Position numbers and translations under genes: made by a program
Part shown: in pieces, positions 1 through 48,758 of the stretch
Numbering within the stretch: position 1 is the stretch's first letter
How the letters are laid out: every line of letters starts with the position of its first letter
Origin: a virus
Lineage: Duplodnaviria; Caudoviricetes
IMG/VR virus record: IMGVR_UViG_3300027902_000002
Location: 1-48,758 of that record
Strand: one strand, 5' to 3'
Length of the DNA: 48,758 nucleotides
Notes under the pieces: model-generated
Database searches by the model: none
What the model was told of the DNA's origin: nothing
What the model saw: only the letters and a program-made list of their open reading frames with translations

Positions 1-99
1 GTTTAGTTATTTTAAGTGGTACGGACGCAGTGGTGGTAGTTTCAGTAACTGTACCATGAGCATTAGCCGGGCTGAATTGTAGGTGTGCTGGAAGAGTAG
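1..99 (+). repeat. Terminal direct repeat, left copy (circular assembly overlap)
   Basis: 1..99 is identical to 48660..48758. Confidence 0.97.
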
Positions 100-1417
100 T
101 TGTCGCTCCGATAGTACCATGGACGTTCGCTGGGTTATATTGGAGGTGTGCGGCTGTCGTTGTAGTAATGTCGACCGTACCGTGAAGGGCTACTTGCCCA
201 CCCGCTAAAGTGGTAAGGGTTCCTGTGAGGCTGGTTTGGATTCCACCGCCCGGAGCGGCCGGGTCTTGCCATGTAGTGGCTGATGCACCGGGTTCTAGTT
301 GAATTTCATCAACATAAAACAAAACACCCGCACCCGGATTAGCCTCATAACCTACTTCTATGCCTAATGTGGTGTCCGTTGCTCCAGTGGTTCCTGTTAC
401 GGTTAGCTTTTGCCAAGCACCGGTAGGACTACCACTAGTATAACTAATACCACCCGATACGTTCCCCACCAGTTCCCAGTATATAGCGGTCCCCACGGGC
501 ATATAAACCCACATAGAGGCCGTGTATTGAGTAAGAGCACTGCAAGCAACCCCGGTTACGTCAACCGCCGTGTATGTGGAGTTTATGGTCGTAACTCTCA
601 ATGAGTCGCTGGCTTGATGAGCCTGGGTTATGCTGCTGGCTAATGTCTCAGTGCTTCGTGCTGCGAAGCCCGTTGTGTTCCCGCCGGTGTCTGTGCCTGT
701 TGCTTGGTTACTGGTAAGAATATTTTTAATAGCAGCATTCAAATTGCCCGTTACGAGCTTCCTGAAGCCAACGGTCCCGCTAAAAGTGAGCCACGGGTTA
801 TTGGCGGTTGTTTCGGAGCCCTGTTCTGTTAAGTCGGTTGCTGAGTTATCCCCACAGACCAAGCCACCCGTATAGGACGTGGATGTGGATGCAGCTCGGT
901 ATCCGACCTCTACTACAAGGCGGTCTCCAAGGGTCGGCGTTACGTTCGTAAGCGTTATACTGAAGTTCTCATTAACATCCTGCCACCCACGGTTAGCCGC
1001 TGTACCTGTTGCCATCTCTGGCGGTGCGGCTGCGGTGTTATCACTTGCTGCTACCGCTGCAATCAAATCCCCAGCGTGTGAGGCTTTTTCTGAGCCATCA
1101 TTATTAACGATTCGAGCGTGGATAGCATTGGTCGCATTAAACAAAGCGTTGGACTCTATGCTCCGCATTTGCCCTTTAATAGTCCCTGAGATAGGATTAG
1201 CACTAAGGGGGTCTGATACATACTGTATAAGGCCCTTAGTAGATGGGTTGGTGCTGGATACCTTACTGCGGGCCTTAGTGGCCATGGCACTACTTATCTT
1301 ATCCGCCTTGAGTATGAGCTTGTATTTGTCCATCGTCGTGATAGACGTCCACAAACTGGAGCCGGCGACCGTTACGGGTGCCGCTCCGCTACTGGGTAGA
1401 TAAAAAGTCGTTGCCAT
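1..1417 (-). CDS. 5' part of a ~1027-aa virion fibre/adhesin; continues across the junction into 48660..46993
   Basis: ATG at 1417 (MATTFYLPSSGAAP...) with upstream GGAG; open to base 2 and in frame with the 46993..48597 ORF; CBM-like segment (YTASMWVY...WQKLTVT...FYVDEIQLE) followed by Thr/Gly/Ile-rich repeats; absent from the ORF track. Confidence 0.88.
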   Translation of the reverse strand, partial: MATTFYLPSSGAAPVTVAGSSLWTSITTMDKYKLILKADKISSAMATKARSKVSSTNPSTKGLIQYVSDPLSANPISGTIKGQMRSIESNALFNATNAIHARIVNNDGSEKASHAGDLIAAVAASDNTAAAPPEMATGTAANRGWQDVNENFSITLTNVTPTLGDRLVVEVGYRAASTSTSYTGGLVCGDNSATDLTEQGSETTANNPWLTFSGTVGFRKLVTGNLNAAIKNILTSNQATGTDTGGNTTGFAARSTETLASSITQAHQASDSLRVTTINSTYTAVDVTGVACSALTQYTASMWVYMPVGTAIYWELVGNVSGGISYTSGSPTGAWQKLTVTGTTGATDTTLGIEVGYEANPGAGVLFYVDEIQLEPGASATTWQDPAAPGGGIQTSLTGTLTTLAGGQVALHGTVDITTTTAAHLQYNPANVHGTIGATTTLPAHLQFSPANAHGTVTETTTTASVPLKITK

Positions 1418-1432
1418 TTATTTAATACTCCC

Positions 1433-1747
1433 CTAATAATTAGCCAACGCTATTGCCTTTACATTGGATTCCCATGTCTGATGAGCCGTTGACCAGTCTT
1501 TAATGTTCCCTACATAGTTTACTGTTCCAGATATGGTTACAAAAGTTCCGGTTCGTCCATTGGTAACATCATCATAAGTCTTTTCAACGTCCACGTCTAA
1601 ACCCGCTGCGATTAATCTATCCCTCGCATTTCTGAGCTGTGCTGGGGTGTACTTATCATCTAAGCCGGTTACATACAGTTTAATATACACGTCGATGGTA
1701 GTTCCGGTGTTGTTGCTTCGTCCGCGTTCTATTACTTCAATCGTCAT
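1433..1747 (-). CDS. Hypothetical virion-associated protein (104 aa)
   Basis: Tightly packed in the structural operon. Confidence 0.7.
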   Translation of the reverse strand: MTIEVIERGRSNNTGTTIDVYIKLYVTGLDDKYTPAQLRNARDRLIAAGLDVDVEKTYDDVTNGRTGTFVTISGTVNYVGNIKDWSTAHQTWESNVKAIALANY

Positions 1748-1760
1748 ATATATTGCCTTT

Positions 1761-2120
1761 TTAGCAACTTTTGCCGGCTAAGGTTACGTAAGTGTGAGTA
1801 ATACCACCGGAGCCGCTGAATGTCATCATAAGGCGGGCTGTCTTAGCGACAACTGCCCCAAAATCATATTTGAATGCTCCGCTTGGTATGAGAGTTGGTG
1901 ATACTGTTGTATGGTCGAAATAAACCCCTGTGATAGGGTCTTTAACTTGAAGTTTGGCCGTCATAACCGGGCTTCCTGAGCTTGCGGTTGAGGCTTGGAA
2001 GTACGCAGATATGTTATAAACACCGGAGATGTCAAAGTCTTGACCGGTTACTGTTGCGGTGAATGCTGAATCTGTTAATACAGGTGTTGTGGCTGTATAG
2101 TTCTTAGTTTTCTCTATCAT
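1761..2120 (-). CDS. Putative structural beta-sandwich protein (119 aa)
   Basis: AGGAG RBS; Thr/Ser-rich beta-strand pattern; position after capsid genes. Confidence 0.7.
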   Translation of the reverse strand: MIEKTKNYTATTPVLTDSAFTATVTGQDFDISGVYNISAYFQASTASSGSPVMTAKLQVKDPITGVYFDHTTVSPTLIPSGAFKYDFGAVVAKTARLMMTFSGSGGITHTYVTLAGKSC

Positions 2121-2144
2121 GCCTTCTAACTCCTTATAAATTTA

Positions 2145-2179
2145 TAAAAAAAATATGTAGAAGACCCGTTGCAGGGTCT
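2145..2179 (-). terminator. Putative terminator after capsid/decoration genes
   Basis: AGACCC (2162-2167) / GGGTCT (2174-2179) hairpin followed on the minus strand by a T tract. Confidence 0.5.
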
Positions 2180-2186
2180 CCGTTAC

Positions 2187-2504
2187 TTAAATACCGAATG
2201 CTATCCAACTAACAAGAACAGCGGGACTTGCAGCAACCGAGATGTTCCCATTGAGTAGGGGTGTGGCTGATACTGCGGCTGTCATGGTCGGAGTAACCGG
2301 ACTGGAGACAACGAAGCCCATTCCGAGTACCGTTGTGAATCCTGTGGCTAATGGTGTGCCCGCTACTGGAGCGGACTGCATTGTGCCACCGGTTACAAGA
2401 ATACCCGGAGTGGCTGGGTTCCCAGCCATCTTGGCTATCTCAGTGTGGATTTTAGCCCATTTATCACCCGGTGCGGTTCTTAATTGCTTGGTGGTTCTAA
2501 CCAT
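2187..2504 (-). CDS. Putative head decoration/fibre-base protein (105 aa)
   Basis: GGAGG RBS; directly after the major capsid gene; small and beta-rich. Confidence 0.65.
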   Translation of the reverse strand: MVRTTKQLRTAPGDKWAKIHTEIAKMAGNPATPGILVTGGTMQSAPVAGTPLATGFTTVLGMGFVVSSPVTPTMTAAVSATPLLNGNISVAASPAVLVSWIAFGI

Positions 2505-2529
2505 TGTTTATACCTCCATCCAAGCCTTA

Positions 2530-3444
2530 TTAGATTCCAGATGACTTGTAGGTTATTGCGTTGGGCACCTTTAGGGCTATACCCATTTCTGCGAAGATTT
2601 CAATCACGATATTATGCGGATATTTCTCTTCAGTGTACCGATTCACGTTAATACGACTGTCCTGAGGGTTGCTCGAGAAAGCGGGGTCGGTGAACTTGTA
2701 AACGGTCCCTGCGGGGTATCTGGTGTCGAATCCAAGATAACTTCCATCTGTTAACTGCGTAGAGTGGGTGTTTACGATTTGCACACCGTTAACGGGTGGT
2801 AATGTCCTTGTAGCTCCTCCTGTGGGGTCGATAGCCCAATTCCTGTCTATCTGTTGCATATATTTCAGGAATGCGTAGTATTGTGTTTTATGGAGATAGA
2901 GCTTATTCAGTTCGTAAGGGAAGCCCTCAATGTCCATAGTCTGTGCAAAGGTCATTATATCAGTAACCGGGTCTGCATCTGAGTCAGTCCATACTTTGGT
3001 TCCTGATACCTCCGTTATATCGTTAACTACTCCCTGTAAAGAGAGCACGATGTCGTCATTTATCTTTTTGGCGATTCCGAAGCTAACGCGGTCGTAAGCA
3101 CGGGTCAATTCATCAATGAATGGTGCTGTACGCAGGTCTCTCTGTGAAATCTTCAATTCGTAGCCGAAACGGTTAAGCGTTCCCATTTTCATACTGATAG
3201 GGCTAACATCAACAGTAGTGAGCTCAGCAAGTTCAGTAAGGTCCAATGGAACACCCATTGTCCCAGCGGTCATGTCTGCACCGGCATTGGTTACATCTTC
3301 AAAATATACAAAAGATGTAGCTTCGGTGTTAACGATGGGGAAAACGTCTAAAAAGTCAATCTGTTGCTCCAATTTCTTGTTAACGATACCTTCGACGATT
3401 CTGGGTTGAATCGCAAGCCGGGGGTCAAGTGTAAGTACAACCAT
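2530..3444 (-). CDS. Major capsid protein (HK97 fold)
   Basis: 304 aa; order protease-scaffold, cement, MCP; capsid-like segments WTDSDADPVTDI and C-terminal GIALKVPNAI; strong AGGAGG RBS. Confidence 0.85.
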   Translation of the reverse strand: MVVLTLDPRLAIQPRIVEGIVNKKLEQQIDFLDVFPIVNTEATSFVYFEDVTNAGADMTAGTMGVPLDLTELAELTTVDVSPISMKMGTLNRFGYELKISQRDLRTAPFIDELTRAYDRVSFGIAKKINDDIVLSLQGVVNDITEVSGTKVWTDSDADPVTDIMTFAQTMDIEGFPYELNKLYLHKTQYYAFLKYMQQIDRNWAIDPTGGATRTLPPVNGVQIVNTHSTQLTDGSYLGFDTRYPAGTVYKFTDPAFSSNPQDSRINVNRYTEEKYPHNIVIEIFAEMGIALKVPNAITYKSSGI

Positions 3445-3481
3445 AGTTTATTCCTCCTTTAATTTTGATAATAAGTTATAT

Positions 3482-4042
3482 TTAGGCTGCTGATGGCACA
3501 TAGCCGAAGTATCCGAGCAGAACAGGCAATTGAATATCTGCCGAGGCTGCTACATAAGCGAGGGCTATCCACTTGGAACAGGTTGTTACAAGGGGTGTGC
3601 CTATTGCTACGTAGTTAGGGGTGGTTGTGCTGTGGCCTACAAGGTCGCCGGCTGATATTACGCCTACACCATCGGATTTAAAGGTGTCCACGCTTTGGCC
3701 ATATAGGGCAACCGTGGCGTATCTTCTCTGGTCGGCTGATGGGGTTACGTTTGCTCCTGAGGCTCCTGTTATGGGTGTCATTTTCCCATTCACTGGACTA
3801 TCAACAACTTTTCCTATAATGTTCTTGCTTGCACCTACCGCTTTGGCAACGGTGGGCGTAACGGTTGTGGTTACGAGTTTAACAAGGTCATTTTTCTTGA
3901 TTTCAGCATTCCAACTCATGCCTCCCTCAACTTTCATTCCGGAGGCGTCGTATATATCCGAAAGGGTTGCGACGCCCTCATCAAGTCGGAATGTTATTCT
4001 GGGGAGGTTTCGGTCAATTGAATATTTTTTAATTGCTACCAT
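3482..4042 (-). CDS. Capsid cement/decoration protein
   Basis: Between scaffold and MCP; ISAGDLV and IALA motifs typical of beta-tulip cement proteins. Confidence 0.65.
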   Translation of the reverse strand: MVAIKKYSIDRNLPRITFRLDEGVATLSDIYDASGMKVEGGMSWNAEIKKNDLVKLVTTTVTPTVAKAVGASKNIIGKVVDSPVNGKMTPITGASGANVTPSADQRRYATVALYGQSVDTFKSDGVGVISAGDLVGHSTTTPNYVAIGTPLVTTCSKWIALAYVAASADIQLPVLLGYFGYVPSAA

Positions 4043-4069
4043 ATTTTATTCCTCCTATAAAGTGTTTAA

Positions 4070-5347
4070 TCATTCATCAGGTTCCAAGCCGAGCTGTTTC
4101 ATGGCTTTATTGTACTCTTCGTCGCTGACTTCATCATCGGGGAGTTTTTTCTGGATTACTTTGTCCTTAGCGAACCCTCCTTTAATTTCATAGTCAACAA
4201 CGGGCTTTGCAGCTTTCATCATCTTATCCAAGGCTTTAGGGTCGGCTTTAGCCATTTCCATTAAAGATTCCTCTTGGGCGGGAACGGCTAATCCAGCCTT
4301 AATATACCCTACAACCTTAGTTTTGAGCTTGTCTTCCTGTAAGTCAGCCAACTGAGCTTGTATTTCTTGTGGTACTGCTGGTTTGGTTTCCATTAGGTCA
4401 TGGACAAGCGTAGTGAGCTTGTCTATGTCTTCCCGGAGTTTTCCAATCTCGGTTTCAGGTTCAGGGTCTCCTTCGGGCTCTACTGGTTCTCCAGTAGGCA
4501 CGGCCTGTGGTTCGCCTGTTGGTTCCCCAGTAGGTTCTACGGGGTCTGCACCCTTAATGGGTTCATTTTCTGGTTTATCTACCATATTAATATCCTCCTG
4601 TGAACTTTTAGACATTAACAACATCTCTCCGTTAGGCTCAGACTTAACCAAGCATTCTTGGCAGCCTCCTCGCTCAACGTAATCGATGCGGTCTATGCCC
4701 TTTAATCGTTTAAATACATAATCTATGTCATTTCTTTCGCATTCATCGGACTCAAACGGTCCCTGAATACTAACAGCGGGTAATTCACCATTGGCTTCTA
4801 ATTCCTGGACTGCGGGGTTCGTGATTTCTTTTTCCAAGATGTATATGGCTTCGCCGTCGGTTCCAATCTTCTTAACCTTACCGATGTTAGACGGGTCCAA
4901 TTTCTTTAAGAGTGGATACCGTTTGAGTAAGGCTTCATCGAAGTGTTCAATGCCCATATTAATACCATCGCTATTCAGTTTGTCTCTCATAAGCCTAAAG
5001 GTGGGTATTATGGTCTCCTTAGGGACTGCGAGGACTTTAGGCTCGCCGTTTATATAGAGTTTGTGTTTACCCGGGGCCCAAGCTTTGGTCGCCTCAAGCC
5101 AATTGGTGGCTGCAACGGTTGTGGATGCTGGTTCAAAGGTGCTGCACGTAACGTTATTCTTAGTCAACCATGCTTTAGCAGCCGCTGGTGTAAACGTGGT
5201 CTTTGAGAATCTGTATGCCTGTGTCTCGCTCTTACCGGCCTTTATACCCAATATTATGGATACACCCGGACCGAGCGTCTTACGAGCAAAGCTATCATAT
5301 CCTTTCGGGTCTTTAACTCTGCAAGCGTGTTCATTCGGGTATGGCAT
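4070..5347 (-). CDS. Prohead protease-scaffold protein
   Basis: Position between MuF and capsid genes; central domain with candidate His (GIEH) and Ser (PAVS); acidic Pro-rich linker and coiled-coil C-terminus; ATG at 5347 follows AGGAGG. Confidence 0.72.
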   Translation of the reverse strand: MPYPNEHACRVKDPKGYDSFARKTLGPGVSIILGIKAGKSETQAYRFSKTTFTPAAAKAWLTKNNVTCSTFEPASTTVAATNWLEATKAWAPGKHKLYINGEPKVLAVPKETIIPTFRLMRDKLNSDGINMGIEHFDEALLKRYPLLKKLDPSNIGKVKKIGTDGEAIYILEKEITNPAVQELEANGELPAVSIQGPFESDECERNDIDYVFKRLKGIDRIDYVERGGCQECLVKSEPNGEMLLMSKSSQEDINMVDKPENEPIKGADPVEPTGEPTGEPQAVPTGEPVEPEGDPEPETEIGKLREDIDKLTTLVHDLMETKPAVPQEIQAQLADLQEDKLKTKVVGYIKAGLAVPAQEESLMEMAKADPKALDKMMKAAKPVVDYEIKGGFAKDKVIQKKLPDDEVSDEEYNKAMKQLGLEPDE

Positions 5348-5417
5348 TATCACGCCTCCTTAACGTTTATTTCAAAAATAGTATTTAACCGTAAAAATTG
5401 GAATCTTATAATCGTTA

Positions 5418-5564
5418 TCACATCGCCTTTCGCCTCCCGCCCTTCTTCTTGGGATTCTTTATGATTCTAATGTCATCCTTCTGCCCCACGAACCGTATAC
5501 GGGCTGCCTGTTCCTCTGGTGTTAATACGCGGGGTGTGGTCTTCTTTAAAACTGGTTTCGCCAT
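5418..5564 (-). CDS. Small basic protein (48 aa)
   Basis: MAKPVLKKTTPRVLTPEEQAARIRFVGQKDDIRIIKNPKKKGGRRKAM; GGAGG RBS; fills the gap; below ORF-track cutoff. Confidence 0.6.
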   Translation of the reverse strand: MAKPVLKKTTPRVLTPEEQAARIRFVGQKDDIRIIKNPKKKGGRRKAM

Positions 5565-5565
5565 C

Positions 5566-5904
5566 TTATCTTCCTCCTTTTTTGAAATCTTCATCAAATT
5601 TATCAGCCATTGCTTGTAGTTCCTTTAAAGTCTTATCGGACTTCATATCCAGCCTCATACGGAACATCCGAGGCAGACTGAAGTTAAACCATAATAGTGG
5701 GTTGTCCTCGACCTTTAAAGCAGCGTGGCCGGGTCCTACGAAGTCATCGTACCTCATAACCTCTAATAAATACTTCTTATCCGCATCGTGCTGTTTTGCT
5801 TTGTTTAGCACCTTAACCGCATCTTTAAACGGCTTGGAACTATCATAAACATAAAGGCACGTTCCGCGGTGCTTATTCTGTTTAATCTGATAATAAAGCG
5901 TCAT
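5566..5904 (-). CDS. Hypothetical protein, candidate immunity partner of the MuF effector
   Basis: ATGA overlap with the MuF stop; GAGGTG RBS; function inferred from position only. Confidence 0.65.
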   Translation of the reverse strand: MTLYYQIKQNKHRGTCLYVYDSSKPFKDAVKVLNKAKQHDADKKYLLEVMRYDDFVGPGHAALKVEDNPLLWFNFSLPRMFRMRLDMKSDKTLKELQAMADKFDEDFKKGGR

Positions 5905-8900
5905 AGACTCGCCATCCCCACCTCGAGGGCTTTTTGCTCTGTATAGTCATAGAGCATCTGTTCTAACTCTGAAAGATAACTCCTCACCTGACCCCTTAAA
6001 TCCTCTGGAATCTGTGTATAATCAATATTATCCCTTAGGGCCTGTATAGACGAGCCGAAAGTCTCATTAACCCAATTTTCAATGCTTAATCTTTCGCCTG
6101 GATAAAGTTTTTCATTCTGGACCGCATCTTCAATTATAGCGTCTCCGAAGAAGTTACGCATCGAGTTACCTTCAGTCTCGCCCATACTGAGCCCGTCGTC
6201 GATGTTAATGAGCCTAAATTCGTTTACTCCGCGGGAGTCCACTGTGGTCTCTATCATGTAATTGCCCATGTGTCCGTCCGTGTTATTGATTAGAACATCT
6301 TTTACAATACTATCAATACCGGGTTGGAGTAATTCGGGGTTATCTGGGTCTAATATCTCTGATGCGGGTCCCCATAGTGATTCCCAAGTATCTCCGCCCG
6401 CGTCTTGGGCATAGGAGACCCAGAAATTTCCCTCCGCATTCCAAGCGGATTCGGTCGTCTCTCCATCCCCTAACATATCAAACAAAGCCGGGTCGGCCTG
6501 TTGCAGCCATTCACCACTCTGCATACGTATATTTTCGGGTGAGGTGAACTTATCGTTGTTGAATGCATCTGTTATGGCTTTTCCGAGTTGCTCGTTCTCT
6601 GATTGCTCGTAACTAACCGCCTTTGCATACCAATAGGTTCCATCCTTGTCTGCGAAGTAAACAGGACTGTTCATGCTGTCCTCAGAGGCATGGCCCTCAA
6701 TATAATCACTTATAGGTGAATCGTAAAGGTTTGGAACCTCCCTTGGTCCTGGTACTGCTCTTAGTTCCTTGGTTGCTTCTTCTATGCGTAGTTGTTCGGC
6801 GGCTGCGTCTTTGGCGTGTGTTTCGGCCTCCGCTACCACATTGTCCCACATTGAGCGATATACTGTCTGGAAATCAAGATTCGGGTTATTAGCGGCGATG
6901 TCTTCCCATATACCGGGACTCTGGGCCCTTAATTCTTGGAACATATATGTATGAGCTGCAACGCCGTCGTCTGGGTACATTCTTTGGCCTTCGGCGAGTA
7001 GTTGGTCCTTCAATTCCTTATACGCCCAGTTATAGTCATCTGTCATGGCATCGGCTAACTCTGAACGTCCGAATATGCCTAATTCATCCATTGCTTGCGG
7101 TGTATCCGTTCCAAACCGCATATAATACATATTACCCTCGGCGTCGTAAGACTGGAGTTCTGCGATATTAGCCCGCATCATAGCCGCCACGTCCTCAACG
7201 TCGAATGCTATGTTACCACCCGGACCTGTTGCCCAGTCTCCTTGCTGGATAATCATATAGGAGTATTCTCTGCTAAATCTGAACTCGCGAAGCAAATATT
7301 CATCACTTAATTTACCCGGTCCAACCCCGAAATCACGCATAGACATCCCACGAGTGTCCATTACTGCTCCTCGGAGCATACTGGTCTGCTGTTGCTGTAT
7401 AGCGTACTCATAGGACGCCGTATATCTTTCATTTGCTAATACTTCCTGTGCGGCCTTCACTACATCCCGGGCCTCCTTATACTCAGGCGAACCCACCTTA
7501 TCAGATAGTAATGACATCTCTTCCTCTGAGAGTAGTCCTCCACGCTCCGATTTGGCAAGGGTCTCTGCTATGGTCTGCACGTCTTGACGGTACTGTTGAA
7601 CCTCCTCAGCAACCGTTAATTCAGGTTTCGCTTCCTGTGCTTCTATTACTGTTAGTTTAACGGTGTGCATGGTCTCGTCAATCGAATCCACCCGGAATGT
7701 AAGGTTCCTGTCCAATAAGAGCTCTGCTTCCCCTTGACGGGCTGCAACCTCTTCAAAGTACCCCGCTTGCCAATCCTCCGTATATTGGAAGAAATCAACA
7801 GGCAAGGCATCCGTACCACTCGGCACGGTTATCTCAGCACGCCAACTGTCCATAGGCAAATTAAGAGTGTCAATGGCTGTATTAAGTCCATCCTCGGTCA
7901 TTGCGGTACTTACGAAACTGGGGTCTGTCCAGACCGTTCCAACCGTGCAATCGTCAAAGGCGGTTGGACTGTACGCCCTAACCACAGTAATATCCTGTTC
8001 AAGACCCCATGAGACATTCATAGCATCATCAATATTGTTTATCTCTTTAATCAACTCTACGTACGCCTCTGAGTCAGCCGGGGCCGTATCACCCGCTAAC
8101 CATGTTTGCAATTCCTCCGGGCCTTTAGGGAGGTCTTCAAAGTTCTTTAAAAACCCATTAATCTCGGTTGAACCCGAGGATTGGTAATAGTCGAACGACG
8201 CTTGCACGTCCTCAAAGTTAGAGAGTGATGTGATGTTCTCAAGCCCACCGGGTAGATAATCATTGGCCATAGCAGCATAGGCGTCGCCCAAGTCCGTGAA
8301 TGTTGGTCGTATGCCAACTCGCCATAAAACATCCTGAGCCTCTGGATGCTCTAATCGTGCTAAGGACTCGTTTACTTCGGTTAAAGTCATCTTATCATAG
8401 ATAATACTCTGCTCTGGGCTTAATTTCTGTCCCATGCTTATGTTTTGCATTATCTGGTCCATTACTTGCTGGTCTGAGGTAACGAGGTTCACTAAGTCCT
8501 CGAATGAAGTGGGAGTTGGTGGAATTTCGGGGTCCGGAAACGGGTCGTTACACCGGCAGCCGAAGTGAGGTGGCTCTGGATAGTCATCGGCGGGGTATGG
8601 GCCGCCCGATTCCAAATCGGCACAGTCTTCACAGACTGATTCGTCTCCTTGCGTAACCCATGGGAATACGACCCCTAATCCGTATGATTCGGTTAGGCTG
8701 CCCTGCTTTTCGGCTTCAATGCCTCCAAACATTCCCATCTTATCAGCGATGTTCTGCTCGTTCTGGAATGCTATGTTCTCTGCATAGGGACGGGCTGATA
8801 TTATATTCTGAGCCTTAGCCTCACCAATCATCCCATTAAGGTGTGTTATGTCATTAGTATTAACAATAGGCCCGAATGCTTGCCCTAAATATGTTGGAAA

Positions 8901-9056
8901 TGGTATAATTGGCTCGGCAGCCTGTAACATCTTCTCTTGCCCTGATAGGGGCATTGCTGCGAGGGATAGGCTCATGAAGTAACCTATACCAGCGTTTAGT
9001 TCTATCTCACGCTGAAACCGCTGGAAAATAGGATTAGAGTCTAATAAACTTATCAT
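5901..9056 (-). CDS. MuF-family minor head protein fused to an ADP-ribosyltransferase and a HipA/PI3K-like kinase
   Basis: MuF motifs WVTQGDESVCEDC and PPHFGCRC; VIP2/Alt-like ART motifs INGFL, VVR, FVST, EAELLL; kinase motifs YAK, NE, NTDGHMGN, IDDG. Confidence 0.85.
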   Translation of the reverse strand: MISLLDSNPIFQRFQREIELNAGIGYFMSLSLAAMPLSGQEKMLQAAEPIIPFPTYLGQAFGPIVNTNDITHLNGMIGEAKAQNIISARPYAENIAFQNEQNIADKMGMFGGIEAEKQGSLTESYGLGVVFPWVTQGDESVCEDCADLESGGPYPADDYPEPPHFGCRCNDPFPDPEIPPTPTSFEDLVNLVTSDQQVMDQIMQNISMGQKLSPEQSIIYDKMTLTEVNESLARLEHPEAQDVLWRVGIRPTFTDLGDAYAAMANDYLPGGLENITSLSNFEDVQASFDYYQSSGSTEINGFLKNFEDLPKGPEELQTWLAGDTAPADSEAYVELIKEINNIDDAMNVSWGLEQDITVVRAYSPTAFDDCTVGTVWTDPSFVSTAMTEDGLNTAIDTLNLPMDSWRAEITVPSGTDALPVDFFQYTEDWQAGYFEEVAARQGEAELLLDRNLTFRVDSIDETMHTVKLTVIEAQEAKPELTVAEEVQQYRQDVQTIAETLAKSERGGLLSEEEMSLLSDKVGSPEYKEARDVVKAAQEVLANERYTASYEYAIQQQQTSMLRGAVMDTRGMSMRDFGVGPGKLSDEYLLREFRFSREYSYMIIQQGDWATGPGGNIAFDVEDVAAMMRANIAELQSYDAEGNMYYMRFGTDTPQAMDELGIFGRSELADAMTDDYNWAYKELKDQLLAEGQRMYPDDGVAAHTYMFQELRAQSPGIWEDIAANNPNLDFQTVYRSMWDNVVAEAETHAKDAAAEQLRIEEATKELRAVPGPREVPNLYDSPISDYIEGHASEDSMNSPVYFADKDGTYWYAKAVSYEQSENEQLGKAITDAFNNDKFTSPENIRMQSGEWLQQADPALFDMLGDGETTESAWNAEGNFWVSYAQDAGGDTWESLWGPASEILDPDNPELLQPGIDSIVKDVLINNTDGHMGNYMIETTVDSRGVNEFRLINIDDGLSMGETEGNSMRNFFGDAIIEDAVQNEKLYPGERLSIENWVNETFGSSIQALRDNIDYTQIPEDLRGQVRSYLSELEQMLYDYTEQKALEVGMASL

Positions 9057-9589
9057 TTCAATATCCGTCCATAAGTGTCCATAGCCTTATCAAGCCTTAA
9101 CTGTTGCCTTAAACGACCACGCAAGCGTAGTCCAATGTCCTCAGCGTTATCCTGTTGCTGTGCAATCAAATCAGCGAGGTTCGCCATATCCGGCTGCTTA
9201 GGCGTGGCCTTGCCTATAACAGCCAATGCAAGTTCGGTTCGTTTCATCCCATCCTGAAACCCTTTAGTAACGTATTCAAGGGCTGTCTGTTGCATATCTT
9301 TGATAAAGGTGTCAATCCTACTGTCTAATTGCTTAATCTTACCATCTGTGCCCGTCTTACTGACTAATATCTTATCATAATCCACGTAAACATCTTTAAG
9401 CAACGCTAACAAAGCAGCCCTGTATTCTACCTCTATATCGCTGGGCTTACCCTCACCCATGGTTAGGTCGGGCTTAAAATCCAGTTTAACAGGTGCTGGA
9501 GTGGGTGCCTTAGCGGCTTCGACGATTAGGTCTTCTAATACGTCTTCGCGTATCTGGAGCCAAGGAAACTCAAATTCAGCATCTGTCAT
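9053..9589 (-). CDS. Helical head-morphogenesis-associated protein (possibly a detached N-terminal part of MuF)
   Basis: Between portal and MuF with ATGA coupling; amphipathic helical sequence. Confidence 0.6.
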   Translation of the reverse strand: MTDAEFEFPWLQIREDVLEDLIVEAAKAPTPAPVKLDFKPDLTMGEGKPSDIEVEYRAALLALLKDVYVDYDKILVSKTGTDGKIKQLDSRIDTFIKDMQQTALEYVTKGFQDGMKRTELALAVIGKATPKQPDMANLADLIAQQQDNAEDIGLRLRGRLRQQLRLDKAMDTYGRILK

Positions 9590-9591
9590 GG

Positions 9592-11307
9592 TTAGAATCC
9601 TCGTAGTATGCCACGTTCCTTCATGTATTGCTTAACGCCGGCTATTAAGTGCGAATCGTCATGTGCTCGGGCCTTAACCGTTTGTACATCCTGCGGGTTG
9701 GCTATGGGTGTCTTAGCAGTCTCCGGCTGAGCTGTGCTGGGTGCTGCTTGTCCTACCGGGTTAATGCCACCCGGTGGGATGGGTGGTACAATATTAACAG
9801 GGGTGGGTGGACCGGGTGCCTTTTCCTTAAAGTCCACATTAACATCGGTGAATTGCTCAACCGCCTCTTTAACAAGGTCTTGGAACCATTGCTCATCCCC
9901 AGAGATGTTCCCGTACTGGAAGTAGGGTTGTAAAGCATTCAACAAGCCTATAACATCTTCATCAGTAACCGTCTCGAAGCTAAAGTTCGGATACTTATCA
10001 ACATTGTAATTCATGTCCACTAATTCCTTTATCTTCGATTCAAAGAGCGATGCGATGTCCTCATGAATACCATCCAAGACCGTTGCGAGTACGTCCGCAT
10101 GAGTCTTACTTTGGGCATAGCTGCCTGATGCTTCGGTCTGTCCCAGTATAAGGCTTCCTATCATGAAGCGACGGAAAATCATGGTATCATGGTAGGCGAT
10201 AGCACTTTGGAAGCCCTCTCCCTTCTGCCCTGTCTCAAGGAGTCCGAGTTCGTCGGCTATATTAGTAACCATGTTCGTACGACCCTCCTTAATCTGGTCG
10301 AGGCTATCCATCATCTTGGATTCATCCGCCGGGTTAGCAATCTTCCCATAGAGTGTAGGGCTCTGTAATTTCTGTAAAAAGATATTGTACCATTTTAGTA
10401 TCTTCCTTTTCATAAACCAATGGTCATACACCTGCTTCAGGATACTGCGACCATATTTGTTCCCGAACTCCTCATCAAAGCTGTATATAAGACACTTTTC
10501 GGGTGGTATCTCCACATAGCCCTCTATACCGCCATAGTATTGACGTATGCTCTCTACGTCGCCATACTCATTATAAACGAAACAACTATCCAAGGTCTCT
10601 ATGTCGATAGATTTAACATCGTCCCACACAATCTGATTCTTAGCGTCATCATAGCGATATATAATCTCTGATATGCTGAAACCATAGGGAATAGCGGTGT
10701 AAATGTCTTTGCGGATACGTCGCATGGTTGTTTTCATGTCTCCGAGCATATCTTCCACGAAATCCGCAACCTCTTCATTAAGGGTCTGTTCTGGGCTTTT
10801 AATGGGTTCTATGGGTGTGGGTTTGGGTGGTTCTGGAACGGGTTGCCCTGTCAAAGGCGATACGGGTTTATCGGGTTGTATGGATGGTGATGTTGTTTCA
10901 AAGGTAGGAGCAGCAGTCCCTTCTAATGTAATGATGTTAGGCTCCGCAGTATCCTTAGACAACACCTCAGGAACCGGCTGAGTTTCATCCGGCTGCATTG
11001 GAACCTCCTCAACCTCTAAGATATGCTCACTGGCTGGCGTTATAATAAAGTCCTTCGATAAAAGGGTGTATGTTATAAGGTCCAACCCCGCCCTGATTTG
11101 AGCATCCAAGTCCACCATACGCTGATAATCCTCAATGCCTCTGTCTGGATTGTACGTTTCGCCAAACATCTGCCCAAACCACGTTTCTTTCGGCTTACTT
11201 AATCGTTGGCCTAATAGGCGTGGTAAGGTCTTAGATGGGACGTTGCCGAGTGCTGAGGCGGCTGCTCGTAATCTAAGGGTTGTTCCTTCAAACATGATAC
11301 TATTCAC
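9592..11307 (-). CDS. Portal protein (Mu gp29/DUF935-like)
   Basis: AIPYGFSISEIIY, NKYGRSILK, GSYAQSKTH motifs; lies downstream of TerL. Confidence 0.88.
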   Translation of the reverse strand: MNSIMFEGTTLRLRAAASALGNVPSKTLPRLLGQRLSKPKETWFGQMFGETYNPDRGIEDYQRMVDLDAQIRAGLDLITYTLLSKDFIITPASEHILEVEEVPMQPDETQPVPEVLSKDTAEPNIITLEGTAAPTFETTSPSIQPDKPVSPLTGQPVPEPPKPTPIEPIKSPEQTLNEEVADFVEDMLGDMKTTMRRIRKDIYTAIPYGFSISEIIYRYDDAKNQIVWDDVKSIDIETLDSCFVYNEYGDVESIRQYYGGIEGYVEIPPEKCLIYSFDEEFGNKYGRSILKQVYDHWFMKRKILKWYNIFLQKLQSPTLYGKIANPADESKMMDSLDQIKEGRTNMVTNIADELGLLETGQKGEGFQSAIAYHDTMIFRRFMIGSLILGQTEASGSYAQSKTHADVLATVLDGIHEDIASLFESKIKELVDMNYNVDKYPNFSFETVTDEDVIGLLNALQPYFQYGNISGDEQWFQDLVKEAVEQFTDVNVDFKEKAPGPPTPVNIVPPIPPGGINPVGQAAPSTAQPETAKTPIANPQDVQTVKARAHDDSHLIAGVKQYMKERGILRGF

Positions 11308-11311
11308 ATCC

Positions 11312-11539
11312 TTATATTGCGTCTAACTTAATGAACTTGAACGTAACGCCTTCAATCCTACTATGGGCAAAAGACTCGAAGCGTTTAGGAGCGAACTGCA
11401 TCGTCGATGGTTCTGGAGGTATTTGCTTGTCGTATTCCTTCAGATAATCCCTTAGTAAGTCAGTTACGTCTTTATGCTGCAAATTAGTCGCAAGCAATAG
11501 GCCGTTCAATTCAAATATTTTTAGTTGTCTCACCGTCAT
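11312..11539 (-). CDS. Hypothetical protein (75 aa)
   Basis: GAGGTGA RBS; co-oriented. Confidence 0.65.
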   Translation of the reverse strand: MTVRQLKIFELNGLLLATNLQHKDVTDLLRDYLKEYDKQIPPEPSTMQFAPKRFESFAHSRIEGVTFKFIKLDAI

Positions 11540-11561
11540 TTAAATCACCTCATACTGTTTG

Positions 11562-11732
11562 TTACCTGTCCTCTAATGTATCTGAGGTTTCACCAGCCTC
11601 TGATTCGTCATCGAAGTAACCATCATCTATATAATCCCACACATACCGTTTCATCTCCATTCGGAGTTTGTGAGCCTGCTGTTTCCTTATCTGCCTGATA
11701 CTATGACGCCTACGCTTACTATCAGCACTCAT
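11562..11732 (-). CDS. Small hypothetical protein with basic N-terminus and acidic C-terminus
   Basis: Likely start MSADSKRRR at 11732, just after the methyltransferase stop. Confidence 0.55.
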   Translation of the reverse strand: MSADSKRRRHSIRQIRKQQAHKLRMEMKRYVWDYIDDGYFDDESEAGETSDTLEDR

Positions 11733-11733
11733 A

Positions 11734-12384
11734 CTAACCCCTACCAAGTTTAAGGTCATGCCAAGTCTTCTGTTCCTTCTCAAAGACCACTAACCCCGGA
11801 TAAAAGTGAATGCCCTGCAATGAGAACGTGAAATCCAATACGGCTTGCTCTGGGTTCATGTCTTGGGTAACATTCAAAGAATCTATCAACTTCTTAGCCA
11901 AAGCCATGAACGTGAAGGGCTGGTCCTGTCCGCCTCCATACGCCGGCCAATAACTGGTATAAACATCCTCACAGACATAGATACCATTCGGCTGGACGTG
12001 TGGGTACAGTTGCTCGAAAGACTGGATTTGCTGTCCCATAACATGGCTGCAATCGTCGATTAAAATATCAACCCGTGGCATCGTGGCCTTTAGGTCGTCT
12101 AAAACTTCGGGTAGGTTCACATCACCAACGTATAATGTAATCTGGTCATCCTCCACACTCCTCGCGGTGTCTGAGATGTCCACACCCATCACCTTGCAGT
12201 TTGGGCCGAAGTAATCACGCCACAGCTCCAAAGAACCGCCCTTATACGCTCCAAGTTCCAATACGTGCACATCAGTCCCTATATACCTATCAAAGTGCAA
12301 CGGGTACACCCTGAAGAAATTGGGCGGCTTGTTAACCGGCCTACGCACATTAATCGTCTGTGCAATCGTTTCCATACTATCCAT
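11734..12384 (-). CDS. Class I SAM-dependent methyltransferase (sugar O-methyltransferase-like)
   Basis: VLELGAYKGGSL, GVDI, DILIDDCSH, GIYVCEDVYTSYW motifs. Confidence 0.85.
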   Translation of the reverse strand: MDSMETIAQTINVRRPVNKPPNFFRVYPLHFDRYIGTDVHVLELGAYKGGSLELWRDYFGPNCKVMGVDISDTARSVEDDQITLYVGDVNLPEVLDDLKATMPRVDILIDDCSHVMGQQIQSFEQLYPHVQPNGIYVCEDVYTSYWPAYGGGQDQPFTFMALAKKLIDSLNVTQDMNPEQAVLDFTFSLQGIHFYPGLVVFEKEQKTWHDLKLGRG

Positions 12385-12537
12385 AAAAAATTACTCCCCT
12401 AATATCGCTCCTTTACTCAAAAACCACGGTCGAATTATGTCCAATGACGAATCCGAGTCCAATCCATCCGCCGATACATAAATTTCTTGAAAGAAGCACG
12501 GAGCACGCTCCGATTCTTAACGGCACCCGCAAACTTC

Positions 12538-14013
12538 TTAGAATCTTCTGGCATTGCGACGTTCTCCGTGTATATAATCCCAATCCGCAAAGTCATACGT
12601 ACTCTTAGACGTTACGCCTTGCATACGTGGCTGTACTGCGAAGGACAGCATCATTTCAGTCGCGTCAAGCATATCGTCATACCTTCCCTTGTTGAATGTT
12701 AAAAACTCGCCCGTAAATGCCTTGGTTAATGGGTGGTTCGTAGGAAGCCACACTTTATGATTCGCGAACGCTAAGAACCGCTGCTGAATGCGGGCTGTTT
12801 TGTCCGTTGTATGCGGTATACTGACTATTGGTAGGTTCCTTGTGGTTAGTATCTGTTGTGGGAGTGCCTTTTGGTAAGCAACGTCCTCTATGCCTATGGT
12901 TACGGGTCTGTGCTCATCATGTTGCTCTATAACCCGCGTTACCTGTGTAGGGAAGTCTATATGCTCCCTTGTCCAATCAACGATGTACACGTCTTGGGTT
13001 TGGTTATCCACCCATCCTGTGCATGAACAGGTGTAGTCGGCTGTATCTCGCTCACTTATAGCCAAATCCCATGCCTGATAACACGTATAACTTGTAGGGT
13101 CTTTGGGGATAATATCGTAATATTGAAGCCAATCCTCTTTAAGAAGCCCACCTTCGGGCTTTTGTGGATTGCCCTGATATAGGGCGTTGAACCAGTAATC
13201 GCCTATCTCTTCACGTATTATCTCGAGTCTATCTATCGGATAACGCTCAGGCCATAATGCCTCGCCCTCCATGCGTCCTAATGGGTCATCCTGTTCTGCA
13301 ATAGCCGGCAATCGAAGAACCCTCCAGTCCTCGCCTGATTCCTGTAATATACGCCCGGCCAAATCATCTTCATGCCAACGCGTTAAAATCAAGAAGGTGG
13401 ATGCTCCGGGTTCTAATCGGGTGAAGGCGGTGGATAGGTACCATTGCCATGCTGCCTCCCGATATACTTCGCTTTTTGCTTCTTTATCGCTCTTAATAGG
13501 GTCGTCTATGACGAATAGGTTGGCTCCGCGTCCTGTTATAGCACCACCAAGTCCTGCGGTGTTCATACCACCCATACGGTTAAGTATGTCCCACCTATTC
13601 CTTGCACTGCTTTGTGTGTCTATGGTTAGGCCAAACAAGTCCGCATTGCGTGTTAAAACATCACGTGCCTTAGCACCCCACGATGCTGCAAAGTCCGCCT
13701 CATAACTGGCTAAAATAACTCTATTGTCTGGATAGTTGGCTATATACCAAGCCGGTGTGTATTCGCTAATCAATGTGGATTTACCGTGTCTTGGTGGTAG
13801 GATAACAATTCCCCGGCTGTCTGGAGCCGTGGCTACATCGATAATAAAATCTGTGATTGCATAAAGATGGCGGGCCGGCTGCCAATGCTTATTCGTGTCG
13901 CTTATCGCCAGTCTCATCGGAGTCAGAAGCTCGTCCACTTCCCTCGAGCTCTGTAAGGAGCCGGGAAGCTGTTTTCCTAAGCTCCGGGTCTGCAAGGATT
14001 TTCTTCGCATCAT
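12538..14013 (-). CDS. terL: Terminase large subunit (start codon uncertain)
   Basis: Walker A PPRHGKS, GRGANLFVIDDP, TRWHEDDLAG, nuclease motifs WDLA and YDDMLDA. Confidence 0.95.
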   Translation of the reverse strand: MMRRKSLQTRSLGKQLPGSLQSSREVDELLTPMRLAISDTNKHWQPARHLYAITDFIIDVATAPDSRGIVILPPRHGKSTLISEYTPAWYIANYPDNRVILASYEADFAASWGAKARDVLTRNADLFGLTIDTQSSARNRWDILNRMGGMNTAGLGGAITGRGANLFVIDDPIKSDKEAKSEVYREAAWQWYLSTAFTRLEPGASTFLILTRWHEDDLAGRILQESGEDWRVLRLPAIAEQDDPLGRMEGEALWPERYPIDRLEIIREEIGDYWFNALYQGNPQKPEGGLLKEDWLQYYDIIPKDPTSYTCYQAWDLAISERDTADYTCSCTGWVDNQTQDVYIVDWTREHIDFPTQVTRVIEQHDEHRPVTIGIEDVAYQKALPQQILTTRNLPIVSIPHTTDKTARIQQRFLAFANHKVWLPTNHPLTKAFTGEFLTFNKGRYDDMLDATEMMLSFAVQPRMQGVTSKSTYDFADWDYIHGERRNARRF

Positions 14014-14374
14014 CCGATAACGTCGCCTCCTTCGTTAATTTACCCTCATGCTTCATCTCCACCCTCTGCATCTTACCAAACTTCTGAGGACGCGTCCTCT
14101 CAAGATACCAAGCACACGCCGTCCAATTACCAGCCAAACAAGCCTCACGAACCGGCGAAAGCCAAACATCAACAGCCCGCTCCCTAGCCTTTTTTACAGC
14201 GTCCGAAAAGTCCTTATATCGTCCAGAACGGGCTGTGCGGCCTTTGCGTAGCCATCCGTAGAAGGTTTCTTTGCCTATGCCTGCGAGTGTGTAGGCTGTT
14301 TTGTCGTAGTGGCCTTGTTCTAGTGCTTGTATTATCTTTTGTTGGGTTTTTGGGTTGAGTTTTCCTGTTCCCAT
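13889..14374 (-). CDS. terS: Terminase small subunit
   Basis: N-terminal HTH (AGIGKETFYGWL) and WTACAWYLER motif; directly upstream of and overlapping terL. Confidence 0.8.
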   Translation of the reverse strand: MGTGKLNPKTQQKIIQALEQGHYDKTAYTLAGIGKETFYGWLRKGRTARSGRYKDFSDAVKKARERAVDVWLSPVREACLAGNWTACAWYLERTRPQKFGKMQRVEMKHEGKLTKEATLSDDAKKILADPELRKTASRLLTELEGSGRASDSDETGDKRHE

Positions 14375-14393
14375 TTTGCTTGTTCTCCTGTCT

Positions 14394-14558
14394 TTATTTT
14401 GTGTTTTGGGTGTCCCATTGGGTGTATATGTAGAGGGCTATTGCTATCCATGCTATGGCTGTGGGGATGTGTTCGTAGGGTGATTCGGTTACGGCGGTTA
14501 TTATGAGGGTGGTTGCGACTGCGAGGAGTAGTGCGGTCATGTAGTTTTTTTCTATCAT
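14394..14558 (-). CDS. Small membrane protein (two TM segments)
   Basis: Likely start MIEKNY at 14558; two hydrophobic stretches. Confidence 0.6.
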   Translation of the reverse strand: MIEKNYMTALLLAVATTLIITAVTESPYEHIPTAIAWIAIALYIYTQWDTQNTK

Positions 14559-14587
14559 TTTGTTTTTTTTCCCTTTTTTTTGGGGTT

Positions 14588-14803
14588 TTATGAGTGGTAG
14601 GATGGGAGTTTGGAGGTGTATATGTAGTAGGCTATCCATGCTATCCATAGTCCGCTTGCCATGTGCATTACGGCTCCGTAGAAGATGGCTATGTCGTCTT
14701 GTATGAGTGGGTTGAAGGTGATTACTCCTTGGGTTACTGTTATGATGCTCCAGATGGCTATGTAGATGCCTAAGGTCGATAAATTAAACTCTCTTCTTTC
14801 CAT
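14588..14803 (-). CDS. Small membrane protein (two TM segments)
   Basis: Two hydrophobic stretches; co-oriented. Confidence 0.6.
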   Translation of the reverse strand: MERREFNLSTLGIYIAIWSIITVTQGVITFNPLIQDDIAIFYGAVMHMASGLWIAWIAYYIYTSKLPSYHS

Positions 14804-14809
14804 ATTTTA

Positions 14810-15331
14810 TCACTTGTATATGTAGCTTAATGTGGCTAATATGACTGCTATGATGGCGACTATGATTGGCAGTAGTCTTAGGTTGGTGTCTCGGTCTATG
14901 TCTTCGTGTCGTTCGCTCTTTCGTATTGCGGCTTCTGTTGCGTCCTCGGCTAATTTGGTTTTCCTTTCTAATTCTTTGATTCGGTCTCTTATGTTGCCTA
15001 ACTGGTCGTTGAAGGTGTTAACGGTTCGTCCTATCCTTATCATCCTTCGTGAAATTTCTATGCTTTCGGTTGCGAGGTCGTCGAGTTGTACGCCGGCGGC
15101 TGCTAATCCGCGTTCTACTCCGGTTACTCTTTGGGTGTCGCTGAGTTTGCTGGGCTGTTGCATCTCTGTTAATGCTTCTTTAACCGCCCTTTTGATTTCC
15201 GAGTCCTTTAAACGTTTTTCCTTCCTTTTTAGTTTATCTTCATCAGAGGGTGTATTATCTGAGTTGTTACTGTAATACTGTTCCATTCCTTGTATGGGTG
15301 TAGCATTTTTGTTATTATCATTATTAACCAT
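14810..15331 (-). CDS. Coiled-coil protein with C-terminal membrane anchor
   Basis: Heptad-rich body; C-terminal LLPIIVAIIAVILATLSYI. Confidence 0.7.
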   Translation of the reverse strand: MVNNDNNKNATPIQGMEQYYSNNSDNTPSDEDKLKRKEKRLKDSEIKRAVKEALTEMQQPSKLSDTQRVTGVERGLAAAGVQLDDLATESIEISRRMIRIGRTVNTFNDQLGNIRDRIKELERKTKLAEDATEAAIRKSERHEDIDRDTNLRLLPIIVAIIAVILATLSYIYK

Positions 15332-15377
15332 TTATCCGTGTCCATTAAGATTTATCAATATTATAATAAGTTTAGGT

Positions 15378-15475
15378 GGGGTTACAGGCTCTTGGCATCC
15401 CTCAGCACTTTTAAAATAGTTGTAGGTGGGTGGCTGAGGGTGTAGGATGAGAAACCCTGCCGGCCCTGTAACCCC
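15378..15475 (-). ncRNA. Candidate structured RNA or DNA element (nested long hairpin)
   Basis: 11-bp inverted repeat 15378-15388/15465-15475 enclosing an 8-bp stem 15399-15406/15433-15440; intergenic. Confidence 0.5.
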
Positions 15476-15497
15476 GGTGATATACTCAGAAACCGAG

Positions 15498-15716
15498 TTA
15501 CTGTTCCTGAGGTGGCTCACTTTGAACTTCTGGGACCGCTTGGCCCTGTTCCTTAACATATTCACGTAAAAACACTATAATCATACCGAATATGACAGAA
15601 ACCCATGCCCAGAGTCCGGATTGTGGTATTAAAACCGCAATGGAGGGTGCTGAGCTTATAAGAGCTGTTGCGAGGATTAGAAGTATTGCATTCAAAAGAC
15701 GATATTTAGGGTCCAT
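15498..15716 (-). CDS. Holin-like two-TM membrane protein
   Basis: 72 aa, two TM helices, charged hydrophilic tail, GGAGGTGA RBS. Confidence 0.55.
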   Translation of the reverse strand: MDPKYRLLNAILLILATALISSAPSIAVLIPQSGLWAWVSVIFGMIIVFLREYVKEQGQAVPEVQSEPPQEQ

Positions 15717-15739
15717 ACTGTTTCACCTCCCTTTAAATT

Positions 15740-15955
15740 CTATTTCATCTTATCAAATTGACTTAATGCCAGTTCCACATCATTTCTCTGGACTGTTACC
15801 CTTTTAGCGTGGCGTGCGTTCCTCCATGCGAGGGTGGCTATATTCTCCGCGTATTCTTCCAACGCTGCCTTTAGGAACTCTGTACCATCATAAGAAACTC
15901 TTATGGGCCCGGCTTCCTTGATTATCTTCCATATTGGCCTATGTTTCAACTCCAT
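15740..15955 (-). CDS. Archaeal HMf-family histone
   Basis: Gap-free match to the HMfA/B pattern: MEL..PI..IIK.AG..RVS, LEE...IA..A...ARHA.R.T....D.ELA; GGAGGTGA RBS. Confidence 0.93.
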   Translation of the reverse strand: MELKHRPIWKIIKEAGPIRVSYDGTEFLKAALEEYAENIATLAWRNARHAKRVTVQRNDVELALSQFDKMK

Positions 15956-15956
15956 G

Positions 15957-16508
15957 TTAAATCACCTCCCATGGGTACATTATCCCATCCGCGGGTGGAC
16001 CTTGTAGTACAAGACCGCAATGGTGGCATACGACCTCCGCACGTTTATAGTCCTTCATAATGTCCTGCGAGTAACATTCAACGCACGTGGAGATAGGTAA
16101 ACCTGTTATTAAGGTTAGATTATGCTGGAAATAATCATTAGCCGTCGCATAGGGATGCGTTACCATAATTCCAATCTCCGATTTAAACCTTTTATCCTTA
16201 CTAATAACCGTGGAAAATAAAACTCTATTCCGTTCACGCCTAACCACGACCGATTCTATCTGTATATCGTCAATGCGGTGAGCTCCAATCATTGCCGTTC
16301 CCATCTTCTTTAACTCTGTCTCCCGCCTGTTTTTCCACCTATAAGCCCGCTGGTAGTTTCTTTTCTGCTCGAGCAACGCTTCCTTCTTACAGGTGTCAGA
16401 GCAGTATTTACTGTTCCCATGACTGTACTCGAACCAGTCAGGGCACCATTTACATTTCCGCCATATTTCGGGCGTTGCCGTTACATAGGCGGGCGTTACG
16501 GTGGACAT
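15957..16508 (-). CDS. Zn-finger protein with C-terminal TFIIB/TFB-type zinc ribbon; candidate late transcription regulator
   Basis: N-terminal CKWC...YCSDTC; C-terminal CVECYSQDIMKDYKRAEVVCHHCGLVL matches the TFB ribbon pattern CxxC...D..RAE.VCxxCGLV. Confidence 0.75.
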   Translation of the reverse strand: MSTVTPAYVTATPEIWRKCKWCPDWFEYSHGNSKYCSDTCKKEALLEQKRNYQRAYRWKNRRETELKKMGTAMIGAHRIDDIQIESVVVRRERNRVLFSTVISKDKRFKSEIGIMVTHPYATANDYFQHNLTLITGLPISTCVECYSQDIMKDYKRAEVVCHHCGLVLQGPPADGIMYPWEVI

Positions 16509-16669
16509 TTATCTAATTCCACCTCTTCGGCTTGGATATGGTAATATACACCTGAATTGAAGAGTTCATCCACTTTGCGGCTTGCATCGTAAGGATTTTT
16601 ATAGAACTTAATAAAGGTGTTTCCGATGGTTATATCTTCATCAGTGCACCATATGACCCTATAACACAT
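16496..16669 (-). CDS. Hypothetical protein (57 aa)
   Basis: MCYRVIWCTDED...; fills the gap between neighbours; below ORF-track cutoff. Confidence 0.5.
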   Translation of the reverse strand: MCYRVIWCTDEDITIGNTFIKFYKNPYDASRKVDELFNSGVYYHIQAEEVELDKCPP

Positions 16670-16671
16670 TT

Positions 16672-17214
16672 TTATTCTACCTTTGTGAGTTTATAATCTA
16701 TCAGAGGATGTTCTTTGAAGCCAGAGGGCTTAAACGCTAAGAGAAAGACTCCCGGGGTCTCCCAGTCATCCTCCGCTCTTAGAATCACCATATCTTGAAA
16801 TATGAATAAAATGTCGCCAACGGTATAACGCCAATAGTCGTAGGGGAAGTCGTGCTTTGGGAATCCCGGGCCACGGGTGGTTAGTATTATGCATCCGCCG
16901 GTTTTAACCACGCCTTTAAGATTGTGGATTACATCTTGCCAGTTTTCCACGTGTTCCATTAACTCCGTGCAAACCACTAAGTCGAACGCACCCACCCCGA
17001 ATGCGTCTATCAGGTCCTCAGCATTCACGATTTCATCAACACCCCTTCCTTCTTCGATGTCCACACCTATATATTCCTTAGGCTTCATCTCTTCGATTAA
17101 TGGTCTTAGGGAGCCGTTCAAATCTTTGCTACCTACTTCTAAGACTGTTTTATTGGTTATCATGGCTTCTGTGAGCTGGGTTTCGCCAAACATCAAACAA
17201 GATACATGACACAT
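16672..17214 (-). CDS. Class I SAM-dependent methyltransferase (Methyltransf_11-like)
   Basis: VLEVGS.D.NGS, YIGVD, FDLVVCTELMEHV, H.FP.DYWR motifs. Confidence 0.85.
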   Translation of the reverse strand: MCHVSCLMFGETQLTEAMITNKTVLEVGSKDLNGSLRPLIEEMKPKEYIGVDIEEGRGVDEIVNAEDLIDAFGVGAFDLVVCTELMEHVENWQDVIHNLKGVVKTGGCIILTTRGPGFPKHDFPYDYWRYTVGDILFIFQDMVILRAEDDWETPGVFLLAFKPSGFKEHPLIDYKLTKVE

Positions 17215-17325
17215 TTTAATCCTCCTTGCGGTCTTTTTTCTTTGTTTGGCTTGCTTTTTTTAAGATTTTAAACCATTCGGCTTCGCTAACCTCTTTTTCA
17301 TTATAGAAATACACGTTCTCCATCC

Positions 17326-17529
17326 TTAATCCTCCTTAAATTCTTTAGACTGAGTTATTTTGATTTCTAAGTTCACTTCAGAGCGTATATAAACAGGCCA
17401 CGGCTCGTTAATGGTCATAATCATGTCAGCGTCTGCTGAAGCATTAAAATCGAGATATAAGTCTTCACCGTCCTTTAATTTTTCTTCTAATAACTCTATT
17501 AATGCCCTTTTTTTTATAGGATACCGCAT
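17326..17529 (-). CDS. Hypothetical protein
   Basis: AGGAGG RBS before MRYPIKK at 17529. Confidence 0.6.
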   Translation of the reverse strand: MRYPIKKRALIELLEEKLKDGEDLYLDFNASADADMIMTINEPWPVYIRSEVNLEIKITQSKEFKED

Positions 17530-17542
17530 TCTAACGCCTCCT

Positions 17543-18295
17543 TTAGTCGAAATACCACTCCACGAACTGCTTATCACCATACACGATACTATAATAGTGT
17601 TGTTTCATCATAGGATGCGGGTTAGGGTCTCGTTCCATATATTTCTTAAACTTCATACGCTGCTCGTTTTCAGGAATAGACCATCCATAATGCTTAATAT
17701 GTAACCCCGATGGTATAAGTGGTTCCGGGCTGTTTATCGGCGTCCTGCCTCCGTGTAGGGCTGCCGGGCTCCATTGGTAGTTCACTTGGGGTAACCAGCG
17801 TACCATACAGAGCATTTGCTTTTGTACCGGGTTCCATCCCCTGTCGATGCGTACGTGCTTCTTATCGCCCCAGAACTCCCAGAACTGGAAGTAATAGCCA
17901 TTCACTTCATCTTGGGCCATCATCTGGTCCTTAACGGCTGGGAATCGTTTATCCATTTCCTCGTCCGTATCTATGGCTAAAACCCAATCTTGGTCATGTC
18001 GTGGTAGTATATCAGTCCATAGGAACGACCGTAACTCGTTTTCCGCTTCCCAGAACGTTGATTCGTTGTTTCGGTAATAGAAGATGTTTTTATGCTTTTT
18101 AGCGAAATCTTCCATAATCTTTTGAGTGTTATCCTTACTTCCATCGTCCAATGCCACTATCTGGTCCGCATAGGTCAAGACTTCGGGTATGAAGGTTGGT
18201 AAGGTTTTCTCTTGGTCTTTAATGACCAATGCAACGGTTAAAATATTAGTGGGTGGTTTGTCTATGAATCTGTCATCAACGAGGTTAGTCTTCAT
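17543..18295 (-). CDS. GT-A fold (GT2-like) glycosyltransferase
   Basis: IVALDDGSKDNT and DxD motif WVLAIDTDE. Confidence 0.85.
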   Translation of the reverse strand: MKTNLVDDRFIDKPPTNILTVALVIKDQEKTLPTFIPEVLTYADQIVALDDGSKDNTQKIMEDFAKKHKNIFYYRNNESTFWEAENELRSFLWTDILPRHDQDWVLAIDTDEEMDKRFPAVKDQMMAQDEVNGYYFQFWEFWGDKKHVRIDRGWNPVQKQMLCMVRWLPQVNYQWSPAALHGGRTPINSPEPLIPSGLHIKHYGWSIPENEQRMKFKKYMERDPNPHPMMKQHYYSIVYGDKQFVEWYFD

Positions 18296-19085
18296 CTAAG
18301 ACCACCTTACCATAGCACCGGCCGTCTTGAAGGAATTGCTGCCATTTCTGCTCGAAATATTGCTTACTATTAAAAACATAAGTCTGAAGTACCTGTTCAC
18401 GCTGCTCCGTTTGCTGATGCAAGTGTATTAAGAAGCTCTCAGGCTGATAACGGATTTTATAGCCCTCCCACCGAGCTTTATAGCTAAAGTCGGTTTCCTC
18501 GTAGTATAGGAAGTATCCCGGGTCAAAACCACCCCACTTCTCAAACAAGTCCCTACGTACTGCGTAAACAGCTCCAGAGATTGTCAGACAGTCTTCTGGT
18601 TCGTTGAACTGTCCCTTATCCTCTTTTCCCCAATAATGGTTCATTTCTGGCTCTGCATTGGTCCCCCAGACACAGGCAGCCATTATCTGATTCTGATGGT
18701 TTAAAAGCTTAGGGCCAACCACAGCAACCTTCTTATCATCCCTAAAGGCTTTTATAAGGGGTGTTATCCAATCAGGGCATTTATCATGGACTAATATATC
18801 ACTATTCATAAAGATAATATATTCACCATCGCCCAGCTTAGCACCCTTGTTACAGGCTCCTCCGTATCCAAGGTTCCGGGTTGCCTTCCAGCCCTCCATA
18901 ATATCAGGGAATCGTGCATTGGCCCGGGTTATGTAGTCATAACTCTTATCTGTGCTCGCATTATCTATTACAGTCATTTTATAGTCCGCAAACTCCGTTT
19001 TTTCCAATACTTGCGGTAACGCTTCCTTCATCAAATGTGCGGTGTTAAAGTTCACCAATACCAAATCCACCAAATAATCACTCAT
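18285..19085 (-). CDS. GT2 glycosyltransferase (WbbL/rhamnosyltransferase-like)
   Basis: VIDNASTD, NLGYGGACNKG, FMNSD, GGFDPGYFLYYEETD. Confidence 0.9.
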   Translation of the reverse strand: MSDYLVDLVLVNFNTAHLMKEALPQVLEKTEFADYKMTVIDNASTDKSYDYITRANARFPDIMEGWKATRNLGYGGACNKGAKLGDGEYIIFMNSDILVHDKCPDWITPLIKAFRDDKKVAVVGPKLLNHQNQIMAACVWGTNAEPEMNHYWGKEDKGQFNEPEDCLTISGAVYAVRRDLFEKWGGFDPGYFLYYEETDFSYKARWEGYKIRYQPESFLIHLHQQTEQREQVLQTYVFNSKQYFEQKWQQFLQDGRCYGKVVLDED

Positions 19086-19095
19086 TAAATCACCT

Positions 19096-20052
19096 CTACT
19101 CCTTTTTTACTACCTCAATCTTGGGGGCCACGTCTGTGGGCTCTGTCATGCTCCTCGGAGGCATAGGTGCCATTTGAGGCAATTTCTCTTGCTCCATGTT
19201 CTGCAAATACTGAGCCATCATTGCTTGGTCCATGATATGAGCTGGATGCACTAATCTGTCGAGATAAACCGGAAAGCCGGCTTCTCGTATCCTTTCACAA
19301 AAGTAAACGTCCTCACCTTGCCAATGGGAGCCATACTCGACCCCGGGTAAGTCTAAAATGTCTTTACGTATCGCAGACACCGCCCCAGTCATACCCACCG
19401 ACACCGGGCCACTGTATCGCTCACAGTCGATGTAAGGGCCGCGGGTTCCATCCCAATGAACATTATCGTGTGGGCAAAGGCCGTTAGATTGCTCGTATTC
19501 CCTGTACTGGAGGTATCTGAGGTCCCGGTGGACATAGGCGTTCTCACCATTCGGTAATTTGCCTGATTGTTCCATGAAGTTGTATGCCATGACACCCACC
19601 CATGGTCCGGCCTGTATAGGTCCATTAGGGATTACTCCGGCCGTCATGGGTAAACCCCAGTTTACGAGTGTAGAGATGTCCTTTGGCTGAATTATGATGT
19701 CAGAATCTATGGATACGATAACCTCGTCTTCCTCAGTCCTCATTTCAAGGAAGCGGTTGCGTAGTAATGAAAAATAAGAAAAGAACCGCCCAGCGAACCG
19801 GTTATCCCTCCAGTTCCCATTTGCGGTCCATAAAGAAATTTTGCGAAAATCAGTTCCACGCTCGGATTTAAAGTCTTTAAGCAATTGGAGCGTTTTATCC
19901 TTGCTATTGTTAACAAGCATCGCAAGGTGTATCTGGTCATTCGGATAGTCCGATTTATCAATGGCATTGAGCCAATGGGGAAGTATCCACTCCCGATTCT
20001 GTATGGGTCCGCCTATTAGGATGTTAGGGGTCATTCTAATAGCTCCGCTCAC
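19096..20052 (-). CDS. GT-A fold glycosyltransferase (true start probably MTPNIL)
   Basis: NNSKDKT, LRNRFL, SIDSDI (DxD), GEDVYFC...GFPVYLD...H. Confidence 0.82.
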   Translation of the reverse strand: MSGAIRMTPNILIGGPIQNREWILPHWLNAIDKSDYPNDQIHLAMLVNNSKDKTLQLLKDFKSERGTDFRKISLWTANGNWRDNRFAGRFFSYFSLLRNRFLEMRTEEDEVIVSIDSDIIIQPKDISTLVNWGLPMTAGVIPNGPIQAGPWVGVMAYNFMEQSGKLPNGENAYVHRDLRYLQYREYEQSNGLCPHDNVHWDGTRGPYIDCERYSGPVSVGMTGAVSAIRKDILDLPGVEYGSHWQGEDVYFCERIREAGFPVYLDRLVHPAHIMDQAMMAQYLQNMEQEKLPQMAPMPPRSMTEPTDVAPKIEVVKKE

Positions 20053-20196
20053 TACGTCCCATTAAAATAAGCACGTAAACAAACAGAAGCAGCCCTAATC
20101 CAACTAAAACGAGTAAAAAGTCAATTAACCATGCCATAAGAGCATACGGGTCCAATCAAACCACCTCCTAATGAAGTTGTATATATGCCTTTATTA

Positions 20197-20204
20197 TATA
20201 TAAA
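20197..20204 (-). promoter_or_regulatory. Archaeal TATA box upstream of the glycosyltransferase/histone operon
   Basis: TTTATATA on the minus strand ~25 nt before a GGAGGTG RBS. Confidence 0.55.
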
Positions 20205-20274
20205 TGTGCCTTAATGGACCCGGTGCCCTATATGTAGTGGTCTATTTACCGCAATTTCCTATCAAAGCCTTAAC

Positions 20275-21021
20275 TTAATCAATGAACCTCCCTTGCCTTA
20301 TAGCATCCCTTACACGCCTTAAACTGATTAACTCGGTGTCTATCTCCACCTTTTGATGATGTAAGGTTTTTATCCGGGCTGCAAGGATTTCCAAGGCCGT
20401 GGGCGACTCCCCAGTTTCCGGGTTCTTAGGAGGGTTTGAATCCCCAAAGAATGCGGATGCTATTTGCTTTCCAGCGTCTGCAACAGCCTCAACAGGTGAT
20501 TTCTTGGGGTGTTTGAATCCGGGTGGGCCCGGGTGGAGTACAATATGTCTCCCCTCTGTTAGCACCGGTTCGGCGGTTGTCCCTTCCTCTTGTAAGTCCG
20601 GCCACGCCGTGGGCTCTGCTTTGGGGATGTCTGCGGGCTTTACTTCGCCCGGGTGTTTGAAGTTAAACTCCCTTTTTAGGCTCTTTGGGAGTTTGGCCTT
20701 GTTAATAAGCCAGCGAGACCCATCCTTAACCAGATACCGGTGTATAGCATCTTCAACGGCGTGAGGGGTTCTCCCGTGATTAGTGGCTATCTCACGTGTA
20801 CTATATCCATGTATAAGCAGTCCGCGAAGGTCTCTAAGTCCTTTCAACGTCCACCTGTACCCACGACCACTTCTAATGCCCGCATACTTGGGCTTATCCA
20901 TGTCTGGGTCTTTGGGCTTATGCGTCCAGCAGTAACCATTCGTATGGAGGGCTTCAGCCCTATCCAACGGTCGTCCGCATTCCTTACATTCCAATTTAAT
21001 TGATTTTTCGCCTAAATCCAT
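20275..21021 (-). CDS. Zn-finger plus HTH/Myb-like DNA-binding protein
   Basis: CKEC...CWTH; WT...L...GYSTREIA..HGRT..AV; start at 21021 after GAGGTGA. Confidence 0.65.
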   Translation of the reverse strand: MDLGEKSIKLECKECGRPLDRAEALHTNGYCWTHKPKDPDMDKPKYAGIRSGRGYRWTLKGLRDLRGLLIHGYSTREIATNHGRTPHAVEDAIHRYLVKDGSRWLINKAKLPKSLKREFNFKHPGEVKPADIPKAEPTAWPDLQEEGTTAEPVLTEGRHIVLHPGPPGFKHPKKSPVEAVADAGKQIASAFFGDSNPPKNPETGESPTALEILAARIKTLHHQKVEIDTELISLRRVRDAIRQGRFID

Positions 21022-21059
21022 TCTAATCACCTCTTTTTTTATATCCAACTCGTCCGGGT

Positions 21060-21821
21060 TTAATTATCCCCTTTTGGCAATAGATTGATGTTTCCTTCGC
21101 CGTGAAGTTGTACTTCGTAGTTTTTTGCTCCATACAGTCTTAATGCGTGGGTATATACGAATTTAAGGATGGCTTCATCACTTGCAATAAAATCCATACG
21201 TGATTTACCCTTCTTTTTTGCAATAGACTCTAAATCCCATCCTAATGTTTGTTTAATGTCTTCAAAAAGGTTATCATAAAACTCAACCGAGTTAATGCCT
21301 TGTGTTTTGCAAATAGTCACCGCAAATAGCCATAATCGCTGTCTAATAGACGCATCTTGGAGCGTTCTCAGTTCTATCCCCTTCACGCCTAAAATCTTCT
21401 CAGTCAAGCGTAAATAGTTTGTAACCTCAGATACCGCTTCCTTAATCTCTCCTGAGACATAATAACCGTGCTTACGTATTTGTCGTAAAACTTCTAAAAT
21501 AAAGTCCTGAAATTCTATCGCTTCCTCTGTTTTACTGTTCATTATGAAGGTTAAAACACCTGATTCTGTTAGAAACAGTTGCTTTCCGGAACCAAAGTCA
21601 TCTACACCTTCGCCTGAAACAACAAGCATTGATGGAACCCGCATTACCTTATTAGTTCCATAATTTCTATCATCTGCTCTTAATTTGCTTGTCATCTTCC
21701 TTATTGTATTATCTGCGTATCCTAACACCTTACCTACGTTATAAGGGTCAAAAATTTGTTCCCCTTGGCATTCAAAGGTATATATGTCTGTCCCTTTCCA
21801 ATCAAAGGTCATTGCTTCCAT
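21060..21821 (-). CDS. BRO-N domain protein (antirepressor-like)
   Basis: VGKVLGY, FLTESGV..FIMNSK.EEA.EFQ.FI.EVL.QIRKHG.Y. Confidence 0.85.
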   Translation of the reverse strand: MEAMTFDWKGTDIYTFECQGEQIFDPYNVGKVLGYADNTIRKMTSKLRADDRNYGTNKVMRVPSMLVVSGEGVDDFGSGKQLFLTESGVLTFIMNSKTEEAIEFQDFILEVLRQIRKHGYYVSGEIKEAVSEVTNYLRLTEKILGVKGIELRTLQDASIRQRLWLFAVTICKTQGINSVEFYDNLFEDIKQTLGWDLESIAKKKGKSRMDFIASDEAILKFVYTHALRLYGAKNYEVQLHGEGNINLLPKGDN

Positions 21822-22009
21822 CAAATCACCTCAAATTTTTTATCCTTCAAATAATCCTCTAAAATCTCTACAAGCACAGTTCCCATCGTTATTTTCTTTT
21901 TCTTATTCTTTCGCCTTTCCTTTTGAACGTACAAAGCAAAAGAAGACCATATATTGTCTGATTCAATTGGTATCTGGATGGTTTTACATATCTCGGTTTT
22001 TCCAAGCAT
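21821..22009 (-). CDS. Small DNA-binding protein (RHH-like)
   Basis: Beta-helix-helix pattern, basic; AGGAGG RBS. Confidence 0.55.
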   Translation of the reverse strand: MLGKTEICKTIQIPIESDNIWSSFALYVQKERRKNKKKKITMGTVLVEILEDYLKDKKFEVI

Positions 22010-22063
22010 ATTTTTTTAACCTCCTTATTAGGTCTTTGCTTATATTTGTATTATTGGTTTAAG

Positions 22064-22071
22064 TTTATAAA
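22064..22071 (-). promoter_or_regulatory. TATA box upstream of the RHH/BRO genes
   Basis: TTTATAAA in an AT-rich intergenic region. Confidence 0.45.
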
Positions 22072-22269
22072 TGTTTTGTTTTATAGGGACAAATACATAG
22101 TTAAATAGATAGAAAACTATATAGAGGCCGTTAATTTTAAATAGGAGGACGTACAACAGTTATTTGAAACGTGGTTGTTTCGGTCTCTAATACCTTGAGA
22201 CGCTTTGAGCGGGCCTTTTTATCCCGGGTCTATCCTACTCATTCTAAAAGGGTTTTTGGCTCGCTCATT

Positions 22270-22764
22270 CTACCTCATTTTTTCTATGGCTTTCGCAATG
22301 TCCACCAAATTATATTTAACACCCACTATAACCCTTAAATCCTTCCAAACCTTAGCCCGGTCAATATGAACGTACATCAAGTCCTCCAGGGTCTTCTTTG
22401 GGATGTAGCCGGGTCCTAAGCGTATATATTTTTCATGCACCAATTTACTCCGTACCATGGCGGGCGTGCGGCCCGGGATTAGGGGTGCGAGTTCTTTAAA
22501 GTTCTTGAATGGTGCGTTCTCGAACAGAATCTTCTCCTCCTCCGGTGTCCATACCCGTGCTGGGTTAATACCTCTCTTATCCATAAAATTCACCTCACTT
22601 ATAGCTAAAACTCTCTCATCACTACATTTAGGGCATTCATAGACGAACGTGCCCGGTGTGTTGCCATAGTAGAGTGTTATGAAGCCACCACACACTTTGC
22701 AGTTATGCTGGCCCTTAACTACCTTCCTATGGACTTTTACACCCTTATAATACAACGCCTCCAT
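22270..22764 (-). CDS. Zn-ribbon plus Myb/SANT-like domain protein
   Basis: CKVC...CPKC; WTPEEEKIL...ELA.LIPGRT..MVRSK. Confidence 0.72.
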   Translation of the reverse strand: MEALYYKGVKVHRKVVKGQHNCKVCGGFITLYYGNTPGTFVYECPKCSDERVLAISEVNFMDKRGINPARVWTPEEEKILFENAPFKNFKELAPLIPGRTPAMVRSKLVHEKYIRLGPGYIPKKTLEDLMYVHIDRAKVWKDLRVIVGVKYNLVDIAKAIEKMR

Positions 22765-22768
22765 AATA

Positions 22769-23026
22769 TCAGCCCTTTCGATAATTCCCGGTGCAATGGT
22801 CCCTTAAATTCATAAAGGGCATTGAAACGCTTATACGGGTAATGCTCTCTTCTATCATCGCCTGTTCATCTGCTGGTAGTTTATAGAACTCCGATGTTGG
22901 TATTATGATGTATTGGCCTCTCTTCATATCTGATTCGCACACGCAAACGCCTTTAGGCAATGGCATCCCCGTTAAGTCCTCAATCTTCTTAATCTCATCC
23001 TCTAACCGCCTCTTTTTATCATCCAT
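22769..23026 (-). CDS. Hypothetical protein
   Basis: GGAGTGA RBS; ATG at 23026. Confidence 0.6.
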   Translation of the reverse strand: MDDKKRRLEDEIKKIEDLTGMPLPKGVCVCESDMKRGQYIIIPTSEFYKLPADEQAMIEESITRISVSMPFMNLRDHCTGNYRKG

Positions 23027-23031
23027 TCTTA

Positions 23032-23652
23032 TCACTCCTTTACGGTATATAACATCCCCACACCCGGGTTATGCCGGTCCAACTCCACCCAATGCCAATC
23101 ACGCTCAGACAAGTCCAAGAAATCCTCCACAGCCGGAATCAACCCATTAAAACTCCCACCAGCGTAATCGGCGGGTCCGTTGGCTATATGGGTTTGGTGG
23201 ACGTATCTCTTTGGGATAGCCTTTACATTGAAGTAAAAGTCCCTGTAACGGTTTTCTACGGTGTCATGGACGAAAATAAGCGGCGGCTCGCCCTTAAACT
23301 TTGCGTCGATTATCTGAAGCTCTTTGAGCAAAGTATAGTAGTTATGGTCGCCGTCGAGTATAATAACATCGTAGCGGTCGAGTTTGGGCAGTATCTCAAG
23401 GCTGGGGTAGTTATAAATATCCACCAATTCCGGGTCGTTAGACTCCTGCAATCTCACTTCAGGGAGTATAACGGGGTCCACAATGATAAGCCGCTTGTCT
23501 CCATCCTCTGGTAGTTCTTTAAGGTAGTTGATTATTTTGATGGTGTTCCATCCTTTAAACACCCCTACCTCGACGATAACCCGGGGCTTTGGCTCTAACA
23601 GGTCAAATATCGGTTTCTCAAGTTCATCAAAATAACGATAGATTCTAATCAC
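23032..23652 (-). CDS. SAM-dependent methyltransferase (Methyltransf_24-like)
   Basis: IVEVGVFKG.NT, DVIILDGDHNYYT, FVHD, NGL..AVEDFL. Confidence 0.82.
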   Translation of the reverse strand: MIRIYRYFDELEKPIFDLLEPKPRVIVEVGVFKGWNTIKIINYLKELPEDGDKRLIIVDPVILPEVRLQESNDPELVDIYNYPSLEILPKLDRYDVIILDGDHNYYTLLKELQIIDAKFKGEPPLIFVHDTVENRYRDFYFNVKAIPKRYVHQTHIANGPADYAGGSFNGLIPAVEDFLDLSERDWHWVELDRHNPGVGMLYTVKE

Positions 23653-23833
23653 CCCGATTGAACTCCATTACCCAATCAAACCTAAATTCATACTCCTTTT
23701 GCTTGCAGTCCTGTGCTAATTCCTCTAAAATGGCCCTAATCTCATAATAATCCATGGGAGTCTTAGAAAGTTCCATAGCCTTTTCATGAGCAATAACCAA
23801 GGCTTTTAATGCCTCCCTTAAATCTTCATCCAT
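23645..23833 (-). CDS. Hypothetical protein (62 aa)
   Basis: GGAGG RBS; coupled to next gene. Confidence 0.6.
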   Translation of the reverse strand: MDEDLREALKALVIAHEKAMELSKTPMDYYEIRAILEELAQDCKQKEYEFRFDWVMEFNRGD

Positions 23834-23872
23834 TTAAATCCCTCCGTTTGGCCTCTAAGGGCCTTAAAAAAT

Positions 23873-24142
23873 TCAATAATTTCTGTCCTCTATGGTTTGC
23901 AGTTCTTTTATGAAACATTGTACCTTAACGCCATAAGAGACGTTCCCAGTCTCTATAATGATACGTATGCCAAGCGGAACGTTATCCAAGCCCATAGGTT
24001 GCTTCCCATGGGTTTCAAAGTATTCCTGAATGATTCGGTTGTTTTCGGCTTGCATATCGGGGTCGCTGTGTACTTTGCGAAGTAGTTTAATCTTCTCTTC
24101 CTGATTCCAGTCTCTACGTTCTGTTAATTTCAAATTGCCCAC
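23873..24142 (-). CDS. Hypothetical protein (89 aa)
   Basis: Overlaps the upstream gene end; co-oriented. Confidence 0.55.
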   Translation of the reverse strand: MGNLKLTERRDWNQEEKIKLLRKVHSDPDMQAENNRIIQEYFETHGKQPMGLDNVPLGIRIIIETGNVSYGVKVQCFIKELQTIEDRNY

Positions 24143-24594
24143 CTCTCAATGTTCCAAAGTTCGCCAGTTTCATGACTAATATATCCCATTTCTTCCAAGC
24201 GTTCTATGTATCCCGTTACTTGTTCTGAGGTCTTAATGTCAAGGGATTTCTTAATAAGAGTCTCTAAATCCCCTAAACTTGTATTGTACTCTCCCATGAA
24301 CTTCTCAACGAAATCCTCGACCAGTTTGCGGGTTTTCTTATTCATTTTAGGCTTTGAATTAGGGTTATTAAATTGTTTTTTCTCTGAGGGCGTTGGCCAA
24401 CTCCCATTCTTTTTAGGCCGTCCTACGGGTTTATGAGGGGCAACCCCTCCATAGGCTACATAGAAATCCAGAGCCTCCCCAAGTTCCCTACCTAAAAACC
24501 CATGCTTAGAACCGTACCTTTTTACAACGAAGTCCACGAATCGCTGCCATTTCTCTTTATCGACCCGTGGTCCGAGGGTTATTTTTTTTACCAT
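24130..24594 (-). CDS. DNA-binding protein (RHH-like N-terminus, GRP hook-like linker, wHTH-like C-terminus)
   Basis: VDKEKWQRF...ELGEAL; KPVGRPKK; YIERLEEMGYI. Confidence 0.6.
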   Translation of the reverse strand: MVKKITLGPRVDKEKWQRFVDFVVKRYGSKHGFLGRELGEALDFYVAYGGVAPHKPVGRPKKNGSWPTPSEKKQFNNPNSKPKMNKKTRKLVEDFVEKFMGEYNTSLGDLETLIKKSLDIKTSEQVTGYIERLEEMGYISHETGELWNIERWAI

Positions 24595-24616
24595 ATTGAT
24601 AGTTTGGCCTCCTTTG

Positions 24617-24693
24617 CTTATAAACTTATGGCTAAATGGCTGGTTTAATGCAGCGTTTTAAAGGTGTAGCAAGCACATCCAAGCCTTTATATA
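24617..24693. promoter_or_regulatory. Divergent TATA boxes
   Basis: Minus-strand TTTATAAG at 24617-24624, 22 nt before the ATG at 24594; plus-strand TTTATATA at 24686-24693. Confidence 0.5.
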
Positions 24694-25004
24694 GAATTAA
24701 CCACATATCATAGTAATGGACCCTAAGACGTAAGCGAGGTAAATAAGACCCTAAGCGTGCTCCGTTGTCAGTTGGCTGCAAGTTGGAGACATGAATCTGA
24801 TTTTAAGAAATTTTTTAATTCAACCATAATTATTAGAAATATCGTCCAGTATTCTTTAATCTGGTTTTTGCTTTGAAATATGGGATGTTTTTGGATTCCG
24901 GGCTCATCGACAAAAACTACAAAACTACTTTTGTTGTTTGCTACAATTGTTGCAATGTAGCCACTCTTTTTAGTGTATTAGTAATACCCGGGTTGTAAAA
25001 AAAT

Positions 25005-25385
25005 TTAGGGCCAAGGATGGCTGCGTCCTTCCTTAGCGTAGTCTATCACCCTTGCTTTGGGCCTTTGACGATAGTAATGGCCACGATTGAACCAAACATC
25101 CCTATCCCTAACCTTTAACTTCAATGGCCTGTTATCCGCCATGCGTTCAAGCATTGCTGAGTTTATGAGGCACGCGAGACTGTTTTCAACGTCCTGCATC
25201 TTTATTCGCCTACGGCGTAGGAATGGGAGTAGAATCTCCTGAATCATCCTCACATTCCCCGCATTGTAGCCGAACGGCTTGAGCTCCTCTTTTAGGTCCT
25301 TAGTACCCCAATGGAACTGTTCTTTCCATAGGGTGTATTTACGGCTGTAAGCAGCGTAAACCTCCTTTTTTTTCTTTTTAGCCAT
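25005..25385 (-). CDS. Basic hypothetical protein (126 aa)
   Basis: GGAGGGAG RBS; TAATG coupling to the upstream gene. Confidence 0.65.
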   Translation of the reverse strand: MAKKKKKEVYAAYSRKYTLWKEQFHWGTKDLKEELKPFGYNAGNVRMIQEILLPFLRRRRIKMQDVENSLACLINSAMLERMADNRPLKLKVRDRDVWFNRGHYYRQRPKARVIDYAKEGRSHPWP

Positions 25386-25528
25386 TAATACTCCCTCCTT
25401 CGGTCTAGGTCCTTGCGTATGAGGTTCCTAACATAATCTGAGAGGTTATCATAGGTCCCGGCCTGAATCATGGTGTCTATGGCCTTTATATCGTCCAATT
25501 CGAGTGTTATTGTTTTTGATATTTTCAT
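25385..25528 (-). CDS. Ribbon-helix-helix (CopG/Arc/MetJ-like) protein, 47 aa
   Basis: MKISKTITLELDDIKAIDTMIQAGTYDNLSDYVRNLIRKDL; coupled to both neighbours; below ORF-track cutoff. Confidence 0.75.
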   Translation of the reverse strand: MKISKTITLELDDIKAIDTMIQAGTYDNLSDYVRNLIRKDLDRRREY

Positions 25529-25827
25529 TCATTGCCTCCTGTATCGCTTTGCGATAAGCTTATAATGCCCAGACTTCGCATCTTCCAAGCATTCATCTCA
25601 TTTATAGCTGCGAATGCGTGTTTGCATAGGAACGCTCCCTCGGTTTCCATAGCCCGGTACTCAAAGTCCGGGCATTCGCATCGGAAGTCCGTACCGTTCC
25701 ACTCTACCACGTAGGTGTTGCCATTGCTCCCTGAGACGTTGAATTGCCAGTCGTCGTCGGCTGCGAGGACTACCTCGACTTTTTCGCCGAGGTATAGGAG
25801 TAAGCCGTCCAGAAAACGGTTTCCCAT
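25525..25827 (-). CDS. SWIM zinc-finger protein
   Basis: VSGS.GNTY.V...CECPD...CKH. Confidence 0.85.
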   Translation of the reverse strand: MGNRFLDGLLLYLGEKVEVVLAADDDWQFNVSGSNGNTYVVEWNGTDFRCECPDFEYRAMETEGAFLCKHAFAAINEMNAWKMRSLGIISLSQSDTGGNE

Positions 25828-26103
25828 TTAAGTCGCCTCTGGTCGTGGTGCTACCTTAATTATGACTTCTTGTGCTCCGTAATACTTCGCGGCGGCGTAT
25901 ATGATGTTCATTACTAAAAAGGTCCACCATCCGAAGAATAAGAAGATTAATACGTGTGCTAAGGCGGACCCGTAAGTTTTTTCTTTAACTCTCACAGATT
26001 GCTCGCCTTGCTCCATAATCCTGTATCCTCTGGTTACGTAGTCATCTAAGACGTTATCCATCTCTTTTACTGTATCCACTTTCCTAATTCTCATTTCTGC
26101 CAT
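25828..26103 (-). CDS. Small membrane protein (91 aa)
   Basis: Hydrophobic hairpin HVLIFLFFGWWTFLVMNIIYA. Confidence 0.7.
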   Translation of the reverse strand: MAEMRIRKVDTVKEMDNVLDDYVTRGYRIMEQGEQSVRVKEKTYGSALAHVLIFLFFGWWTFLVMNIIYAAAKYYGAQEVIIKVAPRPEAT

Positions 26104-26234
26104 TATATCATGTCTCCTTGTTTTTCTTTCCTGTTAACGTATTCTAATGCCCAGACGTGGCATATAAAGGTGTCTGGTGCTTCTCCGAGGTATATGTCCC
26201 GGCCTGTTTCCTTATCACGTAGAATGCAATCCAT

Positions 26235-33781: not shown

Positions 33782-34729
33782 CTATTTACATTTATATCCT
33801 GTGATAAACTGTCTTAAAGCCGCCTTAAAGGCAGTACAGTCCGATGGAGTCGGCTTTGGCCCGGGCGTGGGCTTAGGTGGTGGTGTTGGTGCGGGGTAGT
33901 TTGCGGATGTTATACCCATAGCGTCAATCTGTTGGTCCGTGAATGTCTTATACGGAACCAGACTATTCCCCTTTGCTCCCCAAGAGGGTCCCCAACTATT
34001 CCTCACATAGAAGGCACCTTTACTGGTTGTTCCGGGTACGGAGACCGCATCATCCCAGCCCCAGAGATACCGAGCGTGTCCACCAGCCAAGGGGTCGTTT
34101 ACACTATTGGATGAAGCGTATGGCTCCAGTCCATCACTTCCTACGTGGAATATTGATTCGTGAACATCCCATCCCGCCATTACTGGAACTCCGGCATATA
34201 TGGATTGCTTTATGGCATTAACCTTATAAATATCGTCTGGTATAATGAAATATTTAGAGACATCATAGGTCTTAGCAGTGTCTATAACTACCTGTGATGG
34301 TTGCTTATCGAAGTTCTGGGTTGTATATGCGAATGCTGACTCTAATCCGATTCCCCAGACTTGCATAGCTGTCATGGTGTCCCTTATGGTACAGCCTTCA
34401 TCTCCAGAGGGTGGTGTGTCCCCGTTCATGACATAGCGGTTAAAATAGTAGAGATACATCTCTGAGAAGTCCATAGTATTCTTTATTAGTGGGTTGGATT
34501 CATCATAGAACTCCATAATACCAGCACCGGCAAATGAGGTGCACGCTCCGTAATTCATCTGGTCCCGTACCGGGATTTTATCAACATACTGCTTTAATCC
34601 GGTATAATTGGAGGGTAAGGCTTTTATGGGTACTACTCTTAAATGTGGCCTTATTAACGGGTCCGTCATCAAATAGTCCCGTACGTCTGGCTTTTGCTTA
34701 ATCCAACCGAATCCTCTCTCAGATGTCAT
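33782..34729 (-). CDS. Papain-like C1A cysteine peptidase
   Basis: GW....PD.RDY, RDQ..YGACTSFA, GGHA, VRNSWG.SWG.KG; Pro-rich C-terminus; ATG at 34729. Confidence 0.9.
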   Translation of the reverse strand: MTSERGFGWIKQKPDVRDYLMTDPLIRPHLRVVPIKALPSNYTGLKQYVDKIPVRDQMNYGACTSFAGAGIMEFYDESNPLIKNTMDFSEMYLYYFNRYVMNGDTPPSGDEGCTIRDTMTAMQVWGIGLESAFAYTTQNFDKQPSQVVIDTAKTYDVSKYFIIPDDIYKVNAIKQSIYAGVPVMAGWDVHESIFHVGSDGLEPYASSNSVNDPLAGGHARYLWGWDDAVSVPGTTSKGAFYVRNSWGPSWGAKGNSLVPYKTFTDQQIDAMGITSANYPAPTPPPKPTPGPKPTPSDCTAFKAALRQFITGYKCK

Positions 34730-34745
34730 TCCAATCACCTCGTAG

Positions 34746-35144
34746 TTATGTTATGAGTTTAATCTTGCTTACATTCACGTTAATCTTGATTTTACCCTTA
34801 ATATGAACCTTTGGCCTTTTAGTTGTCAAAGATAAATATTCAAAGCTAAAACCCAAATCCTTAATTCTTTGGCGGTATAAATCGGGATTGAAGTCTCCCT
34901 GTGGCTTGAATGGGTCGGCGGGCGGTTCCTCGGGTGGCGTTACTTCAGTTATGGGAACGGCCTCAGGAACGATGAAATCGGGGTCGTCGGGTATATCTGG
35001 CTCTGTTACCACTTCCTCGATTACATGGTTCATCATTGTCTCATTCAAGACGTTAAATGGAGCATTAGTTATGATAACGGCTATGTACGTCTTGTCCAAG
35101 GATTCAAGTGTGTATATACTCTGTTTAAAGATATTAAGGAACAT
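34746..35144 (-). CDS. Hypothetical protein (132 aa)
   Basis: Packed between tail-tip and peptidase genes. Confidence 0.6.
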   Translation of the reverse strand: MFLNIFKQSIYTLESLDKTYIAVIITNAPFNVLNETMMNHVIEEVVTEPDIPDDPDFIVPEAVPITEVTPPEEPPADPFKPQGDFNPDLYRQRIKDLGFSFEYLSLTTKRPKVHIKGKIKINVNVSKIKLIT

Positions 35145-35146
35145 TT

Positions 35147-37288
35147 TTAGACTCCTATGGTATATAAACCCAAATTCACGCTTCTACTATCAAGGAGACG
35201 CACAGCATTACGCGTTGAACGTATCCAATTCCTGAACTGCTTGGATGGTCTGTTAAGGTCAATGTCTGCGGTTAATTTAGGATTACCATCTCTATCATAG
35301 GTATAAGTGGTTGAAGCCACCGGATAATCCCCACTTATCCTCCATTCAGGAAGATTAATGTTCAAATACTGTAAGGGTGTTATATCAGGCAACCCACGAC
35401 ATTTAACCGTGAATCCATAGATGGGTGAACTATGATTAGCCACATAATTCGTTACCCACGTATCGCAGGCCGCCTGACTCGTTACATCCACAGAGTCAAC
35501 TGCTCCAGCATCTCCGTACTTCCAGATGGAATCCCAATTTAAAACCTGCGAAACGCCATCGCCACCCGCCTCACTGCTAAATGTTCCAGTATACCAGTTC
35601 TGGAAGCCGTCTGATACAGGGTCGGACGACCAACCTCCAAATTCAATCATGTTGTCCTCTACGATGGCTGATAAGCTTGCAAAAGTGTTTTGAGGTAGAA
35701 CTATCATAGTATCCCCTTTACGCGTTTCATCCGGTTGTATGTACGCAGCGTGGTAGGTTTTAGAACAGAGGTCTTGTAATACCTCGAAATAGTTTTTCAA
35801 GTCCGTGCTTGCATAGTTTATGGCTGAGGATAGGTCTCGGTAAGCCATGAACTGGTCGAAGTACACCGTGCCCGCCGTTGAGGTAGGGGAGGACAGATGG
35901 ATGTCTGTTATGTAATAATGAGCGGAGGATGCTTGAGCATCGAAAAGACTTTTAAGGTTCACATTGATGTTGTTCCACTTCAAACTCGGTCCTATGGGTA
36001 GGCTTCCACCAAGGGCGGTAGGTCCGGGGTCTGTTGGCTGTGTGAAGGGTAGTTTGTACTCTACCACATTTGCAATTGTTTCGCCGTCCCTAAACATCTT
36101 TACATGAACATTCCAAGGAAAAGGCGGCTGCGTTCCACTTGTGTAATAATATCCTATGTTTAAATAGGGATATACAACAGCATCATAGGGGTTTACGGTA
36201 TTAAGCCAGAACTGAAGACTTGATGCCGCAGTGGAGGTTGATGTTATCTTTAATGATGGAGCGGGGCTGCCTATGACCGTTTCAACACCGGCTCCTTTAC
36301 TCCAATTTCCACCCATTGTTATGCTATTAAAGAGGTCTGTACTGCTGAAATCATTATAGAAGGCATAATCGAAAGGTATTGAATAAGTGTTCACAGAGAA
36401 GACTGGAGCAGCGGCTAAATACCTTGCGAGTTCATAAACGGTGGGGAATCCGCCGTTTGGTGTTATTCCATAAGTGGCTGTGGTTGGTGTCCTTGTTAAG
36501 TCGTACATTCTGTCAATGGCCTTGATTTCAAGCTTCTCATCGGTTGATATGGCTGAAGGCCAACTGTAACCACCAAACATGATTTGAGTGTTGTTATAAT
36601 CCTCACCAAGCCATAATGTAAGATGGTCTAAGAAATCAAAGACTACTGGTTTGTCTATTTTACTATCGGAGTTCCAATAGTTCTCCTGCATCTCTGTTGA
36701 GAGCGTACAAGTGTTCATTTCAGATACACTATTCTTAGTAAACTCACACGTGGCCACGTTAAGCCCGTGGTCGGTTGTATATTGGTTTCCGAGGCTATCG
36801 CCCTCATAACGTATGATTGGGATGATAAGGATGTCGCTAAGCCATCCTCCTGAGGGGACGTAGCTAATCTTTAGATTATGATTTCCAGCCGTAAAATAGC
36901 GAGGTTTAAATTGCACGTAACTATAATGGTTATATTTATCATAGAAGTACACAGTATCCTCTATTTGGGCTGTGCCGTCGAATAAGGTGAACGTTGCGTT
37001 TAATTGAGGATTAAACTGAGTAAAAATATTTATCAGATAATATCCGCTTGTTGGAAAATTGACCGATTTTGTTAAGTCGCCCGCACTGCCCGCCCCTACG
37101 TTATTGCCAACCCATTGACGGCTCTGGTCGTCTTTCTCGCTGAATGCAACGCTTCTTGTCCATTCCCGGAGTCTTTGATGGATTATATTAGATATGTCCC
37201 GTACATCTATCCTTACTTTAAGATATGGGTCGTCATATATCTTTAATTGAGGGCTGGACGCTCCTGCGAAGTTTGTTTTCCCAGACAT
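35147..37288 (-). CDS. Tail tip/baseplate hub protein with inserted carbohydrate-binding-like domains
   Basis: Hub-like pattern (MFGGY, KAIDRMYDL, SIWKYG, C-terminal G.Y.V....Y); jelly-roll-like inserts; second gene after tape measure. Confidence 0.72.
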   Translation of the reverse strand: MSGKTNFAGASSPQLKIYDDPYLKVRIDVRDISNIIHQRLREWTRSVAFSEKDDQSRQWVGNNVGAGSAGDLTKSVNFPTSGYYLINIFTQFNPQLNATFTLFDGTAQIEDTVYFYDKYNHYSYVQFKPRYFTAGNHNLKISYVPSGGWLSDILIIPIIRYEGDSLGNQYTTDHGLNVATCEFTKNSVSEMNTCTLSTEMQENYWNSDSKIDKPVVFDFLDHLTLWLGEDYNNTQIMFGGYSWPSAISTDEKLEIKAIDRMYDLTRTPTTATYGITPNGGFPTVYELARYLAAAPVFSVNTYSIPFDYAFYNDFSSTDLFNSITMGGNWSKGAGVETVIGSPAPSLKITSTSTAASSLQFWLNTVNPYDAVVYPYLNIGYYYTSGTQPPFPWNVHVKMFRDGETIANVVEYKLPFTQPTDPGPTALGGSLPIGPSLKWNNINVNLKSLFDAQASSAHYYITDIHLSSPTSTAGTVYFDQFMAYRDLSSAINYASTDLKNYFEVLQDLCSKTYHAAYIQPDETRKGDTMIVLPQNTFASLSAIVEDNMIEFGGWSSDPVSDGFQNWYTGTFSSEAGGDGVSQVLNWDSIWKYGDAGAVDSVDVTSQAACDTWVTNYVANHSSPIYGFTVKCRGLPDITPLQYLNINLPEWRISGDYPVASTTYTYDRDGNPKLTADIDLNRPSKQFRNWIRSTRNAVRLLDSRSVNLGLYTIGV

Positions 37289-37289
37289 C

Positions 37290-39155
37290 TTATTTAACTC
37301 CTATATTCGTGAATGGCTGCACCCGGAACTCCTTAGCAACATTCTGGTCTGTCTGATAACCTGTATTAGGTGTAGCGTACACTCCCAAGCCACTTTGGTT
37401 CGTTGCGGGAATACTATCGCTTTTAATTGTCGTTGGATTTAATTGATAAATTTGGAATCTGTAAACATCGCCTCCAGCACCCCAGACATTGATGTAGGGT
37501 GTTGCAGTCATCGTTACATCGGCATTGGCGGCTGGTGATGTGATGGTTGCTCCATCATGGAAGTAATATGTGTTTCTAATGTAATTTAGAGTTGTATTAG
37601 GATGCTCAACCTTAACGAAAGGTTTTCCTCGGAACATTGTCCATTTAGTGTCATTAATCTGGTAGGTTTGTCTCTCAGGACCAATATATAACGGCCTGAG
37701 TGTTTTAATAGTTTCACCTATTCCTATTTGCTGTAATGCGGTGTATGCTGATGGCGACCAGTAACTGAAGATGATAGGCGTCGCTGCTGTGGCATTAGTG
37801 GTCAATTTAACCAGCCCGTTGCTAACTGAGAACTTTGCGGGGTTTAAAACTTCATCATTCCGGGTTATAGTATAAGGCGTAGAGCCCGTGTAATTGGTGT
37901 TAGTAGCCTGAACAGCTCCCTTATAGAAACTTGCCGGTGTAGATGTGCTAAAATAGAGTGGGACTGTTGGATTTACGTAACATGGTTGATTCCCGTCCTC
38001 TGCTACCCTATTGAAATCCGCGGCTTTAGAGAGGTTAAAATCGGTTCCCGCGGGTAATGCTATAACATTGTTATTGGCCGCTGTTCCGTAATTGTAGAGT
38101 TTAAACTCGTTTATTTTGCCTGTTGCTGTTGTAGAACTCCTATTATGGAAAGTTATGTTAAATCCGGGGTTTGTAAAAGTAGGGAAATAAATGTTTTGAG
38201 GTCCCCATTTTTTAACCCATCCTCCACCGTCCGCATCTTGCCAGATGGTTACTATTCCTCCAGGGTCCCATTGTACCTTGAATTTAGGCGTTTTATAGGT
38301 TCCGATGTTCGTTTGACTGAACAATCCGTAAGTGTAGCCACCTACGCACCGGTTACAGCCTATATTGACCGCTGAGTTAGATACAGCAACAAAGAACCTT
38401 AACCAGTTCGTTGTAGAGTTTGTAACCTCTAAATCATTGAAAGTGTGTGGAATTGATGCGGTTATATAGATGCTTACAATGTGCTCATAGCCAGCGGGCT
38501 GTGCTACCCATGTTAAATCAAATTCTGAAATCCATGAGGGTGTATATGCTAATTTGCTGCTTCCTGCGAGTCCGCCCATAACGCTGTCCGATGTGGCGGT
38601 GCCTGACATAACTAGGTATCCTCCACTCGTTGCACATGAAGGAGAGCTCATTCCACTACTATTTATCGGTTGCCAGTTGTCTGAGTACGCTCCGCTGAAT
38701 GTGTCGTCCAATATGCTGGTTACTGTTAAATCGGGTGTGTAATTGTACTCTTGAGTGGTTCCGTCTTGGTATCCGCTCGTGTAATCCATTGATAAGTAAT
38801 CTGTGAGGTTTGCTATCTTCTCTGCGGTTACTTTAGTCTTCATTAAAGGTGATATTGCTGGGGTGGGTTCCGCTGAGGTTATAAGGTAATATCCACGGTG
38901 TGTGAAATCTTCATTATCAACTAAATTAGAACTTGTATCAATTGGTAGAAGACCCCAGCCCGGTCTTTTAGCCGTAACACTTGTTACATTCCCGTAATCT
39001 ACTCTTTCAGTTCCCAAGACGAGACCTATGAGTCTTAGGGCTTGTATATTATTCGTGATTAGGGTGAACTCTTCTTTACCATCTGCAAAAGTGTTATCCT
39101 CTTCTAAATGTGCTGCAAGAATGCTTATAGGCCCTATTCTACATTCATCTACCAT
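37290..39155 (-). CDS. Distal tail/adhesion protein with lectin-like central domain
   Basis: Directly after tape measure; DDTFSG...W aromatic beta-sandwich insert. Confidence 0.68.
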   Translation of the reverse strand: MVDECRIGPISILAAHLEEDNTFADGKEEFTLITNNIQALRLIGLVLGTERVDYGNVTSVTAKRPGWGLLPIDTSSNLVDNEDFTHRGYYLITSAEPTPAISPLMKTKVTAEKIANLTDYLSMDYTSGYQDGTTQEYNYTPDLTVTSILDDTFSGAYSDNWQPINSSGMSSPSCATSGGYLVMSGTATSDSVMGGLAGSSKLAYTPSWISEFDLTWVAQPAGYEHIVSIYITASIPHTFNDLEVTNSTTNWLRFFVAVSNSAVNIGCNRCVGGYTYGLFSQTNIGTYKTPKFKVQWDPGGIVTIWQDADGGGWVKKWGPQNIYFPTFTNPGFNITFHNRSSTTATGKINEFKLYNYGTAANNNVIALPAGTDFNLSKAADFNRVAEDGNQPCYVNPTVPLYFSTSTPASFYKGAVQATNTNYTGSTPYTITRNDEVLNPAKFSVSNGLVKLTTNATAATPIIFSYWSPSAYTALQQIGIGETIKTLRPLYIGPERQTYQINDTKWTMFRGKPFVKVEHPNTTLNYIRNTYYFHDGATITSPAANADVTMTATPYINVWGAGGDVYRFQIYQLNPTTIKSDSIPATNQSGLGVYATPNTGYQTDQNVAKEFRVQPFTNIGVK

Positions 39156-39177
39156 AATACGTAACCTCCATCAATAT

Positions 39178-42100
39178 CTATTGTGCTTTGTTGAATATGT
39201 CATTAACGGTTCCTTCAACCGTCTTATTGAAATCAGACATACCATAGACCGGGGCATGGAAATGTAGGTGTATCTCTCGATTATTATAATTATTCGGAGC
39301 TGGACCCGCTGAGGGTCGCCCTGTCCAACTACCACGTTTAACAAGGGCGGTGGGGTCCATCTCGCCTATTCCGCTGATGTTTGCCCATTCGTGGCCTATA
39401 CCGTTCCACGTTCCATGCACGATACTACCAGATAAGCCGAAAGCGTTGGCTATTGCTATTAATAACTCGCTCATGTCCGCACAATTACCGCTATGCGATG
39501 ATAACGTGGCTGCTGGGCCTTTCAGGGCATTATAGTAGAACTGGTAGCTAAATCCTTTGAATAGGTTAGTTGCAAAGGCATAGAAGGCCGCAGCCATCCC
39601 CGCCTTGGGGTTGCCGAAATCTATTTTAGGCATCCCATGAGAACTCATGAATCCCTGTCCCATGCGGTTAGCACCGTCCTCTATCCATTTAACCCATTGT
39701 CCTACGTTCGGGTCCAATGGCCCGGCATATCCACAAGTATCACACAATAAGAAGTCCATTAACTCGTTTGGCACGGGTCCGGCTGCTCCTGCTCCTGATG
39801 GTCCCGGACCTGCATATAAGGTGGCTATGAGCTTAGCTCGTATCTCTGGGTCTATGGCTGGTAGAACTAATTGTTGTGCTGGTGTTAATGGACCTGTCAT
39901 GCTCGTATCGGCTTGTGGAACACCCCAGAAGCTCGGTCCTAATGCCAATTCAGGACTACCCGCAGCCATCCCAATAGCACTTTTAAGGGTGTTTATGATG
40001 TTCACTATGCCTTGGATGACTGGTTTAACAGTATCACTAACTTTCTGCCATGCTGAGCCAGCCGTTGATGAAAGGGTGTTCCATATATCCATTATTTTAT
40101 TAACAGCCGTCGATACGATGCTCCATGCAGTATCCATAGCACTTCTTATCGGAGCGGTTACAGCATTGTAAATACCTGACAAAGCACTCATAGCCCTTCC
40201 CGGGAGGCCCTGAATGAAGGATACTACCCTGTTTACTCCTCCCATGACTATTCCATAGCCATAGTTCCAAGCACCCTGTAAGACTCCTCCAATCATCCCA
40301 GCGAGGGCTCCGAGGGCTCCAACCGCACGGCCGGGTAAAGTCCTGAAAAAGGCTGCGATTTGATTAATACCATTCATAACCGCCGCCCTCGCACGACTAA
40401 AGGCAGAGACGAAGGCTGTTCTCATGTGTGCACCTAATTGAGTTAAGGAGGTCAATATCTTTGATGGGAGACCGTGGAATAGTTTATTAACATCATCTAA
40501 TCCTTTTTTAACCGCATCTTCGCCTTTTTTCATAGCGATTCTAAACGTAGTGGCTATGTCTCCAAGGCTCGGTAACTTGATGGATGGTAATTTAAGACCC
40601 GCTAATGGGTTTCCAATAGTTGGCATTTTAAGATTCATTATATTAGTAATGGCGTCTGTTATGGGTTTTAAAGCATCTGTAACTGGTTTAATGGCACTTA
40701 GGAACCCACTCCAAGCCGCTCCAGCCTGTGATGCTATCCATTGTAATCCTGATATTATTCCGGGTGAGCATCCCCAGATTGCACAGATAATTGGTTTAAA
40801 GGCGTCCCTAATCATGTTAAGTCCATTAGTGATGGATGGGACGATATTACCGAAGGATGGGCCGAGATTGTTATAGGCGTCCACTACGGGCTGGATAAAG
40901 CCAGCGAAGCCTATTAATTCCTGCCTAAGCTTCTGGCCGAAGTTTACAACCGCTACATAGGCTAAGGTGAACGGTGTGCTAAAAGCATTCTGCGTACTCT
41001 CTCCCCAGCGTATTATATCGGCTGCGGTGGTGTCAGCCCACGCCTTTATGTCATCGCCGGTTGATTGAAGACCGTTTGTTATAACACCCCATATATCTCC
41101 TTTGTCCATGGCTTCAAAGAACCTCTGGCTTGCCTTAGCACCATCCAAGGTCGTATTAGCATAATCTGTCATTAAACCTTTATTACCTCTTAAAACCTTT
41201 GACTGGGCGTCTGTGCCGGTGTTTACTCTTTCCATATTGTTAGCGTAGCCTATCCATCCAGAGGAGATGTTATTGGACAGCGTTGCCTGTTTTTCAAGGG
41301 CAGTGTTATATTCCTGCGTTCCACTTGTAACCTTCTTAACCTCCTCTGGGGACTGTCCCTCAGCCGTAGCGGCGGCCTTTCCTCCTCTAACCTGTGCTTC
41401 GGTTACTCTTGATTTCTGTAAATCTTTAAGTCCCTGAGCAACAGCATGAGCCTTGTTCTCAGTGTCTGTGGCATCTGTTACTCCTTGCGTGGCTGCTGCA
41501 AGGTCCTTTTTAGCTTGGGTTAGGTCTCTGTCAGTTGCGGCTGTGGATTGGCCTGCTTTAACCTCCTGAGCCCTTTTAGTGTTCAGACTGGTTATCCTAT
41601 CCTCTAACATCTTCTTGTTACTGTTTAAAGTGGAAATCCGGTCTGTTTGGTCGGCATCTGCCTTAGCCATGGCATTAGAAGCCGATATATCTTGCGATGC
41701 TAAATAAATGGCTGCAACGCCGACCGCTGCGAGGGCTATTCCCACAGCACCGGCCACTCCTATCGTCGCCCACATAGAGGCAGCCAAAGCACGGAACCCA
41801 CCGGCTCCAGCATTCGCTTCTGCTCCTGCTACTCCAGCGGCTGCTCCTGTACCCAGCAATCTACTCGTAACCATAGGAAGGGGGAAACCAAGCATATTCA
41901 TAGTTCCTACGAGGGTTAAAACCACTCCAACCAATGCTACGAACATTACAGTAGCAATGCGAATAGGACTGGGGAGCGATTTGAATAAGTTAATCACTCC
42001 TTCCACTATTGGTGTTATTACTTGCATTGCTCCAATTATAGTGGGTAATAAGGTTTCTCCAACCGACCTGAGTAATTCATCCCATAATCGGCTTACCTTG

Positions 42101-43026
42101 TCCATCATGCCCTCATAACTGTTCTTATAGGCATTGTTGGCTTCTGAACCAAACTTTTTAGCCATGGCTGAGTTTAAGACCGCCGCTCGTTCTTCCTCTG
42201 TTTTGGTCTTAAATTCCGCTGCGGACATTCCTACATCGTTTAAAGTTAAACCTAAGGTCTTTAGGTTCCTCGCCATCAATGCACCGGTCATAACGGAACG
42301 CTGAAAGGATGTCGTGGTTGCATCAACGCTGGAACCGGTTGCGAAGGCACCGGCTGTGATGGATTCAACAGAAGCCTTCATAACATCTTTATTCTTGATA
42401 TTAGAGACCACTAATTTATCCATTATACCTATAACGACGTTTGCAGCCCTTCCAGTTTCGTCTTGAATTTGATTAACCATAGGACCCCACGATGCTACCG
42501 TGGCCTTCATATTGAGGGCTGAACCGGTTAAAACGACTGAGAATCGGCTCCATTCGTCTTCGTACTTTCCAGTGGCGGCTACCGCTGCTCCGAGGAATGC
42601 TAAGATAGCACCACCAGCTATGGCGGCACCTATGCCCATCTGATTGAAAGCGGACGATGCTGCGGACCCCATTCTTGAAAAGATACCGGGTGTTTTACCG
42701 GCCTCTATTCCCATCTTTTGGAGTTTCTCGGTAGGTATGCCCATCATTGCCGGTGTAAGGCCCTGAGTCATGTTTTTGGCAACGTTTTGCATTGCGGGCG
42801 TAATGCCTCGCATGGTCTGCGTTGCGGATTCAAAAAGTTTCTGTTGCTTAATTGCAGCGGCGGACATTGCATTACCCATGGATGAGGCATTGCGGCCGGT
42901 TGATGTTGCAGTTGTCCCTAATTGTCTTAAACTGTTGGTTGCTCCGTTAATGGCACCCGCTGTTTCGTTCTTAGCGGATATTATAATCTGTACGCTCCCC
43001 GCACCGCCGCCTGTAAATCCTGGCAT
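39178..43026 (-). CDS. Tape measure protein with C-terminal transglutaminase-like (Pei-type) peptidase
   Basis: 1282 aa, Ala/Gly-rich helical with TM segments; C-terminal YQFYYN...GNCAD...GHEW...DPT (Cys-His-Asp). Confidence 0.92.
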   Translation of the reverse strand: MPGFTGGGAGSVQIIISAKNETAGAINGATNSLRQLGTTATSTGRNASSMGNAMSAAAIKQQKLFESATQTMRGITPAMQNVAKNMTQGLTPAMMGIPTEKLQKMGIEAGKTPGIFSRMGSAASSAFNQMGIGAAIAGGAILAFLGAAVAATGKYEDEWSRFSVVLTGSALNMKATVASWGPMVNQIQDETGRAANVVIGIMDKLVVSNIKNKDVMKASVESITAGAFATGSSVDATTTSFQRSVMTGALMARNLKTLGLTLNDVGMSAAEFKTKTEEERAAVLNSAMAKKFGSEANNAYKNSYEGMMDKVSRLWDELLRSVGETLLPTIIGAMQVITPIVEGVINLFKSLPSPIRIATVMFVALVGVVLTLVGTMNMLGFPLPMVTSRLLGTGAAAGVAGAEANAGAGGFRALAASMWATIGVAGAVGIALAAVGVAAIYLASQDISASNAMAKADADQTDRISTLNSNKKMLEDRITSLNTKRAQEVKAGQSTAATDRDLTQAKKDLAAATQGVTDATDTENKAHAVAQGLKDLQKSRVTEAQVRGGKAAATAEGQSPEEVKKVTSGTQEYNTALEKQATLSNNISSGWIGYANNMERVNTGTDAQSKVLRGNKGLMTDYANTTLDGAKASQRFFEAMDKGDIWGVITNGLQSTGDDIKAWADTTAADIIRWGESTQNAFSTPFTLAYVAVVNFGQKLRQELIGFAGFIQPVVDAYNNLGPSFGNIVPSITNGLNMIRDAFKPIICAIWGCSPGIISGLQWIASQAGAAWSGFLSAIKPVTDALKPITDAITNIMNLKMPTIGNPLAGLKLPSIKLPSLGDIATTFRIAMKKGEDAVKKGLDDVNKLFHGLPSKILTSLTQLGAHMRTAFVSAFSRARAAVMNGINQIAAFFRTLPGRAVGALGALAGMIGGVLQGAWNYGYGIVMGGVNRVVSFIQGLPGRAMSALSGIYNAVTAPIRSAMDTAWSIVSTAVNKIMDIWNTLSSTAGSAWQKVSDTVKPVIQGIVNIINTLKSAIGMAAGSPELALGPSFWGVPQADTSMTGPLTPAQQLVLPAIDPEIRAKLIATLYAGPGPSGAGAAGPVPNELMDFLLCDTCGYAGPLDPNVGQWVKWIEDGANRMGQGFMSSHGMPKIDFGNPKAGMAAAFYAFATNLFKGFSYQFYYNALKGPAATLSSHSGNCADMSELLIAIANAFGLSGSIVHGTWNGIGHEWANISGIGEMDPTALVKRGSWTGRPSAGPAPNNYNNREIHLHFHAPVYGMSDFNKTVEGTVNDIFNKAQ

Positions 43027-43038
43027 ATTAAACCTCCA

Positions 43039-43359
43039 TTAAAGTAGTCCCTGCTCCTTCATAGCTGCCTCTCGCTGTCTTTGGGCCTCAGCAGCCTTAC
43101 GCTTACGTTCTATGTCCTCTTGCTCCTTATCTATCCTGTCTTTGTCAACCTTAGCTATAATTTGCTCCCTTTCAAGGTCTTGGAGGATATAACCAGCGTA
43201 ACGGGCAAATAAACGTATATCCATGTCCATCATATATTCATGGGTCCATTTTTTATGCTCCGATACAAGGTGCAATATGCTTATAAAGCCTGTTAACCGA
43301 TGTTTTCTTCGTTTCCAATGTTCTGAAGAAGTATATTCATTCTCTGGGTCTCCAGTTGC
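43039..43359 (-). CDS. Tail assembly chaperone, -1 frameshift extension (GT-like)
   Basis: The -1 frame is open from the A AAA AAG site to the stop at 43039; no clear own RBS/ATG. Confidence 0.7.
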   Translation of the reverse strand, partial: ATGDPENEYTSSEHWKRRKHRLTGFISILHLVSEHKKWTHEYMMDMDIRLFARYAGYILQDLEREQIIAKVDKDRIDKEQEDIERKRKAAEAQRQREAAMKEQGLL

Positions 43360-43697
43360 TTTTTTATCTCGCTCACTTGCTCCTCTGGGATTCCTTGGTC
43401 AATTAAGAACAGTTCATCAATAAAACTGAATACTCCCATACGTTGGGCTAAATTCATTTCGTCAAATTCTTTGCGGGTTAAATCAGGGATGAATTGCTTA
43501 AAGATTGGGTATTGCTCATTGTCAAGTTCTTTGAGTTCTTCATCCGATTTCCCGGCTAATGCGGCCATTTCTTGCATAAGACTTTGAACCTTCACATAAT
43601 CTTTGGTTTTAAGTCGTGCAATGGGTCTTTCTTTGTCAAACAAGGTTATACTATCCGTGGATTTCATTCCAAGGATGTCTAAATCTCTTTTAACCAT
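43293..43697 (-). CDS. Tail assembly chaperone (G-like)
   Basis: Between tail tube and tape measure; GAGGTGA RBS; ATG at 43697. Confidence 0.8.
   Translation of the reverse strand: MVKRDLDILGMKSTDSITLFDKERPIARLKTKDYVKVQSLMQEMAALAGKSDEELKELDNEQYPIFKQFIPDLTRKEFDEMNLAQRMGVFSFIDELFLIDQGIPEEQVSEIKKQLETQRMNILLQNIGNEENIG
43359..43365 (-). other. -1 ribosomal frameshift slippery heptamer A AAA AAG
   Basis: In frame as ATA AAA AAG within the chaperone gene; links to the downstream ORF. Confidence 0.72.
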
Positions 43698-43732
43698 TTT
43701 AATCACCTCATAGATGTTTTAATTATTGGAGC

Positions 43733-43758
43733 ACCCCTAAAAAAAAGGAATTAGGGGT
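43733..43758 (-). terminator. Hairpin/oligo-T element after the tail tube gene
   Basis: ACCCCTAA (43733-43740) / TTAGGGGT (43751-43758) with an internal minus-strand T8. Confidence 0.5.
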
Positions 43759-43762
43759 TTAA

Positions 43763-44752
43763 TTAGATTACTGGGCTTGTAGTGGACCACACATAGCATG
43801 AGCAGCTTGGAGTGGCTGTTAATGGCTTAGCGGCTGTCCAGTCGAACCCGATTTTAACTGTACTGTCCGTAAGTGGGTCGAAAGTTATTTTATTGTAATA
43901 TGCCTCTGGCCAGCTCATAACCATCTTAAATGGTGTGGTTCCGCTAATCATACCTCCAGAAAGGTTTAAACCAAGAGTTACGGGTGTTGCGGATGATTGC
44001 ATGGAAGTCGCTGTGCTGGTTCCTAAGAACCTTTTGTACTCTGAATCACCGTCGAATAGGAGTGTCATGGTTCCTGTGGTCTTGAAATCTGTTGGTATGA
44101 TGTAGGTGGGGTCTCTGCTGGCATTCATGGTCTTAACGGAGTCCGTTGCCCTATCTATGGTTATATCCATTGTTTCTACCATTGTGGAAGGGGTGCCGTC
44201 TAAGGTTACGCCAGCGTCTAAGAAGGTGAATGCGGTGTTAGTTCCGTAGCTGGGTGTGAATAGGTCAAGGCTTCGGTCAACTCCCTTGGATAACCATGTG
44301 GTATCCATTTCTACGGGTTTTCCCTCTGCTAAGTTTATTTTAAGGGTTTTAAGTTTGGCGTATGGGAATCTGTCGGGTGTTGTGGGGCCTAAACCCAGAA
44401 CTACGCTGTATGCTGGTATGTCTGACTGGTTTATGCTGTATGTGTGCTGCCATGCGGTAGCGGTGATTATTGGGGTCGTTACAACCGTTCCGAAGGCTGC
44501 ATTGAGCATTGTTTCCAAACCACCGCCGGGGTAGGCGGCCATTTTCATGGACCCTGTGCTCTCTTGGCCTGTTCTTATCGGCTTAACAGTTGATTCCATC
44601 TGTTTCCTGTATTCTTTGGGGTAATCGTGGGTTGGCTGGGTGTCAAAGTTTGCGTCCGTTACTGAAATCCACATCGTGGGCGTAACGGGCGAAGCAGAGT
44701 TTACTTGGTATCCTAAACCAATATAACCCAGTTTCCCGCTGTAAATTACCAT
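43763..44752 (-). CDS. Major tail tube protein
   Basis: 329 aa, beta-rich; after tail terminator and before chaperones; no sheath gene present. Confidence 0.82.
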   Translation of the reverse strand: MVIYSGKLGYIGLGYQVNSASPVTPTMWISVTDANFDTQPTHDYPKEYRKQMESTVKPIRTGQESTGSMKMAAYPGGGLETMLNAAFGTVVTTPIITATAWQHTYSINQSDIPAYSVVLGLGPTTPDRFPYAKLKTLKINLAEGKPVEMDTTWLSKGVDRSLDLFTPSYGTNTAFTFLDAGVTLDGTPSTMVETMDITIDRATDSVKTMNASRDPTYIIPTDFKTTGTMTLLFDGDSEYKRFLGTSTATSMQSSATPVTLGLNLSGGMISGTTPFKMVMSWPEAYYNKITFDPLTDSTVKIGFDWTAAKPLTATPSCSCYVWSTTSPVI

Positions 44753-44754
44753 GT

Positions 44755-44958
44755 TTAATCATCTCCTTTAGTTTTTGGTGTTTTGGGACGGCCTGCGGGC
44801 TGGGATTGAACCTTCACAAATTCAGGTGAATAGTCCGCTATTTCGGCCTGCTCCTCATTTAAATCTACTATTTCATCAGGTGCCGTTACTCCGATGGTAT
44901 CGGTGTATTTAGGCATCGCTCCAATGAATTTATATTTAACCATCGTATCATCCTCCAT
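44755..44958 (-). CDS. Small hypothetical tail-region protein
   Basis: GGAGG RBS before MVKYKFIG; usual position ahead of the tube gene. Confidence 0.6.
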   Translation of the reverse strand: MEDDTMVKYKFIGAMPKYTDTIGVTAPDEIVDLNEEQAEIADYSPEFVKVQSQPAGRPKTPKTKGDD

Positions 44959-44960
44959 TT

Positions 44961-45353
44961 TTATCTAAACGCTCTCTGCAATTCCATAACGAAGTATTCA
45001 TCGAACTTACCGCTCTGAGAGGCCACAGCGTCTCTTAAATAGTGTGCTTTACGTCCCGCGGTGTGCTGGAAACTTTCATCATACTCTTGAATGTAAGAAT
45101 AATCGTAGCCCTTCGGAGACTTCGCCGTAAAGCCAACGGTGCCTTTTACTTCATCTATTCCTGGTTCAACGTAACTGTAACCACTGTTTTCGAGTATGCC
45201 TTTATCTTTGGGGACGGTTGGTTTTGCGGTGGTAAGAATGTCTTGAAGTGTCTTAGACATGGCGACCACCTCCATTTCCGGAATCTTCCATGCCAAAGAC
45301 TGTAAATAAAGCTCCGTGTTCCGCGTGTCGGCTTTTATCGTTAAATAAACCAT
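44961..45353 (-). CDS. Neck/tail completion protein (HK97 gp10-like)
   Basis: VPKDKG.LENS, Y..IQE, KAHYLRDA. Confidence 0.78.
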   Translation of the reverse strand: MVYLTIKADTRNTELYLQSLAWKIPEMEVVAMSKTLQDILTTAKPTVPKDKGILENSGYSYVEPGIDEVKGTVGFTAKSPKGYDYSYIQEYDESFQHTAGRKAHYLRDAVASQSGKFDEYFVMELQRAFR

Positions 45354-45363
45354 GGCAGCCCTC

Positions 45364-45819
45364 CTATAATCTGTTTACATACATTTGAACGTTAAACGTG
45401 ATTTCAGTCGCCCAGCTAACCGATTTAACACTGGCACCGGCTCGTTGGTAGTTATAGTTGATTCCGGCTACTTCGCTGTCGGTTACGGTTCCATTTAACA
45501 TTATATTACTATGAGTTTCTAATATCTCCGTTGCGAGGTTTGTTATGTGATTGGCTTGGTCTATGGCATCTTCCACTCCTATCTGCTCCGAATAGCAACG
45601 GATTTTAAATTCCACGATTAATTCCTTCTTCCCAGTCTCGAATGTTCCTTGGAGACGTCGGTTTTGCTCAACGCTTATCCCCGGGAACTCGTTAGCTGTT
45701 CTGAAGGCCCAGTCAGTGTTGTATATGCTGTTCGCTGGGACTATGGCGGTTAATGAGATGTTGGAAGATAGTATGGTTATGATTGCGTCTTTCGCTGCCT
45801 TAATGGCCTCATAATCCAT
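45364..45819 (-). CDS. Tail terminator protein
   Basis: FP.ISV, LNGTV motifs; position in neck module. Confidence 0.7.
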   Translation of the reverse strand: MDYEAIKAAKDAIITILSSNISLTAIVPANSIYNTDWAFRTANEFPGISVEQNRRLQGTFETGKKELIVEFKIRCYSEQIGVEDAIDQANHITNLATEILETHSNIMLNGTVTDSEVAGINYNYQRAGASVKSVSWATEITFNVQMYVNRL

Positions 45820-45821
45820 AT

Positions 45822-46544
45822 TCAGTCCTCCTGTCTCTGAGTAAAGGCATAATAATCCTCTGTTTCCTCAAACTCGCCTATATTATCATCTACGTGTGCA
45901 TTGATGGATGATGATGGTCCTATTTCTTTAAAGGATAATAGACTGGTTTTAGCGTCGGCTATAAGTCCATCTCCATAAGGTAGGAGCGTGGCGTCGGGTG
46001 TGCTTACGGTGTACTTCCATTTCCAGAGTAACCCGGCTGCCCAATCCAGTATAGCGTCATCCACAACCTCATTATTACTTGGGAGGTCATTAGGGCCGTT
46101 TAAATATAATTCTCTTGCAGCCTTTCGCATAGCCTTAATTATATAAGTCTCGACCATGTCCTCCGTTACGTCATAGCGAGCCGGGTCTGTTGTATTTAGC
46201 ACCCAGCCCTCTAGGTCGGTCATTACATCCTCAACGGTTACGTTTGCGTTGTTGACAACGAAAACCTGACTTGCTACGCCTTTTTTGGTACTCCCATAAG
46301 TAAAATTTACGGTCAATTGATGGCGTTCTAAGACGTGCGATGACCCGTGCATGGCGTTATCAGTGTCTGATAGGCTTACTAAGTACCATGGGGTGGTTGG
46401 AGTGAATGCTGTCGCTGATTTGATGGTGTCTCCGGTTGCCATGTCCTTAACTGTATACGTTCCGGCTGAGGGCTGCACGGGTGTACTGTTTTCATCAAAG
46501 AAGCTCACAGTATGGAAACTGCTGGTAGCGGCCCTAATTATCAT
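45822..46544 (-). CDS. Head-tail adaptor with N-terminal Ig-like domain
   Basis: N-terminal beta-sandwich (~100 aa) followed by helical adaptor-like TVEDV...AILDWAA.LLW. Confidence 0.65.
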   Translation of the reverse strand: MIIRAATSSFHTVSFFDENSTPVQPSAGTYTVKDMATGDTIKSATAFTPTTPWYLVSLSDTDNAMHGSSHVLERHQLTVNFTYGSTKKGVASQVFVVNNANVTVEDVMTDLEGWVLNTTDPARYDVTEDMVETYIIKAMRKAARELYLNGPNDLPSNNEVVDDAILDWAAGLLWKWKYTVSTPDATLLPYGDGLIADAKTSLLSFKEIGPSSSINAHVDDNIGEFEETEDYYAFTQRQED

Positions 46545-46557
46545 CCTTAACCTCCAA

Positions 46558-46971
46558 TTACACCGCTGTTATATCCAAATCGCCAACGGCGAATGATACT
46601 GTGTCTCCAACGGTAACGGTCTTTGATGGTGATACCGTTCCGAATGCGAGGGGTGTTCCGGTCCCGGGCGTGGCATTGCCGTACCCATATAGGGCGAAAT
46701 ATGCAATTGTACCCCAAGTCGCCACAGAACAGGCGTTAAAGGTAATGGCGTTTGCATTGTCCGTTAATCCGGCTGAGGCTGTTACCCAGTCCGCACCGGC
46801 GGTTATTTTACGCATATAGCTGTTCACTGTACTTGGCTCGGTTCCTGAGAGTCCGCCACGGGTAAAGTCGGTTGTGCTGAGTGCTACGTAGGTAGTGGGC
46901 ATCGTCCATGACGTCTTTCCGGTTAAATGGTCCAGTAAGTAGTTTTCTCCTTGGTATGTTAAACTTCCCAT
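46558..46971 (-). CDS. Fibre-associated structural protein
   Basis: ENYLLDH, YVAL.T, N.NAITF...WGTI..FA, KTV..GDT.SF..GDL.I pattern seen next to phage fibre genes. Confidence 0.75.
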   Translation of the reverse strand: MGSLTYQGENYLLDHLTGKTSWTMPTTYVALSTTDFTRGGLSGTEPSTVNSYMRKITAGADWVTASAGLTDNANAITFNACSVATWGTIAYFALYGYGNATPGTGTPLAFGTVSPSKTVTVGDTVSFAVGDLDITAV

Positions 46972-46992
46972 TATTTCATCTCCTTATTTTAA

Positions 46993-48660
46993 TCAATTAT
47001 TAAACTCTCCTTTCGGATTTGAAGTGTTAATCTCGCTCCGTGGAGCCATAGCAGTGATGCTGGCTGTTCCTTCACTTCCTAAGGCCCTTATACCCGGATT
47101 CGTTGTTAAGACTGAAACCCGGGCGTCTTGGGCTGTTATATGAGCCTCAACCACTCCATAGACCGGTACGGTCAGAGTGGCTGAGGCTGAGGTGATGACC
47201 GCCAAATTGCCCACCAATCGGTAGGTTGCTCCAAGTTTGGCGAGTGGTACCACATTTATAGCAATATTGGCCGTCGCTCCAATCTTCTTTTTGAGGAGGC
47301 CGGTTGCTGTTGTAGAAACCGCTATACTTCCAGTAAATGGCTTCTGTGCCGTTAATACTGACGTGGCGGATGTGTTAATGGCTATTAAGCCGTGTGCTTG
47401 CTTAATCCCAGCCGCGAAGGCGGCGGTCAAACTGGTCGTTATTCCAACTGTACCGTACAGTTTGCGACTGGATTTAAGTAAAGCGACCGTGCTGATTGTT
47501 ATATCAGTAGTGGCGTGTAATTTAGCAGATAAATATTTTAGGTGCGAAACCGTATTTAAAGCAATATCCACAGAGCCATATACGGGTCGGGCTGCCTTTA
47601 AAACCGCCGCATCGCTGGTGGTTATGGTTATAAGACCATGTAAAAGGGTAATACCTTTGGATAATTTACCGGCCGTGCTGGTAGTGATTCCTATTATACC
47701 TGATGCTCGACGGGTTGCACTTAAAACCGAACTATCTGAGACTGTTATATCAGCGGTGCCGTGTAACTTACCAAGCAAATACTTCAAATGTGCTGCATTG
47801 CTGGTTGTTATGTCAATCGTTCCATGAGCAGCCACAGAACCAGCTTTACTCAACACACCGGCAGTGGTTGAGGTAATGGCGGCTGTACCGGCGAGCCTCC
47901 AAGCAGATTTAAGATGCTCGGATGGTAAAGTAACCGTTACACCCGTAGAACCTAAAACGTGGGCAGGTGCGTACTTAATTAGTCCTGCGGTGCTGGTTGT
48001 GATGCCTATTGCACCGGTTAACTTAACAGACTTTATTAAACGTGATGTAGGAAGGTTAACGGTTGCGGTTAGTGTTCCTACGAGTTTCTCGGCTTCCTTT
48101 AAAACCGTGGTAGGTAGGGAGACCGTAGCACCCGTGGAACCAGCTAAGTGTGCTGGGCTGTACTTTATTAGTCCTGTGGCTGTGCTGGTGATTCCAATAG
48201 TTCCATAGGCTCGTTTGGTAATCTTCAAAGGCACGTTTGAGGTGGTTACGGTTACGCCTGTGCTTCCAACGGCTTTTAAAGCCGCCTTCATAGTTCCCGC
48301 GGTGGTGGTGGTAATATCCACGGAGCCGGTTATATACTTAGTTACACCGCCCGCTACAACCGTAACGGACCCAGCAAGGGTTGTGGTCTCTGCTATAAGT
48401 CCTTTGGCTCCTCTAACAACTTTAATTATTTCCGTTGGGAAATTGACTGTAACGCCCGTACTGGCTATAAGCCGCCCGGGTAAGTAGTGAATAACTCCAG
48501 CTGTACTTGTGGTTACTCCAATCGTACCATAAGCTTTAGTGGTTCGTTTTAAAGGTACGTTGGCAGTTGTTACGCTGATAGCAGCCGAAGCAAGCAATTT
48601 CTTAGTTGCTTTCAGAACCCCGGCTGCTGTGCTGGTTATACCTATAACGCCGTACGCAAG
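46993..48660 (-). CDS. 3' part of the junction-spanning ~1027-aa fibre (repeat stalk)
   Basis: Same frame as 1417..2; ~20-aa G-x-I-x-I-T-T-x-x-x-G/A-x-L repeats. Confidence 0.88.
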   Translation of the reverse strand, partial: LAYGVIGITSTAAGVLKATKKLLASAAISVTTANVPLKRTTKAYGTIGVTTSTAGVIHYLPGRLIASTGVTVNFPTEIIKVVRGAKGLIAETTTLAGSVTVVAGGVTKYITGSVDITTTTAGTMKAALKAVGSTGVTVTTSNVPLKITKRAYGTIGITSTATGLIKYSPAHLAGSTGATVSLPTTVLKEAEKLVGTLTATVNLPTSRLIKSVKLTGAIGITTSTAGLIKYAPAHVLGSTGVTVTLPSEHLKSAWRLAGTAAITSTTAGVLSKAGSVAAHGTIDITTSNAAHLKYLLGKLHGTADITVSDSSVLSATRRASGIIGITTSTAGKLSKGITLLHGLITITTSDAAVLKAARPVYGSVDIALNTVSHLKYLSAKLHATTDITISTVALLKSSRKLYGTVGITTSLTAAFAAGIKQAHGLIAINTSATSVLTAQKPFTGSIAVSTTATGLLKKKIGATANIAINVVPLAKLGATYRLVGNLAVITSASATLTVPVYGVVEAHITAQDARVSVLTTNPGIRALGSEGTASITAMAPRSEINTSNPKGEFNN

Positions 48661-48758
48661 TTTAGTTATTTTAAGTGGTACGGACGCAGTGGTGGTAGTT
48701 TCAGTAACTGTACCATGAGCATTAGCCGGGCTGAATTGTAGGTGTGCTGGAAGAGTAG
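48660..48758 (+). repeat. Terminal direct repeat, right copy (circular assembly overlap)
   Basis: Identical to 1..99. Confidence 0.97.

Follow-up and report, generated by a model that had tools for sequence, protein, structure and literature searches.

MuF polymorphic toxins, such as the Enterococcus EFV MuF-ART and Streptococcus MuF-Apk2 proteins, feature a MuF protein encoded in the head module, a variable C-terminal enzyme and a small downstream ORF (PMC5576092; PMC3482391), an organization shared by the viral locus analysed here. ADP-ribosyltransferases (ARTs) make up 14% of the 191 MuF toxins listed by Jamet et al. 2017 (PMC5576092), in the main text of which the terms 'kinase', 'JAB' and 'archae' have 0 occurrences, and Euryarchaeota are among the MuF carriers in the table of Zhang et al. 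2012 (PMC3482391). The MuF-ART fusion is already published, and parts of the protein described below have precedent. SPP1 gp7 is found with the portal in 1-2 copies (PMC5576092). That such extensions are delivered is still hypothetical, even in the case of the bacterial toxins ('little is known', PMC12226406).

Related activities have been described in other viruses. According to two reports (PMC5512222, PMC9503650), T4 Alt is a packaged and injected protein that modifies RNA polymerase, and Alt/VIP2 ARTs are often fused to MuF. The T7 kinase disarms defences (PMC13645617) and, according to a preprint (bioRxiv 2026.04.28.721311), an archaeal virion protein blocks BREX.

Genomic setting of the fusion gene

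The window, which is the whole 48,758-nucleotide stretch of DNA analysed, is a complete, siphovirus-like genome of 48.8 kb encoding a pseudomurein endolysin (PF12386). This gene agrees with the methanogen host proposed in the initial annotation, and the virus likely infects a methane-making archaeon. Features are reported in Table 1. All the motifs listed in the initial annotation lie at the positions given there, within one frame of 1051 residues (P0001) that is flanked by the portal and prohead protease genes and hence occupies a head-module position. The strong acidity noted earlier was also recovered: P0001 has a net charge of -120, and its pI is the lowest of the 46 listed minus-strand ORFs of at least 100 aa.

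Table 1 Coordinates of the fusion gene, its predicted domains, the adjacent genes and the host marker
Feature	Position	Strand	Basis
MuF-ART-JAB-like-kinase fusion protein P0001, 1051 aa	5901..9056	(-)	single open frame, pI 4.08
MuF C-terminal core, psiM2/psiM100 ORF11 type, aa 113-206	8439..8720	(-)	hhalign; PHROG 32135, E 3e-11
VIP2/Alt-type ART, aa 287-473	7638..8198	(-)	PF03496, E 1.9e-11, 44.1 bits (cut-off 23.4)
Putative degenerate JAB/RadC-like domain with helical tail, about aa 562-731	6864..7373	(-)	viral-domain profile comparison
Predicted atypical kinase, HipA/PI4KII/CtkA/Fam20/CotH branch, about aa 790-1042	5931..6689	(-)	profile, language model, predicted fold
112-aa basic ORF, pI 9.4	5566..5904	(-)	start overlaps fusion-gene stop (ATGA); no family match
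178-aa ORF, stop overlaps fusion-gene start	9053..9589	(-)	collinear with psiM portal tail, not above shuffles
Portal protein (Mu type), upstream of fusion gene	9592..11307	(-)	PF06074, E 2e-43
Prohead protease/scaffold, downstream of fusion gene	4070..5353	(-)	profile matches
Pseudomurein endoisopeptidase (Pei) endolysin, host marker outside module	32765..33451	(-)	PF12386, E 4e-13, above cut-off

A direct search of viral contigs found no close relatives of the whole P0001 or of its C-half. Among the candidates of the protein-database searches, limited to 8000, only the homolog P0002 and a weak kinase-repeat protein, P0005 (E 2.4), were retrieved, and PDB sequence searches gave no match for either the whole P0001 or its kinase. 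Module borders carry no informative repeats.

Domains and catalytic residues of the fusion protein

The MuF Pfam match of P0001 is weak (E 0.004, under cut-off). The MuF core recognized in the initial annotation is supported by its alignment to psiM2/psiM100 ORF11 (hhalign 97%, P 2.5e-11) and features the motifs C142-x2-C145 (nt 8633) and H164-x2-C167-x-C169 (nt 8567). P0002 carries a full MuF domain, with a Pfam score over cut-off. Since the MuF of P0001 consists of the C-terminal core only and bears little likeness to the MuF proteins found in its capsid relatives (E 0.11), docking at the portal is assumed. The 178-aa ORF is possibly the absent helical N-half of a split MuF; its scores against vir249-type MuF, family MuF and the psiM portal tail are not above shuffles. 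The psiM-type MuF lineage is acidic, with a pI of 4.1-4.2 in the 5 psiM-like loci displayed. Acidity is thus partly a trait of this lineage, which weakens the idea that it serves targeting.

The R-S-E ART proposed previously is confirmed by the PF03496 match and by the motifs VVR (358-360, nt 7985, including R360), FVST (381-384, S383-T-A, nt 7916) and E443-A-E445 (7736 region). The ExE motif usually denotes arginine modification in ARTs, and arginine is probably the target residue here. A PDB sequence search with the ART gave weak C3-like matches only. P0002, which is composed of MuF, the middle domain and the kinase, lacks the ART; being missing from the sole close homolog, it has the appearance of a cassette that can be exchanged.

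The middle segment had been described as JAB-like and devoid of metal ligands. The loss is borne out, the likeness is moderately supported, and the putative domain extends beyond the ~7100-7420 interval first assigned to it. A profile built from 63 viral HNHP...FSxxD domains aligns to it (hhalign P 1.2e-5 and 5e-6), with a score of 31.0 versus at most 15.3 in 150 shuffles. Hmmsearch yields only 3.2 bits for P0001 and -3.2 for P0002, and the whole alignment, compared with a 15-sequence profile, falls in the same register at only P 0.12. The reference set is itself tied to RadC weakly (2 of 15 members; 2qlc, E 0.08). Matches of the JAB profile to Pizza proteins were discarded as repeat artefacts, and no atlas match was found for the middle domain. 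Taken together, these profiles give moderate support to a JAB-like homology. The catalytic Glu and both zinc-binding His residues of the JAB family are replaced in P0001, whereas D622 is kept; no His occurs in aa 476-700, and the family HNHP aligns to about IIQQ. P0002 shows the same loss of the Glu and His residues. As judged from these replacements, the domain is probably catalytically dead. A degenerate JAB-like stretch is also hinted at (P 1e-3) in two related loci, L166 and L167.

Profile, language-model and predicted-fold evidence agree on the HipA/PI3K-like kinase assigned in the initial annotation. The motifs YAK (810-812, nt 6629), ENEQ (820-823), DGHMGN (927-932, nt 6278) and IDDG (952-955, nt 6203) retain residues K812, E822, D927, H929, N932 and D953, which are invariant or nearly so across a 44-row kinase-family alignment, the DxHxGN and ID columns being invariant by construction, as rows were picked on them. 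PF00454 (PI3_PI4_kinase) is matched by 39/44 rows; the P0001 kinase itself has no Pfam match. Against a viral PI3K-like profile (48 viral DRHxGN kinases), the kinase gave E 1.8e-9 (hhalign 96%) and a score of 59.7, compared with at most 20.0 in 40 shuffles; the score of the N-lobe by itself is not above shuffles. MSA-free language-model matches (0.94-0.96) include PI3_PI4_kinase and HipA_2 clusters.

A predicted structure of the kinase (pLDDT 78.5) shows a full helical C-lobe; the fold obtained from a 2-row alignment (pLDDT 33) was unusable. The best 13 structural matches of the model (Z 8.5-10.4) belong to the PI4K/PI3K/CtkA/Fam20/HipA/CotH branch or to an entry titled just 'kinase', a fold match that is partly circular because the alignment behind the model was selected by kinase motif. 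The lipid kinase PI4KIIa provides the top two matches (Z 10.4, rmsd 4.7, 206 aligned; and Z 10.3), MavQ and PI3Ks come after it, and HipA matches with Z 9.3 (rmsd 4.2, 195 aligned). Foldseek matches on PDB have E values of 2e-3 or worse. As regards the hallmarks of the HipA toxin family proper, P0001 has no Pfam match and no HTH was seen in neighbour ORFs.

This ranking, together with the Pfam family of the relatives, would suit a kinase acting on a lipid or small molecule (e.g., an archaeal inositol phospholipid) at the membrane during entry, and Methanobacteriales contain inositol ether lipids. We consider such a role highly improbable. The protein kinases CtkA, Fam20, HipA and CotH are tied with the lipid kinases within 1.1 Z units, and the loop of the P0001 kinase reads DGH, as in E. 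coli HipA, and not DRH.

P0001 could also be a decaying chimera in which the ART was recently inserted and one enzyme at most, or neither, still works. The JAB-like domain is probably dead already, as judged by its residues, searches with the ART retrieved no close homolog, the S383-to-E445 stretch is longer than its counterpart in mycobacteriophage Onyinye gp16, and the clusters are singletons. Decay nevertheless appears quite improbable, as the frame is open, the catalytic residues of both enzymes are all kept, and kinase motifs are invariant between P0001 and P0002 at 57% identity.

Exchange of enzymes and the small downstream ORF

We compared 19 distinct informative related loci. In 15 of them MuF is short and no small ORF lies behind it, while the remaining four carry other enzymes, either PHP (L139, L155) or an HExxH peptidase (L166, L167). 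The gene slot therefore holds exchangeable enzymes or none across related viruses, and the swapping for which a survey had been suggested is observed, including a kinase without ART in P0002. The rarity implied for the combination was overrated: a scan of 30 viral ORFs showed 9 in which a MuF or minor capsid protein is joined to a kinase of the P0001 class, and other viruses also unite kinase and ART in one protein. Fragments with L232, L155, L166 and L167 (10-26% complete) gave no Pei match and are too partial to inform; we infer a methanogen host for these relatives from capsid and portal kinship only. L143, the sole genome-collection match, lies in a bin titled Bacteroidaceae and is probably misbinned.

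A small ORF (87-123 aa) is found behind the extended MuF in 4/4 relatives versus 0/15 loci with short MuF, and the 112-aa ORF shares its gene position. The small ORF accompanying every extended MuF of this virus group is absent from the initial annotation. Effector and small ORF have opposite charges in 5/5 loci of the P0001 group (3 independent effector types). This complementarity was rejected as a general rule, as it is seen in only 2/10 other MuF-kinase loci and 11/29 JAB loci. The 112-aa ORF matches neither the small-ORF family behind other viral kinases nor any library family. A match of the small-ORF family profile to P0001 aa 357-387 was judged a coincidence, as these residues lie within ART core strands and the match is absent in P0002. 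The 112-aa protein is a candidate immunity or chaperone partner of the fusion protein.

The ORF pairing recalls a classical MuF toxin-immunity pair, in which the cargo would arrest or kill cells, be they competitors or non-productively infected ones, while carriers would be protected by the 112-aa protein. A small ORF likewise follows 89% of bacterial MuF toxins (PMC5576092), MuF-Apk2 has a demonstrated cognate immunity (PMC12226406), and the toxins HipA and HipT fall within the fold branch matched by the kinase. We regard this reading as rather unlikely, because MuF toxins are reported almost only in temperate phages (PMC5576092) and neither an integrase nor a resolvase is encoded in this complete genome. 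Tyrosine and serine recombinases (PF00589, PF00239) were not matched in it (control detection 14/14 and 12/14), which favours a lytic-cycle takeover over lysogen competition. A plasmid-like carrier state would still be compatible with a toxin-immunity pair.

Alternatively, the enzymes may remain undelivered and act at a late stage, either inside the producing cell or on the particle itself, in assembly control, superinfection exclusion or CotH-like phosphorylation of structural proteins. The late-gene position and extreme acidity of P0001 fit late action, the best structural matches include the coat-protein kinase CotH, and a halovirus HRTV-2 homolog of the kinase class sits among head-tail joining genes. 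This is unlikely, since 15/19 relatives make heads although their MuF is short and carries no enzyme, so that the enzymes are dispensable for assembly, and since a slot in which unrelated enzymes are freely swapped is in keeping with host conflict.

Proposed role and comparison with known systems

The reading that we prefer, and to which we give an even chance, is that a packaged MuF protein carrying an ART and a predicted HipA/PI4KII-type kinase would be delivered to a pseudomurein-walled methanogen and would modify host proteins early. The MuF core may dock the fusion protein at the portal, beside which a few copies are likely packaged, to be released with the DNA into the cell. There, ahead of viral gene expression, the ART would ADP-ribosylate host proteins, probably on arginine, and the kinase would phosphorylate them. 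The His-less JAB-like domain may be a non-catalytic spacer or binding module, and the 112-aa basic protein may hold the enzymes in check in the producing cell. The acidic surface could favour basic nucleic-acid-binding targets, such as RNA polymerase, histones or defence nucleases. The outcome would be host takeover or anti-defence, not killing. Packaging, injection and host reprogramming or defence disarming are reasonable by analogy. T4 Alt itself is not known to be fused to MuF. Inside a DNA-filled head, a net charge of -120 is awkward, and a single small ORF for two enzymes is a further point against the proposal.

More speculatively, and with considerable doubt, HipA/PI4K-type protein kinases may form a large, unstudied family that travels as capsid cargo in tailed viruses of bacteria and archaea. 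Many of them would be followed by a conserved partner gene of 80 aa, and they would phosphorylate host nucleic-acid-binding and defence proteins at DNA entry; here, the added Arg-specific ART would make a two-mark attack on archaeal chromatin and transcription from a lytic particle. Viruses of methanogens bear on methane cycling, and only a few tools by which they counter defences are known. If delivered and active, P0001 would give methanogen viruses their first demonstrated virion-borne payload that modifies proteins, and a common viral HipA/PI4K-type kinase family its first characterised member. Whether MuF extensions are truly injected, and serve killing or takeover, becomes testable, as short-MuF relatives, relatives with other enzymes and P0002, which lacks just the ART, are natural controls.

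Several known proteins resemble parts of P0001. Mycobacteriophage Onyinye gp16 (MN813687, 1340 aa) contains a kinase of the P0001 class (aa 179-405, matching the kinase profile with E 1.6e-18) and, like P0001, a VIP2-type ART (aa 1158-1332, Pfam E 7e-8); its gene adjoins the terminase, and the small ORF behind it has the opposite charge. In contrast to P0001, the domain order is reversed, no MuF or JAB-like domain was detected and the host is bacterial. A literature search retrieved no study of this protein. Gp16 of haloviruses HRTV-2/HSTV-2, annotated as 'phosphatidylinositol kinase', comes from archaeal tailed viruses, belongs to the same class (E 6e-25) and lies in the virion gene block with a small ORF behind, but features neither a MuF fusion nor an ART and is known from annotation only.

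The T7 protein kinase, which counters defences by phosphorylating nucleic-acid-binding proteins, is a model for the P0001 kinase (PMC13645617). It is expressed early, is not virion cargo and belongs to another kinase family, and phage kinases are not in general as promiscuous (PMC13645617). As described by Iyer et al. 2017 (PMC5512222), phage polyvalent proteins and T4 Alt likewise place several host-directed enzymes, including an Alt/VIP2-type ART, on a head-linked polypeptide; polyvalent-protein kinases are described there as devoid of the C-terminal subdomain, unlike the P0001 model with its full helical C-lobe. The closest MuF core, psiM2/psiM100 ORF11 (Leisingerviridae), is acidic too, but short (202-220 aa), and none of the 5 psiM-like loci displayed has it extended. 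Compared with the MuF polymorphic toxins, P0001 carries two intact enzymes, including a predicted HipA/PI4K-type kinase, plus a probably dead one, and comes from an archaeal virus that has no integrase and features a truncated psiM-type MuF.

Domain organization of the MuF fusion protein

P0001, the 1051-residue product of the minus-strand fusion gene, is a real and well-supported multi-enzyme MuF fusion. Its reading frame is intact, its pI is 4.08 and its net charge is -120. The gene lies between those for the portal and the protease, and ATGA overlaps link it with a 178-aa ORF upstream and a basic 112-aa ORF downstream. The MuF core, R-S-E ADP-ribosyltransferase (ART) and strong acidity described in the initial annotation were all borne out. 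The core is closest to ORF11 of psiM2 and psiM100 and is unlike the MuF of capsid relatives (E 0.11), and the module thus looks imported. The psiM-type MuFs inspected, from 5 of the 10 psiM-like loci found, are short and acidic.

Features of the window, P0001 and related viral loci
Feature	Location	Details
Fusion gene (P0001)	5901-9056 (-)	
MuF C-terminal core, psiM ORF11 type	P0001 aa 113-206	hhalign 97%
VIP2/Alt-type ART	P0001 aa 287-473	E 1.9e-11; R360, S383, E443-x-E445
Terminase, Mu-type portal, prohead protease, HK97 capsid, tail tube, tape measure	window (-)	
Portal	9592-11307 (-)	~80-aa Pro/Glu-rich insertion, lacking in four relatives
Archaeal histone, virus-encoded	15740-15955 (-)	PF00808, E 2e-10
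TFIIB-type zinc-ribbon protein	15957-16508	adjoins histone gene
Three methyltransferases, three glycosyltransferase-like genes	11734-12384, 16672-20052, 23032-23652 (-)	
Pei endolysin and adjoining papain-like C1 peptidase	32765-34738 (-)	peptidase with Pro-rich tail
MuF + PHP phosphoesterase (basic), then acidic small ORF	L139:1269-3408; L155:4682-7004	
MuF + possible degenerate JAB-like stretch + HExxH domain, then acidic small ORF	L166:3554-6455; L167:3304-6101	
MuF + kinase fusion	L257:1-1794 (G001)	P0002-like MuF; possible degenerate peptidase stretch
70-95-aa post-kinase family	L176, L189, L200, L204, L208, L209, L214, L220, L222, L226, L227, L229, L244 (twice), L247, L183, L184	

Family libraries gave no direct name to the C-terminal kinase. 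A motif scan of viral contigs returned 84 stretches, corresponding to 61 distinct in-frame domains; 13 loci (near-duplicates among stand-alone HipA-like genes, eukaryote-like PI3Ks, truncated or spurious sequences) were dropped, leaving a profile of 48 viral domains. This profile detected P0001 (E 1.8e-9) and its close homolog P0002 (3.6e-8), the next-best window protein scoring 0.05. The hhalign score for P0001 was 59.7 (96%), with 40 shuffles reaching at most 20.0; the N-lobe alone scored within the range of shuffles. In a 44-row alignment (42 profile domains, P0001 and P0002), 39 rows of which match PI3_PI4_kinase, residues K812, E822, D927, H929, N932 and D953 vary little or not at all. 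The model built from this alignment (pLDDT 78.5) best matched PI4KIIa among solved structures (Z 10.4, rmsd 4.7, 206 aligned), followed by CtkA (Z 10.0), Fam20 (9.6), and HipA and CotH (9.3), a result that is partly circular because the alignment was selected by motif. Foldseek matches in the PDB were weak hits to kinases, none better than E 2e-3, while the best among viral models included phage head-morphogenesis, portal, PI3K-like and ART-named proteins. An alignment-free atlas search agreed (0.94-0.96). The proposed HipA/PI3K-like kinase is supported by profile, residues and predicted fold; a lipid kinase, the activity suggested by the PI4KIIa match, is very improbable.

The middle segment had been described as a degenerate JAB-like domain. 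A scan for HNHP...FSxxD yielded 120 stretches and 70 distinct domains, 6 of them accompanied by a MuF motif in the 1.5-kb flank; 63 were kept after removal of 2 RadC-like, 2 spurious and 3 truncated domains. An 83-column alignment of the P0001/P0002 segment to the profile of these domains scored 31.0 (P 1.2e-5); among the controls, 150 shuffles peaked at 15.3, the reversed segment scored 9.9 and non-overlapping windows did not exceed 11.1. With its helical tail, the segment aligned over 140 columns (P 5e-6). By hmmsearch P0001 scored just 3.2 bits and P0002 -3.2, P was 0.12 when the uncut alignment was compared with a profile of 15 rows, and the reference set is itself weakly linked to RadC. 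The segment is therefore probably JAB-like. The loss of histidine ligands was confirmed: neither P0001 nor P0002 retains the family Glu or either His, which argues that the domain is not a zinc enzyme. A decaying chimera would accommodate this loss; as an account of P0001, whose frame is intact, it is improbable.

Variation of the MuF slot in related viruses

The sole close homolog, P0002 (899 aa; 42% identity over 566 aa), has the full MuF, middle domain and kinase and lacks the ART. Capsid- and portal-based scans identified 40 close loci (4 + 36), of which 12 are cut off too early for the slot to be read and 9 are duplicates. Among the 19 distinct loci, 15 carry a short MuF (268-304 aa) with no ORF before the protease, and 4 carry a long MuF followed by an 87-123-aa ORF. 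These four are kin and represent two independent cases besides the window. Domain swapping in related viruses, for which a survey had been suggested earlier, is seen: a PHP domain, an HExxH domain (a putative metallopeptidase, on its motif) or no enzyme occupies the same slot, and P0002 has the kinase without ART. Small ORFs are homologous inside each pair (L139/L155 and L166/L167) and unrelated across pairs. Effector and small ORF are oppositely charged in all five loci (window, L139, L155, L166, L167), a pattern that is not general (2/10 and 11/29 loci elsewhere). A long MuF followed by a small ORF would fit a cell-killing toxin with its immunity partner, a role we regard as unlikely for P0001.

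Genome and host

The virus record that makes up the window is complete and has direct terminal repeats; searches of it for tyrosine and serine recombinases gave no match. In line with the methanogen host suggested initially, Methanobacteriales are indicated as the host by a pseudomurein endoisopeptidase (PF12386, E 4e-13), by a capsid protein sharing 31% identity with its counterpart in vir249, whose listed host is Methanobacteriales, by the archaeal histone and by the psiM ORF11-like core. A close relative, L143, resides in a genome bin titled Bacteroidaceae, probably through misbinning. The glycosyltransferase-like genes may serve glycosylation of the virion or DNA; a similar gene is also found close to the head genes of L257, a locus where several genes lie between the MuF-kinase fusion and the portal and terminase.

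Proposed role and comparison with known systems

P0001 combines the observed domains, catalytic residues and gene position with an exchangeable slot and a linked small ORF. Through its MuF core it would be packaged at the portal and released together with the DNA, and it may then ADP-ribosylate and phosphorylate host proteins, the 112-aa protein restraining it during production. Enzymes acting in the producer cell or on the virion are a quite unlikely alternative. Host takeover or anti-defence is our preferred reading, to which we assign about an even chance, given the absence of an integrase and the analogy with T4 Alt, T7 kinase and halovirus VP1 (PMC5512222; PMC13645617; bioRxiv 2026.04.28.721311).

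As far as our searches reach, the domain combination of P0001 and a polymorphic MuF slot in methanogen viruses are new; each domain pairing has precedent, and the function is predicted from sequence. Published work describes fusions of MuF to ART as well as MuF toxins that have small immunity ORFs (PMC5576092, PMC9503650, PMC5512222, PMC3482391, PMC12226406). In searches of mostly open-access main texts we found no study on MuF effectors in methanogen viruses or on MuF-fused HipA/PI4K-type kinases; supplements may list such fusions. Of 40 viral kinase ORFs, 30 were scanned: nine join MuF or minor-capsid-2 to PI3_PI4_kinase, and none contains an ART, several ending at the 3-kb flank. One of the nine, at L232, has a P0002-like MuF and ranks second in kinase score against P0001/P0002.

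Directly behind viral HipA/PI4K-type kinase genes lies a conserved family of proteins of 70-95 aa (17/29 next-ORFs; 9 seeds picked by eye and 8 recovered by search), a candidate cognate inhibitor or chaperone of these kinases; the 112-aa ORF of the window does not match it. In halovirus HRTV-2, gp16, an annotated member of the P0001 kinase class, lies in an archaeal virion gene block. In Onyinye gp16, the same kinase class is joined to a VIP2-type ART but, unlike P0001, without a MuF domain.
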